Shown here piece after piece: positions 1 through 64,000 of a stretch of 64,000 bases of DNA (position 1 is the first letter of the stretch; each line of letters starts with the position of its first letter). This DNA comes from Pseudomonadota bacterium (GTDB lineage: Bacteria > Desulfobacterota > Desulfobacteria > Desulfobacterales > JBDRRP01). Both the position numbers and the translations under genes were made by a program. The stretch covers positions 1-64,000 of the forward strand of contig JBDRRP010000115.1 in NCBI GenBank assembly GCA_043825735.1, in the 5' to 3' direction. Under the pieces are notes generated by a model, which saw nothing but the letters and a program-made list of their open reading frames with translations, was not told where the DNA came from and made no database searches.

Positions 1-1500
1 CGTGGCCGCGTTAGCGCCCGCCGCAATCGTCACCGGTGTGCTCAGGGCCGTATAATCGGTCCCCGAGGTCGCGGTGCCGGTGGTGGCAAACGAAACCGCA
101 ATGCCGCCAGGAGGCGCCAGTTTCCCGCCGTCCAGACTCACTGTGAACGTGCCGGTGGTCGTCCCCGACTCCGTCGCCGTCGCGTCTGTGGCCGTGATCG
201 ATACCTTCGTTACATCGTCATCGGCAATCGTTACCGTGGCCGGGTTCGTGTCCACCGTCACAGCGACGTTGCTTGTGCCCGTCAAGGTCACGATCACCGT
301 CTCGTTGGCCTCGACGATAGCATCAGCGGCCACTGTCACAGGAATCGTCACCGTGCTCTGATTGGCCGGAAACACCACACTCGTGCCGATAGAAGTGTAG
401 TCCGTTCCGGAGGCGGCCGTGCCGCCCACCGCAAAGTTCACCGTTACTGCATCCTGAAACTGATTGGTCGTCGTCAGCGTGAACAGACCGCCGGTCGCAT
501 CCTCTGCTGCCTGCGTCGTTGCGGCAATGCTCACTGTCGCCGTGTCGTTGTTTTTGATGGTTCCAATAGCGGTTTTGGTGGCCCCGATAAATGCAACACC
601 ACCGGTAACGCTGTCCAGCGTAATGGTGAAGGTTTCATCTGGTTCGACGACGACGTCAGGAGCCGTTGCCACGTTGATGGTGGCCGTGGTCGCGCCAGCA
701 AGAATGGTGGTATTGCCGCTGGTGGCTGAAAAATCCCCGGCTGCGGCCGGGTTGGCGCCTGAACCGGCGACCGACCAGTTGATGATTGCGTTGGAACCGA
801 GGGCCTTGTCCAATTTTATACCGAACTGGATATTGAACCCTTCATTGATCTGTGCGGTGGCAGTGGTCAAGTTAACGGTATTGGGCACGAAACTGGCGAC
901 AACGTTGCAGACCTGCCCCCCGGTAAACGGCGCCGGATCATAGGGATTTCCAAACGATGCCGCGGGGCCATAGCTCGGTGTCGCACACGTCGTGGTCCAT
1001 TTCTCAAAATAATATCCCGTATCGGGGGTAGCCGTGGGGCCCGATGTGTTTCCTGTGCAGTTTGCCTGGGTTGCTGACCCGGTAATGGAACCGTTGGGAC
1101 CGGCACTGAAATTGAAAACACCCTCCTGACAAAAGACCGCGTTCAACACCCGGTCACCGGCGCCCATGGTAAAAGTGGGATTGGCCACGGTGACATCGGC
1201 AATGCCGGCGGTGCTTCCCGTCCAGCGCACGAATTGCCATCCTGCATTGGACGTTGCCGTTGTGCTCAGGATCCCTGCTTCACCGAAACCGGTGGGACCG
1301 CAAAAAACGCCGGGACAGTTGATGGTGCCTGGGCCAACGACATTGCCACCGGCCGGTGCAGAAACAGTGACTGACAACTGATAAGTCGCGGCCTGAGAGA
1401 TGCCGGCATAGCCAATAGTCAGCAGTATCACCGCCAGTGCTGTAAAAAGACGGCAATGGGCGCCACGACTGCTGTTTGTATTTTGTCTTGAACTGTTCAT
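1..1500 (-). CDS. Large secreted adhesin with InlB-B-like and Calx-beta repeats, in the PilY1 position; runs off the left window edge
   Basis: Not in the ORF track. Manual translation from ATG at 1500 (GGAG RBS) gives MNSSRQ...LFTALAVILLTIGYAGISQA (signal peptide), AGWQFVRWTG and PDTGYYFEKWT (B-repeat-like), then DVVVEPDETFTITL...TIKNND and DAIVEANETVIVTL...TIADDD (Calx-beta). Frame is open to the edge. Confidence 0.8.
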   Translation of the reverse strand, partial: MNSSRQNTNSSRGAHCRLFTALAVILLTIGYAGISQAATYQLSVTVSAPAGGNVVGPGTINCPGVFCGPTGFGEAGILSTTATSNAGWQFVRWTGSTAGIADVTVANPTFTMGAGDRVLNAVFCQEGVFNFSAGPNGSITGSATQANCTGNTSGPTATPDTGYYFEKWTTTCATPSYGPAASFGNPYDPAPFTGGQVCNVVASFVPNTVNLTTATAQINEGFNIQFGIKLDKALGSNAIINWSVAGSGANPAAAGDFSATSGNTTILAGATTATINVATAPDVVVEPDETFTITLDSVTGGVAFIGATKTAIGTIKNNDTATVSIAATTQAAEDATGGLFTLTTTNQFQDAVTVNFAVGGTAASGTDYTSIGTSVVFPANQSTVTIPVTVAADAIVEANETVIVTLTGTSNVAVTVDTNPATVTIADDDVTKVSITATDATATESGTTTGTFTVSLDGGKLAPPGGIAVSFATTGTATSGTDYTALSTPVTIAAGANAAT

Positions 1501-1568
1501 TTCAGCATCTCCCATGATGATCTCTGCCCTGTGACGCAAAAACCAAAAAGATCTATCCGCAATGCCCG

Positions 1569-2138
1569 TTAAAACCGCTTCTTGTAGCCGCTCTCAATGA
1601 TCAGCCGCTCGTTGTCCGAGGTGTCCGTGTCGGCATTGGCAACGTACTGCCCGTAAACCGAATAGGCGTGGATCGACGTGCTGGCGGTTACGTCCAGGCT
1701 GCCGCCTGCGGCCACACCGGTGTGAACGACCAGGGAATACAGGTTGTCATAGCCCGGTTTGCCGGTATCGGTGCTCAGATTGACCCAATTGGCTGTGACG
1801 TTGTTGAACGTGGTGTTGGCCCCGCCGTCCACCCACTTGAATGTGGAATCCTTGATATTGGTATTCGATGTGGGGTTGCCGAGATCTTCAATCCATTGGA
1901 ACGTCTGCATGGCCGTGGCCTCGGCCATGAAAAAATTCTGTTTGTACACGCGCTCGTTTCCCGCCATCTGGACTTCCATGATGGAGGTGTTGGTGGACGA
2001 CGTGCCCACCAGGGTCAACAGCACCAACATGATCAGGGCCAGGATGATCACCGACCCGTCTTCGTTGGCCAGCAGCGACGGCGCATGGATGAAACGGTAA
2101 CGATCGTGCCATAAACCCTTGAGGTGTCTTGTTCTCAT
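1569..2138 (-). CDS. pilX: PilX-like type IV pilus assembly protein
   Basis: EDGSVIILALIMLVLLTLVG...MAGNE...FFMAE N-terminal pattern; minor pilin operon context. Confidence 0.8.
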   Translation of the reverse strand: MRTRHLKGLWHDRYRFIHAPSLLANEDGSVIILALIMLVLLTLVGTSSTNTSIMEVQMAGNERVYKQNFFMAEATAMQTFQWIEDLGNPTSNTNIKDSTFKWVDGGANTTFNNVTANWVNLSTDTGKPGYDNLYSLVVHTGVAAGGSLDVTASTSIHAYSVYGQYVANADTDTSDNERLIIESGYKKRF

Positions 2139-2148
2139 AAGTGCCGTC

Positions 2149-2577
2149 CTAAAGTTGCGGTTTAACCGCTCTCATGATGGTAACCTTATTGATGCCGCGT
2201 TCGCGCGATGTCACCTTGACGGAGATCCGCTTGCAGTTGGGTCTCGGGGTGTCGAGTTCTACTTGATATTCGATGGTGTAACCGGCCGGCGCCGCGTCGG
2301 GATCCGGGAAAGTACCGGCGGAACTCAACTGTGGATCGCTGTAATTCAGGGACATCAGCCATTCGAGCCGGTCCTCCGCCCAGGACGATCCCTCGGAAAC
2401 GTACTTGGCCTTGCCGTTGGTCTGGATGGCGGCAATCTGCATGGAAGCGATGGCCAACAAACCAACGGAAAGGATGCTAACAGCGATGAGGACCTCGATG
2501 AGCGAAAAGCCGGATTGCCTGTCCGTTTCCGGCAGGCGGCGGCGAAAGGCGCTGAATTGTGGTCTGATTGCTTTCAT
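2149..2577 (-). CDS. pilV: PilV-like minor pilin
   Basis: QSGFSLIEVLIAVSILSVGLLAIASMQ prepilin motif; start reassigned to ATG 2577 after a GGAG RBS. Confidence 0.8.
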   Translation of the reverse strand: MKAIRPQFSAFRRRLPETDRQSGFSLIEVLIAVSILSVGLLAIASMQIAAIQTNGKAKYVSEGSSWAEDRLEWLMSLNYSDPQLSSAGTFPDPDAAPAGYTIEYQVELDTPRPNCKRISVKVTSRERGINKVTIMRAVKPQL

Positions 2578-2597
2578 GGGTCTCCTCGACAGCGTCA

Positions 2598-3215
2598 TCA
2601 TCGGTTGCGGCATCCGATACGTCGGCTCAGCGTCCGGGTGCGATCGGTGACACCGGTGCCGCTTGTCGCCGTCATAGCGACTTGCACGGTCCGAATGTCC
2701 GCGAGCGTGGCGGTGGGCGCGTTGCTGGCATCCAGGTACGTAAACGAGAGGTTGGAAATATTTTCGGCGATGGTCTGCCACCGCACCGCCCCGGTGCTGT
2801 GAATCTGCAGTTCGTTCTGGCTGTTGATGCGAAAAGCGATGAGCTCGTTGTCGTTACCGTCGACGACCTGGTCGCCGTCCGAGTCCATCGACATGGCGAG
2901 ATTGGAGCCGTCGGTGGTGGCCCCGTCCCCATCATACGGCGACGGCAGATTGGCCAGGAAGCCAAATTTTTTGGAATTCTGGGGATCGTAACCGGCCATG
3001 AAAACGGCTTTTTCGATCCGGTACATGCCGGCGCGCAGATTCTGCTGCATGTTGGCGGTTTCCTGCTCCACTACCCAGGAACGGGTCTGACTCCTGAACG
3101 TCGTAAAAATGGCGCTCATGACCAATAAAGAAATCACCATGGCCATCATGAGTTCGATGATGGTAAAGCCGCTGTCTTTTCTGGTCACAGTGGTGACGCG
3201 CGGTTTTATTTCCAT
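2598..3215 (-). CDS. pilW: PilW-like minor pilin
   Basis: SGFTIIELMMAMVI...MQQNLRAGM...MAGYDP. Confidence 0.8.
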   Translation of the reverse strand: MEIKPRVTTVTRKDSGFTIIELMMAMVISLLVMSAIFTTFRSQTRSWVVEQETANMQQNLRAGMYRIEKAVFMAGYDPQNSKKFGFLANLPSPYDGDGATTDGSNLAMSMDSDGDQVVDGNDNELIAFRINSQNELQIHSTGAVRWQTIAENISNLSFTYLDASNAPTATLADIRTVQVAMTATSGTGVTDRTRTLSRRIGCRNR

Positions 3216-3688
3216 TGGTTTCCCACCTTTTTTTGTAGTTTGATAACGGCTGCCGGGGTGAGCAAAACCTGATAGTGAACGTCTTTTTTCGCGTTGGTCA
3301 GGTATACAATGGCATCGGCCACCTGATCGGTGAGGCCGCGCTTATTGAAATTGATCACGGCAGCGGTATAGGTGGTAAGGTTGTCCGGTGCCAGAAACTG
3401 TACCCCCTTGCCGTAATCGGCCAGGGATACGGTTTTCAGGGTGTCCCCCGTGCTTGGAAAAGTCAGCGTATATTGCCCGGCACTGAAAGTGACACGGCAG
3501 GTGGTGCCTCGGCGGATGGCAGAAATCTTGGCCAGCTGCAGATTGCTGAACACATCTGTTGCCGCAGATTTGAGCTGCCACCGGGGCAACCAGCTGATAA
3601 ACCCGGGTACAGCCACCCCCATAAGAATGGAAACAATGGCGATGGTCACCAACAACTCGATTAGCGTGAATCCTTTTTTGTTGCGCAT
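3206..3688 (-). CDS. FimT/FimU (GspH-like) minor pilin
   Basis: KKGFTLIELLVTIAIVSIL...LQLAKISAIRR; ATG 3688 with GAGG RBS. Confidence 0.85.
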   Translation of the reverse strand: MRNKKGFTLIELLVTIAIVSILMGVAVPGFISWLPRWQLKSAATDVFSNLQLAKISAIRRGTTCRVTFSAGQYTLTFPSTGDTLKTVSLADYGKGVQFLAPDNLTTYTAAVINFNKRGLTDQVADAIVYLTNAKKDVHYQVLLTPAAVIKLQKKVGNQWK

Positions 3689-3723
3689 GGTGCCTCTCCG
3701 ATAAAAGTTCCGAAACAAACCTC

Positions 3724-3739
3724 TTCAAGTTGCATGCCA
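3724..3739 (-). promoter_or_regulatory. Putative sigma-54 promoter of the minor pilin operon
   Basis: TGGCATGCAACTTGAA vs consensus TGGCAC-N5-TTGCW (GA instead of GC at -12), about 35 bp upstream of the ATG. Confidence 0.45.
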
Positions 3740-3945
3740 TAAATCGTCGCGGACCCACCGGATGGCGTTTAGCGCGATGGGCATTGTTTACTTGAAACTC
3801 AACAGGCTGTTATTTTTAGTTTTTTTAATAGCTCCCGCCATTTTCAGCACACTGCCGCCGGCCATGGTAGACACCGGCAATCCAACACCCTCACACCGCA
3901 GCTATTAAAATATTTTATGGTCCATAAAAATGTTTAAGGCTTTTC

Positions 3946-3961
3946 TGGCATGCAATGTGCT
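3946..3961 (+). promoter_or_regulatory. Putative divergent sigma-54 promoter
   Basis: TGGCATGCAATGTGCT has GG-N10-GC spacing and faces the second fimT copy. Confidence 0.45.
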
Positions 3962-4113
3962 CTGTATTCACCGCGAATCCCCTTCCGGGTGCCATTCGAA
4001 TCACCCATCGGGTTTCTCCCGAAAACCGAACCGGAACCGCTGGCGCAGCCCTTTTGACCTTAGCGCCCGCCTCCCAAATCCGCTCCAGCGGGACAATCTC
4101 ACCGTACAAATGT

Positions 4114-4250
4114 TTGACAGTCCCGCAAAAAATCTAAAATCACCACAGAGGACACAGAGAGCGCAGAGATAACTTACTAATTATTCAGAATATTCTCTGC
4201 GGCCCGCTGCGGTCTCTGTGGTTCAAAATCACTTTTTACCGATTCATCAA
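4114..4250 (-). mobile_element. ~135-bp MITE-like palindromic element (family I), copy A
   Basis: Ends TTGACAGTCCCGCAAAAA / CTTTTTACCGATTCATCAA; internal ACCACAGAG...CTCTGTGGT arms; reverse complement aligns with 28305-28437 and 46447-46573. Confidence 0.75.
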
Positions 4251-4333
4251 GGTTAACAGCGGAAACGACTCGATTGATGATTTTTGGTTATCGTTTTTCA
4301 ATGCTCCAAAGGACATGGCCAATGCGGGCCGTT

Positions 4334-4417
4334 GCGGGAGGGGGTAAACCCCTCGCCCTACATTGTCATGGCCACGCCGGGCACGGTTTTCGTAGGGTGT
4401 GGGGTTTACCCCCGCCC
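4334..4417. repeat. GTAG-tagged REP doublet
   Basis: GCGGGAGGGGGTAAACCCCTCGCCCTAC and GTAGGGTGTGGGGTTTACCCCCGCCC in inverted orientation. Confidence 0.65.
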
Positions 4418-4432
4418 AGGAAAGCGCAACAT

Positions 4433-4652
4433 CGGCGACCTGTCCGCCGTAGCTCGCAGAGCGAAGGCGGAAGGCCGGGGTCCAGAAGTGCTTGAAACCA
4501 CTGGATCCCGGATCTCGTTTCACTCGTCCGGGATGACGAAAAAGGAAAAATCCGGTTTTTTTAAACAATGGTGTCACGGTGAACACGGAGATTTTATAAA
4601 TAAAATCAATAATTTTTGAGTTTCTCCGTGCCCTCCGTGCCTTCGTGGTGAT
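4433..4652. repeat. CGTC-type REP-like palindrome remnant followed by CACGGAG inverted arms
   Basis: GCCGGGGTCCAG...CTGGATCCCGG...CCGGGATGAC, similar to 17800-17898; then CACGGTGAACACGGAG...CTCCGTGCCCTCCGTG. Confidence 0.6.
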
Positions 4653-4699
4653 TATGAGCCGTTTGCGAAACCATCAAAAACGACGTGGAGGACTCACCA

Positions 4700-5176
4700 A
4701 TGATCGGCAACAGGGGCTTTACCCGTATTGAGATGCTGGCGGTGGCGGCCATCGTTTCCATTGTTACGTCGGCGGCGGTGCCCGAATACTTGAGCTGGCT
4801 GCCTCGCTGGCGGCTCAAATCCGCGGCCATCGATCTTTTCAGCAATCTGCAACTGGCAAAGGTCACCGCCATCCGGCGGGGGATCAGCTGCCGCGTCTTA
4901 TACCGTCCGGGCGGCTACTGCATCAGTCTTGCCTCTTCGGGCGCGGTGCTCAAAACCGTGACGCTCGAAGATTACGGCAGCGGGGTTGCGTTCAGGGGAC
5001 CACCGCCCACCTGCCGCACTTACAGCCGCTCGCAGATCACCTTCAATTCCAGGGGGCTCAGCAACGCCGGCTATGCCTATCTGAGCGCGGCAGACGCCGG
5101 TGTCCATTACCGAGTGGGGCCCACGACGGCGGGGGTGATCAAACTGCAAAAACTGGTCGGAAAGAAGTGGCGGTAG
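4700..5176 (+). CDS. Second FimT/FimU-like pilin, inverted paralogue of 3206-3688
   Basis: NRGFTRIEML; shares SWLPRW.LKSAA.D.FSNLQLAK, LKTV.L.DYG.GV and VIKLQK.VG..W with the first copy; GGAGG RBS. Confidence 0.8.
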   Translation: MIGNRGFTRIEMLAVAAIVSIVTSAAVPEYLSWLPRWRLKSAAIDLFSNLQLAKVTAIRRGISCRVLYRPGGYCISLASSGAVLKTVTLEDYGSGVAFRGPPPTCRTYSRSQITFNSRGLSNAGYAYLSAADAGVHYRVGPTTAGVIKLQKLVGKKWR

Positions 5177-5262
5177 GTGTTGAAATGCACAAAAACCAGT
5201 GCATGCGTGCACAGAAAACAGTGCATGTCGCTTTTCAACTCAAGGATTAAACATGAGAAATG

Positions 5263-5450
5263 ACTCTCGCTAAGACGCAAAGATCGCAGAGAAGGGATGG
5301 GAAAAACCTTTTCTTGGCGATCTTGGCGGCTTGGCGAGAGGCAATCGGGGTTCAGCGACCCAGCCGGTTCGGAGACAGAAAAGATGACTCTCGCAAAGAA
5401 TGGATGGGAATAAAACCTTTTCTTGGCGATCTTGGCGGCTTGGCGAGAGA
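5263..5450. repeat. Two tandem CTCTCGC...TTGGCGAGAG inverted-arm elements
   Basis: AAAACCTTTTCTTGGCGATCTTGGCGGCTTGGCGAGAG occurs twice, each preceded by ATGACTCTCGC. Confidence 0.65.
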
Positions 5451-5466
5451 AAATTATCTGGTAACG

Positions 5467-6264
5467 TTACAAGGATGATACCGCATTTTTAAACACCTGG
5501 ATACCGGGAGTGAGCTGACCGTCAGCGGCCGCAGGACGTTCTCGCCGGCGGAAGGCGTCGGGGTGGTTGGTCCAGTGGTTGTAGGCCTCCGGATGGGGCA
5601 TCAGACCGAAAACGCGGCCCGTGGGATCGCAGATACCGGCGATGTCGTCTAAGGCCCCATTGGGATTTGAGGGAAACGCGCCCCCCGCCGGCGTGCCGTC
5701 GGCGGCAGCGTAGCGCAGCACCACCTGATTTTGGGCTGCTAAACGGCTCATGATATCGGGTGCGGCATAAAACTTACCCTCGCCGTGGCGCACGGGCAGC
5801 TCCAGCTGCGTCAGGCCTCGGGTAAACACACACGGGGATGCCGTGTTGACGGCCAGATTCACCCACTGGTTGCGGAAATTGCCACAGTCATTGTTGATCA
5901 AGGCGACGGACCGTACGCGGTAATCCCCGTCAAACCCCGGCAGCAGGCCCAAATTGACCAGGGTCTGAAACCCGTTGCAGATGCCGATGACCAGGTTTCC
6001 GCCCTCGACAAAGCGGATCATTTCATCACCGATGCGCGTTTTCATCCGAATCGCCTGAATCACGCCGGCACCGTGATCATCCCCCCAACTGAAACCGCCG
6101 CCGAAGACAAGGATCTTGAAATCGTCCAGGCAGACATCGCGGGAGATGAGGGCGTTGATGTGGACCCGCTCGGCGCTGGCCCCGGCCAGTTCAAGGGCAT
6201 AGGCGGTTTCGGTGTCGCAGTTGAGGCCATACCCGGTGAGCACCAGGGATCGAACGCGTTTCAT
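5467..6264 (-). CDS. purQ: Phosphoribosylformylglycinamidine synthase glutaminase subunit
   Basis: GGGFSWGD, GICNGFQ, HGEG, GLMPHPE motifs; ATGA overlap with purL. Confidence 0.95.
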   Translation of the reverse strand: MKRVRSLVLTGYGLNCDTETAYALELAGASAERVHINALISRDVCLDDFKILVFGGGFSWGDDHGAGVIQAIRMKTRIGDEMIRFVEGGNLVIGICNGFQTLVNLGLLPGFDGDYRVRSVALINNDCGNFRNQWVNLAVNTASPCVFTRGLTQLELPVRHGEGKFYAAPDIMSRLAAQNQVVLRYAAADGTPAGGAFPSNPNGALDDIAGICDPTGRVFGLMPHPEAYNHWTNHPDAFRRRERPAAADGQLTPGIQVFKNAVSSL

Positions 6265-9257
6265 ATCAACTCTCCAAAAGGTCGCTGCCAGGCGGTTTTC
6301 ATGCACGCCAGCGCCAGGTCTATGATGGTCTTTCCCGCTGCGTCGGAAACGCTGAGATGCGGATTCGAGGTCACCTCACCGATGGCGGCCACAATGCCGC
6401 CGGCCATGGCGGCCTCGAAGGCGACCACGTTCTCCGGCGCCACGGTCACAATAAACCGGCCGGGTGTTTCGGAATAAAGCACGGCCATGGCGCTCAAGCC
6501 GGGCTCTGCGGGCACGTCCGCCAGCCGGAGGGTAAGACCCAGTCCGCCGGCCATGGCCACCATGGCGCCGTGAACGGCCAGCCCCCCGCGATAAATGCCG
6601 TGGACCGAGGCCGTAAGACCGGCAGCGATAACCCCGGCCACACGCCGGACCGTCGCGGTGGTTTCATCAAAACGAACCCGGGGCACGTTTCGGCCGACAT
6701 GGCCAAAGTGCTGGTAAAGTTCTGAAGCGCCCAGTTCGTTTCGGGTGGTGCCCAGAATGTAGACCCGGTCACCGGCGGCCTTGGCATCCATAGTGACGCA
6801 GCGGCCCACATCAGCAACAATCCCCGTGGCACTGAACTGGAGCGTCGGCAGCGCAGACACTTTTTGGGTTTCGCCGTAGCGCCCGGGCAGGTTGCCGTCG
6901 ACATACATGCTGTCCTTTCCCGAAAGCAGCGGGATGCCGTAGGCCAGGCAGCTGTCCTTGAGGGCCCGGCAAGAGCGCACCAACTGGGCCGCCTTGAATC
7001 GGCCGTCCGGGTTTTTCACCGCATCATACTGAATGCTGGGCCAGCAGAAATTGTCGACGCCGCCGATCTGTTCGGGGTCGGCGCCCACGGCGATGAGCCG
7101 GCGCAGGGCCTCGTCGATGGTGCAGGTGGTCATATGATAGGCATCGATGGCGGCGTAGTTGGGCAACAGTGCCTGGGAAAAAGCCAACCCCCGGGTTGAC
7201 GGCAGCACCGGACGGATCACCGCGGCGTCTGAGGGGACGTCGCGCGCAGCCCCAACCAGCGGCTTGATGACGCTGGTCCCCTGGACCTCGTGATCGTACT
7301 GACGCGTAATCCACTCCTTGGAACAGATATTGGGGCGCGAGAGCATATCGAGCAGCAGGCGATCCATGTCACCGGGCGCGCCCATTACCGGCTCCACCAT
7401 CCCCCGCAGTTCGGGCGATCGCCAATGGGCATCGAAAACCCACTGGGGAAACCCCTGGGTCAGAAAATCCATGTCCACGTAGGCACAGGTTTTTCCATGC
7501 CAGGTGATGTGCAGCTTGCCCGAATCGGTATACTCGCCGATCACGGTGCTCTCCACCGCATGGTGGCGCGAAAGCGCCATAAAGGCGTCCAGATCGTCGG
7601 GGTGGACGGCCACCGTCATACGCTCCTGCGACTCGCTCACCCAGATCTCCCATTGGTCCAGGCCGTCATACTTGAGCGGCACCTTCTCAAGATGAATGAT
7701 GCACCCGTTGGAAAACCGCGCCGACTCACCCACGGACGAGGACAGGCCGCCGCCGCCGTTGTCGGTGATGAACCGGATAAGGCCACGGTCCCGGGCCTCT
7801 AACAGAAAATCGTGCATCTTCTTCTGGGTGTAAGGATCGCCGATCTGCACATGGCCGGCGGGCGTGTGCTCGGAAAAGGACTCCGACGAGGCCGTGACAC
7901 CGTGAATGCCGTCTTTGCCCACACGGCCGCCGCACATGATCACCAGCTCACCGGGTGACGTGGCTTTTTCATCCGACGGGGCGCCGTCCACCGTTTTGGG
8001 CATGAGCCCCAGGGCCGTGACGAAGACCAGGCATTTCCCCATGTAGCCGGCATCGAACCACACCTGACCGTACGGCGTGGGGATGCCGCTCTTGTTGCCG
8101 CCGTCGCGGACGCCCTCGATCACCCCGTCCAGCAGCCGCCTCGGGTGCAGGTGGGGCTTGAGGTCCCCGGCGTAATCGGGATACCCCGTACAAAAACCGT
8201 AGCTGCCCATGATGAGCCGCGCGCCCTTGCCGGTACCCAGGGGGTCCCGGTACACCCCGACGATGCCGGTGATGGCGCCGCCGTAGGCCTCCATGTTGGA
8301 TGGTGAGTTGTGGGTCTCGCCGGTGATGACGTAATGATGCGCGTCATCGAAGCGCCCGACCCCGGCATTGTCCCAGAGCACCGAAACCACCCAGTCCTTG
8401 CGGGCCTGCAATTCCAGCGTGGGTTTTTCGATAAAGGTCCTGAAAAGACTGTCGAGGGTTTCAGCTTCACCGGTCTCAAGATCCCGGTAGTGGAAAAGGC
8501 CCCGGAACGTATTGTGGTTGCAGTGGTCGCTGCGGGCCTGCGAGACGTACTCCATCTCCACGTCGGTGGGACCGGAAAGGCCGACGGCAGCTCGCGCGCC
8601 GGCCACCGCCGGGTCCTGAAAATAGGCCCGGATCACGGGAATATCGGCCGCGTGAAGGGCAAGGTTGCGCGCATCGCTGACGGCCTTCAGCGCGGCATCG
8701 CTGTCGACGGGGATGGTGGTCACCGTCGGCACATGATCCAGGATGACCTTTGGAATGACCATGCCGATGCCGGTGTCCGGCTCCCAGGAATCCGGGGTGA
8801 ATACCCGCCACTGCTGGATGATACCGTTGGCCAGCAGCTCACCGGCGATGCGGTCCGCGTCCGCGCGGGTCAGGCCGCCGCCGGCGATGCAGTAGCGCTT
8901 GGAGGTATACACGGAAAGCCCGGAGGCAACGTCGTCGCCCAGCATGTCGTTGATGGCCTCGATGGCCGTGCTGCCGGCCGTATCCCGCACGCCGGGGCGA
9001 TAACCGACCCAGATCATCAGGTCAAACGGCAGGCTCAGGGGTGTGTAGGCAGAGATCTGAGTGACCGGGTTGGTGAAAATGTCCCGCCGGATGATATCCA
9101 GTTGCGCATCGGTAAGATCCGCGTCGATGGTGAGCACATGAACGACGCGAACAGATGTGAGATCGATGCCGAAATAGGCCTTGGCCTTGGCGATGAGGCT
9201 GTTACCCTCCGCAGTCGGCAAGTCCGGTTTCAGTGTGATTTCAAGACGATGCGGCAT
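6261..9257 (-). CDS. purL: Phosphoribosylformylglycinamidine synthase, PurL with N-terminal PurS-like domains
   Basis: SDHCNH, ETHNSPS, VQIGDP, SESQERM, QYDHEV, SGKDSM. Confidence 0.95.
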   Translation of the reverse strand: MPHRLEITLKPDLPTAEGNSLIAKAKAYFGIDLTSVRVVHVLTIDADLTDAQLDIIRRDIFTNPVTQISAYTPLSLPFDLMIWVGYRPGVRDTAGSTAIEAINDMLGDDVASGLSVYTSKRYCIAGGGLTRADADRIAGELLANGIIQQWRVFTPDSWEPDTGIGMVIPKVILDHVPTVTTIPVDSDAALKAVSDARNLALHAADIPVIRAYFQDPAVAGARAAVGLSGPTDVEMEYVSQARSDHCNHNTFRGLFHYRDLETGEAETLDSLFRTFIEKPTLELQARKDWVVSVLWDNAGVGRFDDAHHYVITGETHNSPSNMEAYGGAITGIVGVYRDPLGTGKGARLIMGSYGFCTGYPDYAGDLKPHLHPRRLLDGVIEGVRDGGNKSGIPTPYGQVWFDAGYMGKCLVFVTALGLMPKTVDGAPSDEKATSPGELVIMCGGRVGKDGIHGVTASSESFSEHTPAGHVQIGDPYTQKKMHDFLLEARDRGLIRFITDNGGGGLSSSVGESARFSNGCIIHLEKVPLKYDGLDQWEIWVSESQERMTVAVHPDDLDAFMALSRHHAVESTVIGEYTDSGKLHITWHGKTCAYVDMDFLTQGFPQWVFDAHWRSPELRGMVEPVMGAPGDMDRLLLDMLSRPNICSKEWITRQYDHEVQGTSVIKPLVGAARDVPSDAAVIRPVLPSTRGLAFSQALLPNYAAIDAYHMTTCTIDEALRRLIAVGADPEQIGGVDNFCWPSIQYDAVKNPDGRFKAAQLVRSCRALKDSCLAYGIPLLSGKDSMYVDGNLPGRYGETQKVSALPTLQFSATGIVADVGRCVTMDAKAAGDRVYILGTTRNELGASELYQHFGHVGRNVPRVRFDETTATVRRVAGVIAAGLTASVHGIYRGGLAVHGAMVAMAGGLGLTLRLADVPAEPGLSAMAVLYSETPGRFIVTVAPENVVAFEAAMAGGIVAAIGEVTSNPHLSVSDAAGKTIIDLALACMKTAWQRPFGELI

Positions 9258-9477
9258 AATTCATCCTGTCGGCAAACGTTGAGGTCAGTGGTGGTGGTGG
9301 CTCTGGCGGTCCGGGTGGCGCAGCGGCCGCGGCCGGTAGGCCGGCCGACACCGTCACGGATGGTTAGGATATTTAGCGAAAGGGACGGACGATTGCAAGG
9401 GTGGGAAGGCCAAAAAAGGCAACGGGTTACCGAATTATTGAGAATGCTCGATTCTCAACGGTAGAAAACCGATTGAC

Positions 9478-9678
9478 GCTCGCCAAGACGCAAAGAACAC
9501 CAAGAAAACCAAAGAGATTTCTCGCGCAGGGACGCTGAGACGCAGAGAAAAGCGCGTTGAGGATTAAAAGCGGAACAACCGTCCAGCAGTTCAAGGGCGA
9601 TGGAATCGGGAGGTCCAATATTTTCAGGTTTTAATTCTATGTTCGCAGTTCTCAGCGCCCCAGCGCCTCTGCGCGAGA
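9478..9678. repeat. CGCAGAG/CGCCAAG periodic inverted-arm elements
   Basis: TCTCGCGCAGGGACGCTGAGACGCAGAG...CTCAGCGCCCCAGCGCCTCTGCGCGAGA; related to 23547-23643 and 34527-34615. Confidence 0.6.
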
Positions 9679-9729
9679 TGATGGTTTTTAGGGTTACTGG
9701 CCGCAGGCCTGGGCGCAAAGGAAAGCGAA

Positions 9730-9985
9730 CGTCCACCGTCGGCCGTGGTCTTGGCGAAGGCGGAAGGCCCGAGCATTTTTGAAACCGGAGGCGTAGCTCC
9801 GCTACGTCGAGGATTGGATGACACCCCGCAAAAGGCCGCGGGGCATCTCCCATCAAGGCATTCTGGCTATTTTAGTTCCGTTCGCCCACCCCGCGGCAAG
9901 CCGCAGGAATGGCACTCACACGCTGGTGCAAAAAGTGCGAGTACGCCGCCAGGGGCCAAAAGATGCCGTCTGCCGATGGGCACTA
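9730..9985 (-). mobile_element. Fragments of the TAGTGYCC-ended element (family II)
   Basis: Reverse complement of 9926-9985 matches 24590-24648; 9747-9791 matches the reverse complement of 15196-15240. Confidence 0.6.
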
Positions 9986-11050
9986 GTTGAAAAGCAGTCT
10001 GGTAATATCATTGTAAAACACAAAAACCATGAGCATCAGCAGGACGGCCATGCCCGCCTGCTGGGCGATCTCCCTGACCCGGATGCTCACCGGTCTTCCG
10101 CGGACGGCCTCAAAAAAGAAAAACATCAGGTGACCGCCGTCGAGCACGGGGATGGGCAACACGTTTAAAATGGCCAGATTGATGCTGATCAGGGCGGTAA
10201 AAAACAGCAGGTTCACCGCGCCTTCTTTTGCCTGCTGCCCGGCCATTTCGGCAATCATGATCGGCCCGCCGATGGTCTTGGTGGAGATGGCGCCCTGGAT
10301 CAGCTTGACGATGCTGGTCACTGTCAGCGCAGTGACCTGATAGGTCTGCGAGACGCTGTGGGTAATCGCCTCGATGGGGTTGAGGCGCACGACCCGGATC
10401 TCGCCGGCGGAGCCGATGCCCAGCATATAACGGTCGATGTCTTCACCGAAAATATTCTTGGAAGGCTGGCGCGCGGGGGTGGCGGTCACCGCCACCGGGG
10501 CGTCGCCGCGCAATAAATCGATCTCCAGCGTTCGACCGCCACTCTCTGAAATGAGCCGCGCCATCTCATCCCACTGATCCACGCGGGTGCCGTTGATGGC
10601 GGTGATCCGGTCACCGGGGCGAATGCCGGCCATGGCCGCCGGCGTCCCGTCTGCCACCCGCCCGATAACGGGCTCCAGCACATGGAGGCCCACGACTTGA
10701 AAAATCCCGTAAAAGATCAGGAAAGCCAGCACGACATTGGAAAACGGTCCGGCCGCCACGATGCAGATACGCTGAAAGACGCTCTTATGGGTAAACGAGT
10801 AGGGTAAATCAGCCGGATCGATATCGCTGTCGGGATCCTCCCCCACCATTTTCACGTAGCCCCCCAGCGGAATGGCGCTGAGCCGGTAATCGGTACGCCC
10901 GATGGTTTTTCCGGCGATCCGCGGGCCAAAACCCAGGGAAAACTTTTCGACCCCCACGCCAAAAAGCCGGGCAACCAGAAAATGTCCCAGTTCGTGAGCG
11001 AAGATCAACACGCCCAGTACGAGCACGAATGCAATGATGCTGATTCCCAC
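9983..11050 (-). CDS. rseP: RIP metalloprotease RseP
   Basis: HELGH, FSLGFG, PDZ domain, NVLPIPVLDGG; GTG start after GGAG. Confidence 0.95.
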   Translation of the reverse strand: MGISIIAFVLVLGVLIFAHELGHFLVARLFGVGVEKFSLGFGPRIAGKTIGRTDYRLSAIPLGGYVKMVGEDPDSDIDPADLPYSFTHKSVFQRICIVAAGPFSNVVLAFLIFYGIFQVVGLHVLEPVIGRVADGTPAAMAGIRPGDRITAINGTRVDQWDEMARLISESGGRTLEIDLLRGDAPVAVTATPARQPSKNIFGEDIDRYMLGIGSAGEIRVVRLNPIEAITHSVSQTYQVTALTVTSIVKLIQGAISTKTIGGPIMIAEMAGQQAKEGAVNLLFFTALISINLAILNVLPIPVLDGGHLMFFFFEAVRGRPVSIRVREIAQQAGMAVLLMLMVFVFYNDITRLLFN

Positions 11051-11118
11051 CTTGTCTCCCAACACCGGGCATCAATATGTCCCGGCAATCAGTCCGAAAT
11101 TTTATATGAAACTCAAGT

Positions 11119-11452
11119 TTGACAAACTCGTAAAAAGCAATTTTCTCGCAAAGGCGCCAAGATCGCCAAGAAACAAAATTATACGCTTATGCAGAAAGCG
11201 CCAGTGGGTCTTTTCCCAAAATGCCGTTGAACCAGTCACGGAGGACACGGAGATTTTACAAACAAAAAACAACTACTTTTGATTTTCTCCGTACCCTCCG
11301 TGACTGGTGATCCCAATGTCATCGGGGCCACCGGTCTTTGACGCTAAACTGAAGCTTCATAGAGAAGCAGAATAAATTACTTACATCAATGCGTTAGCTT
11401 TGCGATCTTTGCGGCTTTGCGAGAGCTCCCGACTTTTTTACCTGGCCATCAA
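11119..11452. mobile_element. Family I element carrying a nested CACGGAG element
   Basis: TTGACAAACTCGTAAAAAG...CTTTTTTACCTGGCCATCAA ends; CTCGCAAAG...CTTTGCGAGAG arms; inner CCAGTCACGGAGGACACGGAG...CTCCGTACCCTCCGTGACTGG. Confidence 0.65.
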
Positions 11453-11548
11453 TTATTCCCGGCTTATCAGTTTACCCCGACGCCCGGCCGTTGATGCCTA
11501 CCGGCGCCGGAGCGATAACGCCAACTATAACCATTGGTGTAGCGTTTT

Positions 11549-12712
11549 TCAAATACCCAGGCTGGAAATCCAGCCGGCGGCCGCCTGCCGTGCCCACGCA
11601 TCGGCCGCGACAACGGCCTCGAGCGTTACGGGGCCCGCCGCCGGAAACTGGTCCAGCGTCTGTCTGATGACCCGGGGAATGTCGACAAATTCAATACGCG
11701 CGCCGAGAAACGCCTCGACCGCCACCTCATTGGCTGCGTTGAGAACAGCCGGCCACGTGCCGCCGGCGTTGATGGCCTCGAACGCCATGGCCAGGCAAGG
11801 AAACTTCCCAAAATCGGGGGCCTCAAACTGCAGCTGGGCCAGGTCGATGAAATCCGGCGCAGGCACCCCGATGGGCAGCCGCTCGGGATGACTCAGTGCG
11901 TAGGCGATCGCGCCCTTCATGTCGGGGGCGCCCATCTGCGCCAGCACGCTGCCGTCCCGGTAGACCACCATGGAATGGACTATGGATTGGGGATGCACCA
12001 GCACGGAAATCTGGTCCAACGAAACGCCGAACAGGTGTTTGGCCTCGATCACTTCGAGCCCCTTGTTCATCATTGTCGCCGAATCGATGGTGATTTTTCG
12101 ACCCATGGCCCAGTTGGGATGGCGTAGTGCATCGGCCAGGGTAATGCGCGGGAAATCCGACAGCGGCCAGGTGCGAAACGGTCCCCCCGATCCGGTGAGC
12201 AGCAGCCGGGCCACGTCCTGGCGCCGGTTGCCCGCCAGGCACTGGAAGATGGCACTGTGTTCGCTGTCCACCGGCACGATGGCCGCACCGTGCTTTAGGG
12301 CCAGCGGTATCACCAGCTCTCCGGCCATCACCAGGGTTTCCTTGTTGGCCAGCGCCACGGTCTTGCCCGCTTCGATGGCGGCAATGGTGGGCATGAGCCC
12401 GGCAGCACCCACCACGGCCGTCACCACGGTGTCCACACCGTCAGCGGCAGCTGCCTGGCAACAACCGTCGATGCCGATGAGCAATTCGGTGCGGACCCCT
12501 GCCGGCAGTTGCTTGCGCAGCGCGGCGGTGTGGTCCGCATCACCCATGACGGCCACCTCCGGCGCAAATTCAACGATCTGGGCGGCCAGGGCGGCGGTGC
12601 TGGTGTTGGCGCTCAGGGCCCGAACGCGAAACCGTTCTGGAAAGCGCCGCACGATTTCCAGGGCATTGGTACCGATGGAGCCCGTAGATCCTAATATGGC
12701 GAGATGTTTCAT
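11549..12712 (-). CDS. dxr: 1-deoxy-D-xylulose 5-phosphate reductoisomerase
   Basis: ILGSTGSIG, LANKE, PVDSEH, HPNW.MG.KITIDSAT. Confidence 0.97.
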   Translation of the reverse strand: MKHLAILGSTGSIGTNALEIVRRFPERFRVRALSANTSTAALAAQIVEFAPEVAVMGDADHTAALRKQLPAGVRTELLIGIDGCCQAAAADGVDTVVTAVVGAAGLMPTIAAIEAGKTVALANKETLVMAGELVIPLALKHGAAIVPVDSEHSAIFQCLAGNRRQDVARLLLTGSGGPFRTWPLSDFPRITLADALRHPNWAMGRKITIDSATMMNKGLEVIEAKHLFGVSLDQISVLVHPQSIVHSMVVYRDGSVLAQMGAPDMKGAIAYALSHPERLPIGVPAPDFIDLAQLQFEAPDFGKFPCLAMAFEAINAGGTWPAVLNAANEVAVEAFLGARIEFVDIPRVIRQTLDQFPAAGPVTLEAVVAADAWARQAAAGWISSLGI

Positions 12713-12760
12713 GTTATCGTGCCGTCAGGAGCGGTGGTGCGTAAGATGCCCGCTTTCAGT

Positions 12761-12896
12761 TTGATTGCTTTGTAAAAAAACCGAAATCACCACGGAGTCA
12801 CGGAGCACACGGAGAAAACAAAGCAGTAGTTGTTGATTACAAAATCTCCGTGTCCTCCGTGACTCTGTGGTTCAAATTACTTTTTGCGGACTATAA
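12761..12896. mobile_element. Degenerate family I element with CACGGAG arms
   Basis: TTGATTGCTTTGTAAAAAA...CACCACGGAGTCACGGAG...CTCCGTGACTCTGTGGT...CTTTTTGCGGACTATAA. Confidence 0.6.
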
Positions 12897-12901
12897 GTCG
12901 G

Positions 12902-13708
12902 TTATTGCAAGAATACGCGAAAGGCGTAGGCCACCGGCACCGCGAACAGCAGCGCGTCGATGCGGTCCAGGAGCCCACCGTGCCCGGGCATGATGCTGCC
13001 GGAATCCTTGACGCCGTGGGTGCGTTTGATGACCGATTCGAAAAGATCCCCCAGGGGCCCTGCAATCCCGATCCCGATGATGCACAAAAGGCATCCTGCC
13101 AGCGGAAACCGGTTGAGAAAAAGGGCCCAGAACACACATCCCACCAGAAAACAGGCGGTGAGACCGCCGGCCGAGCCTTCCAGTGTTTTGCCAGGACTGA
13201 CGGCCGGCCATAATTTTCGTCGCCCCCACCGGGTGCCGGCGAAATAGGCGGCCACGTCGTTGGCAAAAACAATGCAGAGAATGAAAAAAATCCATGCGAT
13301 CCCGTCGGCCATTCCCCGGATGAGCACAATGAGCCCCAGCGGTACTGAAATATAGCACACGCCCAGAAAATAGTGGGGCACTGCGTTGAAGACGGTGGCT
13401 TTCGATGGATAGCAGGCGATCGTCACGGCGCCGAACCCCACCAGGAACAGTGCACTCGCCGCCATCAGGGCGGGCGCGCTTCCCAGCAGGGCACTGAGCA
13501 GCATCACCGGAACGCTCAACAGGGCCAGGGCCGCAAGTCCCCGCTCGGAGGCCGCGGCGCCGTCACCCCCGACCATGCGTAGATATTCCCACATGGCGAT
13601 GAGGCCGGCGAGGGCCACAAATGCCGTAAACCACGGGCCGCCAACCACGATGAAACCGATAAGGACCGGCAGGGGGATAAGGGCGCTGATGATGCGTGTC
13701 GTATGCAT
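12902..13708 (-). CDS. cdsA: Phosphatidate cytidylyltransferase
   Basis: SPGKTLEG, GDLFES.IKR..GVKDSG.IMPGHGG.LDR.D. Confidence 0.95.
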   Translation of the reverse strand: MHTTRIISALIPLPVLIGFIVVGGPWFTAFVALAGLIAMWEYLRMVGGDGAAASERGLAALALLSVPVMLLSALLGSAPALMAASALFLVGFGAVTIACYPSKATVFNAVPHYFLGVCYISVPLGLIVLIRGMADGIAWIFFILCIVFANDVAAYFAGTRWGRRKLWPAVSPGKTLEGSAGGLTACFLVGCVFWALFLNRFPLAGCLLCIIGIGIAGPLGDLFESVIKRTHGVKDSGSIMPGHGGLLDRIDALLFAVPVAYAFRVFLQ

Positions 13709-13734
13709 GGCGTTATAATAAGCGCTTTTTTAAT

Positions 13735-13856
13735 CACCACGAAGCACACGAAGCACACGAAGTTTTTTTATAACCGTTTACGCTTCTCTAATAAGCGCCA
13801 GTTATGGCCATTTCGGTTCAGAAGTTTTTCTTCGTGGCCTTCGTGTACTTCGTGGT
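13735..13856. repeat. CACGAAG 9-periodic inverted-arm element
   Basis: CACCACGAAGCACACGAAGCACACGAAG...CTTCGTGGCCTTCGTGTACTTCGTGGT; relatives at 41326-41402 and 55652-55680. Confidence 0.65.
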
Positions 13857-13905
13857 AAATGATTCATTGACAAGAATCGGTCTTCGACCCATCCGTGGAT
13901 GGCCG

Positions 13906-14640
13906 CTAACGGACAGCGCCGAACCGCCGGTCCCTGGCGGCATATGCCTTGATAATGGCCGTAAATTCGGCCTCGGAAAAATCGGGCCAGAGCGTTTCGG
14001 TGATGAAGAGTTCCGAGTAGGCGATCTGCCACAGCAGGAAATTGCTGATTCGCTGCTCGCCGCTGGTGCGAATGAGCAGATCCGGGTCCGGGATACCGGC
14101 CATACTCAGGTGCCGGGAGACGTCCTCGGCGGTGATCGCTTCCGGGTTCAGTTCTCCTGCAGCCACGCGCCTGGCGATGGCCTGCACGGCGGCGGTGATC
14201 TCAGCCCGCCCTCCGTAACTGAGCGCCAGCGTCATGGTGAGGCGGGTGTTGTGGCGGGTGGCGGCAATGGCAAGCGCCAGCTTTTCGCGCACCCCGTCAG
14301 GCAGGCGATGCAACTCACCGATGGCATTGAGGCGGATCTGCTGCTGCTGCAGTTCGGGCAGTTCATTTTCGAGAAACCGGCCAAGCAGCACCATCAGGGC
14401 CGTCACCTCGGCCTTGGGCCGTTGCCAGTTTTCGGTAGAAAACGCATAGAGCGTCAGGTAGGGAATACCCAACGTGCCGCAGGCGCGCGCGATGAGGCGG
14501 ACCGTTTCCACGCCCCGCTCGTGTCCTTTGACGCGGTTGAGCAGTTTCTTTTTGGCCCACCGACCGTTGCCATCCATGATGATGGCCACATGGACCGGTA
14601 GCGCATCGCCGGCATGCGCGTCGGCTGCATTAGAACTCAA
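13906..14640 (-). CDS. uppS: Undecaprenyl diphosphate synthase
   Basis: HVAIIMDGNGRWA, YAFSTENW, DLLIRTSGE.R.SNFLLWQ; likely TTG start overlapping the frr stop. Confidence 0.95.
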   Translation of the reverse strand: MSSNAADAHAGDALPVHVAIIMDGNGRWAKKKLLNRVKGHERGVETVRLIARACGTLGIPYLTLYAFSTENWQRPKAEVTALMVLLGRFLENELPELQQQQIRLNAIGELHRLPDGVREKLALAIAATRHNTRLTMTLALSYGGRAEITAAVQAIARRVAAGELNPEAITAEDVSRHLSMAGIPDPDLLIRTSGEQRISNFLLWQIAYSELFITETLWPDFSEAEFTAIIKAYAARDRRFGAVR

Positions 14641-15187
14641 GAATTTCCTTCTCTTTGGCCTTGGTGAGATCATCAATGGCTTTGATGAACTCATCGGTCG
14701 TCTCCTGAACCCGATCCTGGCCTTTGAAGGCGTCGTCTTCGGAAATGTCGCCGTCTTTTTTCGCCATCTTCAGCAGCTCATTGCTGTCGCGCCGGATATT
14801 GCGAACCGCAACTTTATGCTCTTCGCCGATCTTATAAACCACCTTGACCAGATCTTTTCGCCGGGCCTCCGTGAGCGGAGGAATTGCGAGACGAATCAGC
14901 TTGCCGTCGTTGGAAGGCGTCAGGCCCAGGTCAGATTTGAGAATGGCCTTCTCGATTTCCTTGAGCACCGACGTATCCCAGGGCTGGATGGTAATGAGCC
15001 GGCTTTCCGGCACACTCAGGGAGGCCATCTGGTTGAGCGGAGTGTAGGTCCCGTAGTAATCGACACGGACGCCGTCAAGCAGGCTGAGGGAAGCGCGTCC
15101 GGTGCGTACCCGGCTCAGTTCGACTTTCATCGCCTCGGTGGTTTTGGCCATCCGTTCCCTGGTTTCCTTGATCGTGGATTCAATCAT
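14630..15187 (-). CDS. frr: Ribosome recycling factor
   Basis: RTGRAS, VDYYG..TPLNQ, PPLTE.RR; GGAGG 8 nt before ATG 15187. Confidence 0.97.
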   Translation of the reverse strand: MIESTIKETRERMAKTTEAMKVELSRVRTGRASLSLLDGVRVDYYGTYTPLNQMASLSVPESRLITIQPWDTSVLKEIEKAILKSDLGLTPSNDGKLIRLAIPPLTEARRKDLVKVVYKIGEEHKVAVRNIRRDSNELLKMAKKDGDISEDDAFKGQDRVQETTDEFIKAIDDLTKAKEKEILEF

Positions 15188-15195
15188 GTCAGCCA

Positions 15196-15297
15196 CCTCC
15201 GGTTTCGAAAATGCTCAGGCCTTCCGCCGTCGCCAAGACCAAGGCTATGGCGGACAAGTGCTCTGAACCAAAATCTACCATTTCTGGACGGGCACTA
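15196..15297. mobile_element. Half copy of family II element between pyrH and frr
   Basis: AAAATGCTCAGGCCTT...GAACCAAAATCTACC...TGGACGGGCACTA matches 24682-24736. Confidence 0.65.
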
Positions 15298-15316
15298 TGG
15301 CGCTCCCAGCCCATGA

Positions 15317-16036
15317 TCACGCGTTGGAGATTCTCGTACCGATAGTTTCTCCGCAGACGACCCGGCGGATGTTGCCCTCCGTTTTGAGATTGAACACCGC
15401 CAGCGGCAGAGAGTTATCCATGGCCAGTGATATGGCCGTCATGTCCATAACCTTGAGTTGACGCTCGATGACCTCCATGTAGGTGATCTTTTTCACAAAC
15501 CGGGCATCCGGATTCTTTTCCGGGTCCGAATCGAAAAGGCCATCCACTTTGGTTGCTTTGAGCAGGATTTCCGCGTGGATTTCCTGCGCCCGCAGCACGG
15601 CCGCCGTATCAGTGGTAAAGTAGGGGTTGCCCGTACCGGCCGCAAAAATGACCACACGGTTTTTTTCAAGATGGCGCACCGCCCGCCGGAGAATGTAGGG
15701 TTCGGCCACCTCGTGCATGGAGATGGCCGACTGGACGCGGGTCTGGGTCCCCTTTTTTTCAAGGGCATCCTGCAAGGCGAGACTGTTGATCACTGTGGCC
15801 AGCATTCCCATATGGTCGGCGGATGCCCGGTCCATGTCATAGCTGCTGGCGGCAATACCGCGAAAGATATTGCCGCCCCCGACCACGATGGCGACTTGAA
15901 CACCCATCTGCACCACCGAACGCACCTCTTCGGCAACAGTCTTGATGACATCGGGTTTGATACCGAACCCCTGGTCCCCCATGAGGGCTTCGCCGCTGAG
16001 TTTGAGCAAAATGCGTTTGTATTGTGGCCGATTCAA
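15317..16036 (-). CDS. pyrH: UMP kinase
   Basis: [33 protein letters not shown]. Confidence 0.97.
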
Positions 16037-16039
16037 AGG

Positions 16040-16636
16040 CTATTCTCCCAGCTGAAAACGGACAAAGCGCTTGATGACGATGTTCTCCCCGATCTTGGCA
16101 ATCATCTGATTGAGCAAATCGGCAATGGTCAGGGTGTTATCGCGCACGTACGCCTGGTTCATCAGGCAGCTGTCCTTGTAGTACTTCTGGATTTTGCCTT
16201 CGACGATTTTTTCGATCATCTTTTCGGGTTTTCCAAGCTCCAAAGCCTGCGCCCGATAGATCGCCCGTTCCCGGTTGATCACCTCTTCAGGCACATCCGC
16301 CTCACGGATGCCAACCGGGTTGATGGCGGCAATGTGCATGGCCAGATTCCTGGCAAATTCCTGGAAGTCTTCGTTTTTGGCCACGAAATCGGTCTCGCAG
16401 TTGACTTCCACCATGACGCCGAGTTTGCCGCCCATGTGGATGTAGGACTGGATCACGCCTTCGGACAAGGCTCTTCCGGCGCGTTTGGCTGCCGTGGCAA
16501 GGCCCTTCTTGCGGAGAAAATCGGTCGCCTTTTCGATATCCCCGGCGCATTCTTTCAGCGCCTCTTTGCAATCCATCATTCCGGCTCCGGTTTTCTCCCG
16601 GAGCTCTTTAACCAGTGAAGCAGTGATGTCTGCCAT
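16040..16636 (-). CDS. tsf: Elongation factor Ts (short form)
   Basis: VKELREKTGAGMMDCKEAL, EVNCETDFVA. Confidence 0.97.
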   Translation of the reverse strand: MADITASLVKELREKTGAGMMDCKEALKECAGDIEKATDFLRKKGLATAAKRAGRALSEGVIQSYIHMGGKLGVMVEVNCETDFVAKNEDFQEFARNLAMHIAAINPVGIREADVPEEVINRERAIYRAQALELGKPEKMIEKIVEGKIQKYYKDSCLMNQAYVRDNTLTIADLLNQMIAKIGENIVIKRFVRFQLGE

Positions 16637-16665
16637 TATCTTTTTCTCCCGTGATTGCTTACAGT

Positions 16666-17532
16666 TTAATGCGCGTCAGTGGCTTCCGCAGCATCGACGC
16701 TTCCTCTTTTGATGATTTCCACCACGGGGCCGTCGCTCCCGTCGGAGATTACCTTTCGCTCGCCCGGCTTCAGCTCTGAGCTCACCGAAGCGATCTCGGT
16801 TGGCTCCTCGATGTCTTCCTTATCGACTTCCGCCTGCCGCTTTTCTTCGTAGCGCGCGGCGCCTGCGATACAGGCGTCGGCAATCCGTGACGTGATCAGC
16901 CGGATGGAACGGATGGCGTCGTCGTTTCCGGGGATGATGTAATCGATGTCTTCAGGATCGCAGTTGGTGTCGACGATGGCCACGATGGGAATCCCCAACC
17001 GGCGGCCTTCCCTTACGGCAATGGTCTCATTTTTGGGATCAACGATGAACATGGCCCCGGGCAATTTGGTCATATTTTTGATGCCGCCCAGGGTGGCGTC
17101 CAATTTGCCCCGCTCTTTGGCCAGCTTGAGGCGTTCCTTTTTGGGAAACAAGTTGATCGAGCCGTCAACCTCTATTTCATTGAGATAATTGAGCCGGTCG
17201 ATGCTCTGCTTGATGGTCTGGAAATTGGTCATCATCCCGCCAAGCCAGCGGTTGTGGACATAATACATTTCGCACCGGTTGGCCTCTTCGTAGATGGATT
17301 CGCGCGCCTGTTTCTTGGTGCCGACAAACAGTACGGATTTACCTCTGCTGACGGTATCCGTGATGAAGTCGTAGGCGGAGCGGAACATCCGGACGGTTTT
17401 TTGAAGATCGAGGATGTAGATGCCGTTACGCGCACCGAAAATATAGGGTTTCATTTTCGGGTTCCAGCGTTTGGTCTGGTGACCGAAATGGACGCCCGCT
17501 TCCAAAAGTTCCTTCATCGTAATCTGAGCCAT
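16666..17532 (-). CDS. rpsB: 30S ribosomal protein S2
   Basis: [34 protein letters not shown]. Confidence 0.98.
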
Positions 17533-17549
17533 TGTACTAATCCTTTCTA

Positions 17550-17640
17550 AACGGTGGTTGGACGTGCGCTCTCATCATCCCCGCCATCCGATCCCGCCAT
17601 AGTCGGGACACCGGGATGCGGGTCAAAGAGCGTGCGAGTT
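17550..17640 (-). ncRNA. Putative rpsB leader (t44/S2 autoregulatory structure)
   Basis: CGCTCT...AGAGCG stem enclosing CCGGTGTCCC...GGGATCGG, directly upstream of rpsB; resembles the E. coli t44 core as recalled. Confidence 0.5.
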
Positions 17641-17730
17641 AAAAACGAGTTTAGGTACCAAAAAACCCCTCAGGTAGCAACTGATTTTTTTACAGTATTA
17701 ATCGCAATACTTATAGCTCAGTGATGTTGA

Positions 17731-17982
17731 ACCACGGAGTCACGGAGGACACGGAGATTTGTTAATCAAATTTGATGGATCCGTAAAAGCACAAAAAGCC
17801 GTCACTCCGGCGACCTGTCCGCCACAGCGTAGCGACGGTGGAAGGCCGGGGTCCAGAACTACCTGAAATCACTGGATCCCGGCCTCGGCCGGGATGACTG
17901 AAAGAGGAAAGATCCGACTTTTTATCGGTTCATCAAAATTTACTGCTTTTGAGTTTCTCCGTGTTCTCCGTGACTCGGTGGT
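17731..17982. mobile_element. Four-level nested palindromic composite
   Basis: CACGGAG arms enclose family I ends, which enclose a CGTC REP doublet, which contains a small hairpin insert (see findings). Confidence 0.75.
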
Positions 17983-18022
17983 GATATCATTTGTGTTTTC
18001 CATTCACAGCTCATCCGATTCC

Positions 18023-18931
18023 CTACTCTGCCGGCGTCGATGCCACCTTGAGGCGCAACACCCGGTCATGGCCGGCATAATCGGCCAGGCACCGGATACT
18101 TTCGAATCCGCCGGCAGCGGCGGCCAGCGCTTCAAGATCGCGGCGCTGGCGATATCCCATTTCCAAGAAAAGGTAGCCGCCGGGCAGGATGCAGCGCCGA
18201 GCATCTTCCAGAATAAACCGGTAGGCATCAAGCCCGTCCTCACCACCGCACAGGGCAACGGCAGGCTCGTGAACGCACACCTCCGGATCCAGCCCCGCCC
18301 ACTCATCGGCCCGGATATACGGCGGATTGGAAACGATGACTTGAAACATCGGCCGGCGGCCGGTGACCGCCGAGAGCCAGTCGCCCTGGAAAAAGTCGAT
18401 GTTCTGCGCAACGCCGTGACGCCGCGCATTGTCTCTGGCCACTTCGAGCGCCGCCAGGCTCCGGTCCATGGCTACAAACCGATTCGCCGGCCGTTCACTG
18501 GCCAGCGCCACCGTAATGGCGCCGGAGCCGGTCCCAAGATCCAGAATGCGCCTTCGCCCGCCCTCGCCCGTTTCCGGCAACACCTCCAGAACGGCCTCTA
18601 CCAGCCGCTCGGTATCGGGCCTGGGGATGAGCACATCGGGGGTGACCCGAAGCTCGAGCCCCCAAAATTCCCTGGCGCCGGTGATATACGACACCGGCTC
18701 CCGGTTCATGCGTCGGCCAAGCAGCGCTTTGAATCGCCCGCGCTCGTCCGGGGTGAGCGGCAGATCCGGATCGGTATACAGACGTATGCGCGGGACATTC
18801 AAGCTATGGGCAAGGAGAATTTCGGCAGTGAGCCGCGGGCTGTCAATATTGCCGGCGGCAAAAAAGTCCGCGGCCCATGCAAGCAGGCGCCGAACGGTCA
18901 ACGCGGCGGCGGCGTCAGGAAATGTCGGCAT
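18023..18931 (-). CDS. prmC: Release factor glutamine methyltransferase
   Basis: [32 protein letters not shown]. Confidence 0.95.
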
Positions 18932-19985
18932 CTCCCAGCGCCTTTGCCTGGAAGGCAGTGATCACCTCATCCAGCAGTTCGGTCATGTCCCCCTCCATAA
19001 TGGCATCGAGCTTGTAGAGGGTCAGTCCGATACGATGGTCGGTCACCCTGCCCTGAGGGAAATTGTAAGTGCGGATCCGCCCGCTCCGGTCACCGGAGCC
19101 GATCTGGTTTTTGCGCTCCGCGGAGCGTTTGTCGTTTTGCTCCTGAATCATGGCGTCCAGCAGTCGGGAGCGGAGCACCTTCAGGGCCTTGGCCTTGTTC
19201 TTGTGCTGTGACTTTTCGTCCTGGCAGATCACCACGAGACCGGACGGCAGATGGGTAACCCGCACGGCCGAGTCGGTGGTGTTGACGCTCTGACCGCCGG
19301 GACCCGATGATCGGAAGACATCGAATTTCAAATCATTGGGGTCGATCTCGAAATCCACTTCTTCGGCTTCCGGCAGCACCGCCACGGTAACGGCAGAGGT
19401 ATGAATGCGGCCCTGCGCCTCGGTGGCGGGAACCCGCTGCACCCGATGCGTGCCGCTTTCGAATTTGAGCCGGCTGTAGGCGCCTTTTCCGCCGATCAGC
19501 GCAATGATTTCCTTAAGGCCGCCGCTGCCGGTGGCATGAAAGGTGAGCGGTTCCACCTTCCAATCCAACTGCTCCGCGTAACGACTGTACATACGGAAAA
19601 GATCGGCGGAAAACAGGGCAGCCTCGTCGCCGCCGGTACCGGCGCGGATTTCAAGGATGACGTTCTTATGATCGAGGGGATCCTTGGGAATCAGCAGCTT
19701 TCGCAGCGCATCGTCGAGCCGCTCCAGATCGACAGTCAGCAGATCGACTTCCTCCCTGGCCAGTTCTTTGATCTCGGCATCGCCGTCTTTGAGCAGCTCG
19801 CGGCTGCTTTCCAGATCGTCCTGGATTTTGCGGTAGTCACGATATACGGCGACGATTTTGGCCAACTCCGAGTGTTCCCGACTGAGACGCTCATAGCGTT
19901 CCCGGTCCTGGAAAACATCCGGCACACTCAGCTCCCGCTCAATGTCGTCGAACCGGGACTCAATACCGTCGAGCTTATCTCTCAT
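18915..19985 (-). CDS. prfA: Peptide chain release factor 1
   Basis: [11 protein letters not shown] tripeptide (RVPATE), GPGGQ. Confidence 0.97.
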
Positions 19986-20188
19986 GGGAATGCGCTCCGC
20001 AGGGGGCCACGCTCACCCCCATCGGTCCATCCGGCATACCGACACCAGATCGATCTCTCGATAGGCGTTCGCCACGGGTCAGGGGTGGGGCCGCGGCGCG
20101 GCCCCAGAATCCAAAAGTGTCCGGGAATGCAGGGTGCGGGGTGTCGTCCCGGTGGGCGATTGGCGATGGGGAAAAAAGAAGGCCTTGG

Positions 20189-20410
20189 CTAATTGGTTTC
20201 CGGCTGATTCTGGAACTTTTCGTATTTTTTCCGGAACCGTTCGATCCGCCCGGCAGTATCGATCAGTTTCTGTTTACCCGTAAAAAACGGATGGCACTGG
20301 GAACAAATTTCCACCCGGATATCCGATTTGGTCGACCCGGCTGAAAACGTGGCGCCACAGGCACACGAAATGGTGGTTTCCGCGTAGTTCGGATGCGTAT
20401 TGACCTTCAT
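20189..20410 (-). CDS. rpmE: 50S ribosomal protein L31 (Zn-binding type)
   Basis: HPNY...CACG...[13 protein letters not shown]. Confidence 0.97.
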
Positions 20411-20459
20411 TGGTGCAACCCCTTGTAATTTTATGGTTTAATGTTCAACACCCATGATC

Positions 20460-21707
20460 TCAAGCATTCATGGAATTTAAGAAATCCTGATTATCGGTTG
20501 TTCCGTTCATTTTATCAAGTAAAAATTCCATGGCATCGGATGGATTCAAGGAGCTGAGGAGTTTTCTGAGAATCCAGATACGGTTCAAGGTCGCCTCCGG
20601 CAGCAGGAGTTCTTCCTTGCGCGTGCCGGATTTGTTGATGTCGATGGCCGGGAAAATCCGTTTGTCCGACAGACGGCGATCCAGTTGGATTTCCATATTG
20701 CCGGTACCTTTGAATTCCTCGAAAATCACTTCGTCCATGCGGCTGCCGGTATCGATGAGCGCGGTTGCGATAATGGTCAGGCTGCCGCCCTCTTCGATAT
20801 TTCGGGCGGCACCGAAAAAGCGTTTGGGCCGCTGCAGCGCGTTGGAATCCACACCACCGGAAAGGATCTTGCCACTGGGCGGCATGACGCTGTTGTAGGC
20901 CCGGGCAAGACGGGTGATGCTGTCAAGGAGGATCACCACGTCCTTTTTGTGCTCCACCAGGCGCTTGGCCTTTTCGATGACCATTTCGGCGACCTGCACG
21001 TGGCGCTCAGCGGGCTCGTCAAACGTGGAACTGATGACCTCGCCCTTTACCGAGCGCTGCATATCGGTGACTTCCTCGGGCCGTTCGTCGATCAGCAGGA
21101 CAAAGAGCATGAGGTTTTTATGATTGGCCGTGAGGCTGTTGGCGATGGCCTGGAGCAGCATGGTCTTTCCGGATCGGGGCGGCGACACGATCAGCCCCCG
21201 CTGGCCGAAACCGATGGGCGTGAGCAGATCCATGATGCGCATGGGGTAGGTGTCGGCAGCCGTCTCCAGGAGGACCTTTCGGTTCGGATAGAGGGGGGTG
21301 AGGTTGTCGAAAAGGATTTTGTCCCGGGATTCCTCCGGGTCCTCGAAATTGACGGCTTCCACCTTGAGCAGGGCGAAATAGCGCTCCGTCTCTTTGGGCT
21401 GACGGATCTGACCGGACACGGTATCGCCGGTTCGCAGATTGAACCGACGGATTTGTGACGGCGACACGTAAATATCGTCAGGACCCGGCAGATAATTGCA
21501 ATCCGGGGCACGCAGAAATCCAAACCCATCGGGCAGAATCTCCAGGGTGCCTTCCCCATAAATGAGTCCATTTTTCTCGATCTGCGCTTGAAGCAGTGAA
21601 AAAATCAGCTCCTGCTTGCGCATTCCTGCGGCACCCTCGACCTTGAACTTGCGTGCCAGCTGGGTGAGCTCATTGATCTTCATCTCTTTGAGTTCGGTGA
21701 TGTTCAT
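20460..21707 (-). CDS. rho: Transcription termination factor Rho
   Basis: [40 protein letters not shown]; start taken at ATG 21707. Confidence 0.98.
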
Positions 21708-22067
21708 GGGATCCATCCCTTTTATTGAATTTTGTTCGATCGGTCTGATCAAGCCGCCTTCGGAAGGTCACGCGCGAACCATGGCCGTCGTTCAGTTGAC
21801 ACGGCAGTCACCAGGGGTCAGCGGGCGGCGGCAATGTGAATATATGTGCCTTGGATCGAGAAAAGTACCTGATGGTTATAGAAACGTCATCTCATATATG
21901 TGGACACAGGGAACGGGGCCGTTCGGGTTCAATCTGTGGAAGCTGAAACGATTGTGTTGCAGATGGTTATCGGGTATTACTCCAATCGGCAGGCCCAAAG
22001 GTTATTAAGATTAAGGTGATCCACACCTATACCAGGTAATATTTAATGTCAAGCATTTCACCCGGTC

Positions 22068-23456
22068 ATGGTTTCTGTTAACAATCGCCTGGCCACGGCG
22101 ATGGCCGGAATGCCCCGAACCTATCTCGTCGGCGGCACGGTCCGAGACCTTCTCCTGGGACGCCCGGCAGCGGATCATGATATCGCCACGGGGCTGGATC
22201 CGGCAGGCCTTGCCGCTGAAATGGCCCGGCGAACCGGCGGCCGGGTTGTCGTGTTCAAAAAAGCTGATTTCGCAGTCTATCGTGTGGTGAGCCCCCAGGA
22301 TGGTGTTTTTGATATATCCGCCATCTATGGTCAATCGCTTGAGACTGACCTTGGCAACCGAGACTTCACTATCAATGCAATGGCGCTGGAGCCGGTGGCA
22401 GGGCGGATCATCGACCCTCTGGGCGGCGAAAAAGACTTGCGTGCGGGTCGCATCCATATCGCCTCGCCCCGAGTGTTTGCAAAGGACCCCGCCCGCCTGC
22501 TGAGGGCTTTTCGTCTCAGTGCAGAATTTGATTTCGCGCTTTCCAGCGCCACCCGTGAAGCGGTTCTCTCCCATGCCGCGCGCATCGTCGACGTCCCGGG
22601 GGAGCGGATCCGCCAGGAATTATTAAAACTGCTAAAAACCCCCCGCGCCGCCGAACGCCTCCAATCCATGGCAGAAACCGGCCTTCTCGAGCACCTCATC
22701 CCCCAATGGCGCGAAATGGCCGGTTGTCAGGTATCGCAGCAATCAACCACATCGGCGAGCGCGCTTGCCCTGGACACGGTGGCGGCTCTGGAATCCGGCG
22801 ACCTGACGATAGCGCTGGGTCCTTACCCCGAGGCCGGGCCCCCGGACCCGCCGGCAGGGTTGATAAAACTCGGGGCGCTGCTGGCTGACATCGGCCGGCC
22901 AGCGGTCAGGCGCCTGAAAAAAATCGGACGGTGGGACGACCCTGCGGTTGTGCCGCGCACCCTCATCGCGGCAGACGCCCTCATGCACCGCTTCCGGCTC
23001 TCACGCCGGGAGCGAGCCGTTGTGGACGTGCTGATAAAAACGCTGCACCGGCCCTCGGCGCTGGCTGCCGCCGAGCGCGCCGGCAAACCGAGCGCCCTGG
23101 CGGCGACGCGGTTTTTCATGGCCGCCGGGGACCTGGTACCCGCCGCGTTGGCGTTGGCGTTGGCCCGCCGGCGCTGTCTCGCCCGAGACACCGATAGTTT
23201 TGAAACGTGCCTCAGATCCCTGCTGAACACTTACGAAACCGGATACCGCATCCGTCTGCGGCAACCGCCCCTGCTGAGCGGGAACAGACTTTTGGCGGCC
23301 CTCGATTTGCCGCCGGGTCCCGCTGTCGGCCGCCTGTTGTCGATCCTGCGCCGGCACCAACTGGCCGGGGCCATTGCCTCGCCGGAGGCGGCCCTGTCGA
23401 TGGCCCGAAGCATCTGCGATACCCCGCTTATCCAGAATGCTCCAGTGACGCAGTAA
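22068..23456 (+). CDS. Class II tRNA nucleotidyltransferase family protein, possibly CC-adding
   Basis: YLVGGTVRDLLLG...DHD, RDFTINAMA, DP.GG..DL, DPARLLRAFR, ERIRQEL. Confidence 0.8.
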   Translation: MVSVNNRLATAMAGMPRTYLVGGTVRDLLLGRPAADHDIATGLDPAGLAAEMARRTGGRVVVFKKADFAVYRVVSPQDGVFDISAIYGQSLETDLGNRDFTINAMALEPVAGRIIDPLGGEKDLRAGRIHIASPRVFAKDPARLLRAFRLSAEFDFALSSATREAVLSHAARIVDVPGERIRQELLKLLKTPRAAERLQSMAETGLLEHLIPQWREMAGCQVSQQSTTSASALALDTVAALESGDLTIALGPYPEAGPPDPPAGLIKLGALLADIGRPAVRRLKKIGRWDDPAVVPRTLIAADALMHRFRLSRRERAVVDVLIKTLHRPSALAAAERAGKPSALAATRFFMAAGDLVPAALALALARRRCLARDTDSFETCLRSLLNTYETGYRIRLRQPPLLSGNRLLAALDLPPGPAVGRLLSILRRHQLAGAIASPEAALSMARSICDTPLIQNAPVTQ

Positions 23457-23546
23457 ACCCCACAGTTCAAGAATCAACGGATCGATCCACTATGTTGTTG
23501 TGGGATGAAGCCGTTGTCGGCGGTAAACCATCCAAAAAAGAATATT

Positions 23547-23687
23547 TCTCGCGCAGAGGCGCGGAGACGCAGAGAACTGCGGGAAATTGAATTGCGCGAG
23601 TGCTTTTCCCTGCACCTCCGCGCCTCTGCGCCTCTGCGCGAGATATGGATTATTAAATCTCCGTGTCCTCCTTGAACTCCGTGGTGA
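23547..23687. repeat. CGCAGAG inverted-arm element nested in a CACGGAG-type remnant
   Basis: TCTCGCGCAGAGGCGCGGAGACGCAGAG...CTCCGCGCCTCTGCGCCTCTGCGCGAGA; 23696-23738 also resembles 11318-11361. Confidence 0.6.
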
Positions 23688-23747
23688 TCGAAAGGTCATC
23701 GGGTACACTGGGCTTTAGCGCTATACTGAAACTTCATAGGGAACCTG

Positions 23748-23786
23748 AAAAAAAATGCCCTGCCGGCATACGACCGGCAGGGCATT
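23748..23786 (-). terminator. Intrinsic terminator after adk
   Basis: ATGCCCTGCCGG-N7-CCGGCAGGGCAT stem followed by a T run on the minus strand. Confidence 0.75.
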
Positions 23787-23813
23787 CAAACATCCTATTA
23801 TGGATGGATACTG

Positions 23814-24500
<687 letters not shown>

Positions 24501-24589
24501 TTAAATGAGTCGGGTGTTTCCAAGCCGCCCCTGAATGGTGGAAAGAAGATATGACGCAAATGACCCGGGGGTGTCAAGCACTTAGCGCG

Positions 24590-24735
24590 AGTGTCCGTCC
24601 ACAGAGGGCATCTTTTGGCCCCCGGCGGCGTTCTCGCACTTTTTGCACTCCTCGGAATAGGAAAACTATGCCTGCGGGTGCAAAAATGCTCGGGCCTTGC
24701 CGGGAACCAAAATCTACCCCCTGTGGATGGACACT
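24590..24735. mobile_element. Family II MITE-like element with 15-bp terminal inverted repeats
   Basis: AGTGTCCGTCCACAG...CTGTGGATGGACACT. Confidence 0.7.
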
Positions 24736-24959
24736 ATGTTACAACCGCAGCGGGCATTTTTGCCTTGGGAACCCTGCACTTCACTAAATCTGGATCCCGG
24801 CTTTCGCCTGGATGACAGGAAAGAAGAAATTCGACTTTTTCCGGGGCCATCAAGAATGGGCTTGAAAAGCGCTTGCTATTTTGTTACAGATGCAGTTTCA
24901 TTTTTCATGAGTCAAATACCGTCGCCGACAATGGTGATGAGACAAAGGGGGCGAGGCAC

Positions 24960-25166
24960 TTGAAGGAAATCGAAGTCCGGGTGATCGATAACGATCTTGA
25001 AAAAGCGATGCGCATTCTGAAAAAGAAAATTCAGAACGACGGCCTTTTCAAACGGCTCAAGCTTAAGAAAAGCTACGAAAAACCAAGCGAATTCAAACGA
25101 CGCAAACAGCGTGAAGCCCTTAGACGGCAGCGCATTGCAGCAGCAAAAGCCGCGCGCTACCGTTAA
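24960..25166 (+). CDS. rpsU: 30S ribosomal protein S21
   Basis: TTG start after GAGG; IEVRV...LEKAMRILKKK...YEKPS. Confidence 0.9.
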   Translation: MKEIEVRVIDNDLEKAMRILKKKIQNDGLFKRLKLKKSYEKPSEFKRRKQREALRRQRIAAAKAARYR

Positions 25167-25172
25167 TCGCGC

Positions 25173-26516
25173 ATGGATACCTTTGAGGGCCCGGCAGAAC
25201 CACCATCTGCCGGGTCTTTTATTGCCATGGATCATCCCACCGCCACCGCCTACCGCGAATGCTTGGCCACGATGTTCGGCCTGCAACGCTTCGGCATCAA
25301 GCTCGGTCTACGCACCATCGGCGCCATACTGGATGGCCTGGGTGCCCCGCACCAGCATTTCAAGTGTATCCACATCGCCGGAACCAACGGCAAGGGATCC
25401 GTGGCCGCCATGCTCGCACAGATCCTCCAGCAGGCCGGCTACCGGGTCGGCCTCTACACCTCTCCGCACCTGGTCAGGTTCAACGAACGCATCCGCATCG
25501 ACGGCGTACCCATCTCCGATGACGATGTGCTGGATGCCTACACGGCCATCCGCCGGATCGATCTGCCGGAGCGCCAGCCCACCTTCTTCGAATTCACGAC
25601 AGCGATGGCCCTGACCGCTTTTCAACGCCATGATGTCCAGTGGGCGGTGATCGAAACCGGCATGGGGGGACGGCTGGATGCCACCAACGTTATCCACCCG
25701 CAGCTTTCGGTGATCACAAACATTTCGCTGGAGCACCGGGAATATCTCGGCAGCCGCCTGGCCGACATCGCTTTTGAAAAGGCAGGGATTATCAAACCCG
25801 GAGTCCCTGTAGTGACCGGCGCGAGCCAGCGGGTGGTGAGAGATACCCTCCAGGCGCAAGCCGATGCACGCCGCGCGCCCCTCTACCGCCTGGGCGCAGA
25901 TTTCAAGGTCAGAAAAGCCCCGGGACAGGCCGTTCATTTCTACGGCCGCACAAATGTGTGGCGGCATGTGCCCCTGGCGCTGTTTGGTGCTCACCAGCGG
26001 GCCAACGCCGCGCTGGCGCTGGCCGGATGCGAAGTACTGATGGCGGCCGGCGCCGTCGATCTGGACGTTGCGGCCATCCACCGCGGTATGGCAGCGACCC
26101 GGTGGCCCGGACGTCTTGAAATCGTATCTGAAAAGCCAATGATCCTGCTGGACGGCGCGCACAACCTGGCAGCGGTCGCCAAATTAGCGGCGTTTATCGA
26201 CGATGCCCTCAAAGGACGCGCGCTCACACTGGTGGTGGGGATCCTGGACGACAAGCCCTATCGGCAGATGCTTTCAATCCTGGCCCCCCGGTGTTCGCAC
26301 GTCATCGTGACACGGCCGGTCATCAATCGGGCGCTGCCGCCCGAAACACTTCGGGACGTGGCGGCGCCACTGTGCCCCCGTGTCACGGTAGTGCCCACCG
26401 TGGGAGAGGCCGTGGTGCTTGCAAAAACCACGACCGGACCCGAGGATGTCATCTGTATTGCCGGCTCGCTATACGTGGTGGGAGAAGCAACCGAGGCGCT
26501 TGACTTCTCAAGGTAG
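25173..26516 (+). CDS. folC: Folylpolyglutamate/dihydrofolate synthase
   Basis: IHIAGTNGKGS, YTSPHL..FNERI, ETGMGGRLDATNV, WPGRLE, LDGAHN; start may be 25227. Confidence 0.95.
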   Translation: MDTFEGPAEPPSAGSFIAMDHPTATAYRECLATMFGLQRFGIKLGLRTIGAILDGLGAPHQHFKCIHIAGTNGKGSVAAMLAQILQQAGYRVGLYTSPHLVRFNERIRIDGVPISDDDVLDAYTAIRRIDLPERQPTFFEFTTAMALTAFQRHDVQWAVIETGMGGRLDATNVIHPQLSVITNISLEHREYLGSRLADIAFEKAGIIKPGVPVVTGASQRVVRDTLQAQADARRAPLYRLGADFKVRKAPGQAVHFYGRTNVWRHVPLALFGAHQRANAALALAGCEVLMAAGAVDLDVAAIHRGMAATRWPGRLEIVSEKPMILLDGAHNLAAVAKLAAFIDDALKGRALTLVVGILDDKPYRQMLSILAPRCSHVIVTRPVINRALPPETLRDVAAPLCPRVTVVPTVGEAVVLAKTTTGPEDVICIAGSLYVVGEATEALDFSR

Positions 26517-26543
26517 ATCCTTTAAGTGCAGGAAACACTGAAC

Positions 26544-26619
26544 GCGCCCGTGGCCCAGTGGATAGGGCGTCGGCCTCCGGAGCCGAAGATCGCTGGTTCG
26601 AGTCCAGCCGGGCGTACCA
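26544..26619 (+). tRNA. tRNA-Arg(CCG)
   Basis: 76-nt cloverleaf: GCGCCCG/CGGGCGT acceptor, anticodon loop CTCCGGA, TTCGAGT T-loop, encoded CCA. Confidence 0.95.
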
Positions 26620-26631
26620 TTTCGAAACCAT

Positions 26632-26662
26632 AAAGGCCAGCCATCATCGGCTGGCCTTTTTT
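26632..26662 (+). terminator. Intrinsic terminator after tRNA-Arg
   Basis: AAAGGCCAGCC-ATCATC-GGCTGGCCTTTTTT. Confidence 0.75.
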
Positions 26663-26735
26663 GTTACCGCAATGCCTTCTTGCCGATGGGCTTCAAGCAG
26701 GCGCCCCTTGAGTCAGTGCGCACACCTGGGCTGGG

Positions 26736-27023
26736 CTATATGGATTCGTAAAGCTCGTATTCGGTATTGGCGCCCAGCAGTGTGTCGATTTTCTCCTGGA
26801 CGGCCTTTCGCTCGCCGCTCACCACCCAGGCGCGCCAGGCATCCACCGATTGCCAGGTACTGATCACCAGGTTTTCATTCGGGCTGTCAACGCGCCGGAG
26901 CGTCTCGCCTGAAATATACCCAGGTTGGTTGGTGGTCAGAATGCGCATCTTTTTCAACAGCGCGATTAACTCCGGTGCCCGTCCTTCGGGAACTGTCCGC
27001 TTAATGAGTATTTTTACCGTCAT
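26736..27023 (-). CDS. Antibiotic biosynthesis monooxygenase-family protein
   Basis: QPGYISGETL...VISTWQS.DAW.AW; GGAGG RBS. Confidence 0.75.
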   Translation of the reverse strand: MTVKILIKRTVPEGRAPELIALLKKMRILTTNQPGYISGETLRRVDSPNENLVISTWQSVDAWRAWVVSGERKAVQEKIDTLLGANTEYELYESI

Positions 27024-27289
27024 GTGTCTCCCTCCTATTTTATTAAGAGTGGATATTCCGCCTACCGGGAACAGGTGTCCCGAGCCGTTGGTCGATCCAG
27101 CCGGGCGGCAATACGATCAGCCCCGACAGTGCTCGAACTTTCCACCTCAAGGCGCCTGCGAGCAACTGCCGGGAGCCTTAATCACCCAATTTTGAACGGA
27201 GACTGTTTCATAGTAGAAATTCCGACACCGCTTGTCAAAACAATTGCCGACAACAGCGCCCCTTCGGCCCGCTCCCTTTGGAAGGGCAA

Positions 27290-28195
27290 TCAGGGTCCGA
27301 CACCTGGGAGAATCGGCAGCCGCAGCAATCCGGCCAGCATTCGGCCTCCGGCCCAAAGGAACAGCAGCGGCAACAAGAGCGTCTGAAGAAGAAAAACGGT
27401 GATCAGATCGATGGTGGATCTGGCGTAATCGGCCAGTTGGCGGCGGAGCGTTTCCAGGGAATGACTGAACGCCTCCCGTGCGGCTTCGTCAAAGGCATAG
27501 CGCGCCATTGTGTCAAAAATGCCCGCTGAAGGCGCCTGAGTGGTGCCGGCCGGGTCCATGGTCTGGCGTTCGACCTCTTTGACCTGGTCTCCAATGGTAC
27601 CAAGGACCTGAGCGGCATTCTGGTATCGGTCATCGAGGAAACGGCGATACACGTAATCTCCCGCCAGGCTGATCGCTGGCACGCAAAACCGGACGACAAT
27701 CGCGGCAATGATCAGGCGCACGCCCAAGCGCTGCACACCGCGGCCGACCCCGCCGGGGCACCACCATCCCAGGAGCACCACAGCAATCCCCGCCGGCAAC
27801 AGGATCCGGCTTCCCATCCAAATCCCCATGTCAAAAAAAACGGACTGTATCCCAAGGGATGTGGTGCTCAGCAACATGATCCATGAAAACCGCTCCATGA
27901 GATCGTTGACGGGGTCCAGCACTTCCCCCACAGCCAGGCTCACACCCACCCCGGCCGGAGAGGCCATGATATGACTTCCCTGAATCACGGAAATAATGCC
28001 GTTGATGCTGCGAACGACGGCAAAGGTGGTGGCCGCTTTGATCAGCGTGCGATCGAGATAGGCCCGTGCCGACACATCCACCGATCCGAACACGGTATCG
28101 TTGACGACGGCAACACCGGGTGACAGGCAGAGGATAACGATCAGCACTCCGGCAACGGTCAGCCCCCATTTAATCATCATGCGGCGGTGCGTCAT
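27290..28195 (-). CDS. Hypothetical membrane protein
   Basis: Several TM segments; A.TFAVVRSING.IS.IQ...GEVLDPVNDLMERFS; start placed at ATG 28195. Confidence 0.65.
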   Translation of the reverse strand: MTHRRMMIKWGLTVAGVLIVILCLSPGVAVVNDTVFGSVDVSARAYLDRTLIKAATTFAVVRSINGIISVIQGSHIMASPAGVGVSLAVGEVLDPVNDLMERFSWIMLLSTTSLGIQSVFFDMGIWMGSRILLPAGIAVVLLGWWCPGGVGRGVQRLGVRLIIAAIVVRFCVPAISLAGDYVYRRFLDDRYQNAAQVLGTIGDQVKEVERQTMDPAGTTQAPSAGIFDTMARYAFDEAAREAFSHSLETLRRQLADYARSTIDLITVFLLQTLLLPLLFLWAGGRMLAGLLRLPILPGVGP

Positions 28196-28304
28196 AGCGC
28201 CCCCTTTTTCTCTGCCCGGCGGGTTCTCCGTGGGTCTTGGCGATCTCGCGGCCGCAGGCAGTCGATGCGGCGGCATAATCCAACGGTGGATGGTCATTTC
28301 AACG

Positions 28305-28437
28305 TTGATGAATCCGTAAAAAGGTTTTTTGAACCACAGAGACCGCAGAGGACCGCAGAGAATATTATGAATAATAAGTTATCTTTGCGCTCTCTGCGTA
28401 CTCTGTGGTGATTTCAGGCTTTTTACGAGTTTGTCAA
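28305..28437 (+). mobile_element. Family I element, copy B
   Basis: TTGATGAATCCGTAAAAAG...CTTTTTACGAGTTTGTCAA; TCAACGTT at both junctions. Confidence 0.8.
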
Positions 28438-28566
28438 CGTTCGGCGCCAAACTATCAGATGCTGGGAGCGAATGCAAAACCGTCGGCGCTTCGGACGGGC
28501 ACAACCCGCAGCTCCCCCCTCCGGCCGGCTTGCAATTTACAGGGGTGGTGATTATAGTTTGCCGCT

Positions 28567-30363
28567 ATGCAAAAGGGCATTCACAAATTTCCGAACGCCA
28601 AAGAAGTGGAAAAGGAAATCTCCGAATTTCTCTCCAAACGCTTTGGCGACCGCGTGAAACTGGCCGCGCCCATCGTCATCCCGGAGGCGGAAAGAGAGGA
28701 TGACGAAAATGGCGTAATGGAAAACGCCCGACCGATCGCCTTCGACATGAAGCCCGAAGAGCTCATCGCCTATCTCGACCAGTACATCATCCGGCAAGAA
28801 GCGGCCAAAGCCGTCCTTTCCACAAAGATATGCACCCACTTCAACCGGATCCGCCGCGCCTCGGAAGATGCCGCCGCCAGTGACACACTCGTCGGCGCCA
28901 TCAAAAACAACATCCTCATGATCGGCCCGACCGGTGTGGGCAAGACATACATGATCAAGTTGATCGCCCAGCGCCTGGGAGTGCCGTTCGTCAAGGGGGA
29001 TGCCACCAAATTCAGCGAGACCGGATACGTTGGCGGCGATGTGGAGGACCTGGTCCGGGATCTGGTCAGGGAAGCCGGCGACGACATCGAGCGGGCGCAA
29101 CACGGCATCATCTACATCGACGAAATCGATAAGATTGCCGGCGCCCAGAACCTCATCGGCGCGGATGTGTCGCGCTCCGGGGTGCAGCGCGCCCTGCTCA
29201 AGCCCATGGAAGAGACCGAGGTCGAACTCAAAGTGGCCCACGACCCGGTGTCCATGCTCCAGGAGATCGACCGGTTCCGCCGGACCGGGGACCGGAACCG
29301 GCGGGTCATCAACACACGGCACATTTTGTTTATCATGAGCGGCGCCTTTTCCGGACTCCAGGAAATCATTGAAAAGCGCCTCTCCAAGCAGGCCATCGGA
29401 TTCAACGCGGCGCTGAGGCAGCCGTCCAGCGCCGCCCGGCTTCTGCAGATGGTGAAAACCGAAGACCTCATCACGTTTGGTTTCGAGTCGGAATTTGTCG
29501 GCCGCCTGCCGGTGCGGACCGTTTTCGAGGAACTCGATCACTCGGATTTGTTCAGCATCCTGAAGAATCCCAACAATCCAATCATTCTTGGGAAAAAACG
29601 TGATTTTTCAGCCTATGGCATCGATGTCAAATTCACCGATGACGCGCTGCGACAGTTGGCTGTCGCAGCGGCAGCTGAGAGCACCGGCGCGCGGGGCCTT
29701 GTCAGCGCTGTTGAAAACGCGTTGCTTGACTTCGAGCGGCGGCTGCCCTCCTCGACCGTAAAGCGCCTGCCGGTCACCACGGATACCCTCTGCGCCGATT
29801 GGAACTCCCGGCAGATTCAGGATCTGGTAGACAGCGGCGAATGGGACCGACGGTTTGAAGCCCTATGCCTGGAGGAAAAAAGGGCCATCAGCGACTATCT
29901 CCGGGCGAACGCCCTGACGCTCGGCACGGCTTGCGGGCTCACGCTCACCGACGCCAAATGCGAGATGGCATCCGAGTACGCCAGCCGCCACGTCGTGGAT
30001 GTCACTCAGGCCCTTCACCGAATCAAGACGCTCTATGGTGACGTCAGTGCGCTGGCACTCACATTCCTTGAAAAAAACGACATCAACATCGTCCTCGAAG
30101 AAGACGCGGCCGATCTCATCGTCACCCGGCACATCATTCACGGGGATGCCCTGGATGCCGTCTATGGACAGTTGACCGATAGTTTTGCACACGGGCTTAA
30201 ACTGGTCATGCAACGCACCGGCCGACGACAGTTTTTCATTTCTCGGGAAGCCTTGGAAGCGCCGGAAGCCTATGTCCGGCAAATGATTAAAAGCGGCACT
30301 GAAGAGAGCGCCTCCCCGGTGGTCAGCCTGTCATTTTCTTCCCCGGAGGCCGACGGCGCGTAA
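28567..30363 (+). CDS. ClpX-like AAA+ ATPase lacking the N-terminal Zn finger, with a long C-terminal extension
   Basis: GPTGVGKT, GYVGGDVE, YIDEIDKI, GVQRALLK, IGF loop, EFVGRLP, TGARGL. Confidence 0.8.
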   Translation: MQKGIHKFPNAKEVEKEISEFLSKRFGDRVKLAAPIVIPEAEREDDENGVMENARPIAFDMKPEELIAYLDQYIIRQEAAKAVLSTKICTHFNRIRRASEDAAASDTLVGAIKNNILMIGPTGVGKTYMIKLIAQRLGVPFVKGDATKFSETGYVGGDVEDLVRDLVREAGDDIERAQHGIIYIDEIDKIAGAQNLIGADVSRSGVQRALLKPMEETEVELKVAHDPVSMLQEIDRFRRTGDRNRRVINTRHILFIMSGAFSGLQEIIEKRLSKQAIGFNAALRQPSSAARLLQMVKTEDLITFGFESEFVGRLPVRTVFEELDHSDLFSILKNPNNPIILGKKRDFSAYGIDVKFTDDALRQLAVAAAAESTGARGLVSAVENALLDFERRLPSSTVKRLPVTTDTLCADWNSRQIQDLVDSGEWDRRFEALCLEEKRAISDYLRANALTLGTACGLTLTDAKCEMASEYASRHVVDVTQALHRIKTLYGDVSALALTFLEKNDINIVLEEDAADLIVTRHIIHGDALDAVYGQLTDSFAHGLKLVMQRTGRRQFFISREALEAPEAYVRQMIKSGTEESASPVVSLSFSSPEADGA

Positions 30364-30410
30364 CCGCACGCATCCATTTCCAGAAACGCCAACCAGAAAG
30401 AAAGCACATC

Positions 30411-31598
30411 ATGATCGGTATTTCCAAACTTTACTGCGGCACCGTCGAGCCCTCTGACGCATTGCGATACGGAAGGCAATCGGGCACCCTGCCCTCTCAC
30501 CTGCTGCAGTTTTCCGAAGACAAAAAACCCGTCGTGGTGTGGAATATGACCCGGCGATGCAACCTCAAGTGCGTGCACTGCTATGCCCACGCCAAGGACC
30601 AGCACTTCCCGAATGAACTGACCACCGACGAGGGGAAAACGCTGATAGACGATCTTTCGGCATTCGGCTCACCGGTGATGCTGTTTTCCGGCGGAGAGCC
30701 GCTCATGCGCGAAGATCTTCCCGAGATGGCCGCCTATGCCGTAGAAAAAGGGATGCGGGCCGTCATATCCACCAATGGCACCCTGATCACCGCCGACATC
30801 GCAAAAACCCTGAAGGCCATCGGTCTTTCCTACGTGGGCATCAGCATTGACGGCATGGAGGCGATCCACGATCGGTTCCGCGGTCACAAAGGGGCTTTTA
30901 AGGCGGCTATGGCGGGTATCCGCAACACCCAGGCAGCGGGCATCAAAGTCGGATTGCGCTTTACCATCAACCGATTCAACGTCGGCGAGATCCCCGCGGT
31001 CTTCGATCTTCTGGAAGCCATGGACATCCCCCGGGTCTGCTTTTACCACCTGGTCTATGCCGGACGCGGCACCAAACTGGTCAACGACGATCTGTCCCAC
31101 GAGCAGACCCGGCGCGTGGTGGATCTGATCATCGACCGTACCAGGGATCTACACGAGCGCGGCAAGCCGAAGGAAGTGCTCACGGTGGACAACCATGCCG
31201 ACGGGCCCTACCTCTACCTGCGCATGCAAAAAGAAGATCCGGCGCGCGCTGCTGAAATCTACGAACTGCTGCAAATGAACGAAGGCAACAACTCCGGCCG
31301 CGGCATCGGCTGCGTCAACTGGGACGGTGACGTCTATGCCGACCAGTTCTGGCGCCACCACAGTTTCGGCAACGTTCGGAAACGGCCTTTTTCAGAAATT
31401 TGGACCGCCCCCGAAGACGATTTGCTGATAAAACTCAAGGACAAGAAAACACACATGACCGGGCGCTGCGCCACCTGCCGGTGGCTCAACATCTGCGGCG
31501 GCAATTTCCGGGTCCGGGCCGAAGCCATCACCGGCGATGTCTGGGCGCCGGATCCGGCCTGCTATCTGAGCGATGAGGAGATCGCGGAAAGCGTATAA
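30411..31598 (+). CDS. ahbC: Radical SAM Fe-coproporphyrin III synthase (alternative heme pathway)
   Basis: MIGISKLYCG, CNLKCVHC, VLTVDNHADG, NSGRGIG, partial SPASM domain; next to hemB. Confidence 0.85.
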   Translation: MIGISKLYCGTVEPSDALRYGRQSGTLPSHLLQFSEDKKPVVVWNMTRRCNLKCVHCYAHAKDQHFPNELTTDEGKTLIDDLSAFGSPVMLFSGGEPLMREDLPEMAAYAVEKGMRAVISTNGTLITADIAKTLKAIGLSYVGISIDGMEAIHDRFRGHKGAFKAAMAGIRNTQAAGIKVGLRFTINRFNVGEIPAVFDLLEAMDIPRVCFYHLVYAGRGTKLVNDDLSHEQTRRVVDLIIDRTRDLHERGKPKEVLTVDNHADGPYLYLRMQKEDPARAAEIYELLQMNEGNNSGRGIGCVNWDGDVYADQFWRHHSFGNVRKRPFSEIWTAPEDDLLIKLKDKKTHMTGRCATCRWLNICGGNFRVRAEAITGDVWAPDPACYLSDEEIAESV

Positions 31599-31635
31599 CA
31601 TTTTTAATTGACTCTGAACGAGTTGATCGATGGAA

Positions 31636-31845
31636 AGGGGCCAAGGGTCCGAGGGTTCAAGGGGCCGAGTAAAAAAACGGCAAAAACTTTCTGTGGACCT
31701 GGCTTTGAGGCCATCGCCTGCAGGGGAGTGTTTTGACCGAGTCTCTTACGTGCTGAGTTGATCGGCTGCCACCGCCAGTTTGCCAAGCATGCTGCGCATC
31801 GCCGTCGCTTGGCCCCTTGAACCCTTGACCCCTTGGACCCTTTTT
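31636..31845. repeat. 8-periodic GGGKYCAA inverted-arm element
   Basis: GGGGCCAAGGGTCCGAGGGTTCAAGGGG...CCCCTTGAACCCTTGACCCCTTGGACCC; second copy at 34265-34495. Confidence 0.7.
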
Positions 31846-31913
31846 CCTATGAATTCATAGAAGACCCGAAATTTTACCAATATCAACCACCACCGCCACG
31901 TTGGAGATGAGCC

Positions 31914-32888
31914 ATGCTTTTCCCTGATTCGAGACCACGGAGACTGCGCCGCAGTGCGGCACTGCGGCGCATGGTCAGAGAGACGACCGTGACCGCCGAC
32001 GACCTGATTCAGCCCCTGTTCGCCGTCAGCGGCAAAGGCGTCAAAAACCCGATTTCCTCCCTGCCCGGACAATATCACCTGTCGGTGGACACCCTGGCGC
32101 GCGCCGCTGCCGACGCCCAGGCGGCGGGGATACCAGCGGTTATTCTTTTCGGAATTCCGGACAAGAAGGACGCGTTGGGCCGAGGGGCTTATGCCGCAGG
32201 CGGCATCGTTCAGCAAGCGGTAAAGGCAGTAAAGGACGCCGCGCCAGAGTTGGTCGTCATTACCGACGTCTGCTTGTGCCAGTACACCGATCACGGCCAC
32301 TGCGGTGTGGTCGAAAATAACAGTGTCGATAACGACGCCACCCTGGATCTTCTGGCCAAGACCGCGGTCAGCCACGCCAAAGCCGGCGCGGACATAGTGG
32401 CCCCTTCGGACATGATGGACGGCCGCGTGGCGGAAATCCGCGAGGCCCTCGACGAAGACGGTTTCAGCTTGGTGTCCATCATGAGCTACGCCGCCAAATA
32501 CTGCAGCGCCTACTACGGCCCATTTCGGGCCGCAGCCGACTCATCTCCCAAGTTTGGAGACCGGCGCACCTACCAGATGGATCCGGCCAATGGACTCGAA
32601 GCCATCCGGGAGGTGAGCATGGATGTGGAAGAAGGTGCCGACATCATCATGGTCAAACCGGCGCTGGCTTACCTGGATATCATTTACAGGGTACGTCAGG
32701 AAATCGATTTGCCTGTCGCCGCATACAACGTCAGCGGCGAGTACGCCATGATCAAGGCTGCCGAGCAGCTGGGCTGGATCGACGGCGAGAAAGTCATGAT
32801 GGAGACCCTTACGGCCATCAAGCGCGCCGGCGCGGATATGATCCTGACCTATTTCGCCATGGACGCCGCCCGGTTGCTGAGGGGGTAA
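31914..32888 (+). CDS. hemB: Porphobilinogen synthase
   Basis: [42 protein letters not shown]. Confidence 0.97.
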
Positions 32889-32915
32889 GGGGCGTTATCC
32901 GACGGATCGGACCGA

Positions 32916-33077
32916 AACGATCAAAACGATCCCAACGATCCCAACGATCCTAACGATCAAAACGATCCCAACGATCAAAACGATCCCAACGATCCTAACG
33001 ATCCTAACGATCAAAACGATCAAAACGATCCTAACGATCCTAACGATCCTAACGATCAAAACGATCAAAACGATCCC
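32916..33077 (+). repeat. 18 x 9-bp tandem repeat AACGATC(AA/CC/CT)
   Basis: Counted by hand: 162 bp, exactly in phase, each unit contains GATC. Confidence 0.95.
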
Positions 33078-33101
33078 AGCTTTGCCCGAAGGAGTCTTTC
33101 A

Positions 33102-34211
33102 ATGACCACAGCACCACACCCCCACGGACATGGCCACCCTGAGGGAAACGACAAACAACCGACGCTGCGACTGGTGGCCTGGGAAATAACGCGCAACTGC
33201 AACCTGTCGTGTCTGCACTGCCGGGCAGCCGCCACCCGGGGCCCCTATTCCGGAGAGCTGGACACTGCGGCCTGCCTGACCCTGCTCGACCAAATTTCCG
33301 AAACCGGTGATCCCATCGTCATTCTCACCGGCGGTGAACCGCTGCTGCGGCCGGACATTTTCACCGTGGCCCGCTACGGCACCGACAAAGGGCTGCGTAT
33401 GGTCATGGCCGTCAACGGCACGCTCATCACCCCGACGATGGCCGCGGATATGGCCGCTGCCGGCATCAAACGAATCAGCATCAGCATCGACGGCGCCACC
33501 GCCGAGCGGCACGATCACTTCCGCGGGGTGCCCGGCGCCTTTGATGGCGCCCTCACTGGAATCGCTCACGCCAATGCCGCCGGGATCGAATTTCAAATCA
33601 ACACCACCATCACCCAGGCCAACCTTGAGGAAATCCCAAAGATTCAGGATCTGGCCGTCAAACTGGGCGCGGTGGCCCACCACATCTTTTTGCTGGTACC
33701 CACTGGCCGCGGGAAATACCTGATCGATCAGGCGATCTCCGCCGAACAATACGAAGACACCCTCAACTGGTTCTACGACCAGCGGGATCTGACGCAGCTC
33801 CAACTCAAGGCCACCTGCGCCCCGCACTACTACCGGATTCTCCGGCAACGGGCCAAAGCCGACGGGAAAACGGTGACCTTTGAAAGCCATGGCCTGGACG
33901 CCGTCACCCGGGGATGCTTGGGCGGTACCGGCTTTTGCTTCATCTCCCACCGCGGCATTGTCCAGCCCTGCGGGTTTCTGGAGGTCAGCAGCGGCGATGT
34001 TACCCAACGCTCATTCGCCGATATCTGGCGCCACTCGGAAGTATTCAATCGCCTACGGGACTTTGACCAGCTCAGCGGCAAGTGCGGGGCCTGTGAATAC
34101 AAACGTGTTTGCGGCGGATGCCGCGCCCGGGCCTTTGAAGCCACCGGCGACTTTATGTCCGAAGAGCCCCTGTGCAGCTACCAGCCCACCACGCCCCGGT
34201 GCGCGCTGTAG
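33102..34211 (+). CDS. ahbD: Radical SAM heme b synthase
   Basis: LRLVAWEITRNCNLSCLHCRA, LKATCAPHYYRI, RGCLGG.GFCFISH, SPASM CGAC...CGGCRARA. Confidence 0.85.
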   Translation: MTTAPHPHGHGHPEGNDKQPTLRLVAWEITRNCNLSCLHCRAAATRGPYSGELDTAACLTLLDQISETGDPIVILTGGEPLLRPDIFTVARYGTDKGLRMVMAVNGTLITPTMAADMAAAGIKRISISIDGATAERHDHFRGVPGAFDGALTGIAHANAAGIEFQINTTITQANLEEIPKIQDLAVKLGAVAHHIFLLVPTGRGKYLIDQAISAEQYEDTLNWFYDQRDLTQLQLKATCAPHYYRILRQRAKADGKTVTFESHGLDAVTRGCLGGTGFCFISHRGIVQPCGFLEVSSGDVTQRSFADIWRHSEVFNRLRDFDQLSGKCGACEYKRVCGGCRARAFEATGDFMSEEPLCSYQPTTPRCAL

Positions 34212-34264
34212 CGTAACCCAATTTAAAAATATGGATCATCTCCCGAAGAGTTGGTCGATGAGCT

Positions 34265-34615
34265 GGGGCCAAGGGTCCGAGGGTTCAAGGGGTCAAGGGG
34301 TCGAGTGAAAAACAACAAAGAAAACAGCAAAATACATCTGCGAACCGCAAGGCTTTGGATCACCTACATTGAGGACGCCATTGGATCTCACCGCTGACAT
34401 GATGCGGGGATCGGTTGGCGGCCGAAAGAGTACTGAAAAACGCCCCAATGCCGTCACTTGACCCCTTGACCCCTTGAACCCTCGGACCCTTTTTTCAATT
34501 AAATGGCCGAAGACCCAAAAAAATTCATCGCGCAGAGCCGCGGAGACGCAGAGAACTTCAGAAAATTAAATTGCATGAGTGTCTTTACCCTGCGCCTCAG
34601 CGCCTCTGCGCGAGA
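34265..34615. repeat. 8-periodic inverted-arm element followed by a CGCAGAG element
   Basis: GGGGCCAAGGGTCCGAGGGTTCAAGGGGTCAAGGGG...CCCCTTGACCCCTTGAACCCTCGGACCC; then TCGCGCAGAG...CTCTGCGCGAGA. Confidence 0.7.
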
Positions 34616-34898
34616 TATGAATTATAATCAGGCGGAGCGCAGCGACGCCGCATTGAGAATTGATCATTGCGTGTTGCGTATTGAGCCATCCCCTCCCCCT
34701 CCTTTCCGCTTGCCTTTTCGCGGCAACTGGGCCATTCTGGGTGTGAACCGGCGGCAATCGTGCCCCCCGCTGTTGCGGTTCGGTTGACGCCCTTTCCCCA
34801 CCAGACACCGGCAGTGCCCAGCGCTCGCCACCGGCGAACGCTTCATCGACAGCGACATGGTTCGGCGGCCCCCATCGCATGAATTGGAGTATTGACCA

Positions 34899-35504
34899 AT
34901 GAAAATCCGCGATCTGATGATCCCAGACCCCATCACGATTTCCGTGAAGGCCTCCGTTCAGGAAGCCATCCAGATCATGAAGATCAATTCCATCCGACAC
35001 CTGCCGGTGGTCAACAAAAACAAGCGCCTGGTCGGGTTTCTCACCCTTGCCGACCTCAAGCAGGGCCTGATCCCTGCCATGGTGGCGGACGTCACCCTGA
35101 AGGATCTCATGATCCATGACCCCATCTGCGTAAACCCCGACGATGACATCGAAATCGCCGCCCAGTTCATTTACAAACACAAGATCAGCGGACTGCCTGT
35201 GGTCAAGAACGGGATGGTAGTGGGCATTCTCACCGAGAGCGACATCTTGCGCGCCTTCATCGACATGATGGGCATTCTTTCGGCGACATCCCGCGTCGAT
35301 GTCTTGATCAACCAGGGACAAAAAGGGCTGAAAAAAGCGATCCACGTCATCAACAAAATCGGCGGCGACATCATCAACATCGTGATGTCGCCCCAGGACG
35401 GCGAGGACCGGATGTACTGCTTTAGACTGACGGCGTGCAAAACGGCCGTCATCAAGGCGGCTCTCGAAAAGGAGGGCTTTGCGGTGGTCAGCACGGCAGG
35501 CTGA
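34899..35504 (+). CDS. CBS-pair plus ACT domain protein (AcuB-like)
   Basis: IRHLPVV...LVGFLT, ISGLPVV...VGILTESDI; C-terminal ACT-like domain. Confidence 0.8.
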   Translation: MKIRDLMIPDPITISVKASVQEAIQIMKINSIRHLPVVNKNKRLVGFLTLADLKQGLIPAMVADVTLKDLMIHDPICVNPDDDIEIAAQFIYKHKISGLPVVKNGMVVGILTESDILRAFIDMMGILSATSRVDVLINQGQKGLKKAIHVINKIGGDIINIVMSPQDGEDRMYCFRLTACKTAVIKAALEKEGFAVVSTAG

Positions 35505-35508
35505 CCAA

Positions 35509-35906
35509 TGCGCCTGGCGGCGCGTCAATTGCCCCTTCGGGGCGTCACAATGTTGGCTTCGCCAACGTCAATTGCGTCTGCGACGCGTCACTTGCGCCTG
35601 GCGGCGCGTCAATTGCCCCTTCGGGGCGTCATTTGTTGGCTGCGCCAACGTCAGTTGCGTCTGCGACGCGTCATATGCGCCTGCGGCGCGTCAATTGCCC
35701 CTTCGGGGCGACAATGTTGGCTTCGCCAACGTCAATTGCGCCTGGCGGCGCGTCAATTGCCCCTTCGGGGCGTCAATGGCGTCTCTGACGCGTCATTGAC
35801 AGCGAGTGCAGCGAGCGGTTGACGCCGGCGAAGCCGGCATTTGACGGTCGCGAAGCGACCATATGACAGCGAGTTCAGCGAGCAGCTGACGCCGGCGAAG
35901 CCGGCA
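35509..35906. repeat. Array of 19 short hairpin modules tagged with GTCA/TGAC, in two opposed arms
   Basis: 14 forward modules TG-hairpin-CGTCA, then 5 reverse modules TGAC-hairpin. Confidence 0.85.
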
Positions 35907-35909
35907 TAT

Positions 35910-38027
35910 TCAACCGCGATCGTCCGCGGCGTGGATGGCGGCCAGTGAATTGAGCTGCAAGGTGAGCGGCCGATCCTCTTCGCTTTGTCCGGTAAAACGG
36001 ATGGGCCCGGGTCGCCTGAAATGATCATCTCCGGGGGTAGCGGCCAACCACTTTTCGCGGTTGGCTTTCACGACGCGGAAAGACACCGAATGAGTGTCGA
36101 CAATGCTCTTTTCCAGCACCAGCGACAGTCGCCCCTGCCGCTCTTCCAGATGCATCAGCGACGCGATGGGAACGCCCAGCGGCTGCCACTGTGAAAAATC
36201 CTGTTCAAGATTCCGGATCACCGCCATCTGACCGGTAGCACCGTTGGCGATGAGGCTGAAAACGGTGAGGCCGAGATTGTACGTGTAGTTGCAGTCGAAC
36301 CGGGTCGGATCGCTGCCTCTGCCGTCATAGCCGTAAAAGTGGGTCTGAGTCTTGAACTTGGGATCCGAGGCTTTGTAGATCTTCAGAACCGCCGCCGGCA
36401 GGCCCTTATCATTGGCAATGAGGCCGGCCTTGCTCAGCGCCTGCCCCAAGGTCTTCTTGGATATGATGGTTTCGTGGAAAAGCAGGTAATCATCCCGACC
36501 CCAGTTGCGAAACAACACCGGACCAAACTTCGTCGAGTCCAGTGATTCTGTGGCAAGCACTTTTTCAAAGAACCGCTTTTCAATACCGATCTTGTATTTT
36601 CCCTTTTCCTTGAGAATATTCAAATAGTCCCTCACCAGACCCAGCAGCACCTTGTCGGTCTCCACTAGAGAGAACTGGAAATTCCCGTGGCTGTCCCTTT
36701 CGGAAAGAAGCCCCTCCTGAAAAAACTCAGGGACGTCGTTGAACAGCTCGTCATCACGGGTACTCCAGATGGAAAGACCGCCGTTTTCCCTTGATAGAAT
36801 CGCCTGCCGGCGCAGGTACTCCAGCTTGTCCGGCAGCCGCGGGAACGCAGAGTGAAAATCGATGTCGTGCGTGCGGTTATATTCACCGATGAGGGTGTTG
36901 AGTTTGATGATGAAAATCTGAATCTCATTGATGAACTCCAGGACCCCTTCCGGAATAACGATGACGCCAAAGTTTTTTCCGGCCGCGGCCCGGCGGACAA
37001 TGCCGTCACAGATGACCCGGGAGAGGTGGCGCAGGGTCATCCCGTAGGCGGTATAGTCCGTGGCACCGCTTTTACTCGCGGCCGCCAACCGCTGCTGGTC
37101 CACATACTCCGCCAGATCCTCGCCGATCAGCGTCATGTTGGCATGGGTCTGAAGCGCGACTTCCAGTGCCAGATGACTGGCCACCCGCCCCATCACTTTA
37201 CAGATGTGCCAGTATTTCACATCCGAGCTGGCGTCGGTGCACAGGTTGCCGATGTTTTGCGAAAAGGCCCGGGCCGCCGTGTGGAAGCCAAAGGACATGG
37301 CGCACAAGACCTCACCGCTGGCATCGCGCACCTGGATATCGCCGTCGATCGTTTTGGGCACCCCGATGACCTGCACACCTTCCCTAAAGAGCTCCTGGGC
37401 GAGAAAAGCGGCGTTGGTATTGGAATCGTCGCCGCCCACCACCACCACGGCATCCAGGTTGAGCGCGGTGCACGTCGCCCGTGACAAGGCCATCTTTTCA
37501 GGGGTGTCGATCTTCGTGCGACCGGTTTTGATCATGGTGAAACCGCCCAGATTCCGGAAAGCGTTGACGCGCTCGGCGGTAATCTCCACGGCCTCGTTTT
37601 CGATGATCCCGTCGGGGCCGAGCATGAAACCAAATACGACCGTGTCGGGATTCACCCGCTTGGCGGCATCGAAAATCCCGGCGATGACATTGTGGCCGCC
37701 GGGTGCGGGCCCCCCCGAAAACACGATACCGATGCGACGCGCCTTGCTGTAGCGTGAAACAAACGCGGCATCGGGGGCGTTCATGGCAACGATACGCTGC
37801 ACTTTGTTGCCAATGATGTCGGGCAGTTTCTTTCTGGCCTCTCTGTCAATGTCGAACCGGTAGCCGTCCATTTCATCCAGGCCGGTGTAAGCACGGCAAA
37901 AGACATCGGATGCCGGCGGCACATACTGGTTACGCTCGATCAACTCCTGATTGACGTCGTCGGTGGCCGCCCTGGCCACCGGGTGATCGAGCAGGGCATC
38001 AAACGCAGCGTCCTGGGATTCGTTCAT
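35910..38027 (-). CDS. pfp: Pyrophosphate-dependent phosphofructokinase (long type, with insertion)
   Basis: SGGPAPGGHNVI, GGDDSNT, PKTIDGD, MGRVASH, FYGYDGR. Confidence 0.85.
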   Translation of the reverse strand: MNESQDAAFDALLDHPVARAATDDVNQELIERNQYVPPASDVFCRAYTGLDEMDGYRFDIDREARKKLPDIIGNKVQRIVAMNAPDAAFVSRYSKARRIGIVFSGGPAPGGHNVIAGIFDAAKRVNPDTVVFGFMLGPDGIIENEAVEITAERVNAFRNLGGFTMIKTGRTKIDTPEKMALSRATCTALNLDAVVVVGGDDSNTNAAFLAQELFREGVQVIGVPKTIDGDIQVRDASGEVLCAMSFGFHTAARAFSQNIGNLCTDASSDVKYWHICKVMGRVASHLALEVALQTHANMTLIGEDLAEYVDQQRLAAASKSGATDYTAYGMTLRHLSRVICDGIVRRAAAGKNFGVIVIPEGVLEFINEIQIFIIKLNTLIGEYNRTHDIDFHSAFPRLPDKLEYLRRQAILSRENGGLSIWSTRDDELFNDVPEFFQEGLLSERDSHGNFQFSLVETDKVLLGLVRDYLNILKEKGKYKIGIEKRFFEKVLATESLDSTKFGPVLFRNWGRDDYLLFHETIISKKTLGQALSKAGLIANDKGLPAAVLKIYKASDPKFKTQTHFYGYDGRGSDPTRFDCNYTYNLGLTVFSLIANGATGQMAVIRNLEQDFSQWQPLGVPIASLMHLEERQGRLSLVLEKSIVDTHSVSFRVVKANREKWLAATPGDDHFRRPGPIRFTGQSEEDRPLTLQLNSLAAIHAADDRG

Positions 38028-38169
38028 TTCGGTCTACCTTGCTGAAGTTGCGTATAAAAATGGGGCAGCGGGCCGGTATCGACAAAGTGGTATCATAGCG
38101 GCGGCCCGTGAATTCTGTCAAGGCAGCACGTCTTGACAATCCGGCAGCAACAGCCTTAGATCACTGTCA

Positions 38170-38445
38170 ATGAAACCCATCGCCATCATCAAATTGGGCG
38201 ACACCTATCCGGAAATCGCCGCCCGTATCGGTGGTTTTGCCAACTGGGTCGCCGCGGGTTTTAAAGCTGACAATATCCCCCGGCGCGTCACCGACATCAC
38301 GGCCGGCGCCCCACTCCCGCGGCGAGCGGCATCCTCCGCCGTTTTCGACCCTCGTCGCAGCCGCCTGCCGCCAATGACGGCTGGCGCAGGAAGCCTCCCC
38401 ACCGCACACCAACTACGCCTTTACATCAACCGCCACATACGATAA
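38170..38445 (+). pseudogene. Probable truncated class I glutamine amidotransferase
   Basis: MKPIAIIKLGDTYPEIAARIGGFANW...GAPLP resembles a GATase N-terminus; no GICYG or HPE motif follows. Confidence 0.45.
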
Positions 38446-38574
38446 AAGTTTCTTTGCGTTCACAGTGCCCGATGCACCGTGAACCGATTCTCACCAAAGG
38501 GATGTCATCTCCGGCACCCGCCGCACGCACCGGGGGATGCTCCAGGATCAGCCAAATCGTCTAAGGAGGGAAAT

Positions 38575-39396
38575 ATGAAAAAAGGGGTTGCTGTTGCACT
38601 GGCCATTGCCATGATGTTTTGTCTGACCACCGCCGCCATCGGATCGGATATCGAACTTGCCAAGAAATCCACGCTGGAAGAGATTGTCAAGCGCGGTGAG
38701 CTGCGGGTCGGCTTCGAAGCCGGCTATCTGCCCTTTGAAATGGCGGACAAGACCGGCCGTTTCATCGGCTTCGATATCGATATGGCCAAAGAGATGGCCA
38801 AGGCCCTGGATGTCAAGTTCGTTCCGGTGAACACTTCCTGGGACGGCATCATCCCGGCGCTGAACACCAAGAAGTTCGACATCCTCATCAGCGGCATGAC
38901 CATCACCCAGAAACGCAATATCAGCGTCAATTTCGCCGACCCCTACATCATCGTCGGCCAGACCATCTTGCTCAACAAAAAGCATGAAGGCAAGATCAAG
39001 TCCTACAAGGATCTCAACGATCCCAAATTCATCATCACTTCCAAGCTGGGCACCACCGGCGAGCAGGCCGTCAAGCGCATGATCCCCAAGGCCACCTACA
39101 AGTCCTTTGAAGTGGAAACCGAAGCCGCTTTGGAAATGCTCAACGGCAAAGCCGACGCCACGGTCTACGACCTGCCCTTCTGCGCCACCTTCATGGCCCA
39201 GCAAGGCGCCGGCAAGGTCATCTTCCTTGACGAGCCCTTCACCTTCGAGCCGCTGGCCTGGGCCATCCGCAAGGGCGATCCGGATTTCATGAACTGGCTC
39301 AACAACTTTTTGCGCCAGGTCAAAAACGACGGCCGCTATGACGTCATTTACAACAAGTGGATCCGAAGCACGGACTGGATCAAAGACGTTCAGTAG
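38575..39396 (+). CDS. Polar amino acid ABC transporter substrate-binding protein
   Basis: Signal peptide, GELRVG, GFDIDMA, WDGIIPAL...FDILISGMTIT; GGAGG RBS. Confidence 0.9.
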   Translation: MKKGVAVALAIAMMFCLTTAAIGSDIELAKKSTLEEIVKRGELRVGFEAGYLPFEMADKTGRFIGFDIDMAKEMAKALDVKFVPVNTSWDGIIPALNTKKFDILISGMTITQKRNISVNFADPYIIVGQTILLNKKHEGKIKSYKDLNDPKFIITSKLGTTGEQAVKRMIPKATYKSFEVETEAALEMLNGKADATVYDLPFCATFMAQQGAGKVIFLDEPFTFEPLAWAIRKGDPDFMNWLNNFLRQVKNDGRYDVIYNKWIRSTDWIKDVQ

Positions 39397-39530
39397 CCGG
39401 ACGGGACCACTCCCATGGCATCTGCATACAGGCCGGTATTCACGGGTGGTGATGCCGGCCTTCTTTTTTTCAACAATCCTGACGCCGTCGGTGACGGCCT
39501 CAACGCTTCACAAGCTCCGCGGGTGATCTC

Positions 39531-40541
39531 ATGAGCGCATCGCACCTACGCCGCCCCATGAGCCGGTTTGCCTACCTGGGCTGGGTCGGCCTTTTTCTGT
39601 TCATCCTGTTTGGCATCATCACCGGCCTGTATCTGGCAACCCGTCAGATCGACTACGTCTGGCGGTGGTATTCCGTGCCTCAATATTTCGCGAACCACGA
39701 AGTCTTCGATGTAAAATGCACAGTCCAGGGGGAAGTGGCATCCGTCACGCGCCAGGGCGAAGGCATCACCATCGCTGTGACCAGCCCCGACGGTGATGAA
39801 ACCTACACCGCCCCAAATGTCGACGAAATACGGGTCGACACAGGAGACACGGTGTATCCCGGCGACACCCTCGTCTCCTACCGGGAATGGCGCGCGGGCA
39901 TTCTCACGCAGGGGATGTGGATCACCCTCAAGGTCAGTATCTACTCCATCATTTTCGGTATCATCATCGGGCTGGTCGGCGGTATTGCCCGCCTCTCGGA
40001 CAACCCGGCATTGAAATGGAGCGCCATCACCTATGTGGAGATCATCCGGGGTTCCCCGCTGCTGGTGCAAATCTTCATCTGGTATTTCGTTCTGGCGACC
40101 CTCATCAACCAGTTGATGCTCAAGTGGGGCATGCATGAGATCTCGGCCGTCTGGTACGGTATCGCTTCGCTCGCCTGTTTTACCGGCGCCTACGTGACCG
40201 AAATCGTGCGGGCCGGCATCCAGTCCATCCACAAGGGCCAGACCGAAGCCTCGCGCTCTCTGGGGATGACCTATGCCCAGTCCATGACGCATGTCATCCT
40301 GCCCCAGGCCCTGCGGCGGATTCTCCCCCCGCTGGCCGGCCAGTTCATCAGCCTCATCAAGGATTCCTCGCTGCTGGGCATCATCGCTGTGCGGGAGCTC
40401 ACCAAGGCCACCCGGGAAGCCATTACCGTCAGTTTGCAACCCTATGAGTTCTGGTTCATGTGTGCAGGGCTCTACTTGATCCTGACCTTTGCGCTGTCCA
40501 TGTTCGTCCAACACCTGGAAAGGAGGTTGGCAATCAAGTGA
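39531..40541 (+). CDS. Polar amino acid ABC transporter permease with an extra extracytoplasmic domain
   Basis: [38 protein letters not shown]. Confidence 0.9.
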
Positions 40542-41269
40542 TCGACGTCAAGAATATCTCCAAGACCTTTCTCATACCCCACACGGTCTATGCGCTGCGC
40601 AATGTGTCCACGGCCATTGCTGCCGGCGAGGTGGTGGTGGTGATCGGCCCGTCAGGCTCAGGGAAAAGTACGCTGCTGCGGTGCTTGAACCACCTGGAAA
40701 CCGCCGATGAAGGGCACATCCTCATCGACGGCATCGACATCCTCGATCCGAAGACCAATATCAACAAGGTGCGCGCCGAGGTGGGCATGGTGTTCCAGTC
40801 GTTCAACCTGTTTCCCCACAAAACAGTGCTCGACAATGTGGCCCTGGCCCAGATCGTCGTCCGCAAGCGCTCCAAAAAAGATGCCAACGCGCGCGCGCTC
40901 GCCCTTCTGGAAAAGGTCGGCATCAGCGACAAGGCCAATGTCCATCCCGATCAGCTCTCCGGCGGGCAGCAACAGCGGGTGGCCATCGCCCGGGCCCTGG
41001 CCATGAACCCGAAGGTCATGCTCTTCGATGAGCCGACCTCGGCGTTGGACCCGGAAATGATCGGGGAAGTCCTCGATGTCATGAAGGCCCTGGCAAAGGA
41101 AGGCATGACCATGATTTGCGTCACACATGAGATGGGGTTTGCCCGGGAAGTGGCCGACCGGGTGATTTTCATGGATGAAGGTGCCATCGTTGAGGTGGGC
41201 ACGCCCGAGCATTTTTTCAAAAATCCCGAGCACGATCGCACCAAACTGTTTCTCAGCCAGATTCTGTGA
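40538..41269 (+). CDS. Polar amino acid ABC transporter ATPase
   Basis: [38 protein letters not shown] start overlapping the permease stop. Confidence 0.92.
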
Positions 41270-41325
41270 TGCCGGAACCTGCGCATCCCGTCTCAAACCG
41301 ACCTTACTCACAGCGTAGAATGTGA

Positions 41326-41402
41326 ACCACGAAGACCACGAAAAAAACCCTGAAAACAGAGGGGTTGGAAAACCTTCGTGTCCTTCGTGAACTTCGTGGT
41401 GA
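41326..41402. repeat. CACGAAG inverted-arm element
   Basis: ACCACGAAGACCACGAA...CTTCGTGTCCTTCGTGAACTTCGTGGT. Confidence 0.6.
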
Positions 41403-41631
41403 TCAACAGCCCTAAAACGCAATATATTGTAGCCCGACACGCCCACACACCCCGCAAATTGTGTTTCCGCTTTACAGGCCACCGGCTGTTTGGTATATTG
41501 CGCCATTCGATGCCGACAATACCGCAGGGCACTGATCGCCATATTGACACACCCCTCGGCGACCTGTTTGCGTCGTCTGAAGTCCCGAGCCCCGCGGTAC
41601 CGGTTCGAGACGACTTTCAAGGGATGAACGC

Positions 41632-44600
41632 ATGAAAATCAAGAAGCTGGAAATTACAGGGTTTAAATCTTTTCACGACAAAACGGCCATCAAATTCCCC
41701 GAAGGGATCTCCGCCGTCGTCGGCCCCAATGGCTGCGGGAAAAGCAATATCGTCGACGCCCTGCGGTGGGTGATGGGCGAGCAAAGTGTCAAGCAGCTCC
41801 GGGGCAAGGCCATGGAGGATGTGATTTTTGCCGGCGCCAGTGGAAAACCCCCGCTCAACATGGCCGAAGTCTCCCTGACACTGTCCAACGAAGATGGCAG
41901 CGGCCCGGAGGAGTTCAAGGACTATACGGAAATCATGCTCACCCGGCGACAGTATCGCTCCGGGGAAAGAGCCTATTTTATCAATCGGCAGCCCTGCCGT
42001 CTCAAGGACATTTACAACGTCTTCATGGGCAGCGGAATGGGGGCCAAATCCTATGCCATCATCCAACAGGGAAATATCGGCGCTATCATCGATGCCGGTC
42101 CCCTGGAACGGCGATATTTTATCGAAGACGCCGCCGGCGTCACCCGCTACAAGTCCCGAAAAATAGAAGCACTGCGGAAGATGGAATCCACCAACCGGAA
42201 CTTATTGCGGTTGGCCGATATCACCACTGAAATCAGCCGCCAGATGTCGAGCCTGCAACGGCAGGCGCGTAAAGCTGAACTGTTTTCCCAGTACCAGAGC
42301 CGCATCCGCACCCTGGACGTTCTGTTGTCGCTGCACCGGTATGCCGAACTGAACGCCAAGTGGGACGACATGGACCGCCTGTTGACGCAGCTGCGCGATA
42401 CCGACATCGCCCATACAACGGAATTGAAGAGAATTGACGCCGCCGTGGAGCGCGTCAAACTCATGCGCGAGCGCAAGAACCAGGAACTGTCTACAAAAAA
42501 GGCCCACCACCACGAAAGCCAGCGCACCATCGACCGGATGGAAACCGATCTCTCGCATTTCCGCACGGAGATCGATCGCCTCACCGGTGAGATCTCTCAA
42601 CTGACAGCAGCCCAGACGGATCTGAAAGCCAAAGATGCCAAGATCATCACCGAAATCGAGCAGCTCCGGGCGCAGGAATCGGTTCATACCAGCCAGATCG
42701 ACGCGCTCAGCGAACAGATCCGGCAGGAGCGAAACGCCGCCCACGACTTGACCCGCCGCCATGAGCGCCTCACCGCAGAGCTGGAGCAGGCCAAAACAAC
42801 GCTCATGGATCTGGTGGCCCACGAAGCGCGCCTGAAAAACATCAGCCAAACGGCCGTCCGTAACCGGGAGCATCTTGAGCGCCGTCTCAAACAGGTCGAT
42901 GAGGCGGCCCTGGCAGCGACCCAGGCTCTTGAGGGCCTTCATCGCCAGCGCCAACACGCCGAAACCGAACTTGCCGGCATCAAAAAAGATATCGACGTAC
43001 GAAACCAGGAAATCAAACAAATGCAGGAAAACCTGCATCAGGCCAATCAGGGGCTGGCCGCCAAGATCAAGGAAGTCCATACCCTGGACATCGAACGCAG
43101 CAAAGCCCGCTCACAGTATGCGGCCATGAAAAAAATGGAGGCCAACTTCGAATGGTATCGCGATGGCGTGAAGGCCATCCTCAAAGCCGGGCAGGAAAAG
43201 AGCGCGCCTTCCGGGCAGGGGCTCGATGCGTCGGCGGCCGCCGACGTCATCGGTCTGCTGGCCGACGTCATCGAAGCCGAAAACGGCTATGAAACCGCCG
43301 TGGAGGCCGCACTGGGGGACGGGCTTCAGTACATTCTGGTCGGCCGGCGCCAGAGCGCCAGCCAAGCCATCGATTATCTGCGACATGTCGCCGGCGGCCG
43401 CAGCGGCTTTATCCCCCTGGATACGGTGTCGGCGCCGGAGGGCACCCTGCCGGCCATCTCCGAGGGCACCCCTCGGCTCATGGACCACGTGCGCATCCGG
43501 GAAGGTTACCAGCGTGTCGTGGCAATGCTCCTGGGCCATGTGCTGATCAGCGACGATCTGGCCGCGGCCGTCACCGTCAAGGAAAAGGCCCCCGCCGCCA
43601 CGGCTGTCGTGACCCGGCAGGGGGATCTGATCACTGCGGCCGGCGTCGTTATCGGCGGCAGCGCGGAAAAACTCTCGGGCATCCTCGCCAAAAAGAAAGA
43701 GCTCAAGAGCCTCGATGCGTTTGTACGCAGTGCCGATGCGCAGATGACGGCCGCCAAAGCGGCCCAGCAGGAAATGGAAGCCGTGGTGCGGCGCATGGAA
43801 ACCGAATTGCAGATGTCTATAGAACGCCGCAGTCATCGCATCCAGGATGAGCTCGACGCCGAAAAGGCCCTTTACAAAATCGGCGAAGAAATCAAGCACG
43901 CCACGCGCCACCTCGAAGTGACCCGCCTTGAGCAGGAGCAGCTCACCGGTGAGGCCGAGGACATCGACCACGAGATGTCCTCGGCGGAAAAAGAAGTGGC
44001 ACGGATCACGGCGGCCATTGAGGCGGCCCATCAGAAGGTGACGCAGCACGCCGCAGACATCACCACCGTTTCTTCGGAGCTGGCGTCATTCAATCAAAAA
44101 ACCGTTGAACTGAAGTTGGCGGTCGCGTCGGCCACCGCCGGCCTGGAAAACAACCGTCAGACGCTGCGGCGGTTGTCCGATTTTCAAAAGGACGGCCTGG
44201 ATCGGCTGCAGCAGCTTGAAGAAGACATCTCGCGAAAGGCCATCAAAGCGTCCGAAGCGCGCAACAAGGTGGTTCAGTACGAAAAAACCCTCCAGGAGCT
44301 CTACGGTTCGCTGCGGGAGATGGAGACCGCGCTGGCCCGCGATGAAGCGGACTACACCGAAATCGACCTCGAGTTGCAGCAAAGTGACAAAAAAGCGGCA
44401 GACATCCAGGGCCGCCGGGAGGATACGCTTCAAAAAATCCGACTTCTGGAGCTTGAGCGCTCCCAGCTGGACATGAAGCGGGAGAACATCGGTACACGGC
44501 TGGTGGAGCAGTACCACAAGCCCATGCATGCCCTGAAAGCAGAACTGGACGAGGACCCTGCGGCCCTGGAAGCGGCCTCTCAAATGACGGCGGCGGACAT

Positions 44601-45291
44601 GGCGTCCGCGTTGGAGGAGACCCGAAAAAAAATCTCAACCATTACCGATGTCAATCTGGGCGCCATCAAGGAATACGAGCAACTCAAGGACCGTTTCGAT
44701 TTTCTCACCGAGCAGCGCGAAGATCTGGAGAAAGCCCTGGGCGATCTTCAGCGAGTCATCAAAAAGATCAATCGCATCACCCAGGAACGCTTCATGAAAA
44801 CCTTCGACGCGGTCAATGAAAAGATCCAGGAGGTATTTCCGCGCCTGTTCACCGGCGGCACCGCCAAACTGGTGCTGACGGATAGCGAGGACCCACTCGA
44901 AAGCGGCGTCGAGTATCTGATCCAGCCGCCCGGGAAAAAACTGACCCTCATGAGCCTGCTCTCCGGTGGTGAAAAAGCGCTGTCTGCCATCGCCTTCATC
45001 TTCTCCCTGTTCCTGCTCCGGCCGACGGCGTTTTGCCTGATGGACGAAATCGACGCCCCGCTCGACGAGGCCAATGTGACGCGATTCAACGAGCTGCTCA
45101 CCATCATCGGCGAGAAATCACAGATTGTCATGATCACCCACAACAAGCGCAGCATGGAATTTGCCGACACCCTCTTTGGCGTCACGATGGAAAAAAAGGG
45201 GATTTCCAAAATGGTATCGGTGAATTTTGACAGAAACGGCACCGCTGCCGACGAGCCGCCCCACCGCTCGGAAGACAGCCGCGCCGCCTGA
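41632..45291 (+). CDS. smc: Chromosome segregation protein SMC
   Basis: GFKSF, GPNGCGKSN, hinge region, LSGGEK, LMDEIDAPLD; 1219 aa with coiled coils. Confidence 0.97.
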   Translation: MKIKKLEITGFKSFHDKTAIKFPEGISAVVGPNGCGKSNIVDALRWVMGEQSVKQLRGKAMEDVIFAGASGKPPLNMAEVSLTLSNEDGSGPEEFKDYTEIMLTRRQYRSGERAYFINRQPCRLKDIYNVFMGSGMGAKSYAIIQQGNIGAIIDAGPLERRYFIEDAAGVTRYKSRKIEALRKMESTNRNLLRLADITTEISRQMSSLQRQARKAELFSQYQSRIRTLDVLLSLHRYAELNAKWDDMDRLLTQLRDTDIAHTTELKRIDAAVERVKLMRERKNQELSTKKAHHHESQRTIDRMETDLSHFRTEIDRLTGEISQLTAAQTDLKAKDAKIITEIEQLRAQESVHTSQIDALSEQIRQERNAAHDLTRRHERLTAELEQAKTTLMDLVAHEARLKNISQTAVRNREHLERRLKQVDEAALAATQALEGLHRQRQHAETELAGIKKDIDVRNQEIKQMQENLHQANQGLAAKIKEVHTLDIERSKARSQYAAMKKMEANFEWYRDGVKAILKAGQEKSAPSGQGLDASAAADVIGLLADVIEAENGYETAVEAALGDGLQYILVGRRQSASQAIDYLRHVAGGRSGFIPLDTVSAPEGTLPAISEGTPRLMDHVRIREGYQRVVAMLLGHVLISDDLAAAVTVKEKAPAATAVVTRQGDLITAAGVVIGGSAEKLSGILAKKKELKSLDAFVRSADAQMTAAKAAQQEMEAVVRRMETELQMSIERRSHRIQDELDAEKALYKIGEEIKHATRHLEVTRLEQEQLTGEAEDIDHEMSSAEKEVARITAAIEAAHQKVTQHAADITTVSSELASFNQKTVELKLAVASATAGLENNRQTLRRLSDFQKDGLDRLQQLEEDISRKAIKASEARNKVVQYEKTLQELYGSLREMETALARDEADYTEIDLELQQSDKKAADIQGRREDTLQKIRLLELERSQLDMKRENIGTRLVEQYHKPMHALKAELDEDPAALEAASQMTAADMASALEETRKKISTITDVNLGAIKEYEQLKDRFDFLTEQREDLEKALGDLQRVIKKINRITQERFMKTFDAVNEKIQEVFPRLFTGGTAKLVLTDSEDPLESGVEYLIQPPGKKLTLMSLLSGGEKALSAIAFIFSLFLLRPTAFCLMDEIDAPLDEANVTRFNELLTIIGEKSQIVMITHNKRSMEFADTLFGVTMEKKGISKMVSVNFDRNGTAADEPPHRSEDSRAA

Positions 45292-45301
45292 AGGATAACC
45301 G

Positions 45302-46432
45302 ATGGCGTTGAACTGGTTTAAAAAGAAAACGAAAGAAGAAAAAACGGATGGGGCCGCACCCGCGGCGGCGGCCGTCACCGGGGTGCCCACCGAGAGCGCT
45401 CCCCCGCCGGAAAACGCCCCCGTCGCGGCAGCGACGGTTGCCCAGGCGCCCGCCCCCGAAACCGCACCCTCTCCTGAGGCCAGAAGGCCGTCGGCGGATT
45501 CTTCGGCGCCCGATCCTCCTTTGGCCCGCAAAGGCATTCTGGGACGACTGAAGCAGGGTCTGCGCAAAACGCGCGACCTGCTCAACACCGATATCGAAGA
45601 CCTTTTCGCCGGCGGCCGCGGTATCAGCGACGACATGTTCGAAGGGCTGGAAGAGCTGCTCATCACCGCAGACGTCGGGGTTCAGACCACCATGGATCTC
45701 GTAAAACGGGTATCCAAAAAAAAGGGCCGGATCAATGGCCCTGAGGATCTTAAAACCGTCCTGCGCGAAGAAATCCGCAAATTGCTTCCCGGCGCGGTCG
45801 ACGACATGTTGTCGGCGCCCACCACGCCGCACGTGATCATGGTCGTCGGCGTCAACGGCGTCGGCAAGACGACAACCATCGGCAAGATGGCCGCCAAGGC
45901 AACGGCCCAAGGCAAAAAGGTCATCATTGCCGCAGCAGATACCTTCAGGGCCGCCGCCATCGAGCAGCTCACCATCTGGGCAGAACGGGCCCAGGCGGAC
46001 ATCGTGCGCCACCGGGAGCACTCGGATCCGGCGGCAGTGGCTTATGATGCGGTCCAGGCTGCCGTGGCCAGACACGCGGACATCGTTCTGGTGGACACGG
46101 CCGGCAGGCTCCACACCAAGGTCAATCTCATGGAAGAAATCAAGAAGATCAAACGGGCCATCGGAAAAACCATCCCTGATGCCCCGCACGATATCCTGCT
46201 GGTACTGGACGCCACTACCGGGCAAAACGCCGTCAGCCAGGCCAGACTCTTCAACGAGGCACTGGATATTACCGGTATCGCCCTGACCAAACTGGATGGT
46301 ACGGCAAAAGGGGGAATTGTTATCAGTATCTGCGACACGTTCCAGATACCGCTCACCTATATCGGTGTGGGCGAAGGCATCGATGACCTTCAGTTATTTG
46401 ACGCCCAGCGATTCGTCGACGTGATGATTTAG
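45302..46432 (+). CDS. ftsY: SRP receptor FtsY
   Basis: GVNGVGKTTT, DTFRAAA, DTAGR, TKLDGTAKGG. Confidence 0.97.
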   Translation: MALNWFKKKTKEEKTDGAAPAAAAVTGVPTESAPPPENAPVAAATVAQAPAPETAPSPEARRPSADSSAPDPPLARKGILGRLKQGLRKTRDLLNTDIEDLFAGGRGISDDMFEGLEELLITADVGVQTTMDLVKRVSKKKGRINGPEDLKTVLREEIRKLLPGAVDDMLSAPTTPHVIMVVGVNGVGKTTTIGKMAAKATAQGKKVIIAAADTFRAAAIEQLTIWAERAQADIVRHREHSDPAAVAYDAVQAAVARHADIVLVDTAGRLHTKVNLMEEIKKIKRAIGKTIPDAPHDILLVLDATTGQNAVSQARLFNEALDITGIALTKLDGTAKGGIVISICDTFQIPLTYIGVGEGIDDLQLFDAQRFVDVMI

Positions 46433-46446
46433 TGGGACCTCAATAG

Positions 46447-46573
46447 TGATGAATTCATAAAAAGTAATTTTGAACCACAGAGGCCGCAGAGGGCCGCAGA
46501 GAATATACTGAATAATAATCAAGTTATCTCTGCGCTCTCTGTGGTGATTTCAGACTTTATACGGGACTGTCAA
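46447..46573 (+). mobile_element. Family I element, copy C
   Basis: TGATGAATTCATAAAAAG...CTTTATACGGGACTGTCAA; TCAATAGT at both junctions. Confidence 0.75.
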
Positions 46574-46857
46574 TAGTAGCGGACTTCAAAATCGCGATAC
46601 GCACCCGAGGGGGGCTCCCAGTTGACATTTACGGCGTCCACCCGTGCGCGCGGCGGTCCGTTGTGGCACCAGGCGATCAGCGCCTCGACACGGTCGCGGG
46701 CCCCTTCCATGACCGCCTCGACATCACCGCCGGGCAGGTTGCGCACCCAGCCGCCGATCCCGCCGATCCGCTGGGCCGCCGCCTGCGTGGACCCGCGATA
46801 CCAGACCCCCTGGACTTTACCCGTAATGATGACGTGCGCGCGAACCGTCTCGCTCAT
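46570..46857 (-). CDS. acyP: Acylphosphatase
   Basis: [26 protein letters not shown]. Confidence 0.93.
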
Positions 46858-46914
46858 GGCTTACTCTGGTATCTATAAAGAATCCAAACAAATGAATAAT
46901 AGGTTGCCATAAAC

Positions 46915-47277
46915 TTATAATTTGATTCCGTGAGTCATTTTCATAGTGAAATCCAATTTCAGAACACGTAATTGTTCTTTTAAAGCTCTTTGCTCCTTTT
47001 CAATCTCTAACCTCTGAGAGTTAAAGGCTAAAAAATCCTTCATTATTTCTGATTTGCTGATGATATGTGTGATTTCAGCCAACTCATCTCCTTGCGTGGG
47101 ATCAAATAAAATTCCTTTGTTACCGTTTAAAATTGAAATTATATGTTTACAAAGTAGCCCATGAGTACCTGCCGGACAGGCGCAATCAATTCTAAAGACA
47201 CGGTCATCTATAGAAATATTTACAGCATAGGCCAATCCTTGCTGCGAGCTGCTTTTTGCAAAGATAGTTGTTTTCAT
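46915..47277 (-). CDS. SWIM zinc-finger protein (AT-rich insertion)
   Basis: CACPAG...LCKH (CxC...CxH) followed by a coiled-coil-like tail; 4-bp overlap with the upstream gene. Confidence 0.75.
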   Translation of the reverse strand: MKTTIFAKSSSQQGLAYAVNISIDDRVFRIDCACPAGTHGLLCKHIISILNGNKGILFDPTQGDELAEITHIISKSEIMKDFLAFNSQRLEIEKEQRALKEQLRVLKLDFTMKMTHGIKL

Positions 47278-48029
47278 AGTGTATCTGCCACCAAGATTCC
47301 GTGCCTATGAATCTTAAAATTATCATTTGTTGAATTTGGCAACTGTTTGTACAGCACATCCTTAAGCGTTCCCAGTAGTTCATCATAACGTGCCTCATGA
47401 ATCACATACAAGTGAATTTTTATCACTGGGAAAACCTTTTCCCAATCATTAAGCCCGGATTCTTTTGGACTGAACTGAAAAAATTCACAATCGAACTTTT
47501 CACTCAAAATTGAAAGGACGTCACGGTGCTTTTTCTGTGAGATATCCTTTGTTGGGTCACAAGCCATTATAAAATAGGGGGCCCCCTTCGCCTCTTCTTT
47601 GCAGCGTCTTTCTGCTTCATAAAGTCGCGCCTGCTTTTTATCAGTCAAATCTTTTAGAAAAATAGGTAGTAAAGGCTGCGGGCCAAATAGCCATGACACT
47701 CCTCCCTTCCAAAGTACTGAAAACAAAGCGCCCTGAGTTGTTTCTATTATTTGGGCTGATTTGTCATCTGAAAAATTCCGCAACTCAATCCTTACCTCGG
47801 AGTTCCAGTTTGACGAAGCAACCGAAGCTGTATCACCTTTGGTTACCCTGAGGGTTCGTCGAGGGTATTTAACATTTATTGAGAATAGAAATTCCGAGCG
47901 AGCCCTGCCCCAATCTAAGTATGCTTTTTGGGAATTATAAAGGACATCACCTTCTTCGAATTTACACTTAGCAATCGCATCGGAAAAAACAGTGGGTACG
48001 GCCCAATTAAATTCATCAAAAAATTCCAT
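47274..48029 (-). CDS. Hypothetical protein (AT-rich insertion)
   Basis: 251-codon open frame in AT-rich DNA, AAGGTG RBS, co-oriented between ligA and the SWIM gene. Confidence 0.7.
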   Translation of the reverse strand: MEFFDEFNWAVPTVFSDAIAKCKFEEGDVLYNSQKAYLDWGRARSEFLFSINVKYPRRTLRVTKGDTASVASSNWNSEVRIELRNFSDDKSAQIIETTQGALFSVLWKGGVSWLFGPQPLLPIFLKDLTDKKQARLYEAERRCKEEAKGAPYFIMACDPTKDISQKKHRDVLSILSEKFDCEFFQFSPKESGLNDWEKVFPVIKIHLYVIHEARYDELLGTLKDVLYKQLPNSTNDNFKIHRHGILVADTL

Positions 48030-48077
48030 GAGGCACCTTAAATATCTGAGAAATCTATAACGCTATTCCGCACGGCA

Positions 48078-50168
<2,091 letters not shown>

Positions 50169-50951
50169 TTAAGGCCTATAATTCTGGTGATTGAATTCAA
50201 GAAGGGATTGAGCGATAAGTTGGCAAAGCACCCCCCGATGCGCTTGAAATATCGGCGACTTGAATCCTTTTTCCCAGCCGCCCTCGCGCAATGCATCGGA
50301 AACCACGAGCGCGCAGCATAATTCCGCACCCAAGTGGGCCGCCGCCGACATGAGCGCCGAGGTCTCCATGTCCACCACCACGGCCCCGCGCCGACGAAAC
50401 GCAGCCACCTGCGAGGGGGTTTCGCGAAAGATCGCGTCGGTGGTCCAGACCATGCCGTCATGAACGGGAACACCGGCACGGTCTATGCCGGAGCCGATGG
50501 CATCGGGCAACCCGGTCAGCGCGGACGCCGGCGCCGGCTGGCCGGGATCGGCACCGTAATGCGGCGAGGTGCCTTCATCGCAGAAGGCCCCGCAGACACT
50601 CACGAGATCACCGATCGCCACCTCAGGAGCAATGGCCCCGCACCAGCCCAGGAACAGCACCGAGCGGGCGCCCCAGGCCAGCAGGTTCTCCAGCAGCATC
50701 ACCGCCTGGGGCGCGCCCAATACCGGACCGGCCAGTGTGCTGTTGGCCGGTCCGATGCCGGTGTAAAGCCGCCCCAGATAAAGGGGCCTGCCTTTCACGC
50801 CGTCGGCGACGGCCATTTCACCGATCATCCGCAGATCCGGTTCGACGCCGGCAATGACGGCCAGCGGCCCCAGCCGCGGGCACTGCGCGCTGACCACCGG
50901 CCGCACCAGACTGGGCTCGGCCATATCCCGACAGTGATCCATGGTCATCAT
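50169..50951 (-). CDS. Nucleoside phosphorylase-family protein
   Basis: GAPQAVMLLE.L, LGWCG, DEGTS.HY, WTTDAIFRET, VDMETSA; start uncertain. Confidence 0.85.
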   Translation of the reverse strand: MMTMDHCRDMAEPSLVRPVVSAQCPRLGPLAVIAGVEPDLRMIGEMAVADGVKGRPLYLGRLYTGIGPANSTLAGPVLGAPQAVMLLENLLAWGARSVLFLGWCGAIAPEVAIGDLVSVCGAFCDEGTSPHYGADPGQPAPASALTGLPDAIGSGIDRAGVPVHDGMVWTTDAIFRETPSQVAAFRRRGAVVVDMETSALMSAAAHLGAELCCALVVSDALREGGWEKGFKSPIFQAHRGVLCQLIAQSLLEFNHQNYRP

Positions 50952-51050
50952 CTCTCTAAACAATGGCGCCACACCCGCAACGCCCGGTTCCCGACATCTG
51001 GGACCCGGCGGCGCTGAAGCATGGCGCACTTAAATACCGTGTTGAGCGAA

Positions 51051-51305
51051 CTACTCCGGCCGGCTGTAAAGCATCATCTCTTCTTTGATCTCGTCAATGA
51101 CGTCGTAGAGCCACAGGACGTCTTCGATGGTGAGCCGGCCGGCCTTGACCGGTGCCCGCGGCGAGCCGTCTTTTTTGAGCAGCAGCCGCGGCCCGATCTG
51201 CATTTTGGCCTCGCCCTCCCCATAGCGGTTGATGCTGACGGCCAGCCCGGTCTCTTCACAGCGCCACTGCTTCAGTTCTTTATCCAAATCTGGATCGTAT
51301 GGCAT
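51051..51305 (-). CDS. Small hypothetical protein
   Basis: GGAGG RBS, tight spacing after glyS; MPYDPDLDKEL...SINRYGEGEAKMQIGPR. Confidence 0.7.
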   Translation of the reverse strand: MPYDPDLDKELKQWRCEETGLAVSINRYGEGEAKMQIGPRLLLKKDGSPRAPVKAGRLTIEDVLWLYDVIDEIKEEMMLYSRPE

Positions 51306-51328
51306 GGTGCCCTCCGAATGGTAACGTG

Positions 51329-53410
51329 TTAAGCGGAAATCATTGAAAAATCAGCCACGGCGCCAAAAAGACCAGCGATATCGCTGAGCAACGCCAGACG
51401 GTTGTTGCGCAGCGCCGGATCCTCGGCCATGACCATCGCCTGATCGAAAAAGGCATCCACAGGACTGCGCAGGGCCACCATCTCGTGCAGAGCCCGGTCA
51501 AAGTCTTCCCGGGCCAGACTGTCGGCGACTTTTTTACTGACGGCAAGAAGGGCAGCGTGAAGCACCGATTCGGATGTCTCCTGAAACAAAGATGCATCGA
51601 CCGGCGCAAGCGCCGCGGTGTCTGCCTTTCTGATGATATTGACCACCCGTTTGAAAGCGATGGCCAGCGGTTCGAAATCAGCGGCGGATTTCAAAGACTC
51701 CAGGGCTTTCACCCGTTTCCAGGTGTTTGGAACGTGATCCACCCCGACGGTCGTGACCGCAGCGATGACGTCTTTAGAAAACCCCTCCTCGGCGAGCATC
51801 CGCTCCATGCGCCGTTTGAAAAAATCGTAAATCTGCGCTTCGGCTTCCGCGGCATCCTGGGTGGCGTTTTCTGCAAAGGGCGCCAGTGCATGCCGGATCA
51901 TCCCGCGCAAAGACAAAGACAGCTTGTTGGCATTCATGATCTGGGTGATACCGATGGCCTGCCGGCGCAGCGCATAGGGGTCCGCCGCGCCGGTGGGCAC
52001 GAGACCGACACTGAAGCAGCCGCAGATGGAATCGATCTTGTCGGCAATGCTCACCAGGGCACCGGTAAGATTGCCTGGCAGCGGCCCCCCGGAATACGTC
52101 GGCCGGTAATGCCCTTCGATGGCCGCCGACACCTCCGGTGGTTCTCCTGCGACCTGGGCGTATACTCTTCCCATGACCCCCTGGAGTTTGGTGAATTCCA
52201 CCACGGCGTGGCTCACCAGGTCCGATTTGCACAGCCTGGCGGCCCGCTGAACGCCGGGCTTGATTGGCATGCCGGCAGCGCCGAGGGTGTCGGCCAGATA
52301 GGCTCCCATCCGCCCGATCCGTTCGGTCTTGTTGAACATGGACCCGAGTTTGGCCAGAAAGAGCACCCCTTTGAGTTTTTCCACCCGCTGCTCAGCAGAA
52401 ATTTTCACATCGCTCTGATAAAAGAACCGCGCGTCACTGAGCCGCGCGCGAAGCACCCGTTCATGCCCGGTAGCCACCAGCGCCATATCGCGGGTCTTTG
52501 TGTTGTTTACGGCGATAAAGCTCGGCAGCAGGTTGCCACCGGCATCCACCACGGCGAAGTATTTCTGGTGTTCTCTCATGGCAGTAATCAGTATTTCCTT
52601 GGGGATTTCCAAAAAGGCGTCCTCGAAATGCCCAACGGAAGGAAACGGGTTTTCCACCAGGTTGGTGACGATGTCGATGAGCTCTTCGTCGGGGAGCACA
52701 GTTCCACCGGCGCTTTTCGCGGCGGCAGTGACCCGCTCGGCCACCATGCGGCGGCGTTCGTCGATATCGGCAATGACGTGCGCCGTTTTCAGGCGTGAGA
52801 TGTAATCGGCAGGCGCATCGATTTTCAGCCGCTTGTTGTGCATGAAATAGTGGCCCCGGGTGAATCGTCCTGAGCGCACGCTGCCGACGGTGAAGTTGAC
52901 CACCGATTTGCCAAACAGCGCCACGATGGTATGAATGGGACGGGCAAAGGTAATATCCAGATCCGCCCAGCGCATCGATTTGGGAAACGGCACCGAAAGG
53001 ATGATCTCTGGAAGCAGCGTTTTCAGAACCGTCCGGGTGGCCAGCCCCCGCTCGGTCTTTCGGGCACTCAGATAATTCCCCTTGGGGGTTTTGGCGACCT
53101 TCAGCCGCTCCGGCGCCACGCCGACTTTCTCGGCGAATTTGATGCCGGCCATGGTCAGATTCCCTCCGGTGTCTTTGCCGATCGTGACCGGAGGCCCAAG
53201 GATTTCGCTCGACAGCGCCGCCTGCTTGGGGGCGACATCAGCGACGATGATGGCCAGACGGCGGGGGGTGCCGAACTGTGTGATGGCACCATGGGAGACG
53301 CGGGCCGTCTCCAATTTTTTTTGCAGTGCGGATGCCATGGCATCCAGCGCCGGTTGAATGTAGCCAGCGGGGATCTCTTCACTGCCGATCTCAAGTAATA
53401 TGCTATCCAT
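51329..53410 (-). CDS. glyS: Glycine--tRNA ligase beta subunit
   Basis: LLEIGSEEIP, TPRRLA, PKSMRW, ADPYALRR, NRLALL. Confidence 0.97.
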   Translation of the reverse strand: MDSILLEIGSEEIPAGYIQPALDAMASALQKKLETARVSHGAITQFGTPRRLAIIVADVAPKQAALSSEILGPPVTIGKDTGGNLTMAGIKFAEKVGVAPERLKVAKTPKGNYLSARKTERGLATRTVLKTLLPEIILSVPFPKSMRWADLDITFARPIHTIVALFGKSVVNFTVGSVRSGRFTRGHYFMHNKRLKIDAPADYISRLKTAHVIADIDERRRMVAERVTAAAKSAGGTVLPDEELIDIVTNLVENPFPSVGHFEDAFLEIPKEILITAMREHQKYFAVVDAGGNLLPSFIAVNNTKTRDMALVATGHERVLRARLSDARFFYQSDVKISAEQRVEKLKGVLFLAKLGSMFNKTERIGRMGAYLADTLGAAGMPIKPGVQRAARLCKSDLVSHAVVEFTKLQGVMGRVYAQVAGEPPEVSAAIEGHYRPTYSGGPLPGNLTGALVSIADKIDSICGCFSVGLVPTGAADPYALRRQAIGITQIMNANKLSLSLRGMIRHALAPFAENATQDAAEAEAQIYDFFKRRMERMLAEEGFSKDVIAAVTTVGVDHVPNTWKRVKALESLKSAADFEPLAIAFKRVVNIIRKADTAALAPVDASLFQETSESVLHAALLAVSKKVADSLAREDFDRALHEMVALRSPVDAFFDQAMVMAEDPALRNNRLALLSDIAGLFGAVADFSMISA

Positions 53411-53494
53411 CTATTTCACCTCTCGGTCGTATCGCCCTCTTAAACGGGACGGTTACACATCAAAAAGGAAGCAATCAGATTCTGCGGAAAGGAT

Positions 53495-54379
53495 CTATTT
53501 CAGCACGATACCGCGTTGCAGCAGCGGAAACCCCATCTGTTCGCGCTGTTTGACGTATCCTTCGGCGCACAAACGGGCCAGGTTGCGGATCCGTCCGATG
53601 TAGCCGGTTCGCTCGGTCACGCTGATGGCCCCGCGGGCGTCGAGCAAGTTGAAGGTATGCGAACACTTCAGACAATACTCGTAGGCGGGCAAAACCAGGC
53701 CGTCTGCAATCATCTTCTGGGACTCGGATTCATAGCGTCCAAAGAATCCGAACAGCATATCCACATCCGCTTTTTCAAAATTGTAAGTGGACTGCTCCAC
53801 CTCTTGCCGATGATGCACGTCACCATATTTGACATGGGCGTTCCACTGCAGGTCGTAAACATTGTTCACGCCTTGCAGGTACATGGTGATCCGCTCAAGA
53901 CCGTAGGTCAACTCGACGGGAATCGGTGATAGTTCAATACTGCCACACAGCTGAAAGTAGGTGAACTGCGTAATTTCCATACCGTCGAGCCAGACTTCCC
54001 AACCCAGACCGGCGGCGCCCAGTGTCGGTGACTCCCAGTCGTCTTCAACGAACCGGATGTCGTGCTCCAGCGGATCTACACCCAGCTCTTTCAAACTGTC
54101 CAGATAGAGCTGTTGAACTTCCAGCGGAGACGGTTTCAAGAGAACCTGGTATTGGTAGTAATGCTGGAGCCGGTTGGGATTCTCGCCATACCGGCCGTCC
54201 GTCGGGCGACGGGAGGGTTGCACATAGGCGACGTTCCACGGTTCAGGGCCCAGCGCCCGCAGCAGTGTCGTCGGATGAAACGTTCCGGCGCCCACTTCCA
54301 TGTCATAGGGTTGCGCCAACACACAGCCTTTCTTTGCCCAAAACCGGTTGAGCGCCATAATTACGTCTTGAAAATACAT
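53495..54379 (-). CDS. glyQ: Glycine--tRNA ligase alpha subunit
   Basis: [38 protein letters not shown]. Confidence 0.98.
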
Positions 54380-54586
54380 GTGTCCTCTTTTCTCCTGATT
54401 CAGTCGCCAATCGTTTTAGTATCCATCCACAAAAGGCCATTCGGCCCCCGGCGGTGGTCGCTGCTCATTTTCAATCCGCAGCATAGACCTACTATACTTG
54501 CAGTTGCAACATATCTCGTGCCCTTCGCCGGCGCCAAAGCGATGGCAGACCATTGCCAGGGACCAAAACCTGTCATTTGCGGAAGG

Positions 54587-55645
54587 TCAATGGCTTACGG
54601 AGTGAACCATCACTCCGTTGGGGTCAATCGCCGTATCCAGTACACGGGCGGTGGGAAGCTCCGCCACAATTTCACGCCATGACTCACGAAGGTGTCCAAT
54701 GGCCGTGGGCGCTCCCAGAGCCCAGATACATCCGCCGCCACCGGCTCCGGTGAACCGACCGCCACAGTTCTGGTCCCGGGCGGCCGCAATCAGGCGGTAT
54801 CCCGCTGCGTTGAAAACATCCGGGGTCAAGACAGTGCGAATGTCTGTTTCCCGGTTCATGGCCTCAACGGCGTCTCCAAGATTGCGTTGGCGTATAGCTT
54901 CCACAAAATGATTGCCGCAGTCAATGATTTCTATCCACTGGGGGCGGCTTTCGCCGTTAAGAAACTGGCGGATCCATCTGGCATTGATGTCTTTGGAGTC
55001 GTGGGGAGTGCCACAGTACGCGACCAGGATATGTCTGCTGAAATCCGCCAGTCCGCCAAGGGCATCCCCTAACTGGGTGCGCTGGTAGACGTGGTCGTCA
55101 CCGATGGGCCACATCCACGCATTGACCCCTCCGAAGGCGGCCGCCAGCTGATCCTGGATGCCACAGGGCACGCCGGCCACCCCTGATTCGATGGCGTGGG
55201 CGAGCCGGGCGATACCCTCCGGCGGCATGGCATCATGCGGCCCCGTCTTTGCCTCAAGCGCATTCAGAGCAGCGATGAGCGCCACAGCGGCCACCGAGGA
55301 GCCGCCCAGTCCGCTGCGCGGGGGGGACTGGGACTGAATATCGATGTGGATGCCGTGAATGCCGAAATACGCTGCGACCGCAAAAAGCAACCCCATCGGG
55401 TGCACGAAGGGCAGCGCATCCGCCGGATAGGCCGCATCATCGAACCCCCTGGAGGATATGCATACCCAGCCGTTGCGATAGCGGCCAATGCGCACGGCAG
55501 TCCTGAGGTCGAGGGCGATATTGAAAGTGCACGGCCGGTAACGCCTCAGCGGCAGATGCAGCGTACTGATGTCGAGCGTCCCGCCGAGATCGACGCGACA
55601 GGGCGCCGAGGCCGCTGCCAGCATGTCATCGAGTGTGTTAGTCAT
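54587..55645 (-). CDS. GHMP kinase superfamily protein (HddA/galactokinase-like)
   Basis: APCRVDLGG, PPRSGLGGSS, G.QDQ.AAAFGG, TGAGGGGC. Confidence 0.85.
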   Translation of the reverse strand: MTNTLDDMLAAASAPCRVDLGGTLDISTLHLPLRRYRPCTFNIALDLRTAVRIGRYRNGWVCISSRGFDDAAYPADALPFVHPMGLLFAVAAYFGIHGIHIDIQSQSPPRSGLGGSSVAAVALIAALNALEAKTGPHDAMPPEGIARLAHAIESGVAGVPCGIQDQLAAAFGGVNAWMWPIGDDHVYQRTQLGDALGGLADFSRHILVAYCGTPHDSKDINARWIRQFLNGESRPQWIEIIDCGNHFVEAIRQRNLGDAVEAMNRETDIRTVLTPDVFNAAGYRLIAAARDQNCGGRFTGAGGGGCIWALGAPTAIGHLRESWREIVAELPTARVLDTAIDPNGVMVHSVSH

Positions 55646-55708
55646 ATTCTTTCTTCGTGCACTTCGTGATCTTCGTGGTTCACATTCAGTGCGTCGGTTC
55701 CCGGAGCA

Positions 55709-56479
55709 TCAGCGGATCTCGCGTAAAAACCCCAGGCTTTTCAGCTCCTTGCCCAGGTGATAGGGGACAAAGGCTTCCAGCAGCGCCAGCCCCTGAGACC
55801 GGGCATTGGGATCACAGCGAATGCGCGCGGCTGTCGCCAGCGGGCCGGTCCGCATCCATCGCAATAGCTTGAGCGTTCCGTGGGAGACCGCTATATGCGG
55901 CGCCCCGTTTTCGCGGCACTCGCTGCAGACCACACTGCCCCGGGCCATGTTGAACCCCAACGGGCGCTCCGAAAGACTGTCCAGCGACTTGCGGCAACCG
56001 TGACACTGATCGATGCCGGGGCTCATGCCGGAAAACGCCAGAAAACGTATCTGAAAAAGAATGGACAGATCCGCCGGATCACGGCTGCCTTCGTCCAGGC
56101 CGGACAGCACGTAGTAGAGCAATGCATAAATATCCGACTGTTCTTCATCGTTTTCCAGCCACTCGTTAACCAACTCCGCCCAATAGCTGGCATAGGCCGT
56201 TCGACGGATATCCCCGCGGATATTTGCAAACGGGTGCTGCAAGGAGGCTTCCTGCAGCACGGGCATTCCCCCACGGCGGCTGCGGCGGCAGGTGATGGAC
56301 AGCGCCGAGAAAAGTTCCAGCACGCCGGCAAATCGCTTTCGGCTTTTTTTGGCGGATTTGGCGATCGCCGTCAATTTCCCCTGATCGCGGGAAAAAAACG
56401 TCATGATCACGTCGTTGTCGCCGTAAGAGACGCGACGGATCGCAATGCCGGTAGTAACGAAGAGATCACCCGAATTCAT
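55709..56479 (-). CDS. recO: DNA repair protein RecO
   Basis: YGDND.I...FSR..GK, AKKSRKRF, CxxC...CxxC; upstream of glyQS. Confidence 0.9.
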   Translation of the reverse strand: MNSGDLFVTTGIAIRRVSYGDNDVIMTFFSRDQGKLTAIAKSAKKSRKRFAGVLELFSALSITCRRSRRGGMPVLQEASLQHPFANIRGDIRRTAYASYWAELVNEWLENDEEQSDIYALLYYVLSGLDEGSRDPADLSILFQIRFLAFSGMSPGIDQCHGCRKSLDSLSERPLGFNMARGSVVCSECRENGAPHIAVSHGTLKLLRWMRTGPLATAARIRCDPNARSQGLALLEAFVPYHLGKELKSLGFLREIR

Positions 56480-56494
56480 AGCGGATCGCCGTGC

Positions 56495-57394
56495 TCAAGG
56501 CACCTGTATGGTGACGACCTGGCCACTGTTGCCGAGGATGGGAACGCTCTGCCCGTTCAATTGCATGGCAATACCGGCCGCATTTCCGATGAGCAGGTCA
56601 AAGCCCTTTTCGGCTTCAAGCTGCAGGTGATCCCCCGGTTTCAGCATATACTCCGTTGTCCGCATGCCATCAGTGGTCACCTTGATCCAGGTTTCTTCTA
56701 CAGTGTTGATCAAGAGCCGTTGGGTCATCTCTGCCGGAAGCGCTTCGGACGGCGGGCCTTCCGGAGGCGCCGCGGAGGGAGCGGGTGCCGGTGCCTCCTT
56801 CGCAGGCGGCTCTGCGGTCACCGGGGGCGATGGCGCCGCCTCGGGTGCCGGCGATGGCGTTGCCGCGGGGGGTGGCGATAACACCGCCGCCGGGGTTGGC
56901 AGCGATGTAACCGCTGCGGAGTCGGGTGTCGCCGCCATTGTGGTGACGGGCGGAGGGGATGCCGGCGCCGGTTCAACGGACGGCCCTTCCCCCGTCGACA
57001 GGGCATAAATACTTGCGGCCACAATGACTGCCAGCAGCAGCACGCCCATGGCCAGCCGCGGCCAGAACACATGGTGGGATCGCAACCGCTCAGACTGATT
57101 CTGCGCTGCCGTTCGAAATTCCGCCAGGCTTTTCTCGTAATCCTGAATGGCCAGATCTCCGTCGGCGCCCACAGCTTTCGCGTATGACCGGATAAACCCC
57201 TTTACAAAGACCTCTGCCGGCAGTTTCTCGTGGTCCTCGTCTTCTATGCGGGACAGGGTCTCCCAGCCGATTCGAGTACTGGCAGCGATCGCCTCGAGTG
57301 CGATGCCCTTTTCAAGCCGCACTGACCTGAGATATCGCCCAAAAGATTTAACATCGTTATCAGTCATATCGCCTGCCACTGAGTCATCGTCCAT
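56495..57394 (-). CDS. RodZ-like HTH membrane protein
   Basis: GRYLR..R, FVKGFIRSYA, TM helix, Pro/Ala linker, ETWIKV...IGNAAG. Confidence 0.85.
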   Translation of the reverse strand: MDDDSVAGDMTDNDVKSFGRYLRSVRLEKGIALEAIAASTRIGWETLSRIEDEDHEKLPAEVFVKGFIRSYAKAVGADGDLAIQDYEKSLAEFRTAAQNQSERLRSHHVFWPRLAMGVLLLAVIVAASIYALSTGEGPSVEPAPASPPPVTTMAATPDSAAVTSLPTPAAVLSPPPAATPSPAPEAAPSPPVTAEPPAKEAPAPAPSAAPPEGPPSEALPAEMTQRLLINTVEETWIKVTTDGMRTTEYMLKPGDHLQLEAEKGFDLLIGNAAGIAMQLNGQSVPILGNSGQVVTIQVP

Positions 57395-57395
57395 G

Positions 57396-58454
57396 TTAGA
57401 GGACTATTTTAATCTGGGAAGTCTTTTTCAAGTCTTCCAACCAGCGCGTAAATTTCTCATCCACTCGCTGCTTGTAAACCTTTTCCGAAATGGCGGAAGA
57501 AACGTCAGAAAGTTTTTTGTCTTCAGGGGAAGTCATATCCTGAAGAAAAAAAATCTGAAGCCCCTGGTCTGTCTCCAGCAATTCGGTCACACCACCGACA
57601 GGCGTCGTTGAGATCGCCTTCTGGAGCATCGGAGAAAGGCTATTCATGCGAAACACGCCCAGATCGCCCCCCCGTCTGCCGGCACCCTGGTCGTTGAATT
57701 TTTTCTCGACCTCCGGAAACGGTGTCCCCGCTGCGAGCGACTTAACAATGCCGGCCATTTCCCATCGCGCCGCATCCTTTTGCCCCTGGCTCATCGCCGG
57801 ATCCAGACTGAAGGTCAAGTGCCTTAGATGAACCGAGGATTCTCCTTTGAACTCCTCGGGATGCGTATCGTAGTAGTTTTTGATATCCTCATCGGTAACG
57901 ACGATCTTTGAATTCACCTCTCGGGTCACCAAACGGCTGCGCAGTATTTGCTCCTTCGTGCGATCGCGGTACTCGTCGAGGGTCATCCCCTGCTTTTCCA
58001 AGGCTTCGGTCAGCATTTCCGCTGTCATCCGATTGGCCTGCTTAAGCCTTTCAATGCTCTGATCGATTTCTTCTTCGTTGATACTGATACCGGCTTTTTT
58101 GATCTCCTGGTCGGTGAGCTGTTGCTCGATGAGACGATCCAACATGTCTTGTCTCAGTTTGAACAGCATTTCCGCATGTTTTTCCTGGCTATAGCCCATC
58201 TGGCGGATTCGCTCGACGTATGGGGCGATCTCCTCGTTGAGTTCCGACAAAACGATGATATCGTCATTGACATAGGCCACGATTCGATCGATCGTCTCTC
58301 TCGCCGCGGAATGTGACGTAGCAGCGCAAAAGCTCAGCATCACAACAAGGCTCCAGATCACCCACGGTTTCATCAGAACCTCGCCCACAACGCTCCCGCA
58401 GCGCGCCGTGCGGCCCGTGGTTCCCATCTCGAATTCACCCATCCGCTCATCCAT
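57396..58454 (-). CDS. SurA-like chaperone / peptidyl-prolyl isomerase
   Basis: IDRIVAYVNDDII.LSEL, GGDLG; start may be 58373. Confidence 0.8.
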   Translation of the reverse strand: MDERMGEFEMGTTGRTARCGSVVGEVLMKPWVIWSLVVMLSFCAATSHSAARETIDRIVAYVNDDIIVLSELNEEIAPYVERIRQMGYSQEKHAEMLFKLRQDMLDRLIEQQLTDQEIKKAGISINEEEIDQSIERLKQANRMTAEMLTEALEKQGMTLDEYRDRTKEQILRSRLVTREVNSKIVVTDEDIKNYYDTHPEEFKGESSVHLRHLTFSLDPAMSQGQKDAARWEMAGIVKSLAAGTPFPEVEKKFNDQGAGRRGGDLGVFRMNSLSPMLQKAISTTPVGGVTELLETDQGLQIFFLQDMTSPEDKKLSDVSSAISEKVYKQRVDEKFTRWLEDLKKTSQIKIVL

Positions 58455-59139
58455 CCTTATTCATCACCCGTTCCCATTGGACGGCATTTATTTCAACGGG
58501 CATGCGGCTTCGCTGTTCACTCATCCACGCCGCATAGGCACGCTCGGTTTTGAATTCACGCAATCGTCTCAGTATGATTGCATTGATCTTGTCAATATCT
58601 TCGGTGGTTTCAGCTTCAGGCCAGTCCTTCCGGTGCGCCTTGAGATGCTCTTGGATATCCTCAGGGGTAATCACAATCTCCGAAGCAATAACCTTATCGA
58701 TCACTTTGCGGGTCAACAGCCGGATCCGCAGCCGCTCCTGCCAGTCTTCAAAGGAGATAGCCGATTCCATGAGCATTTCTTCGAATACAGCGTCGGGATA
58801 ATCCGCCTTTATCTGCCCGACCGCCGCCGAAAGCTCCGCATCGCTTATCGAGACGCCGATCTCTTCGGCCTTTTCCATCAGTATCATTTCTTCAAGCAAC
58901 TGATTGAGCAACCTCAGTTTGATATCCCGATTCACCACAGGATCGCGCAAATCGTTATGTGAGTATGCGGTTTTGCTGATTTCGAATATGCGGTTAAATG
59001 TCGCTACGCTGAGCTGCCTGCCACCGACACGAAAAAGGAAGCCCTGCTCGCCGGTCTCCCCCCCATCGGAGCAGCCGGTCATGATCGAAAGGATAAGGCC
59101 GCAGCACAGCAGGTGCACGATGGCCCGTGATCGTTTCAT
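58447..59139 (-). CDS. SurA N-terminal domain lipoprotein
   Basis: MTGC lipobox-like, LLNQLLEE.IL...AEE.G..ISDAEL; start uncertain (59139 or 59229). Confidence 0.7.
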   Translation of the reverse strand: MKRSRAIVHLLCCGLILSIMTGCSDGGETGEQGFLFRVGGRQLSVATFNRIFEISKTAYSHNDLRDPVVNRDIKLRLLNQLLEEMILMEKAEEIGVSISDAELSAAVGQIKADYPDAVFEEMLMESAISFEDWQERLRIRLLTRKVIDKVIASEIVITPEDIQEHLKAHRKDWPEAETTEDIDKINAIILRRLREFKTERAYAAWMSEQRSRMPVEINAVQWERVMNKDG

Positions 59140-59262
59140 CGTCCGGCACCAACCGCTGCGGTATTCCAACAGCCCCTGTTCTCCTGGTGGCGCATGATGC
59201 CGCGTCCCTTGTTTTCCAGAAGGCTCCAAGCACGTAGCCCCCTAAAATCATTAAAATAATTT

Positions 59263-62200
59263 TTAGCCGTTAACACGCTGACCGATTTCTTTCAAGATGT
59301 TTTTAGACTTTGCCAGGCGCTGCCGCCAATTCTGCGCCGGCAGGCGCGCCTTCAAAACCCCGTCACGTGTGAAACTGAAATTATCAGGCGCGAGAAGAAC
59401 CATTTCGACAATCCCATCGGGGTTGCGCACGTGCTTATCGGAAAACCACATGAACATGTCGCTCCCGTCGACATCGAGCCGTTTTACGCCAGCTTGGATG
59501 GCCAGCACCCTGAGCATGATTTTGAGCAGTAGATTGCTGGCGGCTTCAGGCAGTTTGCCGTATCGATCCTCCAATTCGCACTTGTAGGCGGAGATTTCCT
59601 TCAAAGACGTCATCCTTACAAGTCGACGGTAAGCCGACAGCCGCTGGTCGATATCACTGATGTAGTCTTCAGGAAAATGTGCCGTCAGGTCCAGATGGAT
59701 TTCAGGTTCCAGGGGCGCCACCGACGGCTCCCCTTTGAGCTCGGCCACGGTCGTTTCCATCAATTGAAGAAACATATCGTAGCCCACCGCAGCAATATGA
59801 CCGGATTGGGAGGCCCCCAGAATGGACCCGCCCCCCCGGATTTTGAGATCGTTCATGGCAATCTGGAAACCGGCGCCCAGATCGCTGTGTTCCATCAGTA
59901 CCTTGAGCCGTTTTCGGGCATCGCGGGTGATCGTGGCATCCGGCGGCACAAACAAATAGGCAAATGCCTGTTCATCCGAGCGCCCGACACGCCCTCTGAG
60001 CTGATAGATCTGGGCCAGCCCGAAGCGGTCTGCACGGTTGACGAGCATGGTGTTGGCCGATGGAATGTCCAGACCCGATTCTATGATGGTGGTGCACACC
60101 AGCACGTCGATCTTCTTACCGGAAAACGCGAGCATCACGTCCTCCAGTTCACCCACCGCCATCTGTCCATGGGCAACGGCCAGGCGCACGCCGGGTACCA
60201 GTGCGCGAATCCGCTCGGCCACGGCGTTCAGGCTGCGGATGGTGTTGTGGACGAAATAGACCTGCCCCCCGCGTTTGAGTTCATGGCCGATGGCATCGGC
60301 AACGATGGCGTCATCGTATTCGGTCACATAGGTGACGATGGCATGGCGCTGCTCCGGCGGGGTGGAAATAACGCTGATATCACGCACGCCCAGGAGGGAC
60401 ATGTGAAGCGTTCGCGGGATCGGTGTTGCCGTCAGGGTCAGCACATCGACGGTTTCTCGCATCCGCTTCAGTTTTTCTTTGTGTTTCACACCGAATCGCT
60501 GTTCCTCATCGACAATCACCAGCCCCAGCGCTTTGAATATGACATCTTTTTGCAACATGCGATGGGTGCCGATGAGGATATCAATGCGCCCCTCCTGCAA
60601 ATCGGTTACCACTTGCCGCTGCTCACGCGGTGTTTGGAGGCGACTCAGGAGCCCCACCGTCACCGGAAATCGTGCAAACCGCTGACGGAAGGTTTCGGCA
60701 TGCTGCATGGCCAGCACCGTCGTCGGCACCAGCACGGCAACCTGCTTGCCGTCGTTGACCGCTATGAACGATGCCCTGAGCGCCACTTCGGTCTTGCCGT
60801 AGCCCACATCGCCGCAAATGAGTCGATCCATGGGATCGTCAGCGGCCATATCCGCAATGACGTCGTTGATGGCCGCAATCTGATCAGGAGTTTCCTCGTA
60901 GGTAAAGCCGGCCTCGAATTCATTGAAATAGATGTCCGGCGGACTGAAGGAGAACCCTTTGTTCACTTTCCGGGCCGCATAGAGTTTGAGCAGCGCGCCG
61001 GCCATTTTTTCGACCGATTTCTTGACCCGCTCCCGGACGCGGTCCCAGGACTTTCCGCCCATTTTATCCACCACGGGCACTATGCCATCGACCCCCATGT
61101 ATTTTTGAACCATTCCCATGCGGTCGACCGGGAGGTAGAGTTTGTCTCCGCCCTGGTAACTCAGAAGGAGGAAATCGCAATCGGCCCGGCCGATACTCAG
61201 CCTTTCGAGCCCCTGATACACGCCGATGCCATGCTCGGTGTGAACGATAAGATCTCCCTGGCACAGGCTTTCGATGGAAAGGATATCGGTTCTGATACTT
61301 GGTTTTTGCCGTTTCCGGCTCAGTCGGCTTTTTCCAAACACATCTTCGGCCGTCAGGATGGCGATGCCTTCGTCAACCCATACAAACCCGCTGGATACAC
61401 TGCCGACACAAACGCTCAAAACGTCGCGCTGCAGGCACCCCTGCTCCGAGAAGGCATCGCAACGATGCGTGCGCACCCCATAAGGGGCCAGCACGCCGTC
61501 GAGCTTGGCTGCCTGGCTGCGCGACCGGCACGCCACGACGACATGACGCTTGTGTGCGGTTTGCTCCTGGAACCAGTCTGTGAACGGCTGCAGATGTCGG
61601 TCATCGGCGCCAGCCGGACGCGCTGATTCAAACTGCGAAACCGCATCAATGGCAAAGGTAACGGTGGGCGGGCTGGCGCGGTGATCCGCTGCCGTTTCCA
61701 CGACAACATCATCCAGCGCCACCGAATTGAACGGACTCATCGCCAAGCCGGCATTCGCCCATTGCAGATACAGTGTTTCGGGTGGAACACACAGCCGCTG
61801 ATGGGCCATCGCTGCGGTATAATTATTTTGGATCCGAGTCTCATGCGCGGCCGCCGCACCGGCCAATTGGCCAAAGGCTTCCAGAAACAGGAGGCAGCCT
61901 TCGGGCAGATAGTCGAACACCGTGTCGAGTTTGGAATAAAAAACCGGTAGAAGGCTTTCGAGCTCGGGGAAAACCCCTTCCGCTTCCAGCCGTGCAATGA
62001 CATCTCTTCTCTGACCTGCGCTCAGACCACAGTTCACTGCACACTGCCGGATGCCCGAGATCACAGAATCAATCCGGTCGCGATGCAGTACGGCTTCCTT
62101 GGCAGGAAGCGCCACAATTTCACGAGCATCGCCCATCTGAAGTTGACTGGCGGCGGAAAAAAACCGAATGCCTTCCACCAGATCGCCGAACCATTCCAAT

Positions 62201-62775
62201 CGGACCGGATGGTCATAGAGCGGAGAGAAGATATCCATGATGCTCCCCCGCACGGCGATATCCCCGGGTTCTTCCACAATGCTGGTACGCGTGTAGCCAC
62301 CGTCCAGCATTTTAGCGACAAGGGCGTCACGGTCGCTTTCTTCGCCTGTCATGAGCAATTCCGCCCAGCTGCAGAGATCCTTACGAGGCATCACTTTATG
62401 AAGCAGGGCATCCACAGAAGCGACCAGGACAAATGGCTCCCGGCTGGTCGCCAAGCGGTATAGCGTGCGAATCCGCTGCGCACTGATGTCGTTATGGTAG
62501 GCCAACGCCTTGAAAGGTGAGATGTGATATGCGGGCAGATGAATAATCGCGTGGTGATCCTCGGGACGAATAAAAAATGCCAGATCATTCAACATGCGGG
62601 TCGCGTCTTTGTCAGTCGGAGTGATGACGCAGGCGGGCTTTCCGGTCGCGGCATAGTGTCTGGAAATCAGATAGCTCGTTTGGGCGCCAGATATACCGCT
62701 GCACTGATAGGCTCCCACCCGCGAGGCGATCTCGTCGAGAAAAGCGGCTAATGTGGTTTTCTCTTGATTTTGCAC
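59263..62775 (-). CDS. mfd: Transcription-repair coupling factor
   Basis: VRGSIMDIF, VH.EHGIG, CGDVGYGKTEVA, DEEQRFGV, TATPIPRT, QLRGRVGR. Confidence 0.97.
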   Translation of the reverse strand: MQNQEKTTLAAFLDEIASRVGAYQCSGISGAQTSYLISRHYAATGKPACVITPTDKDATRMLNDLAFFIRPEDHHAIIHLPAYHISPFKALAYHNDISAQRIRTLYRLATSREPFVLVASVDALLHKVMPRKDLCSWAELLMTGEESDRDALVAKMLDGGYTRTSIVEEPGDIAVRGSIMDIFSPLYDHPVRLEWFGDLVEGIRFFSAASQLQMGDAREIVALPAKEAVLHRDRIDSVISGIRQCAVNCGLSAGQRRDVIARLEAEGVFPELESLLPVFYSKLDTVFDYLPEGCLLFLEAFGQLAGAAAAHETRIQNNYTAAMAHQRLCVPPETLYLQWANAGLAMSPFNSVALDDVVVETAADHRASPPTVTFAIDAVSQFESARPAGADDRHLQPFTDWFQEQTAHKRHVVVACRSRSQAAKLDGVLAPYGVRTHRCDAFSEQGCLQRDVLSVCVGSVSSGFVWVDEGIAILTAEDVFGKSRLSRKRQKPSIRTDILSIESLCQGDLIVHTEHGIGVYQGLERLSIGRADCDFLLLSYQGGDKLYLPVDRMGMVQKYMGVDGIVPVVDKMGGKSWDRVRERVKKSVEKMAGALLKLYAARKVNKGFSFSPPDIYFNEFEAGFTYEETPDQIAAINDVIADMAADDPMDRLICGDVGYGKTEVALRASFIAVNDGKQVAVLVPTTVLAMQHAETFRQRFARFPVTVGLLSRLQTPREQRQVVTDLQEGRIDILIGTHRMLQKDVIFKALGLVIVDEEQRFGVKHKEKLKRMRETVDVLTLTATPIPRTLHMSLLGVRDISVISTPPEQRHAIVTYVTEYDDAIVADAIGHELKRGGQVYFVHNTIRSLNAVAERIRALVPGVRLAVAHGQMAVGELEDVMLAFSGKKIDVLVCTTIIESGLDIPSANTMLVNRADRFGLAQIYQLRGRVGRSDEQAFAYLFVPPDATITRDARKRLKVLMEHSDLGAGFQIAMNDLKIRGGGSILGASQSGHIAAVGYDMFLQLMETTVAELKGEPSVAPLEPEIHLDLTAHFPEDYISDIDQRLSAYRRLVRMTSLKEISAYKCELEDRYGKLPEAASNLLLKIMLRVLAIQAGVKRLDVDGSDMFMWFSDKHVRNPDGIVEMVLLAPDNFSFTRDGVLKARLPAQNWRQRLAKSKNILKEIGQRVNG

Positions 62776-62803
62776 AATAATTCCATTAATTGGGTGCCGT
62801 TAC

Positions 62804-62879
62804 GCCACCGTAGCTCAGTTGGTAGAGCAGCTGATTCGTAATCAGCAGGTCCGCGGTTCGACTCCGCGCGGTGGCTCCA
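62804..62879 (+). tRNA. tRNA-Thr(CGT)
   Basis: 76-nt cloverleaf: GCCACCG/CGGTGGC acceptor, anticodon loop TTCGTAA, TTCGACT T-loop, encoded CCA. Confidence 0.95.
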
Positions 62880-62887
62880 AACGATTC

Positions 62888-62924
62888 AAAGGGATTTCGG
62901 CCAGTTACGCCGAAATCCCTTTTT
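62888..62924 (+). terminator. Intrinsic terminator after tRNA-Thr
   Basis: AAAGGGATTTCGGC-N7-GCCGAAATCCCTTTTT. Confidence 0.75.
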
Positions 62925-63102
62925 CGTTCCGGGGGCACCATACCCCGCTAAACCGGTCCAAATCAAGCTGTTTTGCGGCCAAAATGCGCCCATTTTCCGG
63001 ATAAAGATTTGAAGTCGGTATCAATTTGCCTTCGACCTCGCGCTGCCACCCATTCCCCACTACCATCCCATGTAGACTTCAACCTCACTCTATGGTGGAA
63101 AA

Positions 63103-63594
63103 ATGAGATCGGCTTGTCTCCTTTTGGTGGCATTGGCAGTTGCGGCATGTGGTGGACCGAGCGATATTGACGCGGTTCGAAGCGGCACGATGATGGGTTA
63201 TACGACGACGATCGGCAAAGCGTTCGAAGCCGCATTCGATGAGCCGAGTTGGAAAACGCTCAGCGGAGGACCAGGGCAGCGGACCGTGGAGTTTACCGGG
63301 AAAATTTCTCGGAACCTGCACGAGGCCTTCGTCGCCCATATGGTGGTGACCTACTCCGAGGAGGACATATTCACCGCGGCAATAGCTTCAGGGTACCCCC
63401 CGCCTCCGGTGGGGATGCCGGAGGACCAGTACCCGAAATGGCAAAACGGGTTCCTGGCCACGTTGTGGGCTCCTGGCCAGACGTTTGTGTGCCAGTGGGA
63501 AATTTCGAGGGATACGATGGTGGTCGCCGACATGAGCCTCGATGGAAACAAAATCGAGGACATTGATAGCGCGATAGCGATCATTTGCTGGTAG
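63103..63594 (+). CDS. Hypothetical lipoprotein
   Basis: MRSACLLLVALAVAAC lipobox; 163-codon ORF. Confidence 0.6.
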   Translation: MRSACLLLVALAVAACGGPSDIDAVRSGTMMGYTTTIGKAFEAAFDEPSWKTLSGGPGQRTVEFTGKISRNLHEAFVAHMVVTYSEEDIFTAAIASGYPPPPVGMPEDQYPKWQNGFLATLWAPGQTFVCQWEISRDTMVVADMSLDGNKIEDIDSAIAIICW

Positions 63595-64000
63595 GGGTAC
63601 GGAAAACGCATCAGGCGTGCTTTGGCTTCCTGTATTTTTGCCTCACCGTCACTGAAATCACGTTTGGCCGCTTGGTCATGATGGTACCCAACCACGATGC
63701 GCATATGCCTCCGAGGCTGAACTGGCCGTGCCCTGGCAACGAAGCAGAAACCTGGGTGAATTAATGAGAATGTTGCCACGGGTCTCCATACATGCTACGT
63801 ATCCACTCAAATCCCGTGGAGAGCTATGTATGCGCGGCCGTATATACTCTGACCAAAAATGCCCCGTTTGCGGTGGAAATTTCGTCCATGACGACCATCG
63901 CCAGGGCCTTTTTTGTTTGGATCATTCAAAACAGCAGGCTGCGGGGCGGTTCCGTGTCCAATTTGGTCGGGGTACAAGGCGACGATTTGAGACATACAGA

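Follow-up and report, generated by a model that had tools for sequence, protein, structure and literature searches.

The window (the whole 64,000-nt stretch of DNA analysed) contains an array of 19 hairpin modules that is very probably a non-autonomous, gene-less copy of a cassette in which a four-helix-bundle gene lies between an arm of modules ending in GTCA and an arm of modules starting with TGAC. The array is real and widespread, is not a described REP, and is a structured variant of this gene-plus-arms cassette, which settles in gene junctions, usually directly after a stop codon. On balance, with some reservation, we favour a reading in which such arrays are empty cassette copies, with arms that serve as single-stranded DNA platforms for the protein, are moved by host enzymes, and change by block duplication and module exchange.

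The 14 + 5 modules, each 20-23 nt in length, are arranged in two divergent arms that fill the approximately 400-bp gap between a gene for a CBS-domain protein (34899..35504, plus strand; Pfam PF00571) and a phosphofructokinase gene (35910..38027, minus strand; Pfam PF00365). Both are flanking host genes outside the element, the edges of which are 3 bp past the CBS stop codon and 2 bp short of the phosphofructokinase stop codon. The left arm (35508..35795, minus strand) has 14 modules of types A, B, C, and D, in the order ABCD ABCD ABC ABD, all of which end in GTCA except for one B module (GACA); read on the minus strand, the unit is TGAC followed by a 5-6 bp stem, a GNA or GCCA loop, and a 2-4 nt tail. 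This arm is made up of two four-module ABCD blocks with a period of 83 (35508..35673) and the shortened blocks ABC and ABD (35674..35795). A single T (35796) forms the centre, at the site that the four-helix-bundle gene occupies in full cassettes (L363, L364, L366, L369, L337, and L344), and is followed by the right arm (35797..35907, plus strand), with five TGAC-starting modules in the order E F G E F. The sequence bears out the two-arm, 19-module array with a flip in polarity that was reported in the preliminary description. The unpaired tag is GTCA/TGAC, the C of the CGTC given there belonging to the first stem pair; module E, said to pair poorly, is more than a weak stem, being of the tandem G.A type, the family having tandem G.A/A.G at stem pairs 3-4.

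The longest chain in the window of TGAC followed by a perfect 5-6 bp hairpin has nine members, compared with one at most in 200 out of 200 second-order Markov simulations. The DNA of the array has a folding z of -5.4, with 0 out of 100 shuffles equally stable. Both flanks and the outer modules are identical in an independent assembly of run X1, in which no one piece covers the full array.

A gene associated with such arms is present in G061, where a truncated four-helix-bundle gene has a module arm directly upstream. At this locus (L248:1400-1760), the gene breaks off after approximately 70 codons and runs into the first part of the next gene, the fusion point apparently being a short sequence common to both, and the right arm is lost. 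Protein queries with the truncated gene and its relative L337, in searches of 401, 301, and 351 genomes, retrieved a subfamily of genes with GTCA arms upstream and TGAC arms downstream. The arms consist of hairpin modules at L363, L364, L366, L369, L361, L337, and L344, and of bare heptamers (TGACnnn) at L338, L359, L362, and L374; the L310 gene has a complete two-armed array on either side. Across 70 four-helix loci, TGAC arms are present at 17 out of 24 close members and 1 out of 46 others (Fisher p 7e-10) and hairpin modules at 10 out of 24 and 0 out of 46, respectively, in a count where close members have at least 52 % identity to L337 (a cut-off set post hoc), kin are treated as independent, and the ends of distant genes are approximate. 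Three of the 24 close genes were found via the DNA pattern, and without them the figures are 17 out of 21 for arms and 8 out of 21 for hairpin modules. Hairpin modules are carried at approximately seven unrelated junctions, and five cassettes are at one junction. A clade of 12 rows in the tree (support 92/86), from at least two phyla, has TGAC arms in every row, under a loose arm label and without 20 loci missed by the motif script, the 70-locus count being the fuller of the two. The arms are coupled to this one subfamily; since gene and arms are physically linked, co-inheritance alone could yield the coupling.

At one junction, between an aminotransferase gene and a glyoxalase-family gene, which we take to encode methylmalonyl-CoA epimerase, the four-helix-bundle gene is kept in G003, G980, G1002, G923, and G851, and a gene-less array is present in G001. 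Of all the observations, these arms without a gene at a shared junction argue most directly for an origin of empty arrays in full cassettes. Protein, profile, and DNA-profile searches did not find the subfamily gene in the source genome (G000; 100 % complete, 160 contigs), nor is there a gene remnant in the array centres of this genome; the arrays of the source genome would then be orphans, or the gene is unassembled. It was also not found in the array-bearing genomes G062, G064, G065, and G018, and is present alongside arrays in G056 and G063 and, truncated, in G061. Within the source order, one of the two array-rich genomes has the gene, as against 10 out of 349 others, a weak co-occurrence.

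No catalytic partner is linked to the cassettes, the neighbours of which are housekeeping genes. All-against-all BLAST of 2180 ORFs near arrays identified no neighbour gene common across phyla, and Pfam searches of 84 of the 133 ORFs on the inner side of arrays returned host genes or nothing. The GxxExxY nuclease was considered as a partner and rejected; its genes in the source genome have other arm words, and searches of G062, G064, and G065 did not find it.

Scans with no loop-sequence requirement identified 11 arrays on eight contigs of the source genome, all at gene junctions and ten with two divergent arms. Roughly twelve stem types recur at more than one of these loci and, when split by eye, seven arrays have types A, B, D, I, and H in one arm and E, F, and G in the other. 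The arrays are clustered, with five pairs less than 20 kb apart when approximately 0.3 would be expected. Synteny with G001, a genome of the same genus with genes 73-85 % identical, joins contigs C127-C101 and C106-C3 of the source genome. Nine array sites can be placed in G001. Five of the junctions are empty there, these being the junction in the window, where the spacer is 36 bp, both C127 sites, C101, and C155, while the C106 array is common to both genomes, with four modules in the same order. The array site upstream of coaE has a different context in G001, and a 3.3-kb block with both of the C3 TGAC arrays (C3:7670-11000, L400) is absent. G001 has three arrays of its own, and two of these junctions carry other-word elements, of the CACGAAG type, in the source genome (C48:33075-33345 and C90:44000-44300). 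Copies have therefore been gained or lost between the two species, and some junctions have been reused. With 11 arrays in one genome and a design that recurs in several phyla, this is a dispersed family of elements, as had been suggested, and not the duplication of a single locus.

The L400 block also holds a universal-stress-type gene, a DksA/TraR zinc finger, a 320-aa ORF, and a YefM/ParE-type toxin-antitoxin pair. A separate 150-bp repeat (C127:9273-9423), with 90-99 % identity, occurs more than 20 times in the source genome, once next to the C101 array.

The three-tag pattern is present at no fewer than 113 loci in genome contigs and at 64 in metagenomes; on inspection by eye, 50 out of 80 flanked genome loci and 46 out of 64 metagenome loci were kept as true arrays. 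Records with arrays are titled Rhodothermales, Kiritimatiellae, Bacteroidales, Rikenellaceae, Aminicenantes, and Omnitrophota. Pattern matches number 19-65 in each of five such genomes, and of the 351 genomes within the source order two are array-rich (78 matches in G000 and 125 in G056), the next highest having 13. Two DNA patterns and one protein query identified no loci in viral contigs. At least eight long arrays lie within approximately 110 kb of G056 (C3:80000-192000), around an intact cassette gene, and this cluster suggests local spread.

On the TGAC strand, the module is TGAC with a 5-6 bp stem, a 3-4 nt loop, and a 2-4 nt tail, and the grammar of TGAC, stem, and C(GNA)G loop always falls on this strand, in both arms. 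G-N-A loops are present in 21 out of 22 distinct 20-nt modules and 32 out of 37 distinct 22-nt modules of the source genome, closed by C-G in nearly all cases; there are no T.C loops. Stems in these modules are 95-100 % Watson-Crick; the exception is the long type at pairs 3-4, with tandem G.A/A.G in 10 of the 37. The first stem pair is G-C in 22/22 and 33/37, and the tails are mostly Ann. At these same pairs 3-4, which are free of the search-pattern bias that affects the loop counts in this set, 74 out of 220 distinct 22-nt modules from other genomes have tandem G.A/A.G, eight have one half alone, and approximately 1 % have the mirror mismatch T.C/C.T. The pairs flanking the tandem G.A covary, with four Watson-Crick combinations in the 220 modules, in agreement with the earlier observation that stem sequences change while pairing is kept. 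There are no tandem G.A modules in G056 (0/31). Bare TGACCAA and TGACAATAAA units are interspersed in the hairpin arrays. Three arrays of G064 (L043, L090, and L163) have AT-rich, weakly paired 22-nt modules in one arm and GC-rich hairpins in the other.

Beside genes found by protein alone, the loop and G.A rule applies to the antisense strand in upstream arms (10/10) and to the sense strand in downstream arms (17/21). This indicates that both strands are used, each in the half nearest its own 3′ end, and for that reason DNA fits better than a transcript; the arrangement also resembles the overhangs of Streptomyces telomeres (PMC7205883). The same strand pattern could arise if one arm were copied onto the other, but the arms of the source genome use different stems. 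Tandem sheared G.A pairs are stable in DNA. Because template switching would perfect palindromes, retention of the tandem mismatch suggests that one strand is under selection. ViennaRNA DNA energies do not favour the TGAC strand (27 better and 49 worse out of 80); the parameters are not known to include terms for GNA loops and sheared pairs. A d(GNA) loop with a sheared G:A pair and a C:G closing pair is, in the accessible text of PMC3201870, an unusually stable DNA form. In either arm the grammar is confined to the TGAC strand, which suggests that the DNA folds as a single strand, and folding of this kind is likely, from the sequence comparisons, to be the selected feature of the modules. The strand pattern fits DNA better than the processing into small RNAs that was proposed previously, but the accompanying idea that the hairpins act as single strands is retained, the single-stranded form being judged the likely functional form. 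No RNA run was found to cover the array, and two RNA runs from the same study contain almost no sequence of the source organism, too little to bear on expression.

As to module order, identical neighbours are absent in the source genome (0/86, when within-arm shuffles expect 4.6, P 0.003) and in G056 (0/111, versus 11.6 expected), while blocks of two to five modules occur duplicated and runs of one identical module are present in some Bacteroidales arrays. The earlier view that slippage does not account for the array is supported in so far as single-module repeats are lacking in the source genome, but duplication of whole blocks is seen in (ABCD)n and (EFG)n. Any of three processes could account for the avoidance of identical neighbours: selection for independent folding, rapid loss of single-unit duplications, or templated addition.

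The partner protein is a member of PF05635, to which 16 out of 16 aligned members match, and is over the cut-off for TIGR02436. Its predicted structure (pLDDT 88.5) matches the folds of 2GSC, 2RLD, and Avd (4DWL, TM 0.72), and the match extends to Avd in the reverse-transcriptase complexes of diversity-generating retroelements (DGRs; 4DWL, 8UB7), with sequence identity to Avd of 9-10 %. Resemblance of PF05635 to Avd is noted in the available part of PMC10053308, and the family is known, from the accessible text of 10.1101/2024.02.27.582315, from rRNA intervening sequences (IVSs) cut by RNase III. Avd is described in the portion of PMC6182149 available as a pentameric, basic, non-catalytic nucleic-acid binder that binds RNA. 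The partner is probably a pentamer without catalytic activity; that it binds the arms directly, as the model would have it, is an evenly balanced proposition.

In the proposed mechanism, the TGAC strand of each arm would fold as single-stranded DNA into a row of independent mini-hairpins, with C-GNA-G loops and tandem sheared G.A pairs, and with its 3′ end pointing outward from the element. The Avd-like protein would recognise TGAC plus hairpin and would protect the folded ends or deliver them to a host recombination or repair activity, such that empty copies could spread in trans. Arms would lengthen as blocks of at least two modules are duplicated, and copies would exchange modules at the common TGAC word. 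A more far-reaching version, which we put forward tentatively and think somewhat unlikely, is an undescribed class of mobile element with an Avd-like pentamer as its sole protein, reading a four-base word plus strand-specific DNA mini-hairpins; a host polymerase or reverse transcriptase would add to its telomere-like arms one module at a time, with identical neighbours avoided, and there would be one arm word per subfamily, which would also explain the heptamer repeats of many bacteria.

A cassette that instead acts in RNA, in the manner of an IVS, is unlikely. In that case, the transcribed arms would anneal to each other as a long imperfect stem, and the operon would be spared the effects of the insertion because this stem either loops out the gene or is a substrate of RNase III; the protein would bind this RNA, and the mini-hairpins would be secondary. 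Predicted RNA folds do join the upstream arm to the downstream arm, by 43-138 pairs in seven gene-bearing cassettes and 17-143 pairs in ten arrays of the source genome, and both the occurrence of the family in RNase III-cut IVSs and the RNA binding of Avd would be in keeping with this. However, the arms are unequal (14 versus 5 in the window) and have different stems in seven arrays of the source genome, because of which a perfect long-hairpin model was rejected; the loop and G.A rule of upstream arms is on the antisense strand; and the array in the window is between convergent genes.

A satellite of retro-elements, in which the Avd-like protein makes use of a reverse transcriptase in trans, cassette RNA is made into cDNA, folded TGAC ends guide insertion, and template jumping adds modules, is distinctly improbable. 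The fold match to Avd and the resemblance of PF05635 to it favour this explanation, in a cDNA the upstream arm would present its antisense face, the non-repeating module order fits template choice, and RVT_1 matches are present in the source genome; yet there is no reverse transcriptase beside 16 cassette loci (37 neighbour ORFs scanned), no RVT_1 match in G003, G062, and G064 (three of five genomes searched, these being drafts), and identity to Avd is low, as given above.

Least probable is a BIME/REP-like mosaic in which an HUH tyrosine transposase reads TGAC as its guide tetranucleotide and the four-helix gene is a passenger: REPs likewise have a tetranucleotide on the 5′ side of a hairpin (PMC3733652, accessible text), Y1 genes are present in all six array-bearing genomes searched, and the L163 array adjoins one, but only 1 of 38 Y1 loci has two or more modules within approximately 400 bp, Y1 matches are also present in 6 of 14 control genomes, and the arms bracket the four-helix gene at approximately seven unrelated junctions. 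The match at that one Y1 locus is below the family cut-off, and the link to HUH/RAYT enzymes made in the preliminary description is not sustained. Nor is membership of the CGTC-REPs, from which the modules differ in stem, loop, tag, and dimer arrangement: those repeats have 8-9 bp stems and 4-5 nt loops, as against 5-6 bp and 3 (some 4) nt here; in the descriptions accessible, their foot has A-T as the first two pairs, an unpaired CGTC, and a CCA tail, while here the first pair is nearly always G-C, the C is paired, and the tails are mostly Ann; and they are mostly head-to-head dimers with negligible head-to-tail arrangement, whereas head-to-tail runs here reach 14 modules. GTAG REPs and REPtrons have a GTAG-type tetranucleotide and a RAYT gene flanked by repeats, neither of which agrees with a TGAC tag and the single sub-threshold Y1 locus. 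No Rfam family is over its gathering score (Gut-1 29.6/50, Xoo1 22.3/70, STAXI 18.1/40.5 bits). None of the known REP or Rfam families compared fits. No description of TGAC-hairpin arrays, or of arms around PF05635/TIGR02436 genes, was found in the literature searched, which mostly excluded subscription papers; the additional files of PMC3733652, a source accessible in part, could list further repeats. A minigene reading, based on the ATG/TGA overlap in ATGAC, was dropped on inspection because modules of 20-23 nt do not keep to one frame.

Among known systems, 23S rRNA IVSs with a 23S_rRNA_IVP (S23) ORF share the PF05635/TIGR02436 family, inverted arms, and ORF-bearing and ORF-less forms. The full cassettes elsewhere encode a PF05635 protein and the window copy has no ORF; unlike IVSs, hairpin cassettes are located between protein-coding genes, not in rRNA, and their arms are mosaics of mini-hairpins. 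Heptamer-armed four-helix cassettes likewise have inverted short-word arms that bracket a gene at a gene junction, an arrangement seen for 17 of the 24 subfamily genes, whereas in G000, G062, G064, G065, and G018, genomes with empty copies, the cognate gene was not found. Cyanobacterial STRRs are heptamer-type repeats, and Nostoc has small dispersed repeats. Heptamer repeats and inverted pairs have been reported (GGGAATC, PMC4692102; TAACTGA, PMC4679880), and the plain cassette arm is also a TGACnnn heptamer, into which the cassettes here have inserted a structured hairpin; the accessible text of these two sources makes no link to a four-helix gene family. REP, BIME, and REPIN elements with REPtrons, as presented in the available part of PMC3733652, have clustered intergenic hairpins, a four-base tag, one gene-bearing locus, and many empty copies in common with the arrays, which differ in the TGAC tag, 5-6 bp stems, many stem types head-to-tail in divergent arms, and a non-HUH partner. 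Streptomyces telomeres also have short palindromes in rows, with GCA/GNA loops and sheared G.A pairs, and are described as withstanding single-strand nucleases where ends are exposed (PMC7205883, text available in part), but they lie at the termini of linear replicons and have terminal proteins, whereas the TGAC element is internal and has no such protein, so this is an analogy only. Avd of DGRs has the same fold, but the cassette loci have no reverse transcriptase in the 37 neighbour ORFs scanned, and no template repeat or variable repeat was noted at them.

For PF05635, of which structures have been solved (2GSC, 2RLD) and the function is unknown, the arms are the first concrete candidate target. 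This candidate ligand is sharply defined and has built-in controls in the opposite strand and in changes to the loop and G.A pairs. Bacterial heptamer repeats are of unknown origin, and there is now a tie, spanning phyla, between one protein subfamily and one DNA word. On comparative grounds, the C(GNA)G loops and covarying tandem G.A pairs speak for selection of mini-hairpins in chromosomal DNA and, if the protein mobilises empty copies in trans, this would be a REPIN-like system without a transposase.

Other arm words are also present. Arms with other words, at GxxExxY genes or other four-helix genes (L223, L226, and L166), occasionally have GCC-GNA-GGC mini-hairpins. Within the window, gene-less divergent-arm elements with a GGGGTCAA-like heptamer or octamer word are located at approximately 31635-31850 and 34265-34495, and a word of this kind also flanks the four-helix-bundle gene L165 of the source genome. 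Short divergent-arm elements with nine-base words, of the CGCAGAG and CACGAAG types, lie at approximately 34520-34610 and 41325-41405, and similar words flank GxxExxY genes in the source genome. At approximately 32915-33075, about 18 tandem copies of a nine-base unit (AACGATC core) precede a radical-SAM gene, with copies on other contigs.
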